From IMG/VR virus record IMGVR_UViG_3300031953_000013, positions 1 to 56,853 of that record: a stretch of DNA of 56,853 nt; one strand, 5' to 3'. A program made the translations under genes and the position numbers. The stretch comes from a virus. Taxonomy: Duplodnaviria; Caudoviricetes. Positions 1-56,853 of the stretch are shown in pieces (positions within the stretch are counted from its first letter, which is position 1; every line of letters begins with the position of its first letter). The notes beneath the pieces were generated by a model. That model did not search any database, was not told the origin of the DNA, and saw nothing but the letters and a program-made list of their open reading frames with translations.

Positions 1-127
1 TTACGATAAATACCAGTAAATTCGGACTGGCCTACTTCACAACGACGCCGGGGTTTCGTACCATTGAAATCCCATTAATGGACGTCACCTTGGGGGTCCC
101 ATTAATGGACGTCACCTTGGGGGTCCC
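1..127. repeat. Terminal direct repeat identical to 56727-56853 (circular assembly overlap)
   Basis: Exact 127-nt match at both ends. 127 is a common assembler k-mer, and an ORF reads through the junction. Confidence 0.95.
70..127 (+). repeat. 27-bp perfect tandem duplication (in-frame PLMDVTLGV x2)
   Basis: tcccattaatggacgtcaccttggggg occurs twice, followed by tccc. Confidence 0.95.
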
Positions 128-212
128 GGCCATCGAGCGCTTGTTGACGATTAGCGAGACAGATCGTAAAATACAAATTGGGTAGTATATTAAATAAGCA
201 AGGGGAAGGGTC

Positions 213-659
213 ATGGCAGTAGGTAACTTCACGTTTTATCATCAAGGCAAACTCTCAAAGCACGACGGCGACATTGATTTGGGTACCGATAGTATTATGT
301 GCATCCTGGTCGCCGCCGCGTATACCCCGGCGGTCACGACCGACGCGACCTATGCGGACGTTAGCGCTAACGAGATCGCGGATACCGATTACGCCCAACA
401 GCTGGTCACCGCTCTGACTTCCAGTATCGACGGCTCCGGGGTTATCACCGTGGATAGCGCTGACGTCCCATTTGGGAACCCGGTCAGCATTACCGCCAAG
501 TACGCGGTATTCGCTAAACGGGCCGGCGCGTCCTTGGTGGCGGGGGACTCGCTTTTGGGGTACGTGGACCTGGACGACACGACTACGGCAGCCGAGGTAT
601 CGTCTACCAACAGCGAGTTTTCCGTGAAAACGCCAAACGGCTTTTACACGCTGACATAA
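213..659 (+). CDS. Putative virion structural protein of the auxiliary fibre module
   Basis: 148 aa, beta-rich. The DxDL..D..(K/M)..L...Y.P pattern is typical of phage minor structural proteins. Co-directional with the adaptor gene. Confidence 0.6.
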   Translation: MAVGNFTFYHQGKLSKHDGDIDLGTDSIMCILVAAAYTPAVTTDATYADVSANEIADTDYAQQLVTALTSSIDGSGVITVDSADVPFGNPVSITAKYAVFAKRAGASLVAGDSLLGYVDLDDTTTAAEVSSTNSEFSVKTPNGFYTLT

Positions 660-671
660 GGAGAGGTTGCC

Positions 672-986
672 ATGACCATTGCGTATAGCGGGGAACCGAC
701 CAGCCTTGGTAAAAAGGACCCGGACTCGAAGGTGGATTACAAGATGGATTGGTCCGCCTATATGGCAGCCCTCGGCAACGATACCATTATGCAATCTGAA
801 TGGCTTGTGGTCGGGTCCATGGTAATCGCCTCGTCACCGGGTCCCAGCTTTACGGATACGGAAACCACCGTCTGGATCGAGGGCGGCGGAGCCGTTGGCG
901 AATCGAATACCATCACCAACCGGGTTACCACCGCTGGTGGGCGTATCGAGGATCGGTCTTTTGTACTTACGGTAGCAGAGCTTTAA
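672..986 (+). CDS. Putative fibre-tail adaptor protein
   Basis: KDPDSKVDYKMDWS and NRVTTAGGRIEDRS motifs; RBS aggag. Confidence 0.65.
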   Translation: MTIAYSGEPTSLGKKDPDSKVDYKMDWSAYMAALGNDTIMQSEWLVVGSMVIASSPGPSFTDTETTVWIEGGGAVGESNTITNRVTTAGGRIEDRSFVLTVAEL

Positions 987-997
987 AGGTCCTCTTG

Positions 998-1021
998 CCC
1001 GGCTAGCCCGGGTATTTTTTT
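998..1021 (+). terminator. Rho-independent terminator
   Basis: cccgg/ccggg stem followed by a T-run. Confidence 0.6.
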
Positions 1022-1099
1022 GACTCGATTTAGTGGTAATCTAGTGGTAGGTGTGTTATTATAATAAGACGAACACCAAACAGCCAGAAGGATCCAAAA

Positions 1100-1915
1100 A
1101 TGAGCAACTACCGTACCAACGCCCACGCCGTCCAAGAAGAGGCAAAGCGCCTGTTCGATCAGGAGGGCCTTGCGGTCGAGGGCTGGTCCTTCCGTATTAA
1201 CAACCGCACGGTTAACATCGCTGGCAGATGCCGGTATAGCACCCGGGTCATCGAGCATAGCGCTACCCACCTAAAGCACTCGACCTTGGCCTTTAACCTG
1301 GACACCATTCGCCACGAAGTAGCCCATGCCATTACAAAAGGCGACGGCCACGGAGCAAAATGGAAAGCGGAAGCCATTCGCTTGGGTGCTAATGGATCTA
1401 AGTGCTATAGCATGAATGAGCAGGACCACGGAACGCTAGTCGACCTCCTGGACGCCAAGCGTACTTGGCTTTGCGTTTCCATCCAAGGTCAAGAGGCGCT
1501 CCACCAGTTTTCTAGGGAGCGGATTGGGCGCCCCCTGCATAACGGGATGTGGACGAAGGGTAAAAAGCGCAAAACAGCGGGTACTTTGCATTACGTGCAG
1601 CGGGAGCGCCACGTAGCGTTCAAAGCTGGGACCATCACCTTTGACGAGCTAACAAAGCACCTAACCCGCGACGGCAAAACATCGTCGTATAACCCGGACA
1701 CGTTTATCACCCAGCCAGTAGCGGCAAAGCGCCCGACCACGCCGAACGCCTCGACCACTAAAGCGACCTCCACGTACACCTCGTTCACCGCTTCCGTGTA
1801 TAAGGCTGAAATGGCTTTCGAGGAGTTCTTGCTGGCGTACACCATGAGCAAACCGAATGCGGCATACTCGACGGTCAAAGCCCAGTATGGCCGAATCAAA
1901 AAAGGTACGGCTTAG
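1100..1915 (+). CDS. SprT-like zinc metalloprotease with C-terminal HTH-like tail
   Basis: AGRC and HEVAHA motifs, then GHGAKWK. Confidence 0.8.
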   Translation: MSNYRTNAHAVQEEAKRLFDQEGLAVEGWSFRINNRTVNIAGRCRYSTRVIEHSATHLKHSTLAFNLDTIRHEVAHAITKGDGHGAKWKAEAIRLGANGSKCYSMNEQDHGTLVDLLDAKRTWLCVSIQGQEALHQFSRERIGRPLHNGMWTKGKKRKTAGTLHYVQRERHVAFKAGTITFDELTKHLTRDGKTSSYNPDTFITQPVAAKRPTTPNASTTKATSTYTSFTASVYKAEMAFEEFLLAYTMSKPNAAYSTVKAQYGRIKKGTA

Positions 1916-2023
1916 TACCCGCCTTGCCACTACGTTCGTCTCCCGGGGCTCCCCCGGGTATTAACCGCTAACGCCAAAACGGGTGACAACGCCCTCCACT
2001 AAATACAACGCTAAGGATTACCC

Positions 2024-2233
2024 ATGTCTAAACGTAAGAAATTTTACCCAGCGCCCAATGCCAAGCAACTCGTCCAGATGTTTTATGCGATGCAAGCCGC
2101 CGAGGATGCCGACGCACCGGACGGGGCTTGGCAAGCCATGCTGGAAGACGCGGCTGGCCATTTCGGGCGTGCGAATAGCCTGTCGGTCGATACACACAAC
2201 GCGTTCATGGACTTCTTGGAATGGAGGGCTTAG
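2024..2233 (+). CDS. Hypothetical protein
   Basis: RBS aagga, 69 aa. Confidence 0.6.
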   Translation: MSKRKKFYPAPNAKQLVQMFYAMQAAEDADAPDGAWQAMLEDAAGHFGRANSLSVDTHNAFMDFLEWRA

Positions 2234-2235
2234 GT

Positions 2236-2418
2236 ATGAAAACAAAAATCACGAGGCTTAAAGCGGCTAATGATACAACTAGCCATAGCCACCGGTCCCT
2301 CGCCGAGTACCGAATAACAGGGCGCGACCCGCGAACCGGGAAACGCCGTACTATTGTGGTTACTGGTACCCGGGTTTATGCCGAAGGTATAGCACTGGGG
2401 GCCTTTGGCGGACTTTAA
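2236..2418 (+). CDS. Hypothetical basic protein
   Basis: RBS ggagg upstream of ATG 2236. Confidence 0.5.
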   Translation: MKTKITRLKAANDTTSHSHRSLAEYRITGRDPRTGKRRTIVVTGTRVYAEGIALGAFGGL

Positions 2419-2425
2419 TACTAGG

Positions 2426-2455
2426 TTGCATAGATTACCGGTCGTGCGCTATCCT
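2426..2455 (+). promoter_or_regulatory. Sigma70-like promoter upstream of terS
   Basis: TTGCAT-18 nt-TATCCT. Confidence 0.4.
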
Positions 2456-2490
2456 CCCTTAATTGATATTAACACTTAGGGGATTCCCAG

Positions 2491-3024
2491 ATGGCTGGTA
2501 ATCAAAAGAAAACGGGGGCTAGTGGTAGCTTCCCAGAATGGAAAAACGGTCGGGGCTATGAGGCCAGGATGCGAGCGACCGAAGAAACCATGACTCCGGC
2601 AGGCAAGGTTCGACGCCAACTGTTTGTGGCCCATTATATAGAGACCCTTAATAAAAAAGGCTCCGCCGAGTTCGCTGGTTTTAAAAGTCCCGCTTCCAAA
2701 GGGGTTTTGCTATGTAAAGAACCCTATGTCCAACACCTGATAAAAAATGCTTTGAAAAGGATTGACCAAGACGCTATTATGTCGGCTAACGAAATCCTAT
2801 TCCAAGCCAAGAAAGAGGCGCTGGACGATACCGACACTAATAAGTCAGCAAGGATCCAAGCGCTTTCGCTAATGGCCAAGATGCGAGGGCTGCTGGTCGA
2901 GAAGCACGAAGTTAATACGAACAACGGCGGGGTGATGATCGTACCCGGAATGGTGTCGCCTACCGAGTGGTCCGAAATGGCCGCTAAGTCCCAAGAGGAG
3001 CTGAAAGGGACTGTCCGGGACTAA
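2491..3024 (+). CDS. terS: Terminase small subunit
   Basis: FVAHYI...SAEFAGF HTH, then RIQALSLMAKMRG; lies upstream of terL. Confidence 0.8.
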   Translation: MAGNQKKTGASGSFPEWKNGRGYEARMRATEETMTPAGKVRRQLFVAHYIETLNKKGSAEFAGFKSPASKGVLLCKEPYVQHLIKNALKRIDQDAIMSANEILFQAKKEALDDTDTNKSARIQALSLMAKMRGLLVEKHEVNTNNGGVMIVPGMVSPTEWSEMAAKSQEELKGTVRD

Positions 3025-3039
3025 CCACAAGGGGGTTGT

Positions 3040-3513
3040 ATGTTTCCTAAATTTATCACGGTACACGCTAGCGCCACCAAAATGGACCAGGACTTTGACG
3101 TCGAAGACGTAAGGCGATGGCATACCGATCCGAAGCCGCGCGGACGAGGGTGGAGCGATATTGGGTACCACCTGTTCATTAAGCTGGACGGTACGCTACA
3201 GCTAGGGAGACCGCTGTATCGGCAAGGCGCCCATGTCGGCGGCCATAATGAAGACAACGTCGGGATTTGCATGGCGGGTGGTTTGGACCCGTCGGGCGTT
3301 CCCGCCTTTACGTTTACGGGTGACCAGATAGAAACGCTGGTCCGGGTCCTTCGCGTGTTTTCGATCGCCTACAATATACCGCTGGAAAATATAAAGGGGC
3401 ATCGAGACTGGTCCCCGGATTTAGACGGTAATGGCGAAATCACAGCAGACGAATACATGAAAGAATGTCCTTGTTTCGACGTTCGGGAGCTGGTCTTGGC
3501 TAGGCTGCCCTAA
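3040..3513 (+). CDS. Endolysin, N-acetylmuramoyl-L-alanine amidase (T7 lysozyme-like)
   Basis: VHASAT, GWSDIGYH, GAHVGGHN, GHRD and KECPCFDV motifs. Confidence 0.92.
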   Translation: MFPKFITVHASATKMDQDFDVEDVRRWHTDPKPRGRGWSDIGYHLFIKLDGTLQLGRPLYRQGAHVGGHNEDNVGICMAGGLDPSGVPAFTFTGDQIETLVRVLRVFSIAYNIPLENIKGHRDWSPDLDGNGEITADEYMKECPCFDVRELVLARLP

Positions 3514-3530
3514 TGAACCAGGAGTGACGT

Positions 3531-3854
3531 ATGCACGACAGCGGCCATGTAACCATAGTATTATCTGAAATCTTTATATTTGGTGGATTTGCCGCTATGG
3601 GCGGGATTCTGGCGTATCTTTTGCGGACGCTAGACGAGGGCGGGGGGCCAAAGGCCTGGCGCGCTCTAGTCGAGGCGCTTTCTTCCGGTTTTATTGGATT
3701 GATTGCCATGCTGGCGTGTGACGCCTTGGGAGTGGACTGGCGATGGTCCGGAGTGGTAGTTGGGGTGTTCGGATGGCTAGGGGCGGAGGCTAGTATTGTT
3801 TTTGTTATCCGAATAGTAAAATCTAAATTGGGGTTGAGATCCGATGATCGCTAG
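3531..3854 (+). CDS. Holin
   Basis: 107 aa with about 3 TM segments, between endolysin and spanins. Confidence 0.8.
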   Translation: MHDSGHVTIVLSEIFIFGGFAAMGGILAYLLRTLDEGGGPKAWRALVEALSSGFIGLIAMLACDALGVDWRWSGVVVGVFGWLGAEASIVFVIRIVKSKLGLRSDDR

Positions 3855-4275
3855 CGCCATAGTAATGAGATTAGCCCCGGTCCTAGGCGTCGCCATGCTG
3901 GGGGTGGCCGGGTACGCTTTTTACCTAAACTTAAAGCTGGATACCGCCGAGGCCGAGGCGGGGCGCCTCAAAGGCCAGTACGCTCAAGTCCTTTCTACGA
4001 ACCAGCTACAGGCTAACACCATTAAGCGAATGGCGGATCAAAGACGAATTGACGACGAGTTACTAGTTACCTTACAATCGAACGCTAACGAGGCGCGCCG
4101 CCTTTCCACTCGTTTAACTAAGGGGCTAGACGGTCTTGGTGAAAATTATGACACGATTAAAAACTATTTTGATACTCGGGTTCCTATCGACGTTACTCGG
4201 ATGCTCATTGACCGGACCACGCCCGGTCCGAGTGGAAACAATAAAGCTGATGCCACCGGAAACGGCGCTGATTGA
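3844..4275 (+). CDS. i-spanin (Rz-like)
   Basis: N-terminal TM segment followed by coiled coil. Confidence 0.75.
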   Translation: MIASAIVMRLAPVLGVAMLGVAGYAFYLNLKLDTAEAEAGRLKGQYAQVLSTNQLQANTIKRMADQRRIDDELLVTLQSNANEARRLSTRLTKGLDGLGENYDTIKNYFDTRVPIDVTRMLIDRTTPGPSGNNKADATGNGAD

Positions 4276-4432
4276 TTGTATCTTACCGGTATATAAGGTC
4301 CCGGACCTGGCGCTGGATCAGTACCGCAATCGCTACCTCCTGGATTATATAGACTTAGTATACACCGAACTAGAGGTGTGCGCCAGTCGAGTACGTGGGA
4401 TTAAGGAGTGGTATGCAAAGCAACCGCTCTAA
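4148..4432 (+). CDS. o-spanin lipoprotein (Rz1-like)
   Basis: Signal peptide with lipobox LLGC; overlaps the i-spanin in another frame. Confidence 0.8.
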   Translation: MTRLKTILILGFLSTLLGCSLTGPRPVRVETIKLMPPETALIDCILPVYKVPDLALDQYRNRYLLDYIDLVYTELEVCASRVRGIKEWYAKQPL

Positions 4433-5954
4433 ACAGGTAGTCTGGAAGCCGCTGGATGGCTCGCAAAGCCTAGTAATGTGTTGCCCCTGTAACCACATCC
4501 TTTACGAAGGGACTAGAGGCCCTGGAAAAACGGATTCCCAACTTATGTTTTTCCGACGCTTTGTAGGCGTCGGCTACGGGGCGTTCTGGCGTGGCGTAAT
4601 CTTCGACAAAGAATACAAAAACCTGGACGACTTGGTATCCAAGTCCAAGAGGTGGTTTCGTCAATTCGGCGATGGGGCTAGATTCCTAAGCTCAAACCGG
4701 GACCTTAAATGGGTGTGGCCTACTGGCGAGGAGTTGCTATTTCGCCAGATGAAAACCGAAAACGACTATTGGAATTACCACGGCCAGGAGTTTCCTTTTA
4801 TTGGGTGGAACGAGCTAACCAAACACCCTAACTCCAACTTGTATGACATGATTATGTCGTGCAATCGTTCGTCCTTTATCCCAGACGAGCATAGCCCGAT
4901 AAACGAGGGGTCTGGACAACGGGACGTTTTGCCGGAAATGCCCTTGGTAGTTTTGTCTACCACTAACCCTTATGGGGTGGGGCATAATTGGGTCAAGCAA
5001 CGCTTTATAGACCCGGCGGCCCCCGGAGTTGTGGTCAATAACACCAAAGACGTTTTCAACCCAAGGACGCAGCAACGAGAAGAGGTTACCAAAACCCAAG
5101 TCCGTATTTTTGGGTCGTACAAGGAAAACCGATATCTGTCTCCCGAGTATATTTTGGAGCTTGAATCCATAACCGACCCGAACAAGAAAAAGGCTTGGCT
5201 GTGGGGCGACTGGGATATTACGTCGGGCGGTATGTTTGACGATGTCTGGTCTAGCGATTATAACATTGTTCCGGAGTTCGTTATCCCGAGGGGATGGCGC
5301 ATGTTTCGGTCTTTCGACTGGGGGTCCTCCAAACCGTTTAGCGTTGGGTGGTGGGCCGAGTCCGACGGGTCGGACGTACCGATGAACGACGGCTCGGTCC
5401 GGTCCACCGTTAGAGGCGACCTTTTCCGTATAGGGGAATGGTACGGCTGGAACGGGGTACCAAATACTGGGCTGCGCTTATTGGCTACACAAATCTCTAA
5501 AGGGATAGTGGAAAGGGAATTGAAATCCGGGTACTATGGGAGGATCCAACCTGGCCCAGCGGATAACTCGATTAACGATACGGAGAACGGGGTCAACATC
5601 GCACAGGATATGATGCGACCGGTTACGATAAACGGGCACCGTTATAAAGGGGTCCAATGGTCCAGATCCAACAAGGGGCCCGGTAGCAGAAAGAACGGAT
5701 GGGAGAAGATGCGGGTGGCGATCTATAATGCGCAACCACCACAAGAAGGCGGCCCACGGGAGGACCCCGGTCTTTTCGCCTTTCGTGTATGTCAAGACGG
5801 GTTTATGCGGACCGTCCCGTCCGTTCCACGGGACACGAAAGACCTGGACGACGTAAACACGGACGCCGAGGATCACGTCTGCGATGAAGTACGTTATGTT
5901 ATACTATCGGTAGGCGACCGCTTTGTATCTGGGTCAACCACTGGGCACTTTTAA
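4413..5954 (+). CDS. terL: Terminase large subunit
   Basis: Walker A GTRGPGKT, Walker B-like GWNEL, TTNP motif III, nuclease FDWG and EDHVCDEVRY; RBS aaggag before ATG 4413. Confidence 0.95.
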   Translation: MQSNRSKQVVWKPLDGSQSLVMCCPCNHILYEGTRGPGKTDSQLMFFRRFVGVGYGAFWRGVIFDKEYKNLDDLVSKSKRWFRQFGDGARFLSSNRDLKWVWPTGEELLFRQMKTENDYWNYHGQEFPFIGWNELTKHPNSNLYDMIMSCNRSSFIPDEHSPINEGSGQRDVLPEMPLVVLSTTNPYGVGHNWVKQRFIDPAAPGVVVNNTKDVFNPRTQQREEVTKTQVRIFGSYKENRYLSPEYILELESITDPNKKKAWLWGDWDITSGGMFDDVWSSDYNIVPEFVIPRGWRMFRSFDWGSSKPFSVGWWAESDGSDVPMNDGSVRSTVRGDLFRIGEWYGWNGVPNTGLRLLATQISKGIVERELKSGYYGRIQPGPADNSINDTENGVNIAQDMMRPVTINGHRYKGVQWSRSNKGPGSRKNGWEKMRVAIYNAQPPQEGGPREDPGLFAFRVCQDGFMRTVPSVPRDTKDLDDVNTDAEDHVCDEVRYVILSVGDRFVSGSTTGHF

Positions 5955-5966
5955 AGGATCACAAAG

Positions 5967-7394
5967 ATGGCTATTTCTACCAAGCATCCGCAATACACTT
6001 CAAAGGCCCAAAAGTGGGAAACCTGCAACGATACGTATGACGGCGAGGACCAGATTAAGGACCGGGGGGTTAAACACCTCCCAGCTACCTCTGGCCAAAT
6101 CGCCGACGGCCAAGGTCTAGGCCAAACCAGCCCCGGCGAGCTAGCCTATCAAGCGTATAAGTTAAGAGCCGTTTTTCCGGACCTTATGGCGGAAGCGGTC
6201 GAGGCGGCCATTGGTACCATGCATCGTAAACCGGCATCCATCGAGCTCCCTTCCAGCATGGAGCCTCTGCGCCTATCCGCTACGCCATTGGGAGAGTCTT
6301 TACAAATGGTGCTGCGTAAGATTAACGTACGTCAATTAGTTGCCGGAAGGGTCGGGCTTTTAGGGGACGTCCAGGAGACCGACGGCCAACCTACCCCGGT
6401 ACTGGTACTATACGGGGAAGGCGCCGTGATTAATTGGGTACAGGGTGGCGGAAAAATGGCCCCAACCGACGTAGTTTTAGCGGTAGCCGACGAAAGCGGC
6501 TATGTGGTAGGTGCCGACCTTCAATGGTCGCATAAGGCTAAGTTTAAAGTGTTCGCTTTAATGGACGCGGAAGGCAAAGCCAGCTTGACCGGCGGTACCT
6601 ACGGTTTCGCCGACGCCGAGCCCTCGGACGAGCCTTCTACCTTGGAGTTTACCGCGGTCACCGTTCGAGGTAATACCCTGCAAGAGCTGCCGTTTACTTT
6701 TATCAACTCTAAAGACCTGGCCCCTACTCCCGATAACCCGCCACTGTACGGACTGGCAAAACTGGCGTTGGCTATTTACCGGGGTGACGCGGACCATCGC
6801 CAGCACCTATTTATGCAAAGCCAAGACACCTTGGTACTAATCGGTAACATGATGGCGACGGCCGTGGACGGTAGCGACGGTGACGAGGCGCCAATTAGAA
6901 CCGGTGCGGGGGCCAGTATTAATGTTCCGCAAGGTGGCGATGCTAAATACATTGGGGTCAGCGGGAACGGGTTGTCCGAACAACGCCAAAACCTGGAAAA
7001 CGACTATAAGCGAGCGACCCAGAAAGCAGGTCAATTGCTAGACTCGGCAGGTCAAGCGAAGGAGTCTGGCGAAGCGCTGAAAATTCGATCCGCCGCCCAA
7101 ACCGCCACGCTAGTCCAGATAGCGCAAGCAGGGGCCGCCGGTTTAGAAACGGTACTTAAAGCCATGGCCCCATGGTTCGGCGCGAATCCAGAAGATATTG
7201 TGGTCACCCCTAACCTGGAATTTACCGACGCTAATTTCAACGGGATGGCGCTAGTACAAATGCAACAGGCCAAGACCCTCGGCGCGCCACTTTCGTCTAA
7301 GTCAATTCATGGCTGGCTAGCGGATCAGGGTATGACTAAGCTTACCTATGACGAGGAAGTAAACACGATTGACTCCGAAGTGCCGGGCATCTAA
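5967..7394 (+). CDS. Portal protein
   Basis: 475 aa directly after terL; HPQY...W, Y..RAVF and ESGEAL motifs. Confidence 0.88.
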   Translation: MAISTKHPQYTSKAQKWETCNDTYDGEDQIKDRGVKHLPATSGQIADGQGLGQTSPGELAYQAYKLRAVFPDLMAEAVEAAIGTMHRKPASIELPSSMEPLRLSATPLGESLQMVLRKINVRQLVAGRVGLLGDVQETDGQPTPVLVLYGEGAVINWVQGGGKMAPTDVVLAVADESGYVVGADLQWSHKAKFKVFALMDAEGKASLTGGTYGFADAEPSDEPSTLEFTAVTVRGNTLQELPFTFINSKDLAPTPDNPPLYGLAKLALAIYRGDADHRQHLFMQSQDTLVLIGNMMATAVDGSDGDEAPIRTGAGASINVPQGGDAKYIGVSGNGLSEQRQNLENDYKRATQKAGQLLDSAGQAKESGEALKIRSAAQTATLVQIAQAGAAGLETVLKAMAPWFGANPEDIVVTPNLEFTDANFNGMALVQMQQAKTLGAPLSSKSIHGWLADQGMTKLTYDEEVNTIDSEVPGI

Positions 7395-8575
7395 TGAAAA
7401 GCGCTAACGAGCTTTTACTCGACCGCTTTATTCGTCACCAAACCTACCTGCTAAGGTACGCCGGTGGGCTGCGCAACGAGTCAACGGATTTGTTGCGTAA
7501 GTCGGAAGGTAAGTTAAATTCTCTGATACTTAAATACTCGGAAAGCCTTGCGGGCGCCGACCTAGGGCTACCCGGGGTCCAGAAGCAGCTCGACCAAATG
7601 ACTTCGGATATTCGGGTATTGCGAGCGCAATCCTGGAAAGCCGTTCACGACACCGCTACCAAGCAGATGCAAGCGCTAGCGCAACAGGAAGTCTTAACGG
7701 CGGCTAAAGTCATAACCGGTAGCGTCCCGGTAATTTTAAACCTATCCATACCACCCGTAGCGCAGCTGGAGGCTATCGCTGCCACACGCCCTTTCGAGGG
7801 GCGAACGCTAAAGGCGTGGATGGATAAGGCGGAAATTGACGACGTTGCGCGCATCGCTGCCACCGCCAAGATAGGCATAATTCAGGGCGATAGCCCGACG
7901 GCCGTTGCTAGGAGGGTACTGGGTGGCGGGACCGTCCCAACGACAAGGGCCGCTGCTCGCAAAGCCTTTCGAGACTTGGAATCGGTTTATTTAACCGTAA
8001 CCAACGGGGTCCAGAACGAATCTAAAAAGATGTTCTATGAGGCTAACCCAGACCTGATCCAAGAAACATACTTTGTTGCTACCTTGGACAGTCGAACCAC
8101 CCTCGAATGCGCTTCCAACGATACTAAAAAATTCCCCGTAAAAGAGGGGCCGCAACCGCCACTGCATTTCCGGTGCCGCTCGTTGCGCGTGCCGTTGCTG
8201 GACGCCGATAACTTGGGTAGTCGGCCATTTAACCCGACCACGGAAAAACAAATGGTTGGCGAGTACGCGGATAAGAATGGTCTTGGTAAAATTAAAAAGC
8301 GGGGCGACCTCCCTTATGGCCACAAGACAAAGTACGACGCTTTCTCCGCAAAGCGGAAGCGGGAGTTAATCGGCCAGGTGCCGGGTAAGACATCGTATCA
8401 AGAGTGGTTAACCGGGCAGTCGCCAGACTTCCAAAACGAAGTGCTTGGCCCTACCCGTGCTGCCATGTTTCGAGATGGCCATATTACCTTGGACAAGTTT
8501 GTTGCGAGGGATGGCGATACCCTAACCCTAGATCAACTGAAGTCGAGGGGGTTACAAATACCCGACGATGCGTGA
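7394..8575 (+). CDS. Head morphogenesis protein (SPP1 gp7/MuF-like)
   Basis: ATLDSRTTLEC and PPLHFRCRS motifs. Confidence 0.88.
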   Translation: MKSANELLLDRFIRHQTYLLRYAGGLRNESTDLLRKSEGKLNSLILKYSESLAGADLGLPGVQKQLDQMTSDIRVLRAQSWKAVHDTATKQMQALAQQEVLTAAKVITGSVPVILNLSIPPVAQLEAIAATRPFEGRTLKAWMDKAEIDDVARIAATAKIGIIQGDSPTAVARRVLGGGTVPTTRAAARKAFRDLESVYLTVTNGVQNESKKMFYEANPDLIQETYFVATLDSRTTLECASNDTKKFPVKEGPQPPLHFRCRSLRVPLLDADNLGSRPFNPTTEKQMVGEYADKNGLGKIKKRGDLPYGHKTKYDAFSAKRKRELIGQVPGKTSYQEWLTGQSPDFQNEVLGPTRAAMFRDGHITLDKFVARDGDTLTLDQLKSRGLQIPDDA

Positions 8576-8713
8576 CGATTTAAAAATACCGTGCCTACAC
8601 TGGACGGGCTTAAATGGGGGATCCGGAAGAAACCCGGATAAAAATGGACGCCACTATGGTAACCTACCTCGCTACATAAGGGCATGGCCCCTTAACAAAC
8701 TGGAGTGATTCCA

Positions 8714-9523
8714 ATGCTTTTGAAACACCGCTATGAAAAGAAAGACGAAATCCCAGTAGAGTACCTCGGGTTGTTTACCGAGCAGGACGGGGCATGGGTC
8801 CTAACCGGCATTTCTGGGATCAAGACCCAAGACGACGTTGACCGGTTAACCGACAGCCTTCGCAAAGAACGCGAGGACCACGGCGAGGTTAAAAAGAAGC
8901 TGCGTAAGTTTAACGACCTGGAGCCAGACGACGTCTTCGCAAAGCTGGACCGGATTACGGAACTGGAAGCCGCTGCCGCAAATAAGATCGACGATACCAA
9001 GTTGAACGAAATGGTCGAGACCCGTATTAAATCCAGAACGGCCCCTCTGGAACGGCAGATCAAAGAATTGACCGACGATAGCGTGCGGCTTACCGGTGAA
9101 GTCGATACCTACAAGGGCAAAGAAACAAAACGAACTATCCACGACCAAATCCGTAAGGCGGCTGTTCAAGCTAAGCTGCGCGACACGGCGGTGGATGACG
9201 CCCTTATGATTGGTGAAAACGTATTCGAGCTGGATGACCGTGGGCGGGCCGTTACTAAAGATGGCGTCGGTATTACGCCGGGCCTAGCACCGGATGTATG
9301 GTTTACCGAAAATACCAAGGTGCGCCCACATTGGTGGCCTGAATCGCAGGGCGCTGGTGCGAAGGGCGGCAACGGGTCGGACGGGGCCAATAACCCGTTT
9401 TCAGCTGAAAACTGGAATATGACCGAGCAGGGCCAACTGTTTAAAGCGGACCCGGAAAAAGCGACGCAATTTGCTAAGTCCGCCGGTACCACTATTGGCG
9501 GTGGAAAGCCCGCTCGAAAATAA
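8714..9523 (+). CDS. Capsid scaffolding protein
   Basis: Coiled-coil, acidic, upstream of the major capsid gene; C-terminal NPF..WNMTEQG. Confidence 0.75.
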   Translation: MLLKHRYEKKDEIPVEYLGLFTEQDGAWVLTGISGIKTQDDVDRLTDSLRKEREDHGEVKKKLRKFNDLEPDDVFAKLDRITELEAAAANKIDDTKLNEMVETRIKSRTAPLERQIKELTDDSVRLTGEVDTYKGKETKRTIHDQIRKAAVQAKLRDTAVDDALMIGENVFELDDRGRAVTKDGVGITPGLAPDVWFTENTKVRPHWWPESQGAGAKGGNGSDGANNPFSAENWNMTEQGQLFKADPEKATQFAKSAGTTIGGGKPARK

Positions 9524-9559
9524 GTGTTGCCAGGAATATTTCTAATGGCTTAGAATAGG

Positions 9560-9590
9560 GGTAGCTTCTATGGTGGAGCTACCTTTTTTT
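9560..9590 (+). terminator. Rho-independent terminator between scaffold and MCP
   Basis: ggtagcttc/ggagctacc stem followed by T8. Confidence 0.65.
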
Positions 9591-9670
9591 GTATTTTGGC
9601 GCGGTCATGGGATTCGTCGCTTCTCGGTAAAGAAGACTAATTCAGCCTATTACATCCTGAGGAGGATACC

Positions 9671-10723
9671 ATGGCTACCGGACCAATTACGCAACTCGCA
9701 GACGTTATCGTACCAGAAATGTTCAACCCTTACGTGCAGCAGCTTACCGAAGAAAAATCCCGCATCATTGCGTCCGGCGCTTTGGTACGTGACGGCGCTT
9801 TGGACGCGGAGCTCGCTGGCGGTGGTCTTACTTTCCACACCCCGTCTTTTAAAGATCTCGATAACGACGCTGACAATGTCGGCTCGGACGAAGCGGATGA
9901 CCGTTACACCGGGGGCACTGCAAACAGCGTTCCGAAAAAGATTGGTACCTCGGAAGAAATTTCGGTACGCCTTTCTCGGAACCAGTCTTGGAGCTCCGCC
10001 GACCTGGCGTCTGCTTTGATCGGTACCGACCCAATGGACGCCATTGCTGGACGGATTTCCCAGTACTGGGCTCGTCGCCTTCAGGCGGCTTTCGTTGCGA
10101 GCATGAAAGGGGTGTTTGCGGATAACGCCGCGGCTCCTACGACTTCCGAGCACGTCCAGAATGACCTGACAAACGACGTATCTGGTACCGCCTACTCGGC
10201 TGGAGTTACTAACTTCAGCGCGGGCGCGTTCTTGGATGCCGCCGTCACGATGGGCGACAGCATGGATTCGCTCGGCCTCGTGTTGGTGCACTCCATCGTG
10301 TATAACCGGATGCAGAAAAATAACCTGATCGACTTCATCGTTGATTCGGAATCCAAGGTACGCATCCCGACCTTCCTTAACCGAGTGGTTGTTATGGACG
10401 ACGGACTGCCGGCCACTTCCGGGGTATTCGAGTCCTGGATGTTCGGCGCGGGTGCTATCCGCTTGGGTATGGGTCAGCCAAAAACTCCGACCGAAACCAA
10501 GCGCGATCCTGATTCCGGTAACGGGTCTGGTTCCGAGATTCTGTACAACCGTACAGAGCTGTGCATCCACCCGGTCGGCCATAAGTTCGCGGCAACGGCT
10601 TCCAAGGGCGGCCCGTCCAACGCCGCTACCACCGGCAACCTAGCCGCCGCCGCTTCGTGGGCGCGGGCGTTCAGCGAGCGGAAGCAAATCAAAATCGCTC
10701 GTCTTATTACTCGGGAATTTTAA
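9671..10723 (+). CDS. Major capsid protein
   Basis: 350 aa, T.LADVIVPE.F.PY start, strong RBS gaggagg, high-expression codon bias. Confidence 0.9.
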   Translation: MATGPITQLADVIVPEMFNPYVQQLTEEKSRIIASGALVRDGALDAELAGGGLTFHTPSFKDLDNDADNVGSDEADDRYTGGTANSVPKKIGTSEEISVRLSRNQSWSSADLASALIGTDPMDAIAGRISQYWARRLQAAFVASMKGVFADNAAAPTTSEHVQNDLTNDVSGTAYSAGVTNFSAGAFLDAAVTMGDSMDSLGLVLVHSIVYNRMQKNNLIDFIVDSESKVRIPTFLNRVVVMDDGLPATSGVFESWMFGAGAIRLGMGQPKTPTETKRDPDSGNGSGSEILYNRTELCIHPVGHKFAATASKGGPSNAATTGNLAAAASWARAFSERKQIKIARLITREF

Positions 10724-10736
10724 TCGGGTAGTAGTT

Positions 10737-10761
10737 AAAAGCGGGGGGAGACCCCGCTTTT
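10737..10761 (+). terminator. Terminator after MCP
   Basis: aaaagcgggg-ggaga-ccccgctttt. Confidence 0.75.
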
Positions 10762-10784
10762 ATCCCCATTTTGGAGAACGCGCA

Positions 10785-11249
10785 ATGACTATATATCGCC
10801 GCTACATGCGCCACGCCACCTACGACCTGCTACGCCATAGCAAGAAGCTCTTGGCTTTTCTTGGTAACCAAGCCGCTCGCCTATCCGGGACCGGTGCTGG
10901 GACCGTCGTGACCTTTACTAATGCCACAAACCTCGTGAACCTGATAGGTCACGGATTCGTGGCTGGCGGGGGCCCTTTTGTATTAGAGAACGCTGGCGGC
11001 GCTCTGCCGACTGGTTTGGACGCCGCTACGCTGTACTTCGTCGGGGTACCCAGTGTGGACACCCTTACGTTACACATCACCTCCGATGCGGCGATTGGTG
11101 CCAGCAACGAGGTGGCTTTTTCTACCGACGGCACGGGGACGACCCAGATTTTAAAAGGGGCCGACGAGCTGACGGTTTTTGACGCCATGAATGATGGCGC
11201 TTACTCGGCCGCTGGGATTATGCTAGTTACCGATATTGATACTTTGTGA
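10785..11249 (+). CDS. Virion protein (possible head decoration)
   Basis: Follows MCP; Gly/Thr-rich beta domain. Confidence 0.55.
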   Translation: MTIYRRYMRHATYDLLRHSKKLLAFLGNQAARLSGTGAGTVVTFTNATNLVNLIGHGFVAGGGPFVLENAGGALPTGLDAATLYFVGVPSVDTLTLHITSDAAIGASNEVAFSTDGTGTTQILKGADELTVFDAMNDGAYSAAGIMLVTDIDTL

Positions 11250-11259
11250 GGACCCAGAA

Positions 11260-11781
11260 ATGAGCGAAAAGATTAAAGCGGCCCTGACCGCGCTAGACCC
11301 GAAGAACGACGCCCATTGGACCACCGATGGGCTCCCCCGTTTGGACGTAATGAAGGAGCTTCTCGGTGAAAATGTGACCCGGGAGGCCCTTAGTAGTGTC
11401 GCTAAGGGGTTCACTCGTACCTCGCCAGTAATCGAGACCCCCGCACCGTGGGCGCCGGCAGCACCGATTGCCACGCCAGAAGTAGCAACTGCAAAACTGG
11501 GAGACGCTACTACGGAGGAGGCAGATGCCGCCGAAGCCGCCGAGAGTCTTGTTCTGGAAGAGCTGGAGGAGGCAAAAAAGGTACACGAGAAAAGTAGGCT
11601 GCGCCTTCAGCTGGCTCTTAAGGCTTACGACACGATTGTGGATCACAAGGAACAAGACGCCAAGTCGAGTGGTGGTATGACCGATATTCAATTGTTTCAA
11701 AAGGCCCAAGCGAAGGAACGAGAAGGGCTCGCCGGGCGGCAGGCTCGGCTGAAAGATATGATCAACAACATGGATATCTAA
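11260..11781 (+). CDS. Hypothetical head-region protein
   Basis: LDPKNDAHWTTDGLPRL motif; RBS gagg. Confidence 0.6.
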   Translation: MSEKIKAALTALDPKNDAHWTTDGLPRLDVMKELLGENVTREALSSVAKGFTRTSPVIETPAPWAPAAPIATPEVATAKLGDATTEEADAAEAAESLVLEELEEAKKVHEKSRLRLQLALKAYDTIVDHKEQDAKSSGGMTDIQLFQKAQAKEREGLAGRQARLKDMINNMDI

Positions 11782-11786
11782 TGGCC

Positions 11787-11811
11787 GGGGGCTATGCCCC
11801 CATTTTTTTTT
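11787..11811 (+). terminator. Terminator
   Basis: gggg-ctatg-cccc followed by a T-run. Confidence 0.55.
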
Positions 11812-11825
11812 AAAGCAGGTGAAAA

Positions 11826-12329
11826 ATGGCTTTTATTGTAGAAGACGGCACCATCGTGGACGGGGCTACCTCTTACGTGGCGGAAGCCTTTTCCGACGCC
11901 TATTTCACCGACCTTGCAGTTGCCGAATGGACTGACGCTACGCCCAGCGCCAAAAAGGCGGCGCTCGTTAACGGGTCCGAGTATGCCTCCTTGCGATGGG
12001 GCCGCATCCTATCCGGGGTCAAAATGATTTCTACCCAGCCTCTGGAATTTCCTCGATACCGTTGTACCGACGTAACCGGCGGGTCGACCGCTTTGGTACC
12101 TGTCGCATGGAAACAAGCGATCTGCAACTACGCGTTACAATACCTCCAAAACGCTTTATACCAATCCACCGACGTAAACGATACCCGGCAAGTTCAAAGC
12201 AAGTCGGTTACCATCGGTCCTATTAAAACCGCCACCACGTTTACCCAGAAAACGGTACCACGTTTTCCAAAGGCGGATCGTCTGGCTAGCCGTTATGTCT
12301 ATGCCGTTAGCCAAGTGATAAGGAATTAA
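11826..12329 (+). CDS. Head-tail adaptor protein
   Basis: MAFIVEDGT...SYV and QPLEFPR motifs. Confidence 0.75.
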   Translation: MAFIVEDGTIVDGATSYVAEAFSDAYFTDLAVAEWTDATPSAKKAALVNGSEYASLRWGRILSGVKMISTQPLEFPRYRCTDVTGGSTALVPVAWKQAICNYALQYLQNALYQSTDVNDTRQVQSKSVTIGPIKTATTFTQKTVPRFPKADRLASRYVYAVSQVIRN

Positions 12330-12331
12330 TC

Positions 12332-12712
12332 GTGGCCGCTTCGGACGCTTTTTACAATGGCCTTATACCCGAGATAACCGGGCTCCTCGCCGAGTACGGG
12401 ACGACCTTTACCGTGAGGGCGGCTCCTATTTATAACGATGCCACCATGAGGTCAACGTTGGGAACGGAAAGGGCGGTTAAAGGGGTTATTGTGGACAGCG
12501 CCACAAAGAACAACCTGGCGAGTCAAATATACCCGGTCGGCGAAGCGTCCCAAGGGTGGTTTACCACACGGGGCCTTATCCTGGAGCCAGCGGCGAATTT
12601 ACAACCAGAAGACGAGGTCCTGGTCGATGGCCAGTGGTTTCCGGTCGGCAAGACGAGCCCACTTAAACCGGCCGACGTGACCTTGCTTTACATTGTGGCC
12701 CTATCCAAATGA
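12332..12712 (+). CDS. Head closure/stopper protein
   Basis: Position and size; C-terminal PLKPADVTLLY. Confidence 0.6.
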   Translation: MAASDAFYNGLIPEITGLLAEYGTTFTVRAAPIYNDATMRSTLGTERAVKGVIVDSATKNNLASQIYPVGEASQGWFTTRGLILEPAANLQPEDEVLVDGQWFPVGKTSPLKPADVTLLYIVALSK

Positions 12713-13122
12713 GCTTTTCCAGAAGTTTAAGGCTGTTCCATGGTAGGACCCTGACTAAATTTAATAAGGTACGAGCCTTGGCGGCACTGGATATTTTTAG
12801 TTCTATTATTATCGCAACGCCGGTCGATAAGGGGCCGCTGCGCAATAACTGGTTCGTTTCTCTTAACACGGCCGTCGGCACCGCCAATCCAAACGACACC
12901 GGTGGAGGTGGCCAGGAAAAAGTAAACGAGATTACGGCGAAAGTCGAGGGCTACGACGACCCGTTTGACGACATTTTATTTATCAACAATTTAAAGTATG
13001 CGGGGGCGATAGAATACGACGGCCATTCTTCGCAAGCTCCGGGCGGCATGGTTCGAGTAAACACCTCTCGTTGGGATCAGGTGGTAAGACAGGCGTTGAG
13101 GCGGGTTAGTTATGGCGACTAG
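12709..13122 (+). CDS. Tail completion protein (HK97 gp10-like)
   Basis: TPVDKGPLRNNW and NNLKYA..IEYDGHSSQAPGGMVR motifs. Confidence 0.8.
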   Translation: MSFSRSLRLFHGRTLTKFNKVRALAALDIFSSIIIATPVDKGPLRNNWFVSLNTAVGTANPNDTGGGGQEKVNEITAKVEGYDDPFDDILFINNLKYAGAIEYDGHSSQAPGGMVRVNTSRWDQVVRQALRRVSYGD

Positions 13123-13531
13123 GTATTTTGATATTGAAAAGGCCTTACTGGATGGCCTTCGGGTGGTCGATGCGGTTACTCCGATGGAAACGCCGAACAG
13201 CCCTATCTCGTCGAAACCGGAAGGTCTTTGGTTAAAAGTTTATAATGGGAGGACCGGAACCGTTCCGATAACCCTAGGCGTAAACGGCGAAGACGAGCAT
13301 AGGGGGTTTTTACAAGTAGATATTAATTACCCGCAAAACCAAGGGTCTGGCTTAATTTTAGAAAAAGCCGATGAAATCGCTAGCGCCTTTCCAGCGGGGC
13401 AAGCCTTGCTATATAATGGCCAGGAGGTCATTTTAAAGGGTACGTCGGTAAGTGGGGGTCGCTACGCAGGCGGCTACTATAGAGTTAGTGTTAGCATTTA
13501 CTACTATGCTAGGACTGCACGAACAGTTTAG
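13112..13531 (+). CDS. Tail terminator protein
   Basis: G.LQVDI.YP...G motif; lies before the tube gene. Confidence 0.7.
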   Translation: MATRYFDIEKALLDGLRVVDAVTPMETPNSPISSKPEGLWLKVYNGRTGTVPITLGVNGEDEHRGFLQVDINYPQNQGSGLILEKADEIASAFPAGQALLYNGQEVILKGTSVSGGRYAGGYYRVSVSIYYYARTARTV

Positions 13532-13543
13532 GAGATAAATGTT

Positions 13544-14491
13544 ATGGCCAATGGTAGCCGTCACGCGCTTTTCAGCGCACCAGAAAGTACGTATGGAACG
13601 CTCCCTACTAGTCCAGCCTTGGACGCGGTGCGTTTAACTTCGTGTACCCTTGGTCTATCCAAGGATAGTCTAGAATCCGCCGAGATTCGTTCCGACCGGC
13701 AAAAGGCGGACTTCCGCCTTGGCGCTAATCAGGTAAACGGAGAAATAGGCTTCGAGCTTAGCTATGGGTCGTTTGATCAGTTCCTGGAAGCCGTTTTGAT
13801 GGGTACTGGTTGGGAAACGGGGGCTCCGCTAGTCGGCACGGACCAAGTCAAAGCTGGCGTAGTTCGTCGATCGTTTACCATGGTTCGGCACTTCTCGGAT
13901 ATCCTAACAGCGGACAAACCGTACTATATTTTCAGCGGCGTAGAAATCAATAGCTTGACGCTGAGCATAGCGGCTAGCCAAATGATTACCGGGACCATGA
14001 GCGTAGTCGGTAAAGGGCAGACCGTAGCGGCCGACCTGACCGCGCTCGGCACCCCGACCTACGCCCCCGAGTCCACCACTTCGCCTTTGGATTCCTTTAC
14101 TGGAACGCTGGACGAGGGTGGAACCACGATTGCGGTAGTGACCGAAATAGCGCTGGACCTCCAGAATGGGGTGGAGCCCCGTTATGTAGTCGGCAGTAAA
14201 GAAACCATTAAGCCTTCCGACGGTCGATCCAACCTAACCGGTACGGTTAGCGCTTATTTTGAAAACTCGGACCTCGTTGAAAAGTTCGTCAACGAAACCG
14301 AGTCTAGCCTAACCCTGATCCTACCAGACGCAGCGGGCAATAGCATTAAAGTTATCATCCCGCGCATCAAGTACACCGGTGGCAAACCCGACGTTAGCGG
14401 TGAGGGCCCGATTATCCTGTCCATGCCATTCCAAGCGCTATTGGACAGCGCTAGCGGCACCAACATCACTATCGAAAGGACGCCGGTGTAA
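13544..14491 (+). CDS. Major tail tube protein
   Basis: 315 aa; ESTYG..P and S.EIRSDRQ motifs; no sheath gene, so a non-contractile tail. Confidence 0.85.
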   Translation: MANGSRHALFSAPESTYGTLPTSPALDAVRLTSCTLGLSKDSLESAEIRSDRQKADFRLGANQVNGEIGFELSYGSFDQFLEAVLMGTGWETGAPLVGTDQVKAGVVRRSFTMVRHFSDILTADKPYYIFSGVEINSLTLSIAASQMITGTMSVVGKGQTVAADLTALGTPTYAPESTTSPLDSFTGTLDEGGTTIAVVTEIALDLQNGVEPRYVVGSKETIKPSDGRSNLTGTVSAYFENSDLVEKFVNETESSLTLILPDAAGNSIKVIIPRIKYTGGKPDVSGEGPIILSMPFQALLDSASGTNITIERTPV

Positions 14492-14525
14492 CCTTTAACC
14501 ACAAATAGGCGAAGGACCCAGACCT

Positions 14526-14936
14526 ATGGAAATGAAAGATTTTTATACACGTGAAGTATCGAATACGGGGAAGCGAGTTCCCCTATATCGTCCAGACGGT
14601 ACTCTGTCGGACGAGCACTTTGTTATCCGAGGAGTCGACTCTGACACCTTTCGCCGGGCGGATTTAAACGCTAAGCGGAAAATGATGGAGGCGGGGAACC
14701 TACTAGACGACATCGAACGGGCAGACGTGGTCGCCGTTATAGAACGAGAGCTGGTATCCTCTCTGGTCGTCGAATGGTCGTTCCCTCAGGAGTGCTCCCC
14801 TGAAAACGTGTCTCTGTTTTTTAAGGAGGCTCCACAGCTGCAAAAAATGGTTAACGTGTTGGCGGCGCAAAGATCGTTTTTTTTCGAGAAAGAGTTGAAG
14901 CCCTCGTCCACTGGGTTGAAGAAGACACGAAGCTAA
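14526..14936 (+). CDS. Tail assembly chaperone (gpG-like)
   Basis: Between tube and tape measure genes; slippery T8 run. Confidence 0.8.
   Translation: MEMKDFYTREVSNTGKRVPLYRPDGTLSDEHFVIRGVDSDTFRRADLNAKRKMMEAGNLLDDIERADVVAVIERELVSSLVVEWSFPQECSPENVSLFFKEAPQLQKMVNVLAAQRSFFFEKELKPSSTGLKKTRS
14877..14885 (+). promoter_or_regulatory. -1 programmed ribosomal frameshift site T TTT TTC
   Basis: The -1 frame is open from the slip site to 15217. Confidence 0.8.
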
Positions 14937-15217
14937 ATCTCCCGGTAAAGGGAAGCAAGCTCTCGCTTCGACGCCACTTGGAACAGGTCCACAAGGCGAC
15001 GGGTGTTTTACCTAAGCCCCTCGCCGAGCTTCCGAGGTTTCCGGAAGACATCGGGTACTTGTGGGAACTATACAACGAAGTTCGGACGGAAGCCGCCCTG
15101 ACGTACACCGAGGTCGCTAGCTGGTTACAAGTAACCGGGGTGCAACTCGAAGGGTGGGAGGTTCGAGTTTTGAAGTTACTAGACCGCGTGGTCTTAAAGG
15201 TGGCGAGGAATGGCTGA
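14886..15217 (+). CDS. Tail chaperone frameshift extension (gpGT-like)
   Basis: -1 frame reads RERVEALVHW...EVRVLKLLDRV. Confidence 0.75.
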
Positions 15218-17909
15218 CGAGTTAGCAAGTTTACAAATTCGTATTAGATCCCTTGAGGCCGAGGTCGCAGACCGGCGTTTGCGAGGACTCTCAGAAACCG
15301 GAAGAAGGACCGAACGTGTAACCGATGGGTTGACTCGGTCTTTCCTACGGTTTGCCGGGCCAGCCGCTATAGTGGCCGGTACGATTGCCGCTTTAACTAA
15401 AACCATATCATCGACCCGTACTTTTGAAGTCCTGAATGCTCAGTTAATAACAGCGACTGGGTCCGCTGAGAACGCTGCGACTGCCTTTAAGGTCCTTCAG
15501 GACTTCGCCTCTAACACCCCCTACGATTTAGCGCAAGTAACCGACAGCTTTACTAAATTGGTTAACCTTGGCCTTACACCATCCGAGCGTGCCTTAACCA
15601 GCTACGGTGATACCGCCTCCGCCATGGGTAAGGACTTAAACCAACTTATTGAAGCGGTGGCTGATGCCGCCACCGGGGAATTTGAACGCCTAAAAGAGTT
15701 CGGTATTCGGGCGAGTAAGCAAGGTGACGAAGTATCTTTCACCTTTCGAGGGGTCACGGACACAGTCGCTTTTAACTCGGCCGAGATCGAGTCTTACCTG
15801 ATGAAACTTGGCGAAAATAACTTTGCCGGGGCGATGGCCGCACGAATGGCCACGCTTGATGGCGCCATTTCCAACCTTGGCGACGAATGGGAAAAGTTGT
15901 GGATGACCGTCGGACAGGCCGGGGTCGGCGACTTGGTCGAGACGCAGGTGCACAGAGCTACCGACGCCTTGTCCGATATGACCGCCATGGTCGCTTCTAA
16001 GCAACTTGCCGGTTATGTGGACGCTTTAGGAAATCGCTTTTTGCGGGTCGCAGACGACGTTATTACTATGGTGGAGATTAACGACACCGCAGTAACCGGC
16101 TGGCTAGATAAATGGGTGACCGATACCGATGACGCCATGGACATCCTTAAATCGTCTTTTTTCGAGTTCCCGGAAAATGTTAAAGCGATGCTGGATTTGG
16201 CCTATGTTGAATTCCAAGCCTTTGATAAAAAGATGGGGGTAGTAGAGGACCTAATTCTGGACCACCTAGATTTCACTACCTTCTGGAAAGACCCTCTACG
16301 AATTGGCCCGGGCGCTGCCTACGACAAGGCTATGACCACAATAGCAGACGGACGTACCGCCGCTATTGCCACGGTTTTAAAAGAAAGGGAAGCCTCCCTA
16401 AATGCGTTTAATGCAGATATTAGCGCTGCCGACGCCGCACGGGCCGCTTACGACAAAGCACAAGCGGCAAGGGCTGGCTTATCCGGGGACGCTTTGGCGC
16501 CCTTTAAAATCGAGCCCGGCAGTGGGGACTCCGGCGGCAGCGATGGGGCGGTAACCGCGATAGACAAGAAAATTGCTAAGCTACAAGATGAAGCGGACAT
16601 GGCGTGGGCCGTCGGCACCCAACTGGAAATGCTAAAACTGCATAGCGAAGGCGCTTCCGACGCCCAGATTATGTTAGCGCAAAACGCCTACGCAACCATA
16701 GACGCCATGGCGGCGTTGGATGCCGAATTGTCCGCCCAAGCGGATACTAACGAGGCAGCCGCTGGAATCGCCGCCTCGCTGAAAAGCGAAGAAGACCAGA
16801 TTACCGCGTCCTACCAGCGTCGCCGGGAGATCATTTTAGACAGCACTCGGATGTCCGAAGACGAGCGCCATACCGTTTTAAAAGACCTGGAAGCTCAATA
16901 CCAAGAAGATTTGTTAACGGCAAACGACTCCTATTGGGCGAAATGGCTACAAGGGGCCGAGTTAGCTTTGACCGACTTTAAAGAGTTGGCGGGTTCGACC
17001 ATTGAGGCCTTTTCCACCGGTTTTGGTAATGCGTTTGAATCTGTGATCCTGGATTCGCAAAGTACCGACGAAGCGTTGAAAGGGTTGCTGCGCAGCCTTT
17101 TGCGTGGGACCGTTAACTCCCTTGGACAAATGACGGCGCAATGGTTGGCATTTCAGGCGCTGAAAATGGCTGGCATCACCGCTGAGACGGGCGCTGTCGT
17201 GGCGGCCGAGGCCACCAAAGCCACGGCCAGCGTGGCCGCGACCACTACCGCGGCTACCGCCAGCGTGGCCGCGACCACCACCACCACTACCGCCCAAGTC
17301 GCCGCGGCCGCCACTACGGCCACGGCCTGGTTGCCAGCGGCGCTGGTGGCCTCGATTGGTTCGTTCGGTGCTGCAGCGGTGGTCGGCGGCGCTGCGCTGA
17401 TCGCTGCTTATGCGCTGATCGGTGGCTTCAAGGAAGGCGGCTACACCGGGGACGCCAGCGAGAACGCGATAGCCGGCGTAGTGCACGGAAAAGAGTTCGT
17501 GGTAGACGCCGACACCACCCGCCGAATTGGGGTTAGCAACCTCATGCAGATGACTGGAATGGCGCACGATGGCATCGACAAGGTCCCAAGGGAAGGTACT
17601 TGGCTCCTAGGCAAGGGTGAGCGAGTAACCGGGGCTCCGCTTAACCAAGACCTTACCACTTTCCTCCAACGGGAAAACACCAAAGCGCGTCAGGAAGAAG
17701 CGCCTACCAAGCAATCCGGAAATGGGGCCGCTACTAGAGGCGGGGACATGAACCCAACCGTAGTAATGCAGCTAACCGCCGGGGTCCCGGAAGCAGTCCG
17801 CCAGGAGATCGTGCGCTTAATGCCGCAAATAACCACGGCTGCTCTTTCCGCTATGCGACAAGCTATTTCGGAAGGCGGCGATATGGCTAGGGCCGTCGGT
17901 CGTAAATAA
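15210..17909 (+). CDS. Tape measure protein
   Basis: 899 aa, Ala-rich and helical; TPYDL and ADAATGEFERLKEFG tape-measure motifs. Confidence 0.92.
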   Translation: MADELASLQIRIRSLEAEVADRRLRGLSETGRRTERVTDGLTRSFLRFAGPAAIVAGTIAALTKTISSTRTFEVLNAQLITATGSAENAATAFKVLQDFASNTPYDLAQVTDSFTKLVNLGLTPSERALTSYGDTASAMGKDLNQLIEAVADAATGEFERLKEFGIRASKQGDEVSFTFRGVTDTVAFNSAEIESYLMKLGENNFAGAMAARMATLDGAISNLGDEWEKLWMTVGQAGVGDLVETQVHRATDALSDMTAMVASKQLAGYVDALGNRFLRVADDVITMVEINDTAVTGWLDKWVTDTDDAMDILKSSFFEFPENVKAMLDLAYVEFQAFDKKMGVVEDLILDHLDFTTFWKDPLRIGPGAAYDKAMTTIADGRTAAIATVLKEREASLNAFNADISAADAARAAYDKAQAARAGLSGDALAPFKIEPGSGDSGGSDGAVTAIDKKIAKLQDEADMAWAVGTQLEMLKLHSEGASDAQIMLAQNAYATIDAMAALDAELSAQADTNEAAAGIAASLKSEEDQITASYQRRREIILDSTRMSEDERHTVLKDLEAQYQEDLLTANDSYWAKWLQGAELALTDFKELAGSTIEAFSTGFGNAFESVILDSQSTDEALKGLLRSLLRGTVNSLGQMTAQWLAFQALKMAGITAETGAVVAAEATKATASVAATTTAATASVAATTTTTTAQVAAAATTATAWLPAALVASIGSFGAAAVVGGAALIAAYALIGGFKEGGYTGDASENAIAGVVHGKEFVVDADTTRRIGVSNLMQMTGMAHDGIDKVPREGTWLLGKGERVTGAPLNQDLTTFLQRENTKARQEEAPTKQSGNGAATRGGDMNPTVVMQLTAGVPEAVRQEIVRLMPQITTAALSAMRQAISEGGDMARAVGRK

Positions 17910-17989
17910 ACCGGGTGCGGGCCTCGCATTAAATACATTACAATCGTTTATGGGCGACGACCTACGACCCACTTTAAATGGAGATATTT

Positions 17990-18226
17990 ATGTACAATTC
18001 CAGTAAACCATGGTGGAAATCAAAAACGGTAATTGGCGGCTTGGTAGCGCTAGTGGCCGTTATCCTGCAAAGCACCGGATTTGATTTTGGCATGGCTGAC
18101 CAGCAGCTAGTTACCGACGGTATACTAGAAATGGTGGGTGGTGCCGGGGCCGTGCTTGCGGTATACGGACGAGTGAAAGCGACCCACGCTATTTCACCCA
18201 TCGTAAAGAAAACAAAGAAGGAGTAA
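17990..18226 (+). CDS. Small two-TM membrane protein (holin-like)
   Basis: KPWWKSKT followed by two hydrophobic segments, YGRVKA and a basic tail. Confidence 0.65.
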   Translation: MYNSSKPWWKSKTVIGGLVALVAVILQSTGFDFGMADQQLVTDGILEMVGGAGAVLAVYGRVKATHAISPIVKKTKKE

Positions 18227-18233
18227 GTTGTTT

Positions 18234-18737
18234 ATGGCCACCTTTATGCGCAAAAGTAATAGCTGTCTAATCCTATTTTGTATCTTTTTTGCATTCCTAA
18301 TGTTCGTATTATTTCCGAGAGTCGCGTTTAGTCAGGCGATTTCCTTCGGGACCGTCGAAACAACGGTCACGTGGACCCATCCTGCTACCCGGGTTAACGG
18401 GGACGCCCTGCCAGTCGTGGAAATAGACCACTACGTAATCGAAACCGTCGTTCGAGATAAGGCAGAAACGGTCATTGTGGACAGAGGGGACACGGCGACT
18501 TTACCATCGACCACGACCCTGGAATCACAGGTCCTGGTTTCCCCCGACCCGGTATTGCTATCCTATCGAATAAAAACGGTAGATATATACGGGTTGGAAA
18601 GCGAGTGGTCGGATCCGGCGACAAAAGAAGAAATAGTCGGACCAGACAGTACCGCCATCCCAATAAAGATTTACATTGAAATTAGTGTGGCGTGTAGCAG
18701 CGGATGTACTATTATCCCGGTCCCAACAACCCAGTAA
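18234..18737 (+). CDS. Signal-peptide/TM protein with an Fn3-like domain
   Basis: Hydrophobic N-terminus ending AFS; VTWTHP..R.NG..L and YRIKTVD..GLESEWS. Confidence 0.65.
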   Translation: MATFMRKSNSCLILFCIFFAFLMFVLFPRVAFSQAISFGTVETTVTWTHPATRVNGDALPVVEIDHYVIETVVRDKAETVIVDRGDTATLPSTTTLESQVLVSPDPVLLSYRIKTVDIYGLESEWSDPATKEEIVGPDSTAIPIKIYIEISVACSSGCTIIPVPTTQ

Positions 18738-18749
18738 GGAGTTATCCGG

Positions 18750-19904
18750 ATGGCGTTTTCCATAAGCGATTTTGGTACCGACGAGATTGTAGTTCCTAAC
18801 CAAGCAGCGACGATAACGGTTAGCGGCACGATCACTACTACCGTTGGCTATGTCAAACTGGAAAACGTGTCCGGTACCATAATCGCTGCCCAGACTATAA
18901 CCGGTTGGGATGATACGGCGAACACCATCGACATCCTAGTTCAGCAACGCAATCTTCGATATGGGGATGCCGATAGCCTTTTGCGGGTTACCCTCGCCGA
19001 TTACGCCACACAGACCTTGGCCGGTATTACGCTTAACCCAGAATCCGGGGTTAGCTACCAAAACCTGGTCTCCCCCGGCACCGGGGCGGGTACCATAAGC
19101 GCCTTACTTGGCGTAGTTCTGCTGGACGGGTCCCAAGTAGCTTGGCGGGATATCAATTCTCTAGGCGTGGCGATTGCGGCAGACGGTGCCGTGACCGGTA
19201 CCCCGGGTCCATTTTATGTAAAAACTTGGGACCCTGCTACACAGGTGTGGTCATCTTACGTACTAGCGGACTCCAGCGCGCCAGGCTTCGACCTAAGCAT
19301 GATTGGCCCAATAGTCGGGTTTCCATCTATTTACCCAGATTCATTTGATGTCGAGGTTATGAGAAAACAAACCGAGTTTCAAAGCGACCTGAGCGGGGTT
19401 ATAACCACGGCGGAGTTACCTGGTACTCGGTGGAAATTTACCTTGCAGTTCGGTAAACGCGGTGGGCGCGAGGCTCGGACGCTTTCGGCTTTTCTCATAT
19501 CCCTGCGAGGCATGGCCGGACGCTTTAATATTACCGTTGCCAACTTCGCACCACTAAACGGAACGGCCTTGGGGTCCCCAACGGTAAAGGGGGCCAACCA
19601 AACGGGGAACGCCTTGGTTACCGACGGGTGGCAATCGGGTCAACTAGAGGCGTTAGCCGTCGGGGACTACTTTTCCGTAAACGGGGAATTAAAAATGGTA
19701 ACCTCGCCAACCGTGCCAGACGGTACCGGGACGGCTGTTATCCAGTTCGAGCCATCGCTTCATCAAGCGCCACCAGATAACGGCCAAATTATTACGCAGC
19801 AGCCGTCTTGTCGGGTCAAGCTAGTTAAGCCGTTTAGTTTTTCGCTGACTAGTCCAGTTCTTTATGGTATAACAGTAGACGCAGTGGAGGCCATTGATGC
19901 CTAA
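18750..19904 (+). CDS. Distal tail protein with N-terminal extension
   Basis: C-terminal half is Dit-like (F.S.LSG...PGTRW, AFL.SLRG.AGRF, F.PSL). Confidence 0.7.
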   Translation: MAFSISDFGTDEIVVPNQAATITVSGTITTTVGYVKLENVSGTIIAAQTITGWDDTANTIDILVQQRNLRYGDADSLLRVTLADYATQTLAGITLNPESGVSYQNLVSPGTGAGTISALLGVVLLDGSQVAWRDINSLGVAIAADGAVTGTPGPFYVKTWDPATQVWSSYVLADSSAPGFDLSMIGPIVGFPSIYPDSFDVEVMRKQTEFQSDLSGVITTAELPGTRWKFTLQFGKRGGREARTLSAFLISLRGMAGRFNITVANFAPLNGTALGSPTVKGANQTGNALVTDGWQSGQLEALAVGDYFSVNGELKMVTSPTVPDGTGTAVIQFEPSLHQAPPDNGQIITQQPSCRVKLVKPFSFSLTSPVLYGITVDAVEAIDA

Positions 19905-20469
19905 AAGATTTAGTCAAGAATTTATAGACGCCGCTAGCAAGCCACATGTTGACTGGATTTATTTATGCCGCTTGGAATTTGACTCCGGGACCTTGGCGTT
20001 TTGCAGTCTTACGCATACTTTCCGTTATGACGGGGTCGACTACGTTGGGCGAGGTACGCTAGGTAATGTTTCCAAGTTACAGGAAAATAATAAGCTAGAC
20101 CCCATTCGCTTTCAGGTACGTCTAGCTGGCGTAGACCCCATAATATTAGAAGCGGTTTTAAACGAGCCGTATATTAACCGCCGAGCAGTTTGCTACTTAG
20201 GGGTCCTCGGAGAAGACGGTCAATTAGAATGCGACCCGGTAATCTACTTTAAAGGTACCATGGACCAGCCGACGTGCGAGCATGGCAAGACCGGTATGAT
20301 AGAGGTTACCGTTACAGACGAAAGCGCGGACTGGACTCGTGTGCGGTCCGAGCGGTACACCGATCAGGACCAGCAAGCCGTGTACCCCGGTGATAAGGGT
20401 TTCGAGTTTGTATCCAGTATAGCCTCTAAAGAGGTTATATGGCCCGCTTCCACCTTCTTCGATAAGTAA
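19897..20469 (+). CDS. Minor tail/baseplate hub protein
   Basis: Y.G.G.LG and RYTDQDQQ..YPGDKGFEFV motifs. Confidence 0.75.
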   Translation: MPKRFSQEFIDAASKPHVDWIYLCRLEFDSGTLAFCSLTHTFRYDGVDYVGRGTLGNVSKLQENNKLDPIRFQVRLAGVDPIILEAVLNEPYINRRAVCYLGVLGEDGQLECDPVIYFKGTMDQPTCEHGKTGMIEVTVTDESADWTRVRSERYTDQDQQAVYPGDKGFEFVSSIASKEVIWPASTFFDK

Positions 20470-20479
20470 GGAATAATGT

Positions 20480-23400
20480 ATGGGTTTCTTCAGTAGTGCG
20501 TGGAGTAGCGTTAAAGACGCCTTTAGCGATGTAGGAGACGCACTTGGAAGCGCAGTCGAGAGCGTCGGGGACGCCTTCGGAGACTACTGGGACTCGGCGG
20601 CCAACTTCCTGACCTTGGGGCTTTATGACAAAGTCGGCGAGTGGATTGGCGACCTGTTTTCGATGCCGACGCCACCATCCCCGTCCGAATATTTATCCGA
20701 CCGTAAAAATACCGTCCGAGCGCCCGCTAGCAGCCGAGCCGTAGTATACGGGTCCGCTCGGGTAGGGGGCCAAATTGTTTACTTGGAGTCCTCTGGAGCT
20801 GACGATAAATACCTGCATTTAATAGTCGTGTTCGCAGCCCACGAAAGCAGAAGGATCCAAGCGATTTACTTTGGCGATGAAGCGGCCGCCACCGAGATTA
20901 GCATTGGGAGTAAAACGTACACCATAGCTTCGGAGTACGCCGGGCTTTTGGACGTTCACGTGGAACTCGGTGACCAGACGTCGGTCGATGCCGGGATGTT
21001 GGCCATGATCCCGGATAACTGGACCGTTAACCACAAGCTGCTTGGGCAAACCTACGTATACCTGCGGCTTACTTACAACAAGGACGCCTATAACGGCATT
21101 CCTAGAATTTCTGCTCAGGTCGATGGTAAAAACGACGTGTATGACCCGGCGACCGGGGTTACGGGTTGGACGGATAATCACGCTGCGTGTACCCGCGACT
21201 ACATGATATGGGCGCGGGGCTACAACCTGGACGTGGCGGACCTGAACGAGGCATCGTTTCTCGAAGGAGCGCAAATCTCCAACGAGGTACCGGCCACCTC
21301 GGGCGTTAAACGCTACACTGTAAATGGTACCTTTAAAATCAATACTCGTCCTCCCGCCATTTTGGAGGACCTATTAAGGGCCGGGGCGGCGACCTGTGTA
21401 AATGCGCAAGGCTCCTGGTACTATATCGCTGGTGCGTATAAGGCTCCCGACACCGACGCTTACTACACCCCAGATGATTTGGTTGGCGCTATATCCTTTG
21501 CAGCAGGGGCGCCCAAAAATGAGCGAGTCAATTATGGTAAGGGGGTATTTATATCGCCAGACCATAACTATGAGCTGGTCGATTTTGTCCCTATCGCAAT
21601 CAATAACTATATTGCGAAGGACGGCGAGGTCCTGGAGCAGGACTATTCCTTCCCGTTTACTAATGCCGGGACGATGGCTCGACGTTTAACAAAAATCTAC
21701 ATAGAGAAGAACCGCTATGGGCTTTCCGCCACCATTACCGGGCGCCCCTATATGTTTAAACATAAGGTTGGTGACCGCATAGGTCTAACCGTCCCGTCCC
21801 TCGGGTGGTCGCGTCGGGTTTTCCGTGTCGAGGCTATTCCGAGTTTTGACCCAATGGCGGGCATTAACTTTCGCCTTCGAGAGGACGTAGCCGATATTTA
21901 TGATTGGTCCGAAGGCGAGGAGCTGGCAGTTCCGGTCCCGGCGCCAGTCAACCTTCCGAATCCGTATTCATTACTACCGCCGACTGGCCTTAATATTAGC
22001 GAGGCGCCCTATACTGACTCTAACGGGGTGCTACGGGTAAAAGTGCAGTTTTCCTACGTCGCTGGGTCGTTGGCCGCCTCTGCCTTTAATGTCGAGGTTA
22101 AGCTAACCTCGGATACTGGTTGGCGTCGTGTGTTTTCAAACTGGTCCGATACTACCGCCACCATATTCGACCTGGAACCGAGCACCTTTGATTTCCGCGT
22201 CCAAGGGATTAACGCTATCGGTACCCGTTCGGATTGGGCGTCTATTACCTCGACCGTTGATAGCCTAACTTCAAGTGCGGTTACTGCTGTCGGTTTGTTT
22301 GAGCTTACCAATACGCCAAAAGACCCAGATGCGATCTTTAGCACTGTCGTTGTTAACGTGGGTGCGCCGGCAGATCCAGACTTTGACTACGCCACTATAG
22401 AGTATAGAAAATCTGGAGATCCTAGCTGGACGCTTATAGGGCCAACAGATCAGAACCTGGCTGCGAGGTTTGTCACTAAGTCAGACGGGCTGACGTATCA
22501 ATTCAGAGCTTTCTCTGTGTCCGTAGTTGGGATTAGGTCATCAGTCTCGGTATCTAATTCTATTACTATTTCAAACACTACTGACTTTGAGCAGCCGGAT
22601 ATTTGGGACTTGATTGCTGTTCCTCCGGTACATGGCCTTGAGCTTTTCGCACAGGGTAATGATTCCGAGTTCGGCGGTAAAGACGCCAAGTTTGAATGGA
22701 GAAAGACAACCATATCCCAGTGGCTGCCCATTGGGGGCGAGGGGTTTGCCGGGGCTTCTGGCGGCAACCTTGACCAGTATTTCAGGGACTATCAAGTCGA
22801 AGTATGGGCTGACAATAAGATTGTAAGGACAGAATTTATATTCGATCCTTCCTATGTCTACGCCTTCGAGAAGAATGCGGAAGACTACCGGCGAGAGAAT
22901 AGCGAGTCAGGCGCGTGGAGAGAGTTCCAGCTAAGGGTCTATTGCCGTAGCCGTGCCGGTGGAATCAGCGAGTCGCCGGCAGTACTGGACGTATCGAACA
23001 CAGCCCCCGACCCATTATCAGCCCTGTCAGTCGTGCCAGGCTTCAGCGTTATCGAGATCAGTTACCTGAGGCCGGATGACCTGGATTTTGCAGGCGTTGA
23101 TATCTGGCTCAGCGAAACCCAAGGCTTTGATCCTGATACCACAGCACCAGTGGCAACCGTCTCTGATAATAGCTATGTAGTCTCCGGGCTTACAGATGGA
23201 ACATTGTACTATGTACGGCTTCGCCCGTTCGACCTGTTCGGGCGCACCGGCACCAACACCAGCGCAGAGTTTTCAGTCACAACGAAAACAGCACAAGACC
23301 TTAGTGGCTTGTCTGGGTGGGCTTATGAGGTTGATCCGGTAAATCGAACCTTCATTCAAGACAACATCGAAGGCGGCGCGATTGATCTTGGAGACCCTGT

Positions 23401-24283
23401 AGTCGGCGGGCAACTAGGGACTGCTAAGCTGGCGGATCTTTCGGTAGAGGCCGGTAAGCTAGCGGAAAGCAGCGTCACTGCAACCAAAATTGCAAACCTC
23501 GCAGTAGGAACAGCGGCGATAGACACGGCAGCAGTCACCAATGCGAAGATTGCCAACCTAGCCGTTGGAACAGCCCAGATACAGGACGCATCAATACAGT
23601 CTGCCAAGATTGGTGATGCTCAGATAACGAATGCCAAGATTATTGACCTAACTGCATCCAAGCTAACGGCTGGAACAATCAACGCAACTGAGACAATCAC
23701 AGCAGAAGGCTTAATCCGATCTGTTGATAATATAAACACACCACAATATCAAACAGGGATTGGCCCACTCACTATTGATGGAACAACCTACCTCATGTGG
23801 GGGTACAACGCGGCAGGCGCTGTTGGTGATAAGTTGCGGTTTGGTATTGATGAGATTGGCAATGCATATTTCCGTGGTGACTTGGAAGCATCCAGCTTCA
23901 CCAACACTGAGTTGACGATAGATTCCGCGGGCAATGTGACCAGCACAGGGACATTCAGATTTGGGGGTGTGTCTGACAACTTCATCAACTTCAACGGAAC
24001 GCAGCTTGAGATAGATACTGATAACTTCAGTGTTGATGCCGCTGGCAATGCTTCGTTTAGTGGGGATGTCGTCGCTTCTGACGTTAGGTCTGGAAAGACT
24101 TCACTGATTGACACAACTGCCGGTTATTATCTTGACAATTCGGGAAGCCTTGCTATTGGCGATGCAAGTGTATCATTATCGTTCGATAATACAGGTCTTA
24201 CTATGAATGGTGGCGTTATAAAATCAGCAGATGGTAAATTTGTAATAGACCTAGTTAACAAGTTTATCAGTATAGAGGTGTAG
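20480..24283 (+). CDS. Central tail fibre / tip attachment protein (lambda J-like) with Fn3 domains
   Basis: 1267 aa; VVYG..RVGG, Fn3 repeats and AVTNAKIANL repeats. Confidence 0.85.
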   Translation: MGFFSSAWSSVKDAFSDVGDALGSAVESVGDAFGDYWDSAANFLTLGLYDKVGEWIGDLFSMPTPPSPSEYLSDRKNTVRAPASSRAVVYGSARVGGQIVYLESSGADDKYLHLIVVFAAHESRRIQAIYFGDEAAATEISIGSKTYTIASEYAGLLDVHVELGDQTSVDAGMLAMIPDNWTVNHKLLGQTYVYLRLTYNKDAYNGIPRISAQVDGKNDVYDPATGVTGWTDNHAACTRDYMIWARGYNLDVADLNEASFLEGAQISNEVPATSGVKRYTVNGTFKINTRPPAILEDLLRAGAATCVNAQGSWYYIAGAYKAPDTDAYYTPDDLVGAISFAAGAPKNERVNYGKGVFISPDHNYELVDFVPIAINNYIAKDGEVLEQDYSFPFTNAGTMARRLTKIYIEKNRYGLSATITGRPYMFKHKVGDRIGLTVPSLGWSRRVFRVEAIPSFDPMAGINFRLREDVADIYDWSEGEELAVPVPAPVNLPNPYSLLPPTGLNISEAPYTDSNGVLRVKVQFSYVAGSLAASAFNVEVKLTSDTGWRRVFSNWSDTTATIFDLEPSTFDFRVQGINAIGTRSDWASITSTVDSLTSSAVTAVGLFELTNTPKDPDAIFSTVVVNVGAPADPDFDYATIEYRKSGDPSWTLIGPTDQNLAARFVTKSDGLTYQFRAFSVSVVGIRSSVSVSNSITISNTTDFEQPDIWDLIAVPPVHGLELFAQGNDSEFGGKDAKFEWRKTTISQWLPIGGEGFAGASGGNLDQYFRDYQVEVWADNKIVRTEFIFDPSYVYAFEKNAEDYRRENSESGAWREFQLRVYCRSRAGGISESPAVLDVSNTAPDPLSALSVVPGFSVIEISYLRPDDLDFAGVDIWLSETQGFDPDTTAPVATVSDNSYVVSGLTDGTLYYVRLRPFDLFGRTGTNTSAEFSVTTKTAQDLSGLSGWAYEVDPVNRTFIQDNIEGGAIDLGDPVVGGQLGTAKLADLSVEAGKLAESSVTATKIANLAVGTAAIDTAAVTNAKIANLAVGTAQIQDASIQSAKIGDAQITNAKIIDLTASKLTAGTINATETITAEGLIRSVDNINTPQYQTGIGPLTIDGTTYLMWGYNAAGAVGDKLRFGIDEIGNAYFRGDLEASSFTNTELTIDSAGNVTSTGTFRFGGVSDNFINFNGTQLEIDTDNFSVDAAGNASFSGDVVASDVRSGKTSLIDTTAGYYLDNSGSLAIGDASVSLSFDNTGLTMNGGVIKSADGKFVIDLVNKFISIEV

Positions 24284-24286
24284 CTC

Positions 24287-24745
24287 ATGGCAAAGAGAAT
24301 GTACGCTGATACCAACAAAACAGTTATCTATCAAAACAACAATGCGGTGATAGACAACCCGTTGGGGGATATCAACAATGTGTTCTTCCACAGCATATTC
24401 GACTACTTAGCCATACAAAATAAGGTTCGGACAAATGTTACGATACCAAGTAGTGCGGGGGGTACGTTTAACCAATGGGATATTATAAACGCATTCGCTC
24501 ATGGTTTATCATATAAGCCAACCGTGGGAGCTTACATAAACAATACTGGGATACAAGCGCCCATTGTGGGTACGTTCGTTTACTCAATGGAAGAAGGTTC
24601 AGGCGGCACACAGATACAACAACTATATGCAGTGTCTAATGATACTCATGTTGGCATACTGTATGGCAGAACTGCAAAGCCCGCCACCAGCCTACCATCG
24701 TTCGTATTGGACGTTACATTCTTCGTATATGAGGAAATTCCATGA
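24287..24745 (+). CDS. Hypothetical tail-tip protein
   Basis: Beta-rich, AHGLSYKP motif; follows J. Confidence 0.55.
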   Translation: MAKRMYADTNKTVIYQNNNAVIDNPLGDINNVFFHSIFDYLAIQNKVRTNVTIPSSAGGTFNQWDIINAFAHGLSYKPTVGAYINNTGIQAPIVGTFVYSMEEGSGGTQIQQLYAVSNDTHVGILYGRTAKPATSLPSFVLDVTFFVYEEIP

Positions 24746-25473
24746 CGCTTTATGTAGATGCGGATACGTTTACGGCTGGAGATAGCTTTGACTCTAATAA
24801 GGTTTATACGCGCCAAAGTAATGAGGCCGCATTAGACAAGTTTTACCTTCCGACAAATGAGACAACGACAATATTTCTAGGTGGTAATGCTGATAACTTT
24901 GCGTATGTGTTCAACGCCTTAGCCTGGTCTAAGGGAGTAAATGTCAACATGTTTTCATCAGCTTTATATTCGTGTACAGATGAATGGGGCACCCCAACAT
25001 CAACAGATAGCTTTGTAGCTGCAAATGATAAGATCGAGATTAACAAAAATGGGCGCCTTGCCTTCGGTACGGGTAACTCTATGCCCCACATATACTCGAA
25101 AGAGTCGGGTACAGTCTCGTTTCCCGCCCGCGCCCCTGATGCACAGGCAGCAGAAATATTTACAGATGTTGCAGTGTTGGCGACTGGGAAACTTCCTCAG
25201 ACAGATTTCGTTTTTGTCCAAGCTGAGTATACAGCTCCCGCTTACTTGAGTGGTTATAAAATAAACTTCGACGGGACGTCATCACCGTACTCCGTACAGC
25301 AAGGTTTCTCAGGAGGTCTTGAGCTCTGGGTGGCGCACTCACTTCTTGACTTCTCGGTAAATAGCTCTGGTCAACTAATAGTGACTAACCGTTGGTTTAA
25401 CCAGTCATCAGCCGGACAAAACATACCAGCGATCAACTTCTCATACACTGTGTATCTTGGCTTATTCAACTAA
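24742..25473 (+). CDS. Hypothetical tail-tip protein
   Basis: ATGA overlap with the previous gene; beta-rich. Confidence 0.55.
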   Translation: MTLYVDADTFTAGDSFDSNKVYTRQSNEAALDKFYLPTNETTTIFLGGNADNFAYVFNALAWSKGVNVNMFSSALYSCTDEWGTPTSTDSFVAANDKIEINKNGRLAFGTGNSMPHIYSKESGTVSFPARAPDAQAAEIFTDVAVLATGKLPQTDFVFVQAEYTAPAYLSGYKINFDGTSSPYSVQQGFSGGLELWVAHSLLDFSVNSSGQLIVTNRWFNQSSAGQNIPAINFSYTVYLGLFN

Positions 25474-25503
25474 CACCACAAAGAATTAAAGGGAGCAAGC
25501 TAA

Positions 25504-27261
25504 ATGCAATACAAAACAGGCACAGCAAGCGTCACAAACGGCTCCGCTGTCGTAACAGGCTCTGGCACGGCATGGTTGGCCAACGTAAGCATAGGTGACG
25601 GGTTCGTTATCGCGGGAATCCCCGCTCCCTACACCGTCTCTGCTGTCGGCACAGACACACAGATCACCCTGTCTGCACCGTGGGCCGGCGCCAGTGCTTC
25701 TGGCTCAGTCTATGCCGTGTTCAGGGACTTCACGACCAACGAGAATCTGCCTGAGCTGTCGAAAGGCGATATTGAGACAGCTACTATCTGGACTAGGGCG
25801 TTAAGGCTTGTTGATGCGCTCGTTGGCGCTGCAACGACTACTAGCAGGGGGACGGTCGAGCAGGCCACCACTCAAGAGGCATTAGACGCAACAGCAGACA
25901 AATATCCTGATGCAGCTGGGGTTCATGCGGCTGCTGAGGTGGTGGTAGCGGCTCACGTTGCAGGGAGTGACCCTCATACGCAGTACGTCCCAAAAGCCAC
26001 AGCCGAGCAGGAATTGCAGGAATACTTTGAACCACGGAGGTCCGGCAACGTGGTATGGAACCAAACGTCAGACACTTTTAGTCGGGAAGGTATGTCCACA
26101 GGAGTCACGCCGATTCATGAACGGATGCGGCGATGCCTGCTGAATGATGATGGTACGGTGAACTATTACCTTAGCCTGAACGACTCAACGCTGAAAGCCG
26201 ACGGGACTGCTGCCGTTCTGGACGGTACCGATGGTCAGGTGATGGTCGAGATTCCTAAGTGCTACGTCCGAGTTTCCACGTTATTTAACGGTGACATTAA
26301 GCGGGAGATTAGTGATTACCCCCGGTCGGGCTTCGTGCTGCACCCTGCGTTCGCTATTGGCGGTGTGTTGGCTCACGATCCCGCGCTGGACATGTGGTAC
26401 TACCAAAATCCAACCGGGGAGAAGTCAGCCACTTACCTCGGTGCGTATCAAGCCAGTGTGTATGACACCAGTGGACTGGCTTATATTGATGGCCTGAACC
26501 TGGACAATAACGACGCTAGGGTGGACTACGCAGCCGACATTCTGGGCTCCGTGTCCGGCCAGTATCCAATGGTCGGTGTCACTCGGTCACAGACGCGACA
26601 ATTGGCCAGTAACCGGGGCTCCAGTTGGTCGCAGATGACGTTCTGGCAATGGTCGCTGGTGAAATTGTTGTTCTTCGTAGAGTACGGTGGCTTTGACGGT
26701 CAGGCTCTGTTAGCAGCCGGTAGTGCCAGTGTAAGTACTGGGTATTCGGCTTCATCGTCCGTCCAGACCGATTCACCCCACTCAGCTGCCGGTAAGTCCA
26801 ATATCGTTGGTAACGGCTCAGGTGGTGTTGATAGCAGCACCCGAGACACTGCATGGATGAGCTACCGGGGAATCGAAAACTTCTGGGGTAACGCATGGCA
26901 GTTCTGCGACGGTTTTAACGTCAACGACTGGATATGGTATGTCAGTAATGACCCTGGTACCTTTACCGATGATACGGCTACCGGGTACAACCAACTCGGT
27001 GTAGCTGCACCGGCGTCAAACGGGTACATCCGGAATGTGCAGCACAACACCCTTGGTGATGTCTTAGCCGACTCGAGTGGTAATTCATCTACCGCGTTTG
27101 CCGATTATTACTACCAGAATCCAGGATGGCGGGGGGCCCGTGTGGGTGGTGCCGCCTCGGATGGTGCGCTTGTCGGTCCGTCTTTTGTCCTTGTGAGTAG
27201 TTCCTCGGGCGTTCGGTATCGGTACGTCTCCGGGCGGCTTGCTTACTCCAAAAATCAATAA
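25504..27261 (+). CDS. Tail fibre / receptor-binding protein, DGR target with C-terminal CLec (FGE-like) domain
   Basis: N-terminal fibre anchor (GTASVTNGS..VTGSGT.W), DPHTQY, VMVEIPK, LHPAF and GIENFWGNAWQFCDG; VR at the 3' end. Confidence 0.88.
   Translation: MQYKTGTASVTNGSAVVTGSGTAWLANVSIGDGFVIAGIPAPYTVSAVGTDTQITLSAPWAGASASGSVYAVFRDFTTNENLPELSKGDIETATIWTRALRLVDALVGAATTTSRGTVEQATTQEALDATADKYPDAAGVHAAAEVVVAAHVAGSDPHTQYVPKATAEQELQEYFEPRRSGNVVWNQTSDTFSREGMSTGVTPIHERMRRCLLNDDGTVNYYLSLNDSTLKADGTAAVLDGTDGQVMVEIPKCYVRVSTLFNGDIKREISDYPRSGFVLHPAFAIGGVLAHDPALDMWYYQNPTGEKSATYLGAYQASVYDTSGLAYIDGLNLDNNDARVDYAADILGSVSGQYPMVGVTRSQTRQLASNRGSSWSQMTFWQWSLVKLLFFVEYGGFDGQALLAAGSASVSTGYSASSSVQTDSPHSAAGKSNIVGNGSGGVDSSTRDTAWMSYRGIENFWGNAWQFCDGFNVNDWIWYVSNDPGTFTDDTATGYNQLGVAAPASNGYIRNVQHNTLGDVLADSSGNSSTAFADYYYQNPGWRGARVGGAASDGALVGPSFVLVSSSSGVRYRYVSGRLAYSKNQ
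27136..27243 (+). repeat. DGR variable repeat (VR)
   Basis: 108-nt ungapped match to 27327-27434; all 25 mismatches lie opposite TR adenines. Confidence 0.95.
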
Positions 27262-27299
27262 TCCATTAAACAGCTAAGGAGACTGATGGCTAAAAACTA

Positions 27300-27525
27300 G
27301 GGGTTCTTTGTTAGGCAGGGAAGGTAGCCCATGTAGGTGGTAACACCTCGAATGGTACGAATGTCAGTCCGTCTTATGTCAATGTGAATAATTCCTCAGG
27401 CAATCGGAATCGGAACATCACCAGGCAACTTGCTATAGATCACAGGAAAACAAAGAATCCCGCCGAGAGGCGTAAACGCATCCCACAAAAGCTTAGTAAA
27501 CCGGATTGGTCTGAAACGCTTGGGC
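27300..27525 (+). ncRNA. Putative DGR RNA (TR plus structured flanks)
   Basis: 13-bp complementary arms at 27300-27312 and 27449-27461; GAGA tetraloop hairpin at 27461-27472. Confidence 0.6.
27327..27434 (+). repeat. DGR template repeat (TR)
   Basis: Nine AAY codons and 30 adenines; non-coding, upstream of the RT. Confidence 0.95.
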
Positions 27526-27549
27526 GCTGTATAGCATTAAAGGATGATT

Positions 27550-28509
27550 ATGAAACGATATGGTAATCTCTTTGACGAGATCGCATCTATGGACAACTTA
27601 CGGGAGGCCCATAGAAAGGCCTCAAAAGGTAAGGGTCATTATACAGAAGTGCTGGAGATAAATAAGTGCAAAGAATTTTACCTCCAGCAGCTACACGATC
27701 AGCTTATAAGTGGTACGTACCAAACCAGCGAGTATCGTGTGATGGAGCGAGTAGAGGGGCGTAAGCTCCGTGTAATACACGTATTGCCTTATTTCCCAGA
27801 CCGGATTGTTCACCATGCCATTATGCAGGTTGTTGGTGGTATCTGGAAACGCTCGCTGATACGGGATACGTTTCAATCTTTGGTAGGTCGTGGCACCTCA
27901 GATGCACGCCGACGTGTGCAGAAAGCCATACGGAATGGAAAACCTACCTACTACCTACAAATGGACGTTAAGAAGTTCTACCCGTCAGTACAACACTGGG
28001 TCAGTAAGCTATGTGTTCGTCGCCATATAAAGTGCCCGCGTACTCTTGCATTACTAGACAACATTATTGAGAGTGTTGAGGGACTGCCTATTGGTAACTA
28101 CATATCACAGATGATAGGTAACATGGTCCTGTCTAGTGTTGATTGGTATGTAAAGCAGGCATTAAAAGCGAAGTATTACTTCCGTTATTGTGATGATCTT
28201 ATTGTACTGGGTTCGTGTAAGAAATGGTTACGGTCAGCACAAAAAAGAATTGAGCAACAGGTGAATAAACTAGGACTTATAATTAAACCCACTTGGATTA
28301 TTCAATCCTTGGAAAGCAACGGTTTAGATTTTTGTGGGTACGCCTTTTTCAGAGACTGCATTCGTCTGCGTGCGACGATCAAGTATAGGTACCTGCAATC
28401 GGTGAACGATAAATGGATAACGAGTATCAACGCTTATTGGGGGTGGTTAAAGCCACTTAACAATAAGGGTCTTTGGCAACCAGGAAGAGAGGTACTGAAA
28501 AATGCTTAA
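27550..28509 (+). CDS. DGR reverse transcriptase
   Basis: MKRYGNLF start, PDRIVHHA, MDVKKFYPS, GLPIGNYISQ (GxxxSQ), YFRYCDD, LDFCGY. Confidence 0.95.
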   Translation: MKRYGNLFDEIASMDNLREAHRKASKGKGHYTEVLEINKCKEFYLQQLHDQLISGTYQTSEYRVMERVEGRKLRVIHVLPYFPDRIVHHAIMQVVGGIWKRSLIRDTFQSLVGRGTSDARRRVQKAIRNGKPTYYLQMDVKKFYPSVQHWVSKLCVRRHIKCPRTLALLDNIIESVEGLPIGNYISQMIGNMVLSSVDWYVKQALKAKYYFRYCDDLIVLGSCKKWLRSAQKRIEQQVNKLGLIIKPTWIIQSLESNGLDFCGYAFFRDCIRLRATIKYRYLQSVNDKWITSINAYWGWLKPLNNKGLWQPGREVLKNA

Positions 28510-28819
28510 CCGATTAACACACACCCCAGTTCCATTAAATACGTATGAAGTGATGGGCCATAAAGTCCGTATCCATTTCAATGAGCAGACCGTCACGAGA
28601 ATGGGTGAAGACGGCGTAGAGGTAGCATCGTACACATACAGTACAGCATGTGTAGATAAAGTCGTAGGGCGTGATGCAGTCATTGAAGCAATTATCGCTA
28701 CACAATACCCAACCTACGGTAGCGAACTCGCAGCTATCCAGAATGGAGGTGATGCGGCTCAGGAACATGCTGACTTGCGTATCCTGGCTAAGAGTCTCGC
28801 TACGGGGTGGCTACAATAA
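28502..28819 (+). CDS. Hypothetical protein (possible tail-fibre partner/chaperone)
   Basis: Overlaps the RT stop; IIATQYP....ELA motif; not a basic four-helix Avd-like sequence. Confidence 0.6.
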   Translation: MLNRLTHTPVPLNTYEVMGHKVRIHFNEQTVTRMGEDGVEVASYTYSTACVDKVVGRDAVIEAIIATQYPTYGSELAAIQNGGDAAQEHADLRILAKSLATGWLQ

Positions 28820-28966
28820 TGTTCATAGCGCTGATATGGTTCACCCTACTCGACATTTCCTTGGCCCTGTTACGTATGCTGGGGGCTCTTGGGGCCGCCT
28901 ATGGTAATAAAAACCCTACCAAAGCACGAAGATGGTTGCGCGTATTTACACGTGGGGTTAATAGGA

Positions 28967-28988
28967 AAAGGCCCGTCACGGGGCCTTT
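28967..28988. terminator. Bidirectional terminator between convergent arms
   Basis: aaaggccc-6 nt-gggccttt. Confidence 0.7.
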
Positions 28989-29070
28989 AGTTCATTGCCT
29001 GCCCCCTCTACGACGTATTGCCACCGCTTTTATAACTCGCCCCTATACGAACGCCTAGCCCAGCTTTGCG

Positions 29071-29304
29071 TTACTCGGTGGCAACGTCTAGGCATTGTGC
29101 CTCATAAATGTGTTTGTAATCTGGCCACCCATACGCTCCATTACTGTCCATAAATATTTTGACCGAGGTGCAATACTCTCGTCCTTGGGCCTCGGCTTCG
29201 TTTACCGGGTCGGAAATAGCCGACGGCAGAAGCGTAGAGCCGACTAAAAACCCGAGTAAGCCGAGACCGGAGGCGATACGCTTCTGCGCCTTGGTAAGGT
29301 GCAT
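29071..29304 (-). CDS. Hypothetical membrane-anchored protein
   Basis: N-terminal TM; YC..V......GWPDY motif. Confidence 0.65.
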   Translation of the reverse strand: MHLTKAQKRIASGLGLLGFLVGSTLLPSAISDPVNEAEAQGREYCTSVKIFMDSNGAYGWPDYKHIYEAQCLDVATE

Positions 29305-29588
29305 TATAGGATCCCGTGTGGCGCGCCACGAAAATTACCTTCCGCTGCCCCGACCTGGATCAGGAAACCCGCAACCGTTCTGCGCCCAAGACTAACCTCT
29401 TTCCATTCTCTTTTTGTGGAACGATGGGTACGACCGACCGACGTGTACGCCATTTCCTGGCGGGTAAGAACCCGGCCGTCCTCGCTGACCACAATACGCA
29501 TCTCGATCTGCTGGGTAAAAGCCTTATGCGCATCGGTGCCCCATGTGTACGGGTTTGGGGCGTCTACGTTGGTAAGATATTTTTTCAT
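29304..29588 (-). CDS. Hypothetical protein
   Basis: RBS aaggtgg; coupled to the next gene. Confidence 0.55.
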   Translation of the reverse strand: MKKYLTNVDAPNPYTWGTDAHKAFTQQIEMRIVVSEDGRVLTRQEMAYTSVGRTHRSTKREWKEVSLGRRTVAGFLIQVGAAEGNFRGAPHGIL

Positions 29589-29649
29589 GGGCCACCTTTT
29601 AGTTTAATCGGAGGGGGCAATCCCCCTCCACCATGATTAAATTATACCA

Positions 29650-30024
29650 CTACTTGTCTTTTGAATCAAGTTTCTGGGGGGCTGGTACTTTTTTTGGAAA
29701 AAGTTTTTTGTACGACCCGGGTACAAAACGAGCTAACGAGCGGGACCAGATTACCGGCGTATCGGATCCGACGAGAACGAAGCGTTCGCCTTCCGTGTCG
29801 TACCTTACGCTTTTACCCATCGCTTTGCGAATAGCTTGGATCCCTTTTTGGTACCTTGCTTCGTAGTCGGTCGATGCGTCCGCCGGAAGCGTTATCGCAA
29901 AGCGCGGTCCGCCATTACTGGTTTCGTAAACCTCCAAACAGGGGTCTTGTGGCTTTCCGAATTTACGTTCTACCCGTTCAACGCCCAGACCTGCAAGGCC
30001 GGGCTCCTTAATTAAAATTCCCAT
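29650..30024 (-). CDS. Hypothetical protein
   Basis: Directly downstream of the polymerase gene. Confidence 0.55.
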   Translation of the reverse strand: MGILIKEPGLAGLGVERVERKFGKPQDPCLEVYETSNGGPRFAITLPADASTDYEARYQKGIQAIRKAMGKSVRYDTEGERFVLVGSDTPVIWSRSLARFVPGSYKKLFPKKVPAPQKLDSKDK

Positions 30025-30025
30025 T

Positions 30026-32032
30026 TCATTTCTCCAAAGGTTGCATATGGCCCCAGTCGGGGCCTATTTCGCCATCCGCCTTCATTGGGATGGATATCTC
30101 TGGTATAGCCGTTTCCATTATATATTGCATTTCTCTAAAAGCGCTATCCTTCCCACCCGGGTCGCTAAAATCTAGCTCGTCGTGTACGGTTAGGCGAGGG
30201 ATTCCGGTTTCGTCAAAAATGCCACCCTCATAACACATCAGCATGGCCTTTTTCATGAGATCGGCTGACGACCCTTGTAGACGACGGTTTAGCGCCTTAT
30301 GCGTACCCGCCCTCTGGATATTACCGCCATAGGTCATCAACGCCTTTTGATACCCCAGTGGTGGGCGGCTATCATCGAAACGGACCGGCTCGTACATATC
30401 AAAGCGAGATTTGCGCCCTAGTATTGTGGTTATAACCCCCAACTTTTGCGCCTCTTTCATGGCCGCCGACATAGTTGGCTTGGCGAACGGTACCCCGGTA
30501 AAATAGGCCTCCATTAGTTTTTTGGCGTCTTTAATCGACATTTGCAACCCGGCTGCCAAGGCCGCTAGCCCCATGCCGTAGATCAAACCGAAGTTTATAC
30601 TCTTAATGGGTTTACGCTCGATAAACAACCCGGAGGCTTGCTCTACGACCTTCTGGGCATAAATGTGGTAGTCGGTGTCGGGGTGTAAATTAAAGTGGCG
30701 GCGAATGTCCTCGCCAGCCTGCCCGATTGCAAAATGGATTAGGAAACGGTATTCTACTTGGCTGTAATCATATTTGCGCCAGTATGGGTGGCCGTCGTCT
30801 GGGACGAATAGCCCTCGGATCAATGGGGCTAACTCGTCGTCTTTTGAAGGTATATTTTGGAGGTTCGGGGTACTCGACGAGTAACGCCCGGACCGCGTCC
30901 CGCCGCCCTCGCCCCTCAGCGGATGGAATTGGCCGTAAACTTTACCGTTAACATGGGAGTCTAAAATATACGACTCGATAAAAGTGCTGCGTAGTTTAAA
31001 ACACTTTTTAGCTTCTCGTATTAGGTCAGCCATTGGGTGATTAACCGTATCCAGAAACGCCCCTTTAAAAGAGGGGTTCCCGTTGGCGGTTTTTGGGTAA
31101 GGGAGTCCTAGGTGATCGAAAAGTTCTGCAAGGCTTGCCGAAGCATTGACATTAACGGATAATCCTGTTTTGTGTTTTATGTTTTGTATAATACCGTCGA
31201 ATCTAACCTGCAACGTATCCCGCAATTTTTCCGCTTTATCGACGTCCACCGATACCCCGGCAAAACGCATATCGACGGTTAGACGTATAAGGCGACACTC
31301 CATTGAAAATAGGTCTAAAAGATCCTCCTTACGCAGCTGGTCCACCATCGTCTGGTAAAGGCGCAACGGGATGTCGGCGTCGGATTCGGCGTAAGGCCCA
31401 ACTAACGAGGGTGGCGCCTTGTAAATCCATTTACGCTGATCTGGCGTCGGTGCCCCGCCAAACCAATCGCTTAACCAAAGGTAAAGAAATTCCGAATCCT
31501 TACCAAGGCCGAGGTATTTTTGACCCAGACTTTCTAACGCTACCGGGGCCGCCTCGTTTAGTAAGGCTTCCGCATACTGGACATCAAATAGGAACCCGGC
31601 TACCGCGACCCCCTCTTGACGCAGCCATCCAACATCGTATTGCAGGTTAGCGCCAATTTTCGGCTGCGCCGGATTCGCCAAGGTATCTCTTAAATAGGCG
31701 AAGACCTTTTCCGGGTCCATGTTAAGCTCGGTCTGGCTTTCGTGGCGAATTGGAAAGTACCACTTACCTTTATTACCGAGGCTATCCACCGCCGCAAGGG
31801 AGATGCCCACAATATGGCCAGATCCTCTCGCCCATCCGGGGCCCATCTTTTTCAACTCCGGGTCATACGTTTCGGTGTCCAGCGCTATCATTACCGCTTG
31901 GGATAAATTGGGAAACTCAATAGGAGGGCGCCACCCGGTTTCCGGGATCTCCGGCATCGGCCGTTGTATTTTTATGGAGGAACGAGTTTGCTGGACGTCC
32001 TCCCAAAACATACCAATGGAATCAAATCGCAT
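30026..32032 (-). CDS. polA: DNA polymerase family A with 3'-5' exonuclease
   Basis: DTET exonuclease motif, SGRYSSSTPNLQNIP, DYSQVEYR, KSINFGLIYG, VHDEL. Confidence 0.95.
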   Translation of the reverse strand: MRFDSIGMFWEDVQQTRSSIKIQRPMPEIPETGWRPPIEFPNLSQAVMIALDTETYDPELKKMGPGWARGSGHIVGISLAAVDSLGNKGKWYFPIRHESQTELNMDPEKVFAYLRDTLANPAQPKIGANLQYDVGWLRQEGVAVAGFLFDVQYAEALLNEAAPVALESLGQKYLGLGKDSEFLYLWLSDWFGGAPTPDQRKWIYKAPPSLVGPYAESDADIPLRLYQTMVDQLRKEDLLDLFSMECRLIRLTVDMRFAGVSVDVDKAEKLRDTLQVRFDGIIQNIKHKTGLSVNVNASASLAELFDHLGLPYPKTANGNPSFKGAFLDTVNHPMADLIREAKKCFKLRSTFIESYILDSHVNGKVYGQFHPLRGEGGGTRSGRYSSSTPNLQNIPSKDDELAPLIRGLFVPDDGHPYWRKYDYSQVEYRFLIHFAIGQAGEDIRRHFNLHPDTDYHIYAQKVVEQASGLFIERKPIKSINFGLIYGMGLAALAAGLQMSIKDAKKLMEAYFTGVPFAKPTMSAAMKEAQKLGVITTILGRKSRFDMYEPVRFDDSRPPLGYQKALMTYGGNIQRAGTHKALNRRLQGSSADLMKKAMLMCYEGGIFDETGIPRLTVHDELDFSDPGGKDSAFREMQYIMETAIPEISIPMKADGEIGPDWGHMQPLEK

Positions 32033-32498
32033 TTAAACCTAAATCCTGTGGAGTGGCGTTTTTCATAAAACCCTGCTGTTTAATGAATACCATATTATAC
32101 ATTGGTTTATACCCCTCCACAAGGTCTTCGCAGTATTTTCTAGACATTAAATAGACGCGATTTGTGTACCTGGACAGGACCTCGTTGGCCTCTAGTTTTA
32201 ACTTAGCAACCTCGTCCGAATCCGCCAAAGGTGGAAGCGGTACCCCCTTTTGTTTAAAGGCAGCCTTCATCGTATTGTTATGCCATAGGGTAAGCTCATA
32301 GGGGTTGATCATGGTATCCAGCGTAATCAACCCATACTTGGCACTAAAAATATAGAGGTCAGCGTCGCATTTTTTAGCCAAGACCAAGGCTCTTTTAAAC
32401 ACGTGAGAGATGTACATTTCGGATGCTTTTGCCTTGACCGTTAGTTTAGGTCCAGAGCACGGGATTACTACGCAATCGTTTTTCATAATGGGCCTCAT
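32022..32498 (-). CDS. DUF6884-like protein (PCxxxK...MY.S..F...SAKYGL)
   Basis: Motif recognition; likely start at 32486. Confidence 0.6.
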   Translation of the reverse strand: MRPIMKNDCVVIPCSGPKLTVKAKASEMYISHVFKRALVLAKKCDADLYIFSAKYGLITLDTMINPYELTLWHNNTMKAAFKQKGVPLPPLADSDEVAKLKLEANEVLSRYTNRVYLMSRKYCEDLVEGYKPMYNMVFIKQQGFMKNATPQDLGLNAI

Positions 32499-33448
32499 TG
32501 TTTAACTCCGACGATAGCACCACGGCAATTCTCGCCGTAAAAAATACACGGAGCCGGATATGCGGTAAAGTCCACCTTTTCCGCTACCCCTTCTAAAAGT
32601 AAAAGCTGGGTCGCTTGGAAGCAACCATCGCCCTGCAAACCCGGGACCTCCATCTGCGCCCCATCGTCTTTATGAGGTACGGTCGAAAGCGTCTCCCCTT
32701 GGAAAAACAACTGGTCCAATTCGCCAGTAAAATTGGCCAGGTCCGCGACCGCCGAGAACAACCCGTCCGGCAACGCTACGGCATTATTTTCTACGCTTAG
32801 GATTCTGCTTATGTCGGGCCATTCCAAGGTCGTTACTTGGGACCGCAACCAGCGATCGCCTTCAAAAAAGAACGTAATAGAATTATCCGAAACCTGTAAG
32901 CCGATTGGTTCTTCTTTTATTCGCAGCAACTCCTTTATAGTCAAAACTGGTAAATTTATATTGACCGGAAACTCGTACCCTAACCAATGCTCTATTAGGA
33001 CTACGTTGTTCGTAGCGTAGGCCGACTGCCCCCTGAATAGGATACCAGAGGCCCATGGTCTAGAGGCGTCTAGGGCTACCATCGGAAGCAGCTTTTTTAA
33101 AACGGGCAACAATTTAACCCCTTCCAGCGATATGTGCTCCCCTTGGGGTTCGATGTACGGAAAGGGCTCGGCCGTGCAATCGACGTAGACCCGAAAAGCA
33201 CCCGACTTAATGGCGAGTTTTCCGGAGGCCGTTATGTGTAGGGCGGCGGTATCCCGACAGGTTTTAATGGCTTTAACAAAAGGAACGGCACTGGGACACG
33301 CTTCGATGTCCAAGTCAATAGGGCTACTAATCGCCAGGTTTCCGTTGTATCCGAGTATCCGACGGTTTAAAATGTGAAAGTGCATTAGGGTCGGCACAAA
33401 ATCTTTTTTGGCTACCGCCCCCTGAACAAACTTTAGAGCCTCTAACAT
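32495..33448 (-). CDS. DNA polymerase III beta-clamp-like protein
   Basis: L..V.GAV.KK...P.L start and A.DASRP..SGI motif; 317 aa next to the polymerase. Confidence 0.75.
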   Translation of the reverse strand: MLEALKFVQGAVAKKDFVPTLMHFHILNRRILGYNGNLAISSPIDLDIEACPSAVPFVKAIKTCRDTAALHITASGKLAIKSGAFRVYVDCTAEPFPYIEPQGEHISLEGVKLLPVLKKLLPMVALDASRPWASGILFRGQSAYATNNVVLIEHWLGYEFPVNINLPVLTIKELLRIKEEPIGLQVSDNSITFFFEGDRWLRSQVTTLEWPDISRILSVENNAVALPDGLFSAVADLANFTGELDQLFFQGETLSTVPHKDDGAQMEVPGLQGDGCFQATQLLLLEGVAEKVDFTAYPAPCIFYGENCRGAIVGVKQ

Positions 33449-33616
33449 TTAGTCCTCCTCGGGTTGCTCGTTTTTAAACGACTCGTCAAAACTGGCTTCG
33501 GCCTCGGCCACTCGATGCAGCTCATAGGTCGTATCTGTACCGATTACTTCGATGGCCGCCAATCGGGCCTTTGCCTCGATCAGTTCCATTAGCACTTCAC
33601 GCTGCGTTTCTTTCAT
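33449..33616 (-). CDS. Small hypothetical protein (55 aa, MKETQREVLMEL...)
   Basis: Read by eye; fills the gap between dpdA and the clamp gene. Confidence 0.5.
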   Translation of the reverse strand: MKETQREVLMELIEAKARLAAIEVIGTDTTYELHRVAEAEASFDESFKNEQPEED

Positions 33617-33627
33617 TCGACAAAACA

Positions 33628-34530
33628 TTAAAATAACCCCATTTGTTCCATATGAAATTTCGGGTCGCCTTCCAAGAGTAACTCGGATAGCTGCTTAAAC
33701 GCCCAGCAATTAAAAATCCAGCGTGCCATGTATTGCGTTTGGAGGCGCTCCATACTAAACCCGAATTCTTCTATACGCTTGGTTAAAGCGATTCGCAAAT
33801 CGTCCGGAATCGTGTCTAGGTGCTGGTTGTGATTATGGCGCGCCGAGCTATTAGATGACACGGCAAACTTGGCCCCGTTCCAAGGTAGCACAATCAAGCC
33901 GTTCGCCGCCGCTTGAACCCATGACGACGAATCCACCGAGTACCAAGGGTACCGTTTCATTAAGGATGGCGCTGTAAGGCCAAACCCGTGGATTTTGATC
34001 AGAGGGCGACCAGCGCCGTCTGTTAAATGGTGTTCCCATATCCGGTCCAACCATAGAAGCAGCTGAGGTGTGGATATCGGGACCATACCACCAATAGTAA
34101 CGTACTCGTAGTTAGCGACATAATAATCTAAGTACCGGGTATCTTCGCCGTAGTGGAAACAAGGCAGCGGCTGCACTCCTTGGCGTTCCATCTCTATCTG
34201 GTTAGCGAAGGTACCTTGTGCATCGCCAATGGCGTCTAGGACTGAAGCGAATTTAATAATATCCTGTTTATCTTTTATGTAGGCGCAGTACTTGTTCAGG
34301 TTAACGTCCACCCCTTTGGTAAACGCCGAGAAAGCACCAGAGTCCAAGAAAATTTTAGTCCCGTCCTGGCGAATTTTACGAACAACGGTTTCCTTGTGGA
34401 TGTAATGGTACGACTCCAAAATATAAGGCAATTCCAACCGGGCCGCCTGTTCGCGCTCATCCAGACGATGGAAAATGTTACCCTGTAAATTCATGTTGGA
34501 GGTGTAAATACCGGCTAGGTATAGCTTCAC
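33628..34530 (-). CDS. dpdA: DpdA-like DNA-guanine transglycosylase (7-deazaguanine insertion)
   Basis: TGT-fold motifs FLDSGAFS, HGFG and SVDSSSW; adjacent to que genes. Confidence 0.85.
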   Translation of the reverse strand: MKLYLAGIYTSNMNLQGNIFHRLDEREQAARLELPYILESYHYIHKETVVRKIRQDGTKIFLDSGAFSAFTKGVDVNLNKYCAYIKDKQDIIKFASVLDAIGDAQGTFANQIEMERQGVQPLPCFHYGEDTRYLDYYVANYEYVTIGGMVPISTPQLLLWLDRIWEHHLTDGAGRPLIKIHGFGLTAPSLMKRYPWYSVDSSSWVQAAANGLIVLPWNGAKFAVSSNSSARHNHNQHLDTIPDDLRIALTKRIEEFGFSMERLQTQYMARWIFNCWAFKQLSELLLEGDPKFHMEQMGLF

Positions 34531-34691
34531 TCCTCGCCTCCACTTTCAATAATGGCTTTGTCCCACCCTTCTTGGTCTACTACTATTATGCTGCCATCGT
34601 CCCAGCCATACCAAGTCCGCTCTGGATCTTGGGTTTCTAGGACGGCTATTAAATCTGCTATGGTTTTTGCATTACCTAAAATAGGTATCAT
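34527..34691 (-). CDS. Small hypothetical protein (54 aa, MIPILGNAKT...)
   Basis: RBS ggagg; GTGA overlap with the dpdA start. Confidence 0.55.
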   Translation of the reverse strand: MIPILGNAKTIADLIAVLETQDPERTWYGWDDGSIIVVDQEGWDKAIIESGGEE

Positions 34692-34735
34692 ATGACCTCC
34701 AGTAAAAGAGGGCGACCTTAGCCGCCCACCTTTTT

Positions 34736-35653
34736 CTATTTTACCAAAGTAATGAATTCTAGTCTAGCGGAAGGGTCCTCTTTTATAACCCCTCGCAAGG
34801 CAGAGGTTATGGTATGGTGTCCTTGCTTACACACGCCTCTCGACTCCATGCACATGTGACGGGCCTTAATAACCACACCCACCCCTTTCGGTGCTAAGTG
34901 CTCGACCAAGGAGTCGGCTACCTGGCTTGTTAGGCGTTCTTGCACCTGGAGGCGTCGGGCGAACACGTCTACCAGACGAGACAATTTGGAAAGTCCGACT
35001 ATTTTACCATCTGGAATATAGGCTATAGTCGCCGTCCCAAAAATGTCCGCCATGTGGTGTTCGCATTTCGAGTAAAACGGGATGTCCTTAACCACCACCA
35101 TCTCGTCGTACCCATCGGCCCCGTCCTCGAAAACCTTCAAGACGTCCGCTGCGTTTTCCTGGTAACCTTTACACCAGTACGCTAGGGCTTTTGCCACCCG
35201 GGCCGGGGTTTCGGAAAGCCCCTCTCGGTCCACGTCTTCGCCGACCCATTGCAAAATTCGGCGGATGTTACCTTCGATACCCGTGGAGGCGTCGCCCTCC
35301 CAAGGGAAGACTACCCATTTACCTTTGAACGGGGTCGCTGGCAGCGTTTTGTCGACCAAGGCGATAAACGGCTTACCCGGGTACTCGTCGCACCACAAAC
35401 GCATGGAGGCACCGCTGTCGATTATATCGTCAACAAAAAAGTCCGCCATTGCGGGATCGTCCACGACTTCCAAATCAAACTCGGCGCTTAGGGCGTAGGC
35501 GGCCGGGACTCCACCGCGTGGAATCGGGTAGCAACGGTTTAGCCTTCTACCGTTCCCGTTTTTAAGGAACACGCCAATACTCGCCAACGTATCGCCAAGA
35601 CCCAAGCACAGGTTTTCAATATCGCTGTTTTGTAAATAGGCCTTAGACTTCAT
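34736..35653 (-). CDS. folE: GTP cyclohydrolase I with N-terminal phosphoribosyltransferase-like domain
   Basis: FolE motifs CEHH, GLSKL, LQVQERLT and HMCMESRG; N-terminal IPRGG, VDDIIDSGAS and WVVFPWE. Confidence 0.9.
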   Translation of the reverse strand: MKSKAYLQNSDIENLCLGLGDTLASIGVFLKNGNGRRLNRCYPIPRGGVPAAYALSAEFDLEVVDDPAMADFFVDDIIDSGASMRLWCDEYPGKPFIALVDKTLPATPFKGKWVVFPWEGDASTGIEGNIRRILQWVGEDVDREGLSETPARVAKALAYWCKGYQENAADVLKVFEDGADGYDEMVVVKDIPFYSKCEHHMADIFGTATIAYIPDGKIVGLSKLSRLVDVFARRLQVQERLTSQVADSLVEHLAPKGVGVVIKARHMCMESRGVCKQGHHTITSALRGVIKEDPSARLEFITLVK

Positions 35654-36086
35654 ATTCTGGTTCCCCTAGTTCGTAACTGGCGCTGCATTTTGCGGTTTCT
35701 TCAATGTCGACCATGGTAAGGCGAACGCCGGTACCGAAGAGTACCGCAGGGCCAATATCTTCGACCAAATACTTTGCCATATTTTCTGCCGTCGGATTAA
35801 ACGGGACCCGGACGACTTGGTCGTCAATATCCAGTAAGTAGGCGCCTATAGGGTCGCCATCCCAAACCAGAAAACGGTGGTCCCATTCGTTCTCTACCCA
35901 CATGCATAGCTTTTCCTTAATTACCGAAAAGTCGATGACCCGCCCAACACTGTCCAGATTATCCGACTCGCAAATAAAATGGATGCGGTAGTTATGGCCG
36001 TGCAGGTGGGCGCATTTGCTTTCGTGACCGTAGACGCGGTGTCCGGCACAAATATCGTGGTAACGCTTAGCTTTGGTTTTTTGCAT
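35643..36086 (-). CDS. queD: 6-carboxytetrahydropterin synthase
   Basis: GHR...CAHLHGHNY, DH, PTAEN and EET motifs. Confidence 0.92.
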   Translation of the reverse strand: MQKTKAKRYHDICAGHRVYGHESKCAHLHGHNYRIHFICESDNLDSVGRVIDFSVIKEKLCMWVENEWDHRFLVWDGDPIGAYLLDIDDQVVRVPFNPTAENMAKYLVEDIGPAVLFGTGVRLTMVDIEETAKCSASYELGEPEYEV

Positions 36087-36130
36087 TTTGGTTTCCTCAA
36101 AATAAGGTGGGGCGAGCCCACCGGTGGGGG

Positions 36131-36874
36131 CTACTCGGATTCTTCTTCGTTACTGCCGACTAGATACCCGTCGGTATCGCGGCTTACTACAAATTCGTGG
36201 TAGCCTTTGCGTCGAAGATTGCAAGCGGGGCACTTACCGCAACCGGCGCCCCATTCGTGTTTGATATTACGGACCCCATTATAGCACGTGTGGCTATGCT
36301 CCAAGACGACCTGTAGAATCCCGACTTCGTCGGCCAGGTCGAAGGTTTCGGCCTTGGTTAAATTCATCAAAGGGGTTTCGATTTGGATATCCGTTAAGTA
36401 CCCAATATTCAGGGCGTTTTGCAAGGCCACGATAAACGCTAACCGGCAATCTGGGTAGCCACTGTAATCTGTTTGGCAAACCCCGGTATAGATCGTAGAC
36501 GCTTCGACTTTTTGAGCGTAAGCATGGGCTGTGGTAAGGAACAAGGCGTTTCTATTCGGGACAAAAGACGCCGGTAGAGTTTTGTTACGATGGTGCGCCG
36601 CCGAAACGTCGCCGCCGGTAGTTAAGGCGCTATCGCCGAGTTCTTTTAAGGCTGGGATGGTGAAAATTTCAAAAGGTACGTCAAATCCCTCGCAGATCAA
36701 TTTAGCCTGCTCCAATTCGACGGAATGGGTTTGCCCGTAAGAAAAGCCTAAGCCATAAACTTTAGTGTGCTTTTTTAGGGCGAGGCCCAAACAGGTAACC
36801 GAGTCTTGCCCGCCAGACAAGACGACAACGGCGGAGGACGACGATGGTTTAAGATCCAGTTCTTGCTGTTTCAT
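36131..36874 (-). CDS. queC: 7-cyano-7-deazaguanine synthase
   Basis: SGGQDS, VPNRN, YPDCR and TCY...CGKCPAC motifs. Confidence 0.95.
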   Translation of the reverse strand: MKQQELDLKPSSSSAVVVLSGGQDSVTCLGLALKKHTKVYGLGFSYGQTHSVELEQAKLICEGFDVPFEIFTIPALKELGDSALTTGGDVSAAHHRNKTLPASFVPNRNALFLTTAHAYAQKVEASTIYTGVCQTDYSGYPDCRLAFIVALQNALNIGYLTDIQIETPLMNLTKAETFDLADEVGILQVVLEHSHTCYNGVRNIKHEWGAGCGKCPACNLRRKGYHEFVVSRDTDGYLVGSNEEESE

Positions 36875-36879
36875 TTGGG

Positions 36880-37587
36880 TTATTCCAAGTCGAGTAGTTT
36901 ATGTAGCTGCAAGCATAGGGTGTACCCATAACGGAAGCAGCTACGTACTGCGGCGTCGAGATGGCGTTTATTTTCCACCTCGTCTTCTACGTCAACGGGT
37001 TGGACGTAAATTATACGGTCAAACCCCGCTGGCGGTTTAGCGGTGACCGGACGGGCGGAATGGCCGAGGGCTGTTATTGGTAATCCGTCCGTCTGGTCAA
37101 TCTGGTCGGCGTGAACTACGTATTTTAGCGCCGTAATATGCGGGGCCAACTTCGAGTTAATGCTTCCCGCTTTTGGGCTGCAAACTATGGTGACGTTCGG
37201 GTCGTCGTAAGGGAACCCGGCGCAATACAACGTTCCGTTGGTTTCGATTTGGACGTGGTAACCTAGGCCTACCAGTACCCTAACTAACGGACCGATATTT
37301 TGGCGGAAAGGCTCGCCACCAGTAATGACGACCAAGTCCGTGGCGTAGTCGTCGGTAGTGCACGCTTTAACTTTGTCCACAATAAACTCTGGTTTTACCG
37401 CCGTTCTTTGGCTTGTGTAATCGGTGTCGCATAAGGGGCAGCATAAATTGCATCCCGATAAACGAACGAATACGGCAGCGGTCCCGGCAAATGGCCCTTC
37501 ACCCTGCATGGTTGGAAAAACGTGGTGGAGGTCGACGATACCGGATTGTATGTGTTTTGGTTTTTCTACGGTCTGAGTATTTTGCAT
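36880..37587 (-). CDS. queE: 7-carboxy-7-deazaguanine synthase (radical SAM)
   Basis: QGEG, CNLCCPLCDT, TGGEP, ETNG, SPK and QLHK motifs. Confidence 0.95.
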   Translation of the reverse strand: MQNTQTVEKPKHIQSGIVDLHHVFPTMQGEGPFAGTAAVFVRLSGCNLCCPLCDTDYTSQRTAVKPEFIVDKVKACTTDDYATDLVVITGGEPFRQNIGPLVRVLVGLGYHVQIETNGTLYCAGFPYDDPNVTIVCSPKAGSINSKLAPHITALKYVVHADQIDQTDGLPITALGHSARPVTAKPPAGFDRIIYVQPVDVEDEVENKRHLDAAVRSCFRYGYTLCLQLHKLLDLE

Positions 37588-37712
37588 AGCGTTTTCTCCT
37601 ATTGGTAAGTTTTTATTATACTGTTAAAGTGGTGATATCTAAAGCAGGGTTTAGCGCAAAAAAGAAGGGGGTCGAAACCCCCTCCAGTACTGCACCCAAC
37701 AGCCAGTCAGGT

Positions 37713-38063
37713 TTACTCGACGCCAGCGTCCGCTGTCGCTTCATCGTCGGCCGGAGCGTCAACATCAGGTGTTGCTTTCGGCGCACGCGGTTCCGCTTTC
37801 AGGTCGTGGTACTTTCTCCAACGCCCATACTGGGTAGCGGCGGTAGCGGCATTAATGTCGCTCTCCATGCACTCGGCGATCACATCTTTACGAGTCGCCG
37901 GGGAGCCCGTTTTGCTGGACAGGCTGTCGGACGCTTCCCAGACTTTACCGGTCTTGGTTCCGGCGCGAGGACGAGTCACGCCATTTTTGGTGTCTTTTGG
38001 GGCTTTCTCAACGGCTTCTTTTTTGGTATTGGCTGCTTTGGCGGCCGTGTTATTTTGGGTCAT
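37713..38063 (-). CDS. HTH-like putative DNA-binding protein (paralog 1)
   Basis: TG.VW...D...RKDVIA...ATAATQYGRW; RBS gagga. Confidence 0.65.
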   Translation of the reverse strand: MTQNNTAAKAANTKKEAVEKAPKDTKNGVTRPRAGTKTGKVWEASDSLSSKTGSPATRKDVIAECMESDINAATAATQYGRWRKYHDLKAEPRAPKATPDVDAPADDEATADAGVE

Positions 38064-38185
38064 GGTAGTTTCCTCTTGCAGTGGAATCGAACGGGGCATC
38101 CCGTTCGGGTTATTGGTTTCTGTTAACCAGACTCGTATATTAAATCAAGGTACGAATCTAGTCACTGCCTTTCTTGCGCCCACGA

Positions 38186-38767
38186 CTACGCGTCTTGAAC
38201 ACTACGCTTCCACTTCGCAAACTGGGTCGCCACCGTGGACGGATTAATCCCTTCCGCCGTGGCTTTTGCGATGACGTCGGCGCGGTCCGGTGTCGCTTTG
38301 CCGTTCGCTTCGTAACACGCGTCCGCTATCGCCCATACCCGTCCGGTAGCGGTACCCTCCTTCGGGCGAGTAGGAACACCTCCACTGCCTTGACCCGGTG
38401 GTTTACGCGACGGCTTTTCCTTTTCTGGAGCCGGGGTAAGGTCCGGTTTTGTAAGGTCATGGCCTAGCTGGCCCTTTAACTGCCAGACCTCGGTTAAATC
38501 TACCTCCAATTGACCGGCTAGGTACGCCACTCCCTTCATCAACTTATTGTACTCCATATTTTCGGGAGGCATCTCGCCGCTAGTATTGTAGTACAGGATT
38601 CGCAATTCGTATTCCGTGTAGACCGAGAAGCATTTGTTTTCTAGGCCCGTAACCAAATAGTCGGATTTTGGGATTATTAATTCGGCCCAAAACATCGCTT
38701 GCTCTAGGGTCTCGGTGGCTTTAATAAACTGCAACCGGTCGTTATCCATTAGGACGTGGGTTGGCAT
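38186..38767 (-). CDS. HTH-like putative DNA-binding protein (paralog 2)
   Basis: C-terminal TG.VW..AD...RADVIA...STVATQFAKW. Confidence 0.65.
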   Translation of the reverse strand: MPTHVLMDNDRLQFIKATETLEQAMFWAELIIPKSDYLVTGLENKCFSVYTEYELRILYYNTSGEMPPENMEYNKLMKGVAYLAGQLEVDLTEVWQLKGQLGHDLTKPDLTPAPEKEKPSRKPPGQGSGGVPTRPKEGTATGRVWAIADACYEANGKATPDRADVIAKATAEGINPSTVATQFAKWKRSVQDA

Positions 38768-38816
38768 AGCGGTATCCCCTGTTAGTTAATCTAGGGGCTT
38801 TCGCCCCCGTCCCGTT

Positions 38817-39374
38817 TTAGCTATTGTTTTTGGCCGCTTTCCAGGCTTGGTACTGGGTACGAGCGGTGTAGTAAGCTACGCCACGATTTTGCGCTTCGGC
38901 GATTACGTCTTTGCGACGAGCGCCCTGCGCCACCATTTCTTCGGCCAGGTTCCAAACCAAGGCGCAAGGGCCTTCGACCGTTGACTTGTTTACGATGGTC
39001 TTTTTAACCGGCAAGGCCCGCTCTTCGCCAAACTCTTCGCCGCAACCCAAACAAAGGAACTCGTGTGTGATGGGCTCGATTTCACTCTGGTTGTTGTGGC
39101 TGTCCAGCATGTTTTCGAAGTCTTGCAGACCGTTGCTCAGGTGGATTCCGCAGTGTGGGCAATAAGCTGAACCGGTCGACTCGATCAATGCTTGGTCTTC
39201 GGCGTCGGCCACTTCGTCGATTACTGCGACGTCTGCTTGCGGCGCTTCCACCATGGTCTTCGGCGTGAAGTAAAAACGGCCTTCTTCGTTTTTCTCGATT
39301 ACCACGTCTGCCTTGTCATATCCAGCTTGCTTGGCGGCACGGGCGGCGCTTGCTTTGATTGAGTAAGTTTTCAT
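38817..39374 (-). CDS. Zinc-ribbon plus HTH-like protein (paralog 3)
   Basis: CPHC...CLGC; VW..A...RKDVIA...TARTQYQAW. Confidence 0.65.
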   Translation of the reverse strand: MKTYSIKASAARAAKQAGYDKADVVIEKNEEGRFYFTPKTMVEAPQADVAVIDEVADAEDQALIESTGSAYCPHCGIHLSNGLQDFENMLDSHNNQSEIEPITHEFLCLGCGEEFGEERALPVKKTIVNKSTVEGPCALVWNLAEEMVAQGARRKDVIAEAQNRGVAYYTARTQYQAWKAAKNNS

Positions 39375-39506
39375 TTTTGAATCCCTGTTTTGGCTGTTGG
39401 CGGCTGGGGGCGCTTCCCCCTAACCATGAAACCATTATCCTAGATTCCGAGGTCTTTGGAACCCCTTTTAACAAAAATAATGCGCAACCAAGTAGATTCA
39501 TTTGGA

Positions 39507-39722
39507 CTAAAAAGGGATATCTATAGCCCAATCTGGACACCCCAAAACAATGACCTCGACCGGTGGTGTCGCTTGGTATAGGACGCAGGTCGGACCATCC
39601 TTCGGCTGCCCCGGCGTGTTAATCGCACAGTGCTCGCAATTGTAGCAGCTAGGGTATCGGCCCTCGGCCAGCATTTGCTTATGGATATCTCTGGCGTGTT
39701 CGTCAACCTTGTGGATAGGCAT
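39507..39722 (-). CDS. Small Cys-rich protein
   Basis: CYNCEHC...C...C; C-terminal DIPF. Confidence 0.6.
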   Translation of the reverse strand: MPIHKVDEHARDIHKQMLAEGRYPSCYNCEHCAINTPGQPKDGPTCVLYQATPPVEVIVLGCPDWAIDIPF

Positions 39723-41373
39723 GATTCATTACCTCTGGATACTTCTTATTTACCCACACGTCGATAGCGGTAGGCGTTTTTAGCTGGCTCACCATATTAA
39801 GAGCCTGCTTGGTCGTTTCTGGTATGATCTCTCCGTGTACGTCGGTAGGCCAGGCGCATCTCCACCATTGGCGTGCCTTGGTGGCGGCGTAACCGCCGTG
39901 CTCTAGGCAAATAAATTCCTTAAACCGGCGCAACCCGCAATGGTAGTGTACCACGATAGCGTCCGGGCGCCCTTGCTTCTGGTGTTTAAGGTACACCACA
40001 CGGTCCACCGTTAGGGTCTCGACCTGAGGCTCGTCCGCCTTTGCGATAAGCTCGTCAGTACCCGCTGTAAACCCGAATTTAGTACTAATGGGAAATTCAA
40101 AACCGCACTTCGGACAAACCCGTATCGACGCATGGATGTAGATGCTGCAGTTTTCGCAAAGGCGTACTGGTGCTACCCCCTTTCGGTCGCCCTTTTTTCT
40201 AGGAAGCACCGGGTCGTTTATTGGCCCGAGCCGTCGGGTGTTGCCTGCAAAGTCTAGTACTAAGCAATCCTGTTTAGAACCGGCTTCGATAGCGGCCAAG
40301 CGGCCAGCGGTCGACCAGAGGTCGAAACCGGGCGCATAGACCGGGCGCGTCCCTCGCCCCAACATCTGGACCCAAAGACCCGGAGAATTGGTGGGGCGAA
40401 TAACTGCAATCAAGTCTATCGACGGCAGGTCAAAGCCGGTAGTTAAAATGTTGTTGTTTACCGCGGCCCGATACTTTCCAGATTTTAACCCGGCTAGGCG
40501 TTCCGTGCGCTCATCTTTCGTTAGTTTGCTATGTATGCAAGTCGTCGGTATTCCGTAAAGCTCCATTACAGCGGTTATGTGCAAAGCGTGGTCGATACCG
40601 GTGGCGAAGACTAACCAGCAATTGCGGTCGACCCCAAACTCGATAGTCTCCAATACCGCTTTGTAAGTAATCTCGTCCTTGTCGACCGCTTGCTGGAGAT
40701 CCTTGTTAACAAATTCCCCGCCTTGGACTCGGACCGATTCGAGGTCCAACTGCATACTGGTACGTTTCGGTACCAGAGGCGACAGGTAGCCCTCGTCCAG
40801 AAGCCAATTAAACGAGGCCATTGTGGTCATATCAAAACAAATATCGGTAAACAACCCGCCTTCCGTAAGCATACCCTGACCCATTCTATAGGGGGTCGCC
40901 GAGAGCCCGATAACTTTGAGTTTAGGATTCGCCTTTTTTAGCGTAGCAATAAACTTTTGATATGAGGTGGATTTTGCTGGGCTGACTAGATGCGCCTCGT
41001 CAATAAACAATAAATCCACAAACCCGAAGGCCTCTGCTTTATTGACCGCGGATTGGACCCCGACAAACAAAATAGGCGCGTCCAATTCCTTACGCCCCAG
41101 TCCGGCCGAATAAATACCAGCGGGGGCGGTAGGCCACATGGCGATTAGCTTTTCAAAGTTTTGTTCGATAAGCTCCTGGACGTGGGTGGCGATGACTATC
41201 TTTTGGTCCGGAAAAACGTGGTATACCTGACTTAAAAATTCGGCTATAACGTGGGACTTTCCGGTACCCGTCGGCATGGCCACAATCGGGTTGCCTTTAT
41301 TACCCTCCGCGAAGTATCGAAAGATAGAAGCGACCCCGTATAACTGGTAATCTCTTGATTTCATGTTATGCAC
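39703..41373 (-). CDS. Superfamily II DEAH helicase (RadD-like) with zinc finger
   Basis: PTGTGKS, DEAH, SAT, TTGFD, QMLGRGTR and CENC...CPKC. Confidence 0.92.
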   Translation of the reverse strand: MHNMKSRDYQLYGVASIFRYFAEGNKGNPIVAMPTGTGKSHVIAEFLSQVYHVFPDQKIVIATHVQELIEQNFEKLIAMWPTAPAGIYSAGLGRKELDAPILFVGVQSAVNKAEAFGFVDLLFIDEAHLVSPAKSTSYQKFIATLKKANPKLKVIGLSATPYRMGQGMLTEGGLFTDICFDMTTMASFNWLLDEGYLSPLVPKRTSMQLDLESVRVQGGEFVNKDLQQAVDKDEITYKAVLETIEFGVDRNCWLVFATGIDHALHITAVMELYGIPTTCIHSKLTKDERTERLAGLKSGKYRAAVNNNILTTGFDLPSIDLIAVIRPTNSPGLWVQMLGRGTRPVYAPGFDLWSTAGRLAAIEAGSKQDCLVLDFAGNTRRLGPINDPVLPRKKGDRKGVAPVRLCENCSIYIHASIRVCPKCGFEFPISTKFGFTAGTDELIAKADEPQVETLTVDRVVYLKHQKQGRPDAIVVHYHCGLRRFKEFICLEHGGYAATKARQWWRCAWPTDVHGEIIPETTKQALNMVSQLKTPTAIDVWVNKKYPEVMNHAYPQG

Positions 41374-41986
41374 CGCTGCTGCTCGTATAGAACTGCGTCC
41401 CTTGATAAAACGGCTGGGTTGGCGGGGCGTCGCCTCCCGTGTAGCTACACGCCGCCAGCTTAGCTTTTATCACGTCTATAACTTCTTGCATCTCTCGGGA
41501 CTCGTCGATAGCTCCCGACATCTGTTGGTAACGAAAGTTTAGGCCGTCCTTAAAGGTCCAATCTCCGCCCTTTAGATTATCCAGCAAATAGGCCAAGCGT
41601 TCCATGTCTCTTTCAACTTTTTTAAGCCTAACCCTAGCCTCCGCTTCCTGCTCCGCAATAATCTCGGTGGCCTTCGCAACGTAATCCATCCGGACAAACT
41701 CGTGTGCCTCGACAATGTTTAAAAACATTTGCGCCAGGATTTCTTGCGCCTTTGCCTCTACTTTGTCCTGGAAGCCCTTTGGACGCCCGGTACAATCGTA
41801 GTAGTCCCGAGCCTCCTCGTCCGCTAAAGTCTCGTAAGCTAGGCGAGCGTCGTTAAACTGGCCAGCGGTATCCGGGTCGTCTGGGTTTTTGTCCGGATGT
41901 AGCCTAGACGCCAACCTCTTAAAGGCTTTTTTGATTTCGGATTGGGAGGCGTCCTTTGGTACGCCAAGCGTGTCGTAGTAGCTCAT
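41366..41986 (-). CDS. DnaJ J-domain protein
   Basis: YYDTLGV...IKKAF...LHPDKN...AYETL. Confidence 0.9.
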   Translation of the reverse strand: MSYYDTLGVPKDASQSEIKKAFKRLASRLHPDKNPDDPDTAGQFNDARLAYETLADEEARDYYDCTGRPKGFQDKVEAKAQEILAQMFLNIVEAHEFVRMDYVAKATEIIAEQEAEARVRLKKVERDMERLAYLLDNLKGGDWTFKDGLNFRYQQMSGAIDESREMQEVIDVIKAKLAACSYTGGDAPPTQPFYQGTQFYTSSSGA

Positions 41987-43014
41987 TTCAGACCCTTGGC
42001 AAACAGCTGCTGACTGGTTAAGTCTTGGGGACCGTGGCTAACCGTTTCACCGCTTGGTAGCTGCAAAGCGATCATGTTGCGAGAGGCGTCCCCGTCCATC
42101 ATGGTGACCCCCTGCAACATAGTTGGGTTATAGATATGGTCTGGACAGCCATACATGGCGGCGTCGGAATTTATTATGTCCGAATGGCCAAGCGCGCACG
42201 ACCAAGCTCCGCCGTCCTCGGCGGTACTGTGGGCACAGGTACGGCAATTAATATCCGGAACTTCGTACTTTTTGCAAATCCCGAGGTAGTCGCAATACAA
42301 ACACTCGTACCAACCCGGCGACGGGTGGATCATCGGTAATGGCTCGGTGGAATGGATAATATGGTGGCCACGATCTTGGTACCGTATTACCGTGTCGCTA
42401 TCGTAATCCAAAACCTCGGCGTGTAGTGTGTCGTCGTTCTTATTGACGACCATGTAAAGGGCGTGCCGGAGGTTCATATAATGCATACACATTTGCATTT
42501 GTACGTAGTGCTCGAATTTAACCTCCGCTACCCCCTTCTTTACTATTTTCTGGAAAACCTTATCGCTACAGGTTTTAAATTCGGCATAGGCCGGCGCCCC
42601 TTCTGGGAGGTCCGGTATACCACGAATTACCCCATCCAACGAAGATCCGAAGTGACCGCCCAGCCCAGAAAATTTAAACTGACCACCATCTTCCTTCTCG
42701 AACCATAGCTCAAACCCGGCACCAATTAGCATCGCTAAAAACCGAGCCTCCTCCAGGTGCCCACGATTAAACAGCCGTTGGATACGAGCGGGGAACTTTT
42801 TAACCGTCGCCCAGTGAAACGAATACCAGAGTTCTCGACTGCACTTTTTACCGATTAAAGAGGCGCCGAGATGGCTGCGAAATTTAGACGACGACCCACG
42901 ATAGGCGTCATCCATTTTAGGTAAAAGCCATTCCAGGTTCTGGCGAAACGCCGCACCGTCGTCTTTACTAATGGCCTCGTCTATACGCTCTAAAGTTTGC
43001 TTGGCTTTTTTCAC
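41983..43014 (-). CDS. Cas4/RecB-like PD-(D/E)xK exonuclease
   Basis: LGASLIG..C, DG...EFK, HYVQMQ and CLYCDY..IC motifs. Confidence 0.8.
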   Translation of the reverse strand: MKKAKQTLERIDEAISKDDGAAFRQNLEWLLPKMDDAYRGSSSKFRSHLGASLIGKKCSRELWYSFHWATVKKFPARIQRLFNRGHLEEARFLAMLIGAGFELWFEKEDGGQFKFSGLGGHFGSSLDGVIRGIPDLPEGAPAYAEFKTCSDKVFQKIVKKGVAEVKFEHYVQMQMCMHYMNLRHALYMVVNKNDDTLHAEVLDYDSDTVIRYQDRGHHIIHSTEPLPMIHPSPGWYECLYCDYLGICKKYEVPDINCRTCAHSTAEDGGAWSCALGHSDIINSDAAMYGCPDHIYNPTMLQGVTMMDGDASRNMIALQLPSGETVSHGPQDLTSQQLFAKGLK

Positions 43015-43022
43015 AACAGCTC

Positions 43023-43871
43023 CTATTTAGAGATGGGCGCCTTGATAGACGACTGCGGCCGATACTGGGTTAACCCTTCTAGGATTTCGTCGGTGGTATA
43101 ATTCGCCGGGTCCGGTTGTGGCTTATCAATGGTAAAGGAGGGAAGCTCCCCCGGAGTTCTCGCTAACTGTTTGTCCACAATAGTCGGAGTCATGTGGTTT
43201 TTATAGATATGGACATCTCCAAATACCACGTGAAGGTTACCCGGGCGTAAACTTACCGCTGCCGCCATCATATGAGTTAGCAGAGCATACGACGCGATGT
43301 TAAAAGGAACGCCGAGAAAAAGGTCGGCCGAACGCTGGTACATTTGACACGACAGGTACTCGCCGTCCACGTAAAACTGAAATAAGCAGTGACACGGCGC
43401 GAGAGCCATTCTACCAAGAGCGGGGTTTTTTTCGGGGGCTATGCCCTTAGCCGGAAGCACCGCGGTATTCCACGCGGACACTACCATACGCCGGCTGGCC
43501 GGGTCGTTGGTTAGCGTCTGGATTACTTGGGCGATCTGGTCAATGGCCGTACCGTCGATTGCTCGCCAGGACCGCCATTGCTGGCCGTAAATTGGACCGA
43601 GGCCGCCTAGCGGGTCTGCCCATTCGTCCCAGATTTTAGTATCTAGCGTGCTAACATTGGTTTCCCCACGTAAGAACCATAGCAGCTCCAATACGATGGC
43701 TCTAAAATTTACGTACTTAGTGGTCATCAACGGGAAGCCTTTGCGTAAATCGAAATCCAGTTTTTCCGAAAATAAAGAACGCGTCCCGGTCCCAGTGCGG
43801 TCCATTCTCTCGGACCCATTAAAGTAAACTTTTTCTAGTAGATCTAAATAGTTGCGCATTCTGGGCCTCAC
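43023..43871 (-). CDS. thyA: Thymidylate synthase
   Basis: DRTGTGT, LAPCH, YQRSAD, PFNIASY and HIY.NH; likely start at 43859. Confidence 0.95.
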   Translation of the reverse strand: MRPRMRNYLDLLEKVYFNGSERMDRTGTGTRSLFSEKLDFDLRKGFPLMTTKYVNFRAIVLELLWFLRGETNVSTLDTKIWDEWADPLGGLGPIYGQQWRSWRAIDGTAIDQIAQVIQTLTNDPASRRMVVSAWNTAVLPAKGIAPEKNPALGRMALAPCHCLFQFYVDGEYLSCQMYQRSADLFLGVPFNIASYALLTHMMAAAVSLRPGNLHVVFGDVHIYKNHMTPTIVDKQLARTPGELPSFTIDKPQPDPANYTTDEILEGLTQYRPQSSIKAPISK

Positions 43872-44269
43872 TTATACTTTTTACACAAACGAACTACCAG
43901 TTTACAGGTATCGCTATCGAACCATGACATGTGGCATTCGCTCTCGGTGATTTTAAGCTGATTCGCCAACCATCGGTAGGCGGCGCCCCTTGTTAACGTA
44001 CTGCTGCGTTTCCAAATCGGGTCAAACGCTTCGTGCGCTCGAGTTCTCATTTTACGGGTGGCGGAATCCGCCATCTTACCCAAGGGGTTGGACTTGCCGG
44101 GGTGGCACCCGACTGCCGCGGTGCAGGTATCGCAATACCAAATTAAAGGCCACTGCCCATAAAGACGCCCATAAATTTGACTGTTTTTAACTAAACGAAT
44201 TTTTCCACTATTACAAGAATCACACCTTATTGGCCTCCGCAAGATCCTATTTCTAGGGTGTACGCTCAT
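43868..44269 (-). CDS. Zinc-finger protein (DUF3268-like)
   Basis: CDSC...C..C.A.VGCH and AH.AFDPIW motifs. Confidence 0.75.
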   Translation of the reverse strand: MSVHPRNRILRRPIRCDSCNSGKIRLVKNSQIYGRLYGQWPLIWYCDTCTAAVGCHPGKSNPLGKMADSATRKMRTRAHEAFDPIWKRSSTLTRGAAYRWLANQLKITESECHMSWFDSDTCKLVVRLCKKYK

Positions 44270-44325
44270 TGTCCTACCTCCAGATAAAAATAGGGGACCG
44301 TAGCCCCCTATTTTTCTACTTCGGT

Positions 44326-45201
44326 TTACTGCTGCCAAGGCGGCCGCTGGGCATTCGCATTGGTAGACGCTCCGTTGTTCCCTACCGGTGCATTTTCACC
44401 GTCATTTTGTTGCGTCGGGTTGTTAAAGCCCGGCGGTGTCTGCTGTTGCTGTTGCTGCGGCTGGTTTTGTGGTTGCTGCTCGTTTTGCTGAGGCGGATTA
44501 TTCTGTTGCTGCTGTGGGGGGTTCTGCCACCCACCGTTTTGGTTTTGTGGAGGCTGCTGCTCGACCCCGGCATTCTGGGGTGGCTGCTGCTGCTGCTGCT
44601 GCTGTTGTTGTTGTTGTTGTTGCTGTTGCTGGGGTGGGTTTTGTGGTTGGGTCCAGTTACCCTGTGGCGGCTGCTGGGGTTGGTTTTGTGGAGGCTGCTG
44701 CTGCTGCGGTGGCTGCCAAGTTTGTTGTGGTTGGTTTTGGTTTCCACCGCCCATGTTAGCCGCTGGGTTACTGGTAGGCGCCGCCCCTGTGGTTGCCCCG
44801 TCCATCGCACGATAGCCTTTCACATCGTTGCTGGCGTCGTACTGGTCTTTTGCGGGTTTCAATACGGCACGAGCCGAAAGCGGGATGTTGTGCAGCTGCG
44901 TAGATTCCTGTACCTGGATTACGCCGACCGAGTGGCAAATAGACGATAGCGTTTTGTACGCAATATCGACCGCCACCGGGTTAGGGTTTTTCAGGTTTAG
45001 CCGGTCGTAAAGTTTACGCCCAGCGTACTCGCCGTCCAGGATCTGCATTACCAGCTCAAGGTACATTGCACCTGTGTTGGCAAAGTCCTTGGTCGGCTTT
45101 TCCTCGGATTCTACTATTTGCACGTTGTACCAGCCGGTTGGGACTGGTTCGGGTGCGGTGTTCTGCTCGACGTTAGTTGCGTCAAAGTTAAGCATAGCCA
45201 T
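44326..45201 (-). CDS. Single-stranded DNA-binding protein (DUF669-like) with Q/N/P-rich tail
   Basis: P.P.GWY...I...GEYAGRKL.D.LNL motif; next to the Sak4-like ATPase. Confidence 0.75.
   Translation of the reverse strand: MAMLNFDATNVEQNTAPEPVPTGWYNVQIVESEEKPTKDFANTGAMYLELVMQILDGEYAGRKLYDRLNLKNPNPVAVDIAYKTLSSICHSVGVIQVQESTQLHNIPLSARAVLKPAKDQYDASNDVKGYRAMDGATTGAAPTSNPAANMGGGNQNQPQQTWQPPQQQQPPQNQPQQPPQGNWTQPQNPPQQQQQQQQQQQQQQQQPPQNAGVEQQPPQNQNGGWQNPPQQQQNNPPQQNEQQPQNQPQQQQQQTPPGFNNPTQQNDGENAPVGNNGASTNANAQRPPWQQ
44584..44631 (-). repeat. CAG/CAA trinucleotide repeat (Q16)
   Basis: 16 consecutive Gln codons. Confidence 0.95.
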
Positions 45202-45212
45202 CGGTACTGCTC

Positions 45213-45950
45213 CTACGTAGGTTGTTGCGTCCCCATTATTTTTGCGAATATATAACCCAAGTGGGGTACTTCGATTTCTTCCAGCGCGCCGGACCGGTCC
45301 TTTGCATCGTAGTTGAAATCAGGTTGGGTTCGCAAATAACGATAGGAACGCTGTTGTGCGTCCCTTCCGATATTAAGGTTGAAAACTTCGTCGTATAGAT
45401 AAGGCATAGCGGGTCCAGCTTTCTGCCCCGGCATGGATGGACCCGCCAAGGTGGCTCCGGTACCCTCGTCCTTAACCCGTTCTTCCTTAGCCGCCATGTA
45501 TACGTTATACCCGCGCAGATCGCGGAAAGACTTTATTGTGGCTATCGCCTTTTCAATAAGTTCGCCATAGGCTTGGCGCGGGTCCTTGACCTGTTGCTTT
45601 GCGTTGGTTAAAATCTTCTCGCCTATTTCAGTTATCGAATCCAAGCAGATGGTTTCAAACTGCTTGGCCTCGCTAGACGTTGCGGCCCATCGTTCGACCT
45701 CGACTAGGTCCTGGAGCGTGTTAATTTCTATAATCGGTAAGTTGTAGCTAATGCCGGGTACGTTAGCGCCAAACATCCTCGTTATGTTTTCCGGCCGCAG
45801 GGACAGCAACCCGCTTTCCGCCGAGCATACGACGGGTGAAGGGGCGGTGGCGCAAAGCGAGGTCTTGCCCATACCCGCCCGTGAATACACGATTACTTTT
45901 ACCCCATGGACCTTTGAAAGCACGGCCGATGATTGCAGCTGTATTGCCAT
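45213..45950 (-). CDS. Sak4-like AAA ATPase / annealing protein
   Basis: AGMGKT, ESGLLSL, LDSITE and AKDRSG motifs. Confidence 0.8.
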   Translation of the reverse strand: MAIQLQSSAVLSKVHGVKVIVYSRAGMGKTSLCATAPSPVVCSAESGLLSLRPENITRMFGANVPGISYNLPIIEINTLQDLVEVERWAATSSEAKQFETICLDSITEIGEKILTNAKQQVKDPRQAYGELIEKAIATIKSFRDLRGYNVYMAAKEERVKDEGTGATLAGPSMPGQKAGPAMPYLYDEVFNLNIGRDAQQRSYRYLRTQPDFNYDAKDRSGALEEIEVPHLGYIFAKIMGTQQPT

Positions 45951-45954
45951 TGGA

Positions 45955-46500
45955 TTATCCTTGGTCTTTGCGGTCTATAGCTTGGGTGTCGGTATAGCCG
46001 CCGGATGGAAAGCGAGCAGATAACTTATCCATGTTCGCTTCTAGGACGTCTCCGCGTACCGCGCCAGATTGCGCGTACAGGATGTCGAGTTGCCGACGTA
46101 AACGCCGGGTAAGAATAGTAGCCATTGAAACATTTAACGGCTTATTATACACCGCGGCTTTTTTGGCCTCGTCTAGTAAGCCGGCTGCCGTGATTATCAG
46201 GCGCACGTAAAACCCCTGACTGTCCCAGCAAACCGCCTTAGCCACCCGTTTAGACTCGAAGGCTACTCCGAGCCCTTGGGAAAACCCCGTCAAGTAAAAC
46301 TCAACGTCACCCAGTTCTTTTATAAACTCGGCAGCACCGTTGGTGCCCGTTACACACGTAAGCAGCTCGCCGACCTCGCCAGCTAAACCCGCCGCCATGT
46401 GCAGGAAATGGGCGTTCTCGTCGGTAAGGGTGGCCACAATATCACGGCCGGGTTTAACAAGGGTTTTAACCATTTTGGGATGATCGGTAAACATAATCAA
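45955..46500 (-). CDS. MazG-like NTP pyrophosphohydrolase
   Basis: GLAGEVGE..KELGDVEFY and N..KL..RF motifs. Confidence 0.75.
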   Translation of the reverse strand: MIMFTDHPKMVKTLVKPGRDIVATLTDENAHFLHMAAGLAGEVGELLTCVTGTNGAAEFIKELGDVEFYLTGFSQGLGVAFESKRVAKAVCWDSQGFYVRLIITAAGLLDEAKKAAVYNKPLNVSMATILTRRLRRQLDILYAQSGAVRGDVLEANMDKLSARFPSGGYTDTQAIDRKDQG

Positions 46501-46572
46501 CGCCTTTTACTTAGGGAAGAAAAGGCCCCCTTCATAGGACGAGGGCTTTGGTTGCAAAACGCCTTTTAGCGC

Positions 46573-46728
46573 CTAGGATTTCTCTAGCTTATCCGTGTGA
46601 ACCATGGAGGCCCTAGCGTTCGCCAGGTTTGTAGCCGCCTGTGAAAACCGGAGGGCATCTTCAGATTTTGCAGCTTGTTGAGACTTCTCTCTCAAAGCTT
46701 CTATGGCCGTTACCATGTCAATACTCAT
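46573..46728 (-). CDS. Small hypothetical protein (51 aa, ...SEDALRFSQAATNLANA...)
   Basis: Read by eye; RBS gagg. Confidence 0.55.
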   Translation of the reverse strand: MSIDMVTAIEALREKSQQAAKSEDALRFSQAATNLANARASMVHTDKLEKS

Positions 46729-46870
46729 AAGGTTTTACCTCTTATAAAGCAAAAAAGTGATTGAAACTAAGCGTCCTTTCAAATACTTGGGCGGGATTGT
46801 CGATAACAGCATAAGCAGTGCCTTATCTCGGCCCCCTATTATAGGACGGGGGCGGTTGGATTACAAAGAT

Positions 46871-47401
46871 CTATTTGTTGAAGGAAGGTGGCGTTGGGTA
46901 CACCACTGAGTCTTGAGCCGCTGGTATTGATCCACCACCGTAAAGACCCGCTTCAGGGTCCGACGCTGTTAAGCTGCTAACTACCTCCTCCATGATTTTC
47001 ATGGCTTGGCTGTTACCCTCTAACGCTTCCCAACATTCGTCCATCGCCTTTTTCTTAGCGACCAAGGTCGCCGCCTTGCGCAGCTCCCTTTCGGCGGCCC
47101 CTTCGACGGCCATGCGCTGCAGGTACTCGACGACCTGAACCTTCTGGACAATCCATTTGTAGCTAAAACCAGCTCGGAGATCCAGGTTGGCGCAGTCGTC
47201 CACTTGGGTAACCATTACGACGACCATACCCTTACTTGGCGAGTTCACCACTGCTTCGTCGCCAATCTCGAGTCCCATGGTAATAGGTGCTTTATACGAA
47301 TACTCTTTTGCCGAGAGCTGGCCGTCCGTGTGCTTAAAACGTACCTTGCAGGTTACGAAGGTGTCCGACTGCAACAAGGCGATTAGCATTTTATGGTCCA
47401 T
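46871..47401 (-). CDS. Hypothetical protein
   Basis: K.YSYK...GD.AVV...YKWIVQKV; RBS aagga. Confidence 0.65.
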   Translation of the reverse strand: MDHKMLIALLQSDTFVTCKVRFKHTDGQLSAKEYSYKAPITMGLEIGDEAVVNSPSKGMVVVMVTQVDDCANLDLRAGFSYKWIVQKVQVVEYLQRMAVEGAAERELRKAATLVAKKKAMDECWEALEGNSQAMKIMEEVVSSLTASDPEAGLYGGGSIPAAQDSVVYPTPPSFNK

Positions 47402-47485
47402 TATATACGTCCTTTCTTTTTGGTTTCGGTTAATCGAAAATCTAGAGTATGTTAAATTCGGGGGCCGATCACCCCCTATATTGCG

Positions 47486-47779
47486 TCAATGAGATTTTTC
47501 TTCGCCGGTTAGCTTGGCGGCCATGGCGGCGCTGGTAGCCTTATCCAAGGCTTTAAAGGATACGCAACCAGACGCTAGGTCAAAACCAATCGCCAAACCA
47601 CCAATGTCGGCAAGGTCGAAAGCGTCTCCCGGTAATTCTAGGACGCCCCCGTTCATCGTGGCCAAGCGCCAAAGGGCCGCCGCCATGATCTCTAGCCGGT
47701 TATTAGATAGCACCACTTGGAGTTCCTGGCGCATCCTACTGGATTGAGCCTCGGTGAGACCGTCCTTTCGTTCGCTCAT
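47486..47779 (-). CDS. Hypothetical protein
   Basis: Coupled to the upstream gene. Confidence 0.55.
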   Translation of the reverse strand: MSERKDGLTEAQSSRMRQELQVVLSNNRLEIMAAALWRLATMNGGVLELPGDAFDLADIGGLAIGFDLASGCVSFKALDKATSAAMAAKLTGEEKSH

Positions 47780-48204
47780 TATCGTGCGTCCTTTACCGTT
47801 TTGGTAACCTTCGGCGGCTCTATCGCCAGCGCCGGGGATCCGGGCTTTATAACCAAGGCCTCTTCCACAATGTGCCGTACTTCGTCGGGCAGGGCTTTAT
47901 AATCCCGTACCCGAAGTTCTGGCTTGTATTTAAAAATGCGATCCGAGGCCCCTTCCGGGAGGCGCTCCAGTATCGCTGGCAACGCCGCCTCGTCCACCGT
48001 TCGGTAATACTTATAGTCGGCCTTTAACCGCCAACCATTCGCAATATCCACCCGATTGACCCCCTCTACTGGGTCTTTAAAAAGGGTGGTAAAAACTTCC
48101 GTTCTAAGGTCAGACTCCTCCACCTTGGCTCCCACTAAATTAACGGCCGCTACCCGCCACCTTTCGAGCAAATCCTGATGCGCCTTCGACATACTTTTTA
48201 TCAC
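47779..48204 (-). CDS. Hypothetical protein
   Basis: First gene of the leftward arm; C-terminal KPGSPAL. Confidence 0.6.
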   Translation of the reverse strand: MIKSMSKAHQDLLERWRVAAVNLVGAKVEESDLRTEVFTTLFKDPVEGVNRVDIANGWRLKADYKYYRTVDEAALPAILERLPEGASDRIFKYKPELRVRDYKALPDEVRHIVEEALVIKPGSPALAIEPPKVTKTVKDAR

Positions 48205-48235
48205 CGGGGACCCCTTTTTCTACGAATAGGACACC

Positions 48236-48264
48236 ATTATAATGGACGTCGCTACGATGGCCAA
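48236..48264 (-). promoter_or_regulatory. Leftward sigma70-like promoter in the divergent region
   Basis: TTGGCC-17 nt-TATAAT on the - strand; the -10 lies within palindrome ccattataatgg. Confidence 0.55.
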
Positions 48265-48362
48265 CCGCCCATTAGATGTTTTTATAATACCATCAAGGCT
48301 CCATGGCTAATTTCCCTTTCCCCCTATATAATGGCGGTTCGATGCATAAAGGACGCTACGCT

Positions 48363-48590
48363 ATGCCAAGCACGATTCACTCCCACCCGTTTGATTCCCC
48401 TAGAAAATTAATGACGAAAGTGCAGCAGTTATTAGGCGAAGACCCGAGGTCCAATCCCGAAATATTTAGGGATACCGGCGTTCCCCTTAACTGGCTAAAC
48501 TCGTTTACCTCGAACAAGTTTAAGAACCCATCGGTCAATCGTATGGAATACCTGTACGAGCAGCTAAGCGGCAAGGATCTTATTTTATGA
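48363..48590 (+). CDS. HTH transcriptional regulator
   Basis: IFRDTGVPLNWL...NPSVNR..LY Cro/XRE-like pattern. Confidence 0.65.
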   Translation: MPSTIHSHPFDSPRKLMTKVQQLLGEDPRSNPEIFRDTGVPLNWLNSFTSNKFKNPSVNRMEYLYEQLSGKDLIL

Positions 48591-50860
48591 GCCGTTATTC
48601 GATACCGGACGAGATGCGCGAACTACCCCAATGGGTCGGTACGGATCTTACCAAGCGCCCTATCAATCCCAAAACCGGACACGCCGCCGCGGTCGATGAC
48701 CCGGGCTCTTGGGGTACCTTTGAACAGGCGTGTCAATGCGGCACCCCCTATATCGGTTTTGTGTTCACCAAGGAAGACCCTTACGTCTTTATCGACCTCG
48801 ATACCGGCAAGGTCCCGGAAATGACCGCTTGGCATTCGCAGCTGGTACAAGACGCGGCCAGCTACACGGAAACCTCGTTATCGGGTAAAGGCAGCCATAT
48901 TGTGGTTAAAGCCGAATTGGACCGGGGGTTGCGTTCGGATCGCCACGGTATCGAAATATACCCGGACAAGCGCTTTATGCTAATGACGGGTTGGACCTAT
49001 TTTTGCGACGAGATAAGCGACGCACAGGAATTGGTCACGGCCTTGGCGGCGGCTATCGAGCGCACCCGGGTCACGAAAATAGACGAGCTAGTTTCCGAAG
49101 CGTCGGACGTTAGCGACCAAGACCTTTTCATAAAAGCCAGAGGGGCCGAGAACGGGCAAAAATTTGAGGCCCTATTTAACGGGGAGTGGGAGGACTACGA
49201 AGAATACCAAAACGACCATAGTCGAGCAGACCTGGCCCTGACTACCTTTCTTGATTTTTACTCGCACGACGTAGAGCAGTGCGTTCGGATGTTTAAGCTG
49301 TCCAAACTGTATCGTAAAGAAAAGGGGCGAAGAAGCGGCGATGGTACCGATTACATCTTACGAACGCTCGAACAAGCGCGGGCGCGTAATTTACAGGACG
49401 CGCCGCTGGACATCGACTTTTCGGAAATGCGACGCCGTAGTGAGGAGGCGTATACCCGAGCGAAGAACGAAGAGTACCCGAGCCACATGGCTAACCCTCC
49501 CATAAAGGAAGGGGAGGTACCACCGCCTTCCACCACGTTATTTCCACCCGGGCTGGTCGGCGAGATGGCTCAGTATTTTTTTACCAGCGCTATTCGCCCG
49601 GTTCCGGAGGTCGCTTTAATGGGCGCGCTTGGTATGGTATCGGGGATAGTCGGGCGCCAATACAATATACCGGGGTCCGGCCTTAACCTGTATTTAATTT
49701 TGCTGGCGGCGACTGGGACCGGTAAAGAAGGCATGGCGACGGGCATCAACGCGCTAGTCTCGAAGGTACGAGAAACGGTCCCCGCGGTGGACCAATTCGT
49801 GGGCCCGGCGGAATTCTCGTCCGGCCCCGCTTTGGTTAAGGCGTTGAACGCGCAATCGTGTTTTTTCTCGGTGATAGGAGAGTTTGGTATGCGATTGCAA
49901 ACGATGGCCGACCCACGTTCGGGCCCCGCCGAGAAAACTTTGCAACGCGCCTTAATGAACCTCTATTCCAAGTCCGGGTGGAACCAAACGGAAAACAGCT
50001 CCGTCTATTCGGACCGGGAGAAAAACACGTCGGTCCTTTACGCCCCCTCTTTAACCATTGTTGGCGAGACCACACCAGAAACCTTTTTCGCTACGCTAAA
50101 CGAAACCCACATCCAGTCTGGTTTGATACCCCGGTTTATGTTTTTAGAGTATAGAGGGCCGCGCCCACCCATGAACGAGATTTCCGCCTTTTGCGATCCG
50201 GCTCCGACGCTGGTCCAGAAAACGGCGGACCTGGCGGCGCAGTGCATTCGGATGGAAGCGAACGCCGCCTGTCAAACGGTCAATATAGACCAGAACGCTT
50301 ACGCCACGCTAAAACGAATGAACGAATACGCCGACCTCAAGATTAATAGCGGGTCCGAAGTTTACAAGCAATTGTGGAACAGAGCCCACCTGAAAGCGCT
50401 TCGCCTTTCGGCCGTGGTAGCCGTCGGCATAAACTTCTCTGCTCCAATCATAACCGAAGAGATCGCGCAATGGGCGGTGGACTTTGTCTATAAGGATGTG
50501 GCCACAATAGAGACTCGGTTTGAAAATAACGAGGTCGGTACCGGCGAGCATTTGTTTGAAGGGGATATACGGCGAGCGGTTAACAGCTACATTAGCATGA
50601 CAAGCGATCAACGGATGAATACGTATAAGGTACCGAAGTTAGTCGCTAACGAGCCGGGCGTGGTGCCTTATGGTTATTTGCGTCGGCGGTTGCGGTTGCT
50701 TACCGGGTTTAAAGAAGATCGCCGAGGGTCCAGCAGAGCCATTCAAGACGCGCTAAAAGATTTGGTCCAAGCCGACATCCTGGCGTTAGTCCCGGCACAC
50801 GTTCGTCGTGACAAGTTCGGGGTTCGGGCAGAGCTGTATACTTTTGGGCCCAGCTGGTGA
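48587..50860 (+). CDS. Primase-polymerase/helicase fusion
   Basis: IP.E...PQWV, FIDLD, ETSLSGKGSH and D.S.AD motifs; C-terminal ATGTGKE ATPase. Confidence 0.85.
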   Translation: MSRYSIPDEMRELPQWVGTDLTKRPINPKTGHAAAVDDPGSWGTFEQACQCGTPYIGFVFTKEDPYVFIDLDTGKVPEMTAWHSQLVQDAASYTETSLSGKGSHIVVKAELDRGLRSDRHGIEIYPDKRFMLMTGWTYFCDEISDAQELVTALAAAIERTRVTKIDELVSEASDVSDQDLFIKARGAENGQKFEALFNGEWEDYEEYQNDHSRADLALTTFLDFYSHDVEQCVRMFKLSKLYRKEKGRRSGDGTDYILRTLEQARARNLQDAPLDIDFSEMRRRSEEAYTRAKNEEYPSHMANPPIKEGEVPPPSTTLFPPGLVGEMAQYFFTSAIRPVPEVALMGALGMVSGIVGRQYNIPGSGLNLYLILLAATGTGKEGMATGINALVSKVRETVPAVDQFVGPAEFSSGPALVKALNAQSCFFSVIGEFGMRLQTMADPRSGPAEKTLQRALMNLYSKSGWNQTENSSVYSDREKNTSVLYAPSLTIVGETTPETFFATLNETHIQSGLIPRFMFLEYRGPRPPMNEISAFCDPAPTLVQKTADLAAQCIRMEANAACQTVNIDQNAYATLKRMNEYADLKINSGSEVYKQLWNRAHLKALRLSAVVAVGINFSAPIITEEIAQWAVDFVYKDVATIETRFENNEVGTGEHLFEGDIRRAVNSYISMTSDQRMNTYKVPKLVANEPGVVPYGYLRRRLRLLTGFKEDRRGSSRAIQDALKDLVQADILALVPAHVRRDKFGVRAELYTFGPSW

Positions 50861-51159
50861 TTCGGTTTTTGGTTATTCGGTTTGGGTGGTTTTGGACCGT
50901 GATTTTGGCTAGTGTGGGTGGAAATACCCCTAACCCAGACAATTTTCCCCTTACCGGAATCGCCACCGCCCTTTCGTTCCAACGATGGTGGGCGATTAGG
51001 GGAAAGAATTGGGGGGAAGGACCTTTTTCTGGGCACGCTGTTTTTGGTAATGATTTTGGTCAGGGGGTTGTGAAATTCCTTAATAAAGGGGAGTTTTCCC
51101 TCAGCCAAAACGCCCACATCGCCCTCGTTCCAACGCTTGTGGGCGATTGGGGAAATGGG

Positions 51160-51420
51160 AATGGGGGAAGCGTATATATAGAGGACGATAGAGAAGGAGA
51201 AATAAACATGATATCTATAAACATCCATAATGGCTATTTATACGTTCCTTATTACCTTATTACCCCTACTATATATATATATATGATATATATAAATAAA
51301 ATATTATTAAGTCTGGGAAGAAAAGAGGGTAATTGGGGGTATTCGTAAAAAACCTAACTAAAATATAGTGAACTAAGAACTAAAAGTAGCTTGCCGTAAC
51401 CAAAAACTAACCAAACCGAG
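51160..51420. other. Putative replication origin (AT-rich, TA-repeat tract)
   Basis: Non-coding; (TA)n run at about 51267-51310 directly after the primase gene. Confidence 0.5.
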
Positions 51421-51429
51421 GATATTCCG

Positions 51430-51891
51430 ATGGGTGGCAAATCGAGCTTAAACAAGGGCAAACGAGGCGAAAGAGAAGTAGTCAAGCTGTTACAGCCTAT
51501 TGTGGACAAAGTCTACTCGGCGTATCCGATGTTAGGAGACGCTCCGGCAATTCAGCGTAACACGTTGCAATCGGATAAGGGTGGTTTTGACCTGGTTGGT
51601 CTGGACTGGCTAGCTCCGGAAGTCAAGTTTCAAGAATCGTTTAACCTGTCTGGGTGGTGGGCACAGACCGAACGACAGGCGGCCACCCACCAAACACCAG
51701 TTTTGATTTACCGACGCAGCCGGGTGTCGTGGCGCGTCCGAATCAAGATGTACCGGCAGCTGGGCCAAAAAAGGTTTTTCTGCGTGGCGGATATTACGGT
51801 GGACGACTTTCTGGTTTACTTCGAGCACCGGTTGCACTCGGAATTGCAAATCCAGCTCCTAGAACAAGAGACTAAAGGCTACGCCGATTAG
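51430..51891 (+). CDS. Holliday junction resolvase-like PD-(D/E)xK nuclease
   Basis: KGKRGERE, DL...EVK and WW.Q motifs. Confidence 0.75.
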   Translation: MGGKSSLNKGKRGEREVVKLLQPIVDKVYSAYPMLGDAPAIQRNTLQSDKGGFDLVGLDWLAPEVKFQESFNLSGWWAQTERQAATHQTPVLIYRRSRVSWRVRIKMYRQLGQKRFFCVADITVDDFLVYFEHRLHSELQIQLLEQETKGYAD

Positions 51892-51903
51892 TCTAAACAA
51901 GTG

Positions 51904-51932
51904 TTGTCTGCTTTTGTTGTTTGTGGGATAAT
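51904..51932 (+). promoter_or_regulatory. Sigma70-like early promoter
   Basis: TTGTCT-17 nt-GATAAT with extended TG. Confidence 0.5.
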
Positions 51933-51971
51933 TAATCATCGAATAAAGAAACGCCAACGGAGATTAAGCAG

Positions 51972-52115
51972 ATGACCATAACCCTTATAGTAATTCATCC
52001 CGGCTTGCTGAAGTCATTCGCCAAGGTCACTTATTCGGACGGAAGCTCCCTTATCACTTCCGCCAATGAAGGCGAGCGGCTCGCACGCCAACACAACGCA
52101 AAGGGGGTTAAGTAA
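51972..52115 (+). CDS. Small hypothetical protein (47 aa)
   Basis: RBS ggag; abuts the next ATG. Confidence 0.5.
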   Translation: MTITLIVIHPGLLKSFAKVTYSDGSSLITSANEGERLARQHNAKGVK

Positions 52116-52388
52116 ATGACCAAAATGAGCCCTAGCGCCTTTAAAAAAGCCATGCTAGTCAGGAAGCGGCTCTACTCCCACTCCCTATATCATAGCGTGG
52201 GGGATTCCAAGTTCCTGGATAACGTACAGAAGCAAGGCTTTATCACCCCCTCCCAGAGTGACTGCGTCATCCGGGTTAGCCAGAGGCTGAACACGGCGGA
52301 TACGTGGAAGGTCTCCACAAAAAAGAAGTACCACAATACGGACAATTTTGAGTCCTTTGATTACGGCTTCGGCTACTACTCAGACTAA
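52116..52388 (+). CDS. Hypothetical protein
   Basis: ORF in the early-gene chain. Confidence 0.55.
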   Translation: MTKMSPSAFKKAMLVRKRLYSHSLYHSVGDSKFLDNVQKQGFITPSQSDCVIRVSQRLNTADTWKVSTKKKYHNTDNFESFDYGFGYYSD

Positions 52389-52399
52389 AGGGATCGACG

Positions 52400-52849
52400 A
52401 TGCAAAAACTAACCTATGAAACCGAAACCTGTACCCACTGCGGGGGTACTGGGCGCTTTTCCTACAACGCGATGCACGGCGACCGTTGCTTTAAATGCGG
52501 CGGCTCGGGTAAGCAGCGTACCAAACGAGGCGCGGCCGCCCGAGCATACGCTAACACCTTGCTGGAGATTAAAATCGAGGACGTACCAGAAGGTACCTTG
52601 TTTTCCTACTCTGATGCTCTCGCTGGTCGTCAATTTTGGTTTTGCACCTCGGTCAAAACTACGAGTGATTGGGTAGGCCCAAACGGGCGACCCGTCGCCG
52701 TCTTCGATGTCAGGACCAGAGACGGTGACACGGTATGGTGCATCGGAAGTGGTACTCGTGTTCGTCTGGTTCCGTCCCCTAATCAGATCAAGATAATCCG
52801 GGAGTACCAGGATTCGCTAACCAAAGCGGGTAAGCCGAGAAAACGCTAG
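52400..52849 (+). CDS. DnaJ-type CxxCxGxG zinc-finger protein
   Basis: CTHCGGTG and CFKCGGSG. Confidence 0.7.
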   Translation: MQKLTYETETCTHCGGTGRFSYNAMHGDRCFKCGGSGKQRTKRGAAARAYANTLLEIKIEDVPEGTLFSYSDALAGRQFWFCTSVKTTSDWVGPNGRPVAVFDVRTRDGDTVWCIGSGTRVRLVPSPNQIKIIREYQDSLTKAGKPRKR

Positions 52850-52904
52850 ACCCGCCAACGCTGTCACCGTTGGCGCCCTTTAACGCATAAACAGGACCGT
52901 AACC

Positions 52905-53126
52905 ATGAAAAGCGAGCAGTACGTAACCACCCAACGCACGGCTAAGAGTTTTAAGCTTCAGAGCCTACTCTCGGTCCTTATGATGTTCCTTGGCGCTATT
53001 ATGGCGATGCAGGTGGAGCCCAGCACTACGGGCAACGCTGGCATTCTTTGGGGGGTCTTTCTGGTATTGTTTGGATTTGTCTGGCACATCATTAATCGAA
53101 TAAGGATCTGGTGGAACCATGCGTAG
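52905..53126 (+). CDS. Two-TM membrane protein
   Basis: Two hydrophobic helices; C-terminal WWNH. Confidence 0.65.
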   Translation: MKSEQYVTTQRTAKSFKLQSLLSVLMMFLGAIMAMQVEPSTTGNAGILWGVFLVLFGFVWHIINRIRIWWNHA

Positions 53127-53161
53127 AGTATTTAATGCAACTAAAGGTCTAGGGGGTGGTA

Positions 53162-53317
53162 ATGAGTAGCCCAGAGGTGGTACTAGAATTGATGCGACGA
53201 ACCGGCGAGGGCAAGCTGGCCTGCACTATAGCCCTGCAACTTACCGGGTGGGATCCCACAAAGGCTCTCGAGCGCATGCGTGTTTCGTACCCAGACATGA
53301 AGGAAAAAGACTTATGA
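53162..53317 (+). CDS. Stand-alone EF-Ts N-terminal (UBA-like) domain protein, 51 aa
   Basis: VLELMRRTGEGKLACTIAL...D..KALERMR resembles EF-Ts [19 protein letters not shown]...D...AIENMR. Confidence 0.7.
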   Translation: MSSPEVVLELMRRTGEGKLACTIALQLTGWDPTKALERMRVSYPDMKEKDL

Positions 53318-53390
53318 GAACCAAACACGTTACCGAAGCGACGGAATACGGGTATACTTGTATTGTGGATAACGACCTGGAGATTACGGT

Positions 53391-54023
53391 ATGAAACAAC
53401 CAACAACAGAGCAGTTAAATGATCCGGCGTGGTGGGCTATTAACGCCAAGCCACCCGCACCGAAGTGGGTTAACCAACTGCCGCCTGTTGGTTACGAGTG
53501 CGGGTTCGAGTGCTCGGGAAAGGAGAATAAAATATTCGAGGAGATCGGGTGTAGGGTTGTTAAAATTATTGCTCACGACACCTGCTCTGAAGGTACGACG
53601 CCGGTTGCGGTATTTTCGTGGGTGGACGCCAAGGGCAAGAAAAGGTTTAACGGTGTTTGCAAAGGCTGGCTCCGCCCAATCCGCGCACCGAAAGAACCGG
53701 CCCCGCAGGAGTGGGTCAATGGCCTGCCGTTTGTTGGATGCGAGTGCAAGGTTTTACACAACGGCCTTTTTATTCCAGCCACGATAATCGCACACGGCGA
53801 ACAGCACGGAGAAAGCGTTGCCGTTTGTCAAACCGAGTTTCACGCCCTAATCCGTAATGCTACGCAGTGTCGTCCCACCCGCTCCCCGGCAGAGCGGGTT
53901 AAAGAAGAGACTATGGCTTACGCGAGGAATGTCTGCCCATACCCCCACAGCGAGACTACGAAGGTGGATGTCGAGGCGCTGTACGACTGCGGGCTGCTGC
54001 TTGCCTTAGAGGCGGAGATATAA
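53391..54023 (+). CDS. Hypothetical protein with internal domain duplication
   Basis: WVN.LP.VG.EC...IIAH...VAV occurs twice. Confidence 0.65.
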   Translation: MKQPTTEQLNDPAWWAINAKPPAPKWVNQLPPVGYECGFECSGKENKIFEEIGCRVVKIIAHDTCSEGTTPVAVFSWVDAKGKKRFNGVCKGWLRPIRAPKEPAPQEWVNGLPFVGCECKVLHNGLFIPATIIAHGEQHGESVAVCQTEFHALIRNATQCRPTRSPAERVKEETMAYARNVCPYPHSETTKVDVEALYDCGLLLALEAEI

Positions 54024-54039
54024 AACAGGAGCAAGACTT

Positions 54040-54237
54040 ATGAGTACGAAAGCAATTCATCTAGGGGATGGGGCCTACGCCTCCATCAGTGAATACGGCG
54101 ATCTGTACATCACGGCAAACCACCACGAGCCCAGTCAGGCAACCGATACTGTCGTCATCGAAAGAGCCCGAGCGCAAGCACTGGTCAAGTTTATTGAAGA
54201 CGAGATTACAGGCTTAAAACAGGAGCAAGGGACATGA
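54040..54237 (+). CDS. Hypothetical protein
   Basis: HLGDGAYA motif; RBS aggag. Confidence 0.6.
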   Translation: MSTKAIHLGDGAYASISEYGDLYITANHHEPSQATDTVVIERARAQALVKFIEDEITGLKQEQGT

Positions 54238-54470
54238 GCAAGCGATATTCAGAACGCGACATTATTGAGCAGGGCAATTATTACTCCCGCCATACTTCAG
54301 CAATGACGGGCGAGGGGCTGCACAGCAAGTCAGCCATTGCCGCCGATCTAAAAGCCGAAGACCGGGCGGAGCGCCTTTATCGGCGAAGCCTCGCCCGCCA
54401 CCCCGACTGTAACGACCCGGACCATCCTGGCTGTGCAAATTGCGAACCACCCGAGGACTTCGAGGGATAG
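54234..54470 (+). CDS. Hypothetical protein with C-terminal Cys motif
   Basis: ATGA overlap; HPDC.DPDHPGCANC. Confidence 0.55.
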   Translation: MSKRYSERDIIEQGNYYSRHTSAMTGEGLHSKSAIAADLKAEDRAERLYRRSLARHPDCNDPDHPGCANCEPPEDFEG

Positions 54471-54528
54471 GTGCGTACCTAATACGCTTCCTTTATACTT
54501 TGTAAAACCTCTTTACAAGGGAACTCGG

Positions 54529-54738
54529 ATGCCACCTAAAGCGCCACCCAAAAAACCCATCCCTACTCGCCGGGACTTTAATGTCTTATTGAAGGAGATG
54601 GCGACCATTATTGAAGAACGTATGGTTGGGTTCGGGTCCGACCCACGCAGCCCGGCCGACGTTGATAATTTTGTTAACGGCATTGCCGTCGCCAAAAAAT
54701 TAAAGATTTTACTTACCGTGGAAATGGACGAGGAGTAA
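54529..54738 (+). CDS. Hypothetical protein
   Basis: ATG at 54529, MPPKAPPKK... Confidence 0.5.
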   Translation: MPPKAPPKKPIPTRRDFNVLLKEMATIIEERMVGFGSDPRSPADVDNFVNGIAVAKKLKILLTVEMDEE

Positions 54739-54809
54739 CCCGTGCACTACGTACCCGGCCAGAACGCTGCTAAAGCAGAGCTAAGCTGTACGACAGAGGT
54801 CAAGTAACA

Positions 54810-55613
54810 GTGAGCGCAACCACCCCCATAAACCTCGGCGTTACCAACATCCTGGCGACCTCAGTACGTTTTATTTGGGAGTCTGGTACCTTCACCCCCA
54901 CTTCATTATTCACAAATGGAGAAAGCGGCGCTTGGTACGACCCTAGTGATTTATCAACACTCTTCCAAGATTCAGCGGGTACTACTCCGGTCACAGCAGA
55001 CGGTGATCCGGTTGGTTTGATGCTGGATAAATCTGGCAATGGCAATCACGCCAGTCAATCAGTCAGTGCATCAAGACCGGTCTACCGTACAGACGGTGTG
55101 TTGCATTGGCTTTCTTTTGACGGTGTTGATGATTGGATGCAGGCAGATGGATTTTCGTGGCTGACGACAGGAACAGCAAAGCAAATATCTGGTGCTGGGT
55201 ATAGAAACACTGGGGGTCCGGGCTATTTGCTGCATTCCTCCGGTGATAGCGTTTCAGCTCCTGGAATTCAATACGCCTATGTAATGCAAACTACCAATAA
55301 CAATGGATTCTTTAGATTTGGTACTGATACAAACGTTTCTCAATCTGTTGGTCTTAAAGATATTATGTCATCAACATACGATGTGTCTTTGTTAGCCGCT
55401 TCCGGCGGGGTGTCTGGGGAAATAAATAGCCTAGGCGTTCAAAATGTCATTGACGGTATTGATACATTAACAATAGGCTGTAGAACGCCAAGCAACCCCT
55501 CAGTATTTTGGGAGGGTGATTTATACGGTGTTGTTATTTCTGAATCTTACATCCCTGATAAATTACCTGACTTAAACAACTATTTAGCAGATAAGGCAGG
55601 GGTAACCCTATGA
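54810..55613 (+). CDS. Concanavalin/LamG-like fibre or decoration protein
   Basis: GAWYDPSDLSTLFQDSAGTTPVTADGDPVG..LDKSGNGNHA, FDGVDD and YLA.KAG motifs. Confidence 0.7.
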   Translation: MSATTPINLGVTNILATSVRFIWESGTFTPTSLFTNGESGAWYDPSDLSTLFQDSAGTTPVTADGDPVGLMLDKSGNGNHASQSVSASRPVYRTDGVLHWLSFDGVDDWMQADGFSWLTTGTAKQISGAGYRNTGGPGYLLHSSGDSVSAPGIQYAYVMQTTNNNGFFRFGTDTNVSQSVGLKDIMSSTYDVSLLAASGGVSGEINSLGVQNVIDGIDTLTIGCRTPSNPSVFWEGDLYGVVISESYIPDKLPDLNNYLADKAGVTL

Positions 55614-56008
55614 GCACGCAATACACCCATCGAGTTACCATAGCCTGCCCCGAACACATGATAGCCAGCGCCAACCAACTGGCGCTCATAAAAGGTGAGT
55701 CTTCGGCAGACGACCAGACGTTCCTAACGGCACGCTATGCAGACTCAACCGACAACCTGTTTGCCATATGCTCAACCGTGGTTACTGAGGGATTTCTTGC
55801 GCTTGAGAATGGCCTGCCTGACGTGCTACCGGATCACGCTATAAGTGCTGACAGGGCAATGGCACAGAGCGCGTTCGATAAGCTGGTCATCTGGCATAGC
55901 GGAGAACTTGATTATAGTGCGCTGACGGTTGCCATTGACATTGATCCGCAGGAAGTCATTAGGCAATGGAAGGTCAAGGCGGTTGAACAGGAAGAGTTAA
56001 ATGTTTAA
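55610..56008 (+). CDS. Hypothetical partner of the LamG-like protein
   Basis: ATGA overlap with the previous gene. Confidence 0.6.
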   Translation: MSTQYTHRVTIACPEHMIASANQLALIKGESSADDQTFLTARYADSTDNLFAICSTVVTEGFLALENGLPDVLPDHAISADRAMAQSAFDKLVIWHSGELDYSALTVAIDIDPQEVIRQWKVKAVEQEELNV

Positions 56009-56041
56009 GCCGCTTATGCGCTTCACGTGGGAGCAAGGCTA

Positions 56042-56853
56042 GTGTCGTATACGCTTGAATGGCGGCTAGTGGCAGGCCCGGGGGCGACGACTACTGTAAC
56101 GGGTATCACCGACCCGTTCTACGACCTGTCTGGCCTAACAGAAAGCACAGATTATGAGTTCAGGGTATTAGAGACTGACGGAACTACGCCTTCTGCGTTC
56201 TCGGCTTGGTACTCGTTTACTTCTGGTACCCCGGCAACGCCGTCCATCGGGGTCGCTAGTATATCGTTGTCCATGCAGCCATCGACTATCGGAATCGGAC
56301 AAGGGCTGGATTTCGGTCCAGCGTCGGTTCTGGTTACCGGGTTGGCTGGGCAAGTTGTTAGCGGAGGGTGGACGGGCTCGGTTGGAAACGTCGCCAAGGT
56401 AATAACCGTAGTTCAATTTGGTAGCGCTATTGGTGGGGCCCTTTCCCAAGGCCCGGCTAGCCTTGTGATAACCACAAAAGCACCCTCGGTATCCGCCGGG
56501 CATGCCGAGGCCACGCTAAAAGGCCAAATCTCTATCCAAACTAAAGGCTTCGGGTACGCGACTGGGGCCGGCCTCAGTTTAACGCCGACTGTGGAGGCCA
56601 TCCAAGAGGTGGCCTTTGGTATTGCTGCAGGCGGAGGTTTCGGTTTCGGGGGCGGGTCCCTTACTATTAACCCGCAACTCGTAGAAATGGTACTTGGTTT
56701 GTCTCTTGGGTTCCAAGCGCAATCCATTACGATAAATACCAGTAAATTCGGACTGGCCTACTTCACAACGACGCCGGGGTTTCGTACCATTGAAATCCCA
56801 TTAATGGACGTCACCTTGGGGGTCCCATTAATGGACGTCACCTTGGGGGTCCC
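56042..56853 (+). CDS. Fn3-containing structural protein (289 aa) continuing across the junction to the stop at 183-185
   Basis: Frame translated by hand and open throughout: SYTLEWR...YDLSGLTESTDYEFRV...DRKIQIG*. Absent from the ORF track. Confidence 0.75.
   Translation, partial: MSYTLEWRLVAGPGATTTVTGITDPFYDLSGLTESTDYEFRVLETDGTTPSAFSAWYSFTSGTPATPSIGVASISLSMQPSTIGIGQGLDFGPASVLVTGLAGQVVSGGWTGSVGNVAKVITVVQFGSAIGGALSQGPASLVITTKAPSVSAGHAEATLKGQISIQTKGFGYATGAGLSLTPTVEAIQEVAFGIAAGGGFGFGGGSLTINPQLVEMVLGLSLGFQAQSITINTSKFGLAYFTTTPGFRTIEIPLMDVTLGVPLMDVTLGV
56727..56853. repeat. Terminal direct repeat (copy of 1-127)
   Basis: Exact match. Confidence 0.95.

Follow-up and report, generated by a model that had tools for sequence, protein, structure and literature searches.

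The window, by which we mean the whole stretch of 56,853 bp analysed here, is the complete genome record IMGVR_UViG_3300031953_000013 with terminal repeats (a 127-bp exact repeat). It belongs to a siphovirus-type phage from brine metagenomes that carries a 7-deazaguanine DNA-modification gene set and whose capsid is nearest to those of Vibrio and Alteromonas siphoviruses. After the genes for tape measure, Dit and J-like tail proteins, a tail-fibre gene, a template repeat (TR) and a gene for a reverse transcriptase (RT) follow each other on one strand in a TG-TR-RT arrangement without avd, HRDC or MSL (Table 1). The variable repeat (VR) occupies the 3' end of the protein-coding target and is separated by 83 nt from the TR, which is non-coding and lies beside the RT gene at a distance of about 115 nt. 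No ORF fits either of the two gaps. Target, TR and RT are all intact and the reading frames are unbroken. A scan of positions 25300-29200 yielded no promoter or terminator site on the + strand, which is compatible with co-transcription with the tail genes, yet no evidence for it.

Table 1. Features of the retroelement cassette and the adjoining gene in the brine phage genome
Feature	Position	Strand	Basis or remark
DGR target, 585-aa tail fibre/receptor-binding protein	25504..27261	+	ORF; PHROG matches; tail-gene context
N-terminal domain of target, residues 1-74	25504..25725	+	Common to tail-fibre/distal-tail proteins
Predicted C-terminal CLec/FGE-type module displaying VR, residues 183-585	26050..27258	+	AlphaFold2 and Foldseek
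Variable repeat (VR)	27136..27243	+	Codons 545-580 of 585; repeat search and mismatch count
Putative IMH-like 3' element of VR, CCGGGCGGCTTGCT	27230..27243	+	Invariant in five related VRs though opposite TR adenines; presumed function
Template repeat (TR)	27327..27434	+	30 adenines; 9 AAY codons; A-to-N changes cannot yield stops
Putative IMH*-like 3' element of TR, CCAGGCAACTTGCT	27421..27434	+	Alignment of related loci
TR-RT spacer, presumed 3' part of DGR RNA	27435..27549	+	Conserved among close relatives (5-locus alignment); MFE fold
DGR RT, 319 aa	27550..28509	+	RVT_1, phrog_1423, PDB 8ub7_A, motifs; start 27544 also possible
ORF105, acidic, 105 aa, conserved	28502..28819	+	ATG overlaps RT stop; travels with cassette

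VR and TR align without gaps over 108 nt with 77% identity in the repeat search, which reproduces exactly the pair given in a preliminary description of this DNA, and our recount likewise arrived at 25 mismatches, every one of them at a TR adenine (A>G 15, A>T 7, A>C 3). Only five of the 30 TR adenines are still A in the VR, and the hypergeometric probability that 25 mismatches all fall within 30 adenines of 108 positions is 6.6e-20. Weak similarity between the repeats extends just 5' of 27136, with non-A mismatches among it, and the identity after the last mismatch comprises only 6 nt that are free of A. The VR starts with codon position 1 of codon 545 and ends five codons ahead of the stop. 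It is the single VR of the genome, as a scan of both strands with the TR, ignoring A positions, retrieved VR and TR alone. Adenines are present in 20 TR codons, nine of which are AAY, none can give rise to a stop via A-to-N, and the maximum diversity at the protein level amounts to 9.5e15. The figure of 4^30 DNA variants proposed previously stands as an upper bound and not as the actual diversity because three adenines sit in the invariant IMH-like 3' element and several others are G in every related VR; nine TR-adenine sites are G in all five related VRs, two of them synonymous. An ORF of 60 aa (27384-27566) that overlaps TR and spacer was considered as a gene and rejected: it has no family match and corresponds to the TR read in frame.

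The protein encoded next to the TR matches RVT_1 (9e-13) and phrog_1423 (1.9e-93) and features the motifs LPIGNYISQ (IGxxxSQ) and RYCDD (YxDD), in line with the GxxxSQ and YCDD signatures recognized earlier. Its translation probably begins at ATG 27550 and not at 27544, since relatives and the 319-aa representative of the database cluster begin two codons later. The best relative in the PDB is 8ub7_A (328 aa, E = 4.6e-34), which aligns in both motifs and scores far above group II and retron RTs. We take 8ub7 to be the Bordetella bRT; the entry is titled only 'Reverse transcriptase' and shares its length of 328 aa with Brt. Identity amounts to 32.5% with BPP-1 Brt (E = 1.3e-36), 44.5% with the RT of Yersinia phage fEV-1, 34.4% with that of crAssphage LMMB and 65-88% in relatives with VRs that differ at AAY sites. 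Judged by sequence, the enzyme is the RT of a diversity-generating retroelement (DGR), homologous to that of the Bordetella phage.

That the target is a tail protein is borne out by its gene neighborhood and by the match of residues 202-584 to phrog_5302 'tail protein' (1.7e-74). Several tail-fibre PHROGs match its N-terminus (residues 1-80; 1-77) and residues 5-74 resemble PDB chain 23gd_B 'Distal tail protein gp20' (phmmer, E = 6e-4), suggesting that the N-terminal domain probably serves in attachment to the tail tip. The C-terminal module was modelled with AlphaFold2 from 38 sequences (pLDDT 94.4, pTM 0.93). Its best Foldseek match in the PDB is TaqVP (5vf4, E = 6.9e-10, prob 1.00, TM 0.48-0.51), the DGR variable protein of Thermus aquaticus, which shares only 15-16% sequence identity with it and is a cellular protein and no phage fibre. 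Matches to the Mtd structures 1yu0-1yu4 of BPP-1 are weak (E about 1e-3, TM about 0.3), and FGE and TvpA (2y3c) follow. The module can thus be assigned confidently, on the basis of this model, to the C-type-lectin/FGE fold seen in known variable proteins of DGRs, and the CLec/FGE-like domain originally proposed for the C-terminus finds its counterpart in the predicted structure.

The GC-rich 14-nt end of the VR is invariant in five relatives, while the TR counterpart reads CCAGGCA(A/G)CTTGCT. We infer that this VR end is a putative IMH. A GC-rich stem-loop of the BPP-1 type just 3' of the VR is absent, as DNA folds of positions 27236-27330 are weak only (-6.1 kcal/mol). Related loci L004-L006 possess a post-VR hairpin, whereas the window and L002 lack 27 nt at this place of the alignment. 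In the minimum free energy fold, pairing is possible between GCTATAG at the 3' end of the TR and CTGTATAGC immediately 5' of the RT ribosome-binding site. RNAalifold found no consensus structure over 15 diverse TR-RT spacers and the structure of the spacer is therefore unproven.

The preliminary description had equated the system with mutagenic retrohoming as in Bordetella phage BPP-1. This holds true for the target, a phage tail fibre whose VR lies C-terminally within a CLec fold, for the TR beside a Brt-type RT and for A-only mismatches. It does not extend to the architecture, because the BPP-1 order is mtd-avd-TR-brt with avd between mtd and TR, whereas Pfam detected neither bAvd (PF22296) nor HRDC among the 81 ORFs of the brine phage. 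As a control, BPP-1 Avd was recognised with this library (PF22296, 7.3e-36). In the vicinity of related RTs, two sets of 45 and 72 small ORFs contain no Avd either. In those parts of the survey by Wu et al. (2018; PMC5758913) that were available to us, avd is stated to be essential in BPP-1 and also to be poorly conserved, such that a very divergent avd elsewhere in the genome is possible; the same text describes TG-TR-RT elements without avd as a DGR class (Architecture A1/Lineage 3). Lacking Avd, the brine phage element is consequently of the known avd-less TG-TR-RT type found in crAssphage LMMB and Wu Lineage 3 and not of the BPP-1 type.

The LMMB DGR, which its authors place in Lineage 3 with CLec3-like VRs in the available part of their report, has the same gene order and no avd, and its T-CFP belongs to the same target family (E = 8e-42 against the target profile). 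The likeness of RT and target to those of LMMB hints indirectly at a placement of our element in Lineage 3/CLec3. In contrast to the brine siphovirus, LMMB is a gut crAss-like podovirus, its RT is longer (431 versus 319 aa) and the hypothetical protein encoded after it is no relative of ORF105. The nearest annotated relative of the cassette resides in a cultured phage, Yersinia phage fEV-1 (g27-g30). The target family includes its tail fibre g27 (E = 1.7e-142), the position of the TR is taken by a small ORF, the RT is encoded by g29, and g30 overlaps the RT end and starts with an ORF105-type N-terminus (E = 7.8e-24). Unlike ORF105, g30 comprises 201 aa with a C-terminal DUF4376. Our literature search returned nothing joining fEV-1, Yersinia and reverse transcriptase and no described DGR for this phage lineage; where the terms occurred together, they were incidental co-mentions only.

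Taken together, the element is a real and intact DGR, an ordinary member of a known avd-less class, and it offers a clean and complete example of such a system in a phage. We consider it very probable that this avd-less TG-TR-RT cassette, residing in a complete 56.9-kb brine siphovirus-type phage, is functional. Two other readings have to be weighed against a functional DGR. The repeats could have arisen by plain duplication or as a scar of recombination next to an RT of the retron or group II type, and it fits with such an origin that NCBIfam assigned the RT only sub-threshold group II intron, retron and Drt models without a DGR-specific match and that Rfam matched no family between positions 26900 and 28900. 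Yet a scar does not account for mismatches confined to the adenines of one copy, for a closest solved relative of the RT outside the group II and retron enzymes or for the CLec fold of the target, which effectively refute it. Moreover, relatives possess this cassette too, again with A-specific VR/TR pairs, and the same design is found in 50 distinct DGRs of the lineage.

The second alternative, an architecturally intact DGR that is silent now, with the VR essentially fixed and the VR/TR differences as a historical record, deserves more attention and still appears improbable to us. VR-spanning contigs from four runs, none of them flagged as a possible source of the window, carry exactly its VR and no contig with an alternative VR is listed in any of them, two runs having word depths of about 2,500-2,800. 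As contigs drop rare variants, this reveals one dominant allele only, and variants at low frequency would be invisible. The absence of Avd and of a hairpin 3' of the VR and the uniform G at nine TR-adenine sites of related VRs, synonymous ones included, would also agree with silence. What argues for ongoing diversification, apart from the integrity of RT, target and TR and the similarity of the RT to those of relatives with VRs varying at AAY sites, are three public alleles of the target. Compared at the protein level, these are identical over 585 aa except for codons 550 (A/H/T; TR AAC) and 553 (D/Y; TR AAT). By hand arithmetic, the chance of two hits in nine AAY codons of 585 is ~2e-4, and variation solely at AAY-templated codons points to real diversification. 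The allele of the window is found on seven contigs and the other two on one each, which again would suit a fixed VR. Complete homing would be expected to randomise many of the adenine sites anew. That the alleles differ at just two 5'-proximal codons thus suggests that only short patches are transferred, that selection is strong or that the element is rarely active. With a 30-nt anchor placed 5' of the VR, no other copies of the locus were retrieved from viral_contigs or metagenome_contigs. As word depths reach thousands in some runs, homing could be quantified directly from raw reads.

For a functional DGR, established DGR biology suggests the following course. TR and the spacer of ~115 nt would be part of the late transcript of the tail genes or of a sub-transcript, and the RT would copy the TR into cDNA, misincorporating opposite adenines. 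At the 3' end of the gene for the tail fibre, the VR would then give way to this cDNA, and the GC-rich end of the VR may mark the boundary of homing. Up to 20 codons, nine of them AAY, would be re-coded on the ligand-binding face of the C-type-lectin-fold tip without stop codons ever arising, and receptor binding of the phage could change through the re-coded fibre tip and allow host-range switching.

ORF105 has a family of 647 representative clusters. Pfam, NCBIfam and PHROGs contain no match for it. Its fold found nothing in the PDB at E <= 0.001 (Foldseek), a best Z of 4.8 confined to helices in VIA-align wide and no usable match in the ESM Atlas; its matches in BFVD were confined to uncharacterised proteins of phages and a single 'DUF4376 domain-containing protein'. 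With a cut-off of 25 bits, DUF4376 is absent from ORF105 itself and follows an ORF105-type domain in fEV-1 g30 (30.3 bits) and, below the cut-off, in P0180 (22.1 bits). Gp27 of Alteromonas phage V22, according to the accessible part of its description, is an experimentally identified tail-fibre chaperone, the type of which carries DUF4376 at the C-terminus, is encoded directly after the fibre gene and is needed for the fibre to mature.

It has some appeal to regard ORF105 as a fourth DGR component, an acidic accessory in Avd's place that works with the RT. The gene begins in overlap with the stop codon of the RT, both in the window and in 52 of the 58 related loci that have it on the RT strand, and it is conserved across the five closest loci, unlike the flanking p152, p243 and p83. 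In an RT-independent sample of 151 Bacteroidaceae genomes, a DGR-type RT immediately precedes 11 of 12 copies (12 loci). In its location, size class and acidity, ORF105 resembles CH1, which Wu et al. (PMC5758913), in the text at hand, proposed as an accessory gene of avd-less DGRs only, a small acidic ORF at or overlapping the RT stop in Architecture E1 (TG-TR-RT-CH1) of Bacteroides/Prevotella. We nevertheless consider a cofactor unlikely, given that ORF105 directly follows a target homologue in L126, where neither RT nor TR is present in 18 kb, follows target-TR without an intervening RT in L030 and L039 and co-varies with target type (T+O+ 39, T+O- 10, T-O+ 2, T-O- 18 among loci with adequate flanks). 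Long forms such as fEV-1 g30 add the DUF4376 of chaperone V22 gp27, and the acidic pI of 5.4 (family 5.06 +/- 0.76) differs from that of the basic, nucleic-acid-binding Avd (pI 9.55). Wu et al. (PMC5758913) themselves warn, in the same available portion, that such genes may be mere conserved phage genes. Probably, a role as fibre chaperone or partner is thus likelier for ORF105 than one as DGR cofactor. Complex prediction for the C-terminal module of the target with ORF105 (score 0.00, mark 0.32) is uninformative either way, and of three related-locus scans by single proteins two were empty and one returned one locus.

CH1-like proteins from Bacteroidaceae, equated with CH1 by description only, are encoded after long RTs and have 161-164 aa and a pI of 4.7-5.4. 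They share no detectable homology with ORF105 (hmmsearch E >= 0.022, hhalign probability 3.7%). All four that we tested contain DUF4376 (29-32 bits), which ORF105 lacks; the CH1-like genes, of a kind formerly listed as DGR 'accessory', carry a domain of tail-fibre chaperones. It appears doubtful to us that the acidic genes at the RT stop, i.e. the ORF105 family and the DUF4376-bearing CH1-like genes of Bacteroidaceae, form a dedicated third component of avd-less DGRs. Put most boldly, ORF105 would take over the part of Avd when the RT drives cDNA synthesis or homing. Put more mildly, ORF105 would be a chaperone specialised for folding the ever-changing CLec tip, and hypermutation and folding assistance would be inherited as one module.

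Two side results, the presence of DUF4376 in CH1-like genes and a regularity of A and G, may outweigh the element itself. The latter concerns TR adenines outside AAY codons, which face G in the VR strikingly regularly, four-fold degenerate sites included: at four-fold degenerate TR-A sites outside the last 20 nt, the VR has G in 54 and A in 7 cases (n = 61).

A repeat search of the window recovered VR and TR as an ungapped direct repeat of 108 nt with 77% identity, and all 25 mismatches counted over this length lie at TR adenines (A>G 15, A>T 7, A>C 3), exactly as the preliminary description had it; the chance that all mismatches fall on TR adenines is 6.6e-20 (hypergeometric). TR contains 30 adenines, and A is kept in VR at 5/30 sites. 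Read in the frame of VR, TR offers nine AAY codons and 20 codons with A, and no stop codon can be reached by exchanging A for any nucleotide. The 4^30 DNA variants calculated previously are correct as a figure (1.15e18) but represent a ceiling, and the corresponding protein ceiling is 9.5e15. No further VR was found in the genome when both strands were scanned with TR, ignoring adenine positions.

Features of the diversity-generating retroelement and of the 7-deazaguanine DNA-modification set (33631-37587)
Feature	Position	Strand	Remarks
VR	27136-27243	+	in frame from codon 545 of the 585-codon ORF 25504-27261; ends 5 codons before the stop
TR	27327-27434	+	intergenic; 83 nt 3' of VR, ~115 nt 5' of the RT gene
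ORF105	28502-28819	+	ATG overlaps RT stop
Queuine-tRNA-ribosyltransferase-like (DpdA-type) gene	33631-34530	-	phrog_887, 8e-75
FolE	34739-35653	-	7-deazaguanine set
QueD	35646-36086	-	7-deazaguanine set
QueC	36134-36874	-	7-deazaguanine set
Radical-SAM QueE-like gene	36883-37587	-	7-deazaguanine set

The reverse transcriptase (RT) matches RVT_1 in Pfam (9e-13) and the PHROG family 'reverse transcriptase' (1.9e-93). Among solved structures, the closest in sequence is 8ub7_A, a 'Reverse transcriptase' of 328 aa (E = 4.6e-34) that we take to be Bordetella bRT, with GIPIGSLTSQ of this protein aligning to GLPIGNYISQ and YMDDIVVLG to YCDDLIVLG, and RTs of group II introns and retrons score far more poorly. 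Identity amounts to 44.5% with the RT of Yersinia phage fEV-1, 34.4% with that of crAssphage LMMB and 32.5% with BPP-1 Brt (E = 1.3e-36). The first ATG is followed two codons later by the start used in relatives and in the database cluster representative (319 aa), so the gene likely starts at 27550. The target tail fibre has no Pfam matches. Its residues 202-584 match phrog_5302 'tail protein', residues 1-77 match N-terminal families of tail fibres and residues 5-74 resemble 'Distal tail protein gp20' (PDB 23gd_B). An AlphaFold2 model of residues 183-585, based on 38 homologues, is confident (pLDDT 94.4, pTM 0.93). In PDB it is matched best by DGR variable proteins and proteins of related fold, including TaqVP (5vf4, E = 6.9e-10, prob 1.00), followed by Mtd (1yu0-1yu4, E about 1e-3), formylglycine-generating enzymes and TvpA (2y3c). 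The C-terminal module is common to more than 1,132 database proteins with varying N-termini. The earlier assignment of an intact DGR to the tail fibre is thus borne out by the A-specific repeat, the Brt-like RT and a tail-protein target with TaqVP and Mtd as fold relatives: the element is a real, intact DGR. Both DGRs on phage tail fibres and avd-less DGRs of the TG-TR-RT type are already known, and the value of the window DGR rests mostly on side observations. Over 30,000 DGRs have been catalogued (Roux et al., 2021; count as summarised in PMC9769972), and in three clades viral targets have been described as mostly tail proteins with C-Lec VRs (Roux et al., 2021).

The proposed likeness to BPP-1 extends to the A-specific VR/TR pair and the Brt-like RT and ends at the accessory protein Avd. 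In BPP-1, avd resides between mtd and TR, whereas in the window the VR-TR and TR-RT gaps are too small for any avd. None of the 81 ORFs of the genome matches bAvd or HRDC, while the same library detects BPP-1 Avd (7.3e-36 on PF22296), and sets of 45 and 72 small ORFs surrounding related RTs likewise yielded no Avd. Wu et al. (2018) recorded avd in 275 of 372 DGRs, assigned 75/372 to Architecture A, an accessory-free TR-RT core, and stated that RT Lineage 3 'notably lacks avd'. The DGR of crAssphage LMMB has a TG-VR(IMH)-TR(IMH*)-RT arrangement without avd and belongs to Lineage 3 according to its authors; its fibre target is of the same family as that of the window (E = 8e-42), as is fEV-1 g27 (E = 1.7e-142). 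Since Avd is lacking, avd-less DGRs have been described and the LMMB target is in the same family, the window DGR is a member of this known class, and likeness to LMMB indirectly suggests that its RT may fall into Lineage 3. A bAvd/bRT DGR has been reported in a halovirus. Related RTs from Dyadobacter, Chitinophagaceae and further Bacteroidota form a block (L051, L064, L074, L080, L081, L085, L088, L091, L092, L095, L098, L100 and L101) that lacks both the window's target type and ORF105. These loci have their own conserved ORF of ~100 aa overlapping the RT end as well as ORFs of about 125-130 aa ~200 nt upstream, which have no bAvd matches.

ORF105 has no match in Pfam, PHROGs or NCBIfam. Its structural model is confident (pLDDT 89.7) and consists of four strands and three helices, a fold for which no solved structure is a clear relative. 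When 1.84 billion representatives were searched with a profile, 647 relatives were obtained at E <= 0.001 and 226 at E <= 1e-10, mostly 100-110 aa in length. In all five closest loci the gene follows that for RT, the flanking genes not being common to them, and its start overlaps the RT end in 52 of the 58 related loci with the gene on RT's strand. A sample drawn without reference to RT (151 Bacteroidaceae genomes, 11 with matches, 12 loci) contains a DGR-type RT directly upstream of 11/12 copies. That ORF105 acts as an RT cofactor is nevertheless rather improbable. With a pI of 5.42 (5.06 +/- 0.76 in the family, n = 150) it is acidic, BPP-1 Avd having a pI of 9.55. BPP-1 also features a small acidic ORF, bbp4 (3462-3710 in locus L111; 82 aa, pI 4.14), that shares 20 nt with the 3' end of brt and matches neither the ORF105 profile nor any Pfam family.

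We consider it moderately probable, and likelier than any other reading, that ORF105 is a chaperone or partner of the fibre, the gene of which was parted from the fibre gene by insertion of TR-RT, because it tracks the target type, occurs without RT and has long relatives with DUF4376. Among loci with adequate flanks, 39 contain both the target type and ORF105, 18 contain neither, 10 the target alone and two ORF105 alone. In L126 (G106:C35:124000-142000), an ORF105-like gene follows a target homologue, with neither RT nor TR in 18 kb. In L030 and L039 such a gene follows target-TR without RT in between: L030, a 60%-complete provirus record, has VR and TR and no RT, and in L039 RT is encoded ~2 kb away on the other strand. 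Long members of the family, for instance fEV-1 g30, carry an additional C-terminal DUF4376 (30.3 bits, cut-off 25), a domain of Alteromonas phage V22 gp27, reported as a tail-fibre chaperone whose gene directly follows that of the fibre. Wu et al. (2018) described another post-RT gene, CH1 (160-169 aa, pI 4.7), in a TG-TR-RT-CH1 order and in avd-less DGRs only; their account of CH1 gives no identifiable motifs. Searching Bacteroidaceae with a long RT, we found proteins of 161-164 aa (pI 4.7-5.4, six loci) that start at the stop of RTs of 389-492 aa, and a related 207-aa form after a 503-aa RT (loci L136-L138 and L142-L145). Matched by the published description alone, the 161-164-aa proteins fit CH1. 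As DUF4376 is present in 4/4 CH1-like proteins examined (29.2-32.1 bits, above the Pfam cut-off), the post-RT gene in two avd-less DGR branches points to fibre-chaperone biology and not to nucleic-acid binding. Homology of the CH1-like proteins to ORF105 is not detectable (hmmsearch E >= 0.022; hhalign probability 3.7%).

The five closest loci all have the same VR end, CCGGGCGGCTTGCT, with CCAGGCA(A/G)CTTGCT as its TR counterpart, and because of this invariance the last three VR/TR 'mismatches' look like fixed differences between IMH and IMH*. The related loci L004-L006 feature a GC-rich hairpin 3' of VR (GGGCG-N9-CGCCC; 2665-2720 in L004), about 20 nt past the target stop codon and showing a compensatory change (T-A/C-G) from locus to locus; the window and related locus L002 lack it, the alignment having a 27-nt gap there. 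Close relatives share a conserved TR-RT spacer, and a segment just before the RT start is predicted to be able to pair with the 3' end of TR. Over 15 diverse loci, no consensus structure of the spacer was found.

The 90%-identity cluster containing the target comprises three members of 585 aa that differ only at residue 550, which is A in the window and H or T in the others, and at residue 553, which is D in the window and Y in the other two. The respective codons in the window VR, GCC and GAT, lie opposite TR AAC and AAT, and by hand arithmetic both differences would hit AAY-templated codons (9 of 585) by chance with a probability of about 2e-4. The alleles give evidence, small in extent but direct, that adenine-directed diversification occurs in nature. 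One complete homing event would not be expected to leave differences in just two 5'-proximal codons; the pattern suggests short patches, strong selection or rare events. The window's allele is present on seven contigs and each other allele on one. In four runs not flagged as the possible source, all contigs spanning VR have the window's VR (word depths about 2,506, 2,833, 15 and 8.9), and none of the contigs listed has an alternative VR; contigs drop rare variants and therefore show the dominant allele, not inactivity. Minor contigs from a related strain were seen in public runs X9-X11 at 27341-27497, 25545-25639 and 26130-26154. X11 contains a TR-and-spacer variant with 13 differences that are not A-specific (depth 6.3 vs 17.7). 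In X9 and X10, variants amounting to about 12-22% of depth are located in the 5' portion of the target gene; VR has none.

In the five closest loci, the VR bases opposite TR adenines of AAY codons vary. G is found in every VR at nine TR-adenine positions, the synonymous sites 27144 and 27207 among them. Among 50 distinct DGRs of the lineage (window plus 49 loci), AAY adenines face A in 37-48%, the rest being spread, and G is opposite 60-65% of non-AAY adenines. Of 80 four-fold degenerate third positions, VR has G at 58, T at 12, A at 7 and C at 3, and G 54 and A 7 remain when the last 20 nt are omitted; since the elements are related and the homologous columns few, these are not 80 independent events. 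Protein-level selection cannot explain this regularity. Fixed TR/VR differences, a G-biased outcome outside the AAY context and biased repair are all possible causes.

The virus record is rated 100% complete, with direct terminal repeats (exact repeat 127 bp) in 56,853 bp. On the plus strand, genes for small and large terminase, portal and major capsid protein precede those for tail tube, tape measure, Dit and a 1,267-aa J-like protein, followed by two small ORFs and the DGR target. These two ORFs (152 and 243 aa, 24287-25473) are absent from related loci and have no PHROG matches and one sub-threshold Pfam match. A minus-strand block encodes family-A DNA polymerase, helicase, thymidylate synthase and the 7-deazaguanine set. 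With both a DGR and modified-G DNA in the same phage, one may ask how cDNA lacking the modification gets installed; a limited literature search, which is not proof of absence, found no publication that connects a DGR with a deazaguanine-modifying phage. For the capsid protein, counterparts in ~58-kb Vibrio siphoviruses have 72-75% identity and that of Alteromonas phage R7M has 69%. Of the 21 public runs listed, which come from 16 studies and have brine or aquatic metagenome as their label, 20 contain the cassette sequence.

Follow-up and report, generated by a model that had tools for sequence, protein, structure and literature searches.

A fibronectin type III domain encoded in two halves on neighbouring genes of a siphovirus and its relatives, a candidate connector for exchangeable fibre heads

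Introduction

In chaperone-usher pili, an immunoglobulin (Ig)-like sandwich is completed by a strand of the neighbouring subunit, which is known as donor-strand complementation. In phages, structural proteins of the fibre and tail are decorated with fibronectin type III (Fn3) modules, which are exchanged among them, and Ig-like domains are added to structural proteins, in some cases by programmed frameshift. Fragment complementation of Fn3 has been engineered in the laboratory; going by the title of the 2005 report of Dutta, Batori, Koide and Koide, halves obtained by cutting in a loop reportedly reassemble with high affinity.

For podophage A1002, separately encoded tail proteins have been described that fill each other's missing β-strands, a situation termed 'structural complementation' (PMC13730344). 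The same work describes a split nozzle and rope-docked fibre dimers, with the rope protein offering serial docking sites (PMC13730344).

Here, we describe a small fibronectin-type domain that is encoded as two halves on separate neighbouring genes in a phage genome and in dozens of its relatives. The window, that is, the whole stretch of DNA analysed, comprises 56,853 nucleotides of an IMG/VR record (IMGVR_UViG_3300031953_000013) which has direct terminal repeats and is 100% complete. The missing element, the A-B hairpin, is termed the plug and the incomplete C-G unit the socket. As in chaperone-usher pili, the sandwich is encoded incomplete and would be completed by a neighbour, which by analogy would give very stable non-covalent links and, at two loci (L105 and L139), chains. 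Unlike there, an Fn3 domain lacks two strands where the pilin lacks only strand G, cargo and fibre proteins of different kinds take the place of pilin repeats as partners, and the plug is found at either terminus; moreover, the setting would be a phage virion, and neither chaperone nor usher is expected in a phage. Whereas the Ig-like and Fn3 decorations known from phages are whole domains within one chain, the domain described here is distributed over two genes whose frame relations vary. It also differs from the laboratory construct of 2005, as far as the title of that report goes, in that the cut is natural, lies at the level of the gene, is conserved and would serve to attach cargo.

The likeness to A1002 and to the chain-like fibre of podophage GP4 lies in a gp77-like adaptor and a Fiber-I-fold protein encoded directly after the socket gene of the window. 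Unlike these podophages, the window phage is a siphovirus, its C-G unit is without a match in 50,697 sequenced phages and the rope role of its socket protein is a putative one; in the A1002 paper, the terms 'FN3' and 'fibronectin' occur 0 times (PMC13730344). A full-text literature search returned no description of a natural split Fn3 in phage.

Results

Two halves of one domain in the window

The gene at 54810..55613 (plus strand, GTG start) encodes a protein of 267 aa, in which the plug is followed by a LamG/ConA-like domain. The N-terminus of this protein reads MSATTPINLGVTNILATSVRFIWESG and continues in frame into the LamG-like domain; strands A-B, including the core tryptophan, occupy residues 4-26 (TTPINLGVTNILATSVRFIWESG; 54819..54887, plus strand), as located by profiles and blastn. 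The socket gene starts with GTG at 56042 on the same strand and encodes 289 aa in total. It runs to the end of the window (56042..56853) and continues at 128-185, crossing the 127-nt terminal direct repeat of the record (1-127 = 56727-56853) to its stop at 183-185. The socket protein begins with VSYTLEWR, and Fn3 profiles place strands C-G at its N-terminus (56045-56224, plus strand). The preliminary description of this DNA had assigned strands A-B and a LamG-like domain to the first gene and strands C-G to the start of the second, and both assignments were confirmed.

Directly upstream of the socket gene lies a mini-ORF (plus strand, ATG at 56001, TAG at 56040-56042) with the translation MFKPLMRFTWEQG. 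It repeats the end of strand B, as had been noticed before, although the peptide then quoted for it, MRFTWEQG, starts from an inner ATG at 56016. The mini-ORF and the socket gene share one G (TAGTG), and a GGGAG motif at 56029-56033 is found 8 nt 5' of the socket GTG.

A profile of A-B peptides from other loci matched the complete genome exactly once (54804-54887, E 1e-15), and the C-G profile likewise had exactly one match; in gene number, the stoichiometry is one plug to one socket.

Fn3 identity and structure models

An intact-Fn3 profile of 85 positions was built from 19 intact repeats of cellular relatives. Residues 6-25 of the 54810 protein aligned to positions 1-20 of this profile with an E of 1.3, which is weak on its own, as expected of 20 residues, and residues 2-60 of the socket protein aligned to positions 26-84 (E 5e-12). 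Judged by these spans, the halves are complementary and do not overlap. Among the relatives, 75 of 76 upstream proteins matched positions 1-19 within 2 residues of their C-terminus, and all downstream proteins (84/84) matched positions 26-85, starting from residue 2.

The C-G half shows the tyrosine in strand C and the Y-x-F/W-R-V in strand F that mark the Fn3 profile, and FN3con chains in the PDB align with the socket from their residue 30 or 43 onward. In at least 21 cluster representatives, the C-G unit is positioned at residue 1. In Pfam, the plug was without a match and the socket was matched only below threshold, by fn3 (PF00041; positions 28-76 of 84, E 0.0065, 17.1 bits, cut-off 25). 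As read from the sequences, the arrangement resembles a strand-complemented Ig-like fold, where an incomplete fold is encoded and the missing strands are carried by another protein.

AlphaFold2 modelling of the C-G unit of L105 gene 2 gave pLDDT values of 92-97. Its strand-E segment received no strand assignment, which is what the absence of strand B, with which it would pair, leads one to expect. In the single-chain model of the L105 gene 2 protein, the C-terminal plug, which is non-cognate to the socket in the same chain, was unstructured (pLDDT 43-59) and no docking in cis was seen; this model was obtained from a mixed alignment with 12 rows misaligned over the socket columns and supports neither side. 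Foldseek with the model returned generic Fn3 and ConA-like/GH16/CBM66 matches only.

An isopeptide lock of the SpyTag kind was dropped, neither half having a conserved lysine in the alignments as inspected by eye. An intein or intron was dropped as well, with ordinary stops and starts in the flanking ORFs and ordinary domains as inserts.

Conservation of the junction and selection on the plug

For the comparison across relatives, 75 distinct junction sequences were available, 71 of them with at least 75 nt upstream. At 67 of these 71 junctions, an upstream ORF ending in A-B directly preceded the C-G gene, with its stop overlapping or abutting the start. The overlap was 1 nt (TAATG/TGATG/TAGTG) in 64 of the 67 cases, and an SD-like motif was present inside the last A-B codons in 61. 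These 67 junctions do not represent independent lineages, because many of the loci stem from a few metagenomes that are related to each other. A second scan of viral contigs for A-B added no further contig. Three of the exceptions (L118, L162 and L126) still have an adjacent A-B-bearing gene, the A-B ORF of L118 being 4 codons longer than usual, and in the fourth (L123) the upstream DNA is too short to judge.

All seven Fn3 strands were found on one polypeptide neither in the window, where they belong to different ORFs, nor in any source analysed (A-B and C-G in one ORF, 0/98). Relatives carrying only an intact Fn3, which the preliminary description had named, together with a failure of the halves to co-fold, as the outcome that would speak against its reading, were thus not encountered.

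Calculated from 59 distinct A-B DNA sequences, pN/pS was 0.29 in the A-B frame, versus 1.06 and 1.66 in the two alternative frames. Purifying selection on A-B covers all 22 codons in its own frame, beyond the ribosome-binding site; for the last five codons, conservation is partly explained by the ribosome-binding site contained in them. The 59 complete upstream proteins fell into 14 groups without detectable mutual similarity, and their last 22 residues were 80% identical on average.

A protein search with the socket protein against 50,697 sequenced phage records yielded no match, nor was a cultured phage with a C-G unit found, and a scan of 185,579 species genomes revealed no relative. The DNA search of phage records returned one match of 168 nt (69%), which lay within the LamG-like domain and belonged to a Cobetia phage.

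At 64 of the 67 junctions, the C-G gene is read in the -1 frame of the gene before it, and a shift at the overlap would yield a natural B-C loop; through programmed -1 frameshifting or a similar recoding event there, a single chain with an intact Fn3 might be made. We hold this to be very improbable. A slippery heptamer is not conserved, as L086 has T TTA AAC but L088, L089 and L097 differ there (by eye). The 67 junctions show six stop/start geometries, or four if the codons used are disregarded, and L118 and L096 add others. In L147 and L149, the stop is followed by one base and ATG; the genes overlap by 4 codons in L118 and by ATGA in L105, and L096 has both an in-frame TAA ATG and a gap of 5 nt. 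Such varying frame relations argue against recoding. In L081-type loci, L096, L139, L162 and the window, whole domains or genes lie between A-B and C-G, so that no local shift can join the halves.

Variant architectures

In three sources (the window, L162 and L126), A-B is located at the N-terminus of the cargo, which in L126 is an SGNH-like protein of 580 aa. In the three-protein chain encoded by L105, the first pair consists of a divergent A-B at the end of gene 1 and a divergent C-G at the start of gene 2, and the second pair of a typical A-B at the end of gene 2 and a typical C-G at the start of gene 3. L096 encodes one protein with two A-B-less units, preceded by two genes that each end in A-B (E 9e-14 and 2e-13). 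The A-B/C-G pairs within L105 and within L096 are mutually divergent, as expected if mispairing must be avoided. A further three-protein chain was found in L139, with the domain divided at another split point, after strand C.

Other proteins have A-B-less units without a matching number of plugs in view, in tandem (P0004, P0007, P0013, P0020 and L123/L126) or as triplets (P0011, P0035 and P0042), and in P0006, P0023, P0059, P0061, P0141 and L139, cargo is fused directly before C-G with no plug in the chain. The tandem and triple units imply that the C-G unit might be stable alone or self-pairing. Taken further, C-G could be a self-sufficient five-strand module, acting alone or paired with another copy, with A-B being conserved for another reason: the peptide could bind another partner or serve as the homology arm and translational-coupling region where cargo genes are exchanged, and the A-B on the LamG-like protein of the window could be a mere remnant without activity. 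The high AlphaFold confidence for C-G alone is in line with this, as are the SD-like motif in the last A-B codons of most junctions (61/67) and the breaks of variant contigs at 55608/9 and 56186-56221. We nevertheless consider it unlikely, if worth keeping in mind. The purifying selection extends over all 22 codons of the A-B frame; the peptide keeps the A-B pattern and core tryptophan of Fn3 and maps only to profile positions 1-19; it is retained at the N-terminus in the window, L162 and L126, where coupling is impossible; and the plugs and sockets of L105 and L096 are matched and mutually divergent.

LamG-like cassette and mini-ORF

Residues 27-266 of the 54810 protein matched PHROG 10356 'virion structural protein' (E 3e-9). 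Of the 23 family members aligned, 11 were matched by Pfam Laminin_G_3 (PF13385; best E 2.2e-7), which gave no match on the 54810 protein of the window at E up to 1; the LamG-like family profile found no chain in the PDB. Gene adjacency identifies ORF132 (55610..56008, plus strand, 132 aa) as partner of the LamG-like domain. ORF132 was without a Pfam or PHROG family, its ESM Atlas scores were all below 0.9, and by position only it is a possible assembly chaperone. Of 81 viral loci, 25 have the LamG-like gene next to a relative of ORF132.

The LamG-like domain and ORF132 together constitute a 1.13-kb cassette (54888..56018, plus strand), delimited by blastn to L102. Positions 54818-54882 (80%) and 56019-56211 (77%) both matched the single contiguous A-B/C-G junction of L102, which places the cassette between two diverged copies of the strand-B end. 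The preliminary description had taken the domain to be split around the cassette; instead, the split is ancestral and conserved. Its proposal of recombination at the WExG codons holds for the cassette, with its diverged strand-B ends and the relic left behind, but not for the split itself, which predates that event (67/71 junctions). Positions 56019-56042 are homologous to the cargo-gene ends of L102, L081 and L103 (CGC TTY ACG TGG GAG CAA GGN stop). Judged by this homology, the mini-ORF is what recombination left of a canonical cargo-A-B gene at its 3' end; as read from its sequence, it still provides the socket gene with a ribosome-binding site (GGGAG, 56029-56033) and a stop/start overlap.

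The relic and the two diverged strand-B-end copies flanking the cassette could derive from a recent recombination accident, whose A-B-LamG fusion would be functionless and heading for loss, and the A-B peptide was indeed found in none of the 80 other LamG-relative viral loci. An accident of this kind seems improbable to us. L162 has the same order (A-B-LamG, ORF132-like, C-G) at 41% protein identity and without a relic, which implies that the fusion has persisted through long divergence. The A-B of the window shares 80% DNA identity with the C-terminal A-B of the L102 cargo gene and the changes are mostly synonymous. The 54810 gene is equipped with a start codon of its own, four codons ahead of strand A, and the phage is abundant, with the stretch being identical in contigs from runs of several studies; the runs containing this genome come from brine or aquatic habitats.

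None of the contigs of the sequencing runs joins across the cassette. An RNA-library contig covers 54300-56825 without a difference, and contigs cannot show transcription. Contigs of co-occurring variants break at the module borders 55608/9 and 56186-56221, with one or two contigs each. Gaps of contig cover in run X18 carry no weight.

Socket tail and fibre context

Beyond its Fn3 part, the socket protein had no sequence match to any PDB chain. In the window, this tail is rich in Gly/Ser/Thr and has a weak 22-residue period. In 7 of 7 socket tails tested, self-similarity peaked at a lag of 20 or 22 residues and exceeded 95% of shuffles, with the periodicity of the window tail being only marginal (-0.19 vs -0.22).

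The socket gene is followed by a gene at 213..659 (plus strand) for a protein of 148 aa, which matches PHROG 644 and to which an AlphaFold2 model (pLDDT 88.8) assigns the 'Fiber I' fold of podophage GP4. VIA-align of the model to 8jou_a gave a Z of 8.3 with an rmsd of 3.0 over 116/136 residues (rank 2 of 994), a Z near 8 being at the edge of the reach of unrelated folds; Foldseek of the model was weak (E 0.29) and a sequence search of the PDB gave no match. The next gene (672..986, plus strand) encodes a 104-aa relative of the GP4 fibre-tail adaptor gp77, as evident from Pfam PF23148 Gp77 (E 1.9e-22, 80 bits versus a cut-off of 27) and 8jou_D (E 1.3e-4).

Based on the repeat tail of 20-22 residues and on the Fiber-I-like and gp77-like genes that follow, the socket protein probably forms the 'rope' of a chain-like fibre, to which the cargo would add an exchangeable head. 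Gene order, periodicity and the fold match of Z 8.3 are what point to this probable rope identity.

The window phage encodes a tape-measure protein, a tail terminator, a distal tail protein and a J-like central fibre and is a siphovirus; a podophage tail was not found in it. Chain-like fibres have been described for podophages, whereas the present phage is a siphovirus, which speaks against a rope.

Discussion

From the comparison of sequences, we think it rather probable that the two halves complement each other in trans and that interchangeable lectin or enzyme heads are docked in this way onto a rope-like fibre protein with a repeat tail. The plug is the A-B hairpin with its core tryptophan, and the socket is the C-G unit, a sandwich with one face missing. 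Once both proteins have been made separately, the hairpin would pair with strand E and cover the core, and the completed fold would lock both proteins together non-covalently, presumably on the virion, where the heads may act as adhesins. In the usual layout, a cargo protein, which varies and is a lectin or an enzyme, has the plug at its C-terminus, the stop of the cargo gene overlaps the socket start with the W-E codons doubling as the ribosome-binding site of the socket, and the socket protein continues into an array of 20-22-residue repeats. The window differs in that the plug is borne at the N-terminus of a LamG-like domain, a putative tip, which is accompanied by ORF132. This cassette took the place of a canonical cargo gene when recombination occurred within the codons of strand B, with the mini-ORF remaining.

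A plug-and-socket had been offered in the preliminary description as the alternative to a recombined cassette. The 14 cargo groups, the selection on the plug, its presence at either cargo end and the chains give this idea strong comparative support, but the docking itself is what we infer from them.

Whether these pairs amount to a natural family of split-Fn3 connectors is, from their sequences, an evenly balanced matter in our view; the family would consist of a 22-residue plug and a 60-residue socket in mutually orthogonal pairs, stringing two or three proteins together and swapping heads. With such connectors, a phage could swap receptor-binding or enzymatic heads, among them lectins and LRR, sialidase-like, esterase-like and peptidase-like proteins, through the exchange of one gene with the plug at its end or start.

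For annotation, it is of relevance that gene callers and domain databases miss both halves. If the halves snap together, phages could swap receptor-binding heads without touching the fibre gene, and any gene with a 22-residue hairpin could become a fibre tip. This would explain the extreme diversity of cargo beside a conserved junction as well as the assembly breaks there, and it would constitute a natural, Fn3-based counterpart, in a virus, of the donor-strand complementation of pili. Orthogonal pairs from single phages would then be compact, genetically encoded protein-joining tags. Modularity of host range would become directly testable with two small recombinant proteins, and the split domain would represent a previously undescribed modular way for phages to change their host range.

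Two complementary Fn3 pieces in neighbouring genes

The record, complete at 56,853 bases, has direct repeats of 127 nt at its ends (1–127 and 56727–56853) and carries a siphovirus gene set (terminase, portal, major head protein, tape-measure protein, distal tail protein and J-like central fibre). On the circular map, the split-Fn3 site lies between early-type genes and the fibre, lysis and packaging block; the gene for a SprT-like protein (1100–1915, Pfam E = 5e-11) has the fibre genes on one side and the small terminase region on the other.

The LamG-like gene (54810–55613, 267 aa) reads TTPINLGVTNILATSVRFIWESG at residues 4–26, the A-B peptide or plug, and continues in frame into a LamG-like domain matching PHROG 10356 'virion structural protein' (E = 3e-9). 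Pfam Laminin_G_3 was matched by 11 of 23 relatives of this domain (best E = 2.2e-7), the window copy having no Laminin_G_3 match of its own. It is followed by ORF132 (55610–56008), for which no family was found in Pfam, PHROG or the ESM Atlas, and by a mini-ORF (56001–56042) reading MFKPLMRFTWEQG and a stop. The socket gene, which opens with strands C-G (VSYTLEWR...), extends from a GTG at 56042 to a stop at 183–185 (289 aa); the GTG has one base in common with the TAG of the mini-ORF, and GGGAG is located 8 nt upstream. The record ends inside this gene, which would be expected if the genome was assembled as a circle. An exact 27-nt tandem duplication (PLMDVTLGV twice, 56796–56849) lies inside the socket gene and within the terminal repeat.

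The relatives found by searching 1.84 billion cluster representatives with the socket protein were of two types: large cellular proteins, in which intact Fn3 repeats are numerous, and phage-like proteins. The cellular proteins have a P-x-x-L...T-S-A-x-L-x-W segment directly before the Y-x-L-x-W-R strand, and the phage-like ones are without it. On an Fn3 profile (85 positions) made from 19 intact repeats of the cellular relatives, positions 1–20 corresponded to the N-terminal A-B peptide of the window and positions 26–84 to the socket protein (E = 5e-12), and PDB consensus Fn3 chains aligned with the socket protein only from chain residue 30 or 43 onward. Because of these alignments, the preliminary description of strands A-B in the 54810 ORF and C-G in the 56042 ORF holds; judged from sequence, the pieces are complementary, non-overlapping parts of one Fn3, cut in the B-C loop.

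Conservation of the split and diversity of the cargo

Among the cluster representatives (50% identity level), 21 or more open at residue 1 with M-[SA]-Y-N-[LVI]-E-W-R. DNA around C-G relatives was examined in 16 viral and 80 metagenome loci, giving 75 distinct junction sequences, of which 71 include 75 nt or more of upstream sequence. The loci derive from a restricted number of metagenomes and do not represent independent lineages. The A-B peptide ends the directly upstream ORF in 67 of the 71 junctions, with NWEQG as the last five residues in 52 of the 67. Stop and start share one base in 64 of the 67 (TAATG 43, TGATG 20, TAGTG 1), and 61 have an SD-like motif in the W-E codons. The four exceptions are L118, where the A-B ORF extends four codons further; L123, with little upstream context; L126, with a 580-aa SGNH-like cargo bearing an N-terminal A-B; and L162, where an N-terminal A-B plus LamG-like domain, an ORF132 relative and the C-G gene follow one another as in the window.

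The preliminary description had considered relatives with only an intact Fn3; none was found among 98 sources, where profiles of both halves, run on all ORFs, placed A-B and C-G in one ORF in 0 of 98. The C-G units are 58% to 87% identical to that of the window. Searching with the socket protein, the C-G unit was absent from 50,697 sequenced phage records, and it was likewise absent from 185,579 prokaryote species (one genome each).

For 59 distinct A-B DNA sequences, pN/pS was 0.29 in the A-B frame vs 1.06 and 1.66 in the other frames. The last 22 residues of 59 complete upstream proteins are 80% identical on average, and the proteins form 14 groups without detectable mutual similarity (BLASTP E ≤ 1e-5), among them several ConA/LamG-like types as judged by N-terminal motifs. 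Different cargo fused to the A-B peptide, for which the preliminary description had proposed a search, is thus present, and a short conserved terminal peptide on hypervariable bodies is, at the sequence level, the signature of a docking adaptor.

Many contigs (L084, L086–L095 and many metagenome loci) start or stop 20–200 nt upstream of the C-G gene, within the cargo gene, consistent with assemblies breaking where co-occurring variants differ in cargo. A conserved protein of ~145 aa, which begins with a hydrophobic leader and contains an Fn3-like motif (…SWxAPDTREDGSPL…YRVYY…), is encoded a few genes ahead of the cargo gene (L081:1541–1978, L085:522–881, L102:3148–3606 and others), adjoined by a DUF1353 protein (Pfam E = 8e-21 in L081).

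Variant architectures

In the L081 type, an A-B-ending cargo gene and its stop precede a gene with a ~330-aa LRR domain in frame before C-G. L105 links three genes in a chain: a divergent A-B closes gene 1 and an equally divergent C-G opens gene 2, which has a typical A-B at its end, and gene 3 begins with a typical C-G. In L096, two consecutive genes have A-B ends (E = 9e-14 and 2e-13), and the next protein contains a peptidase-like domain, two tandem A-B-less units (by eye, one divergent and one typical) and an intact Fn3. In L139 (106–2864), the cut in Fn3 comes after strand C, and a sialidase-like domain separates the parts: gene 1 ends after A-B-C, gene 2 comprises the sialidase-like domain, C'-G and a second A-B, and gene 3 joins a LamG domain directly to an A-B-less unit. 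The cluster representatives P0084 and P0091 are single chains with a domain inserted at the same loop, and in P0006, P0023, P0059, P0061 and P0141 enzyme or lectin domains directly precede an A-B-less unit.

Translational fusion of both frames into one chain is very improbable, because the frame relations between A-B and C-G vary among the variant loci and no slippery heptamer was common to the junctions compared by eye (L086, L088, L089, L097). Neither recoding nor accident could, from these gene orders, explain the variant architectures.

Origin of the arrangement in the window

By blastn, the canonical junction closest to that of the window is in L102, which served as reference. Window positions 54818–54882 matched its A-B codons at 80%, with mostly synonymous changes, and 56019–56211 matched, at 77%, the C-G unit together with the seven A-B codons before it, bearing out that the mini-ORF repeats the end of strand B. 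The 1.13-kb cassette (LamG-like domain and ORF132) is thus flanked by diverged copies of the strand-B end, one on each side. Recombination at the WExG codons, as proposed initially, therefore fits the cassette and not the split itself, which is general (67/71 junctions). In the simplest account, an A-B-LamG-ORF132 module of the L162 kind would have replaced the canonical cargo gene by recombination, with a right-hand crossover inside strand B that left RFTWEQG-stop behind; this remnant would still give the socket gene its ribosome-binding site and overlapped start. The LamG-like protein of L162 is 41% identical to that of the window; there, the stop of the ORF132 relative overlaps the C-G gene start and the relic is absent.

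The LamG-like gene and ORF132 are paired in 25 of 81 viral loci. In the 80 loci retrieved with the LamG-like protein, the domain is preceded by a different short leader at the N-terminus or makes up the C-terminus of a large fibre-like protein, and in 0 of the 80 does it carry an A-B peptide. The domain behaves as a mobile tip domain that acquired the Fn3 plug here.

This stretch was present in contigs from brine or aquatic metagenomes (20 runs, 16 studies; seven are possible sources) and was very abundant in two DNA runs. Contigs diverged from the window at 55608/9 (ORF132 start) and 56186–56221 (C-G unit end), one or two contigs each, a weak hint that these module borders are points of exchange. 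One diverging continuation resembles an L083-type tail (single contigs, two abundant DNA runs). Cassette-skipping contigs were not found among the run contigs.

Proposed docking on a chain-like fibre

In the AlphaFold2 model of the C-G unit, strands C, C', F and G were confident (pLDDT 92–97) and the E segment was not scored as a strand. The socket protein would thus lack the A-B-E face of the sandwich, and the A-B hairpin of a second protein would pair with strand E, bury its Trp and complete the Fn3. In a single-chain AlphaFold test of L105 gene 2, with a non-cognate plug and partly misaligned rows, the plug did not dock. The C-G unit may instead be stable alone or pair with itself, since some proteins have A-B-less units in twos or threes without visible plugs to match.

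Docking is the preferred reading. The socket tail has a period of 20 or 22 residues in 7 of 7 proteins tested (marginal in the window). Downstream of the socket gene, a 148-aa protein (AlphaFold2 pLDDT 88.8) resembled GP4 'Fiber I' (8jou_a; Z 8.3, rmsd 3.0, 116/136 residues, rank 2 of 994; by Foldseek alone, E = 0.29), and a 104-aa protein is related to gp77, the fibre-tail adaptor of GP4 (Pfam E = 1.9e-22; 8jou_D E = 1.3e-4). Repeat tail, Fiber-I-like and gp77-like genes together resemble the GP4/A1002 chain-like fibre; the plug-bearing lectin or enzyme would be an exchangeable head on such a fibre in this phage. That the socket protein acts as the rope is inferred indirectly, and the phage, a siphovirus, differs from the podophage type of GP4/A1002.

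Relation to known systems and adhesin variation

Pilus donor-strand complementation follows the same principle as the Fn3 completion predicted here, and engineered Fn3 fragment complementation reportedly exists. Full-text literature searches turned up no account of phages with a natural Fn3 connector split at gene level. According to PMC13730344, split tail proteins of phage A1002 complement each other's strands, which matches the docking predicted here, and the rope protein of the GP4/A1002 chain-like fibre binds serial fibre dimers by beta-sheet augmentation.

The window also contains a diversity-generating retroelement on a tail protein (25504–28509). Its variable repeat (VR, 27136–27243; 108 nt) lies at the 3' end of gene 25504–27261 (PHROG 5302, tail protein) and is 77% identical to the template copy (TR, 27327–27434) 191 nt downstream, with 25 of 25 mismatches at adenines of TR; the reverse transcriptase gene (27544–28509; PHROG 1423, E = 2e-93) follows. 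Two systems for varying adhesins therefore exist in this phage, a mutagenic one (the retroelement) and, apparently, a modular one (the split Fn3).
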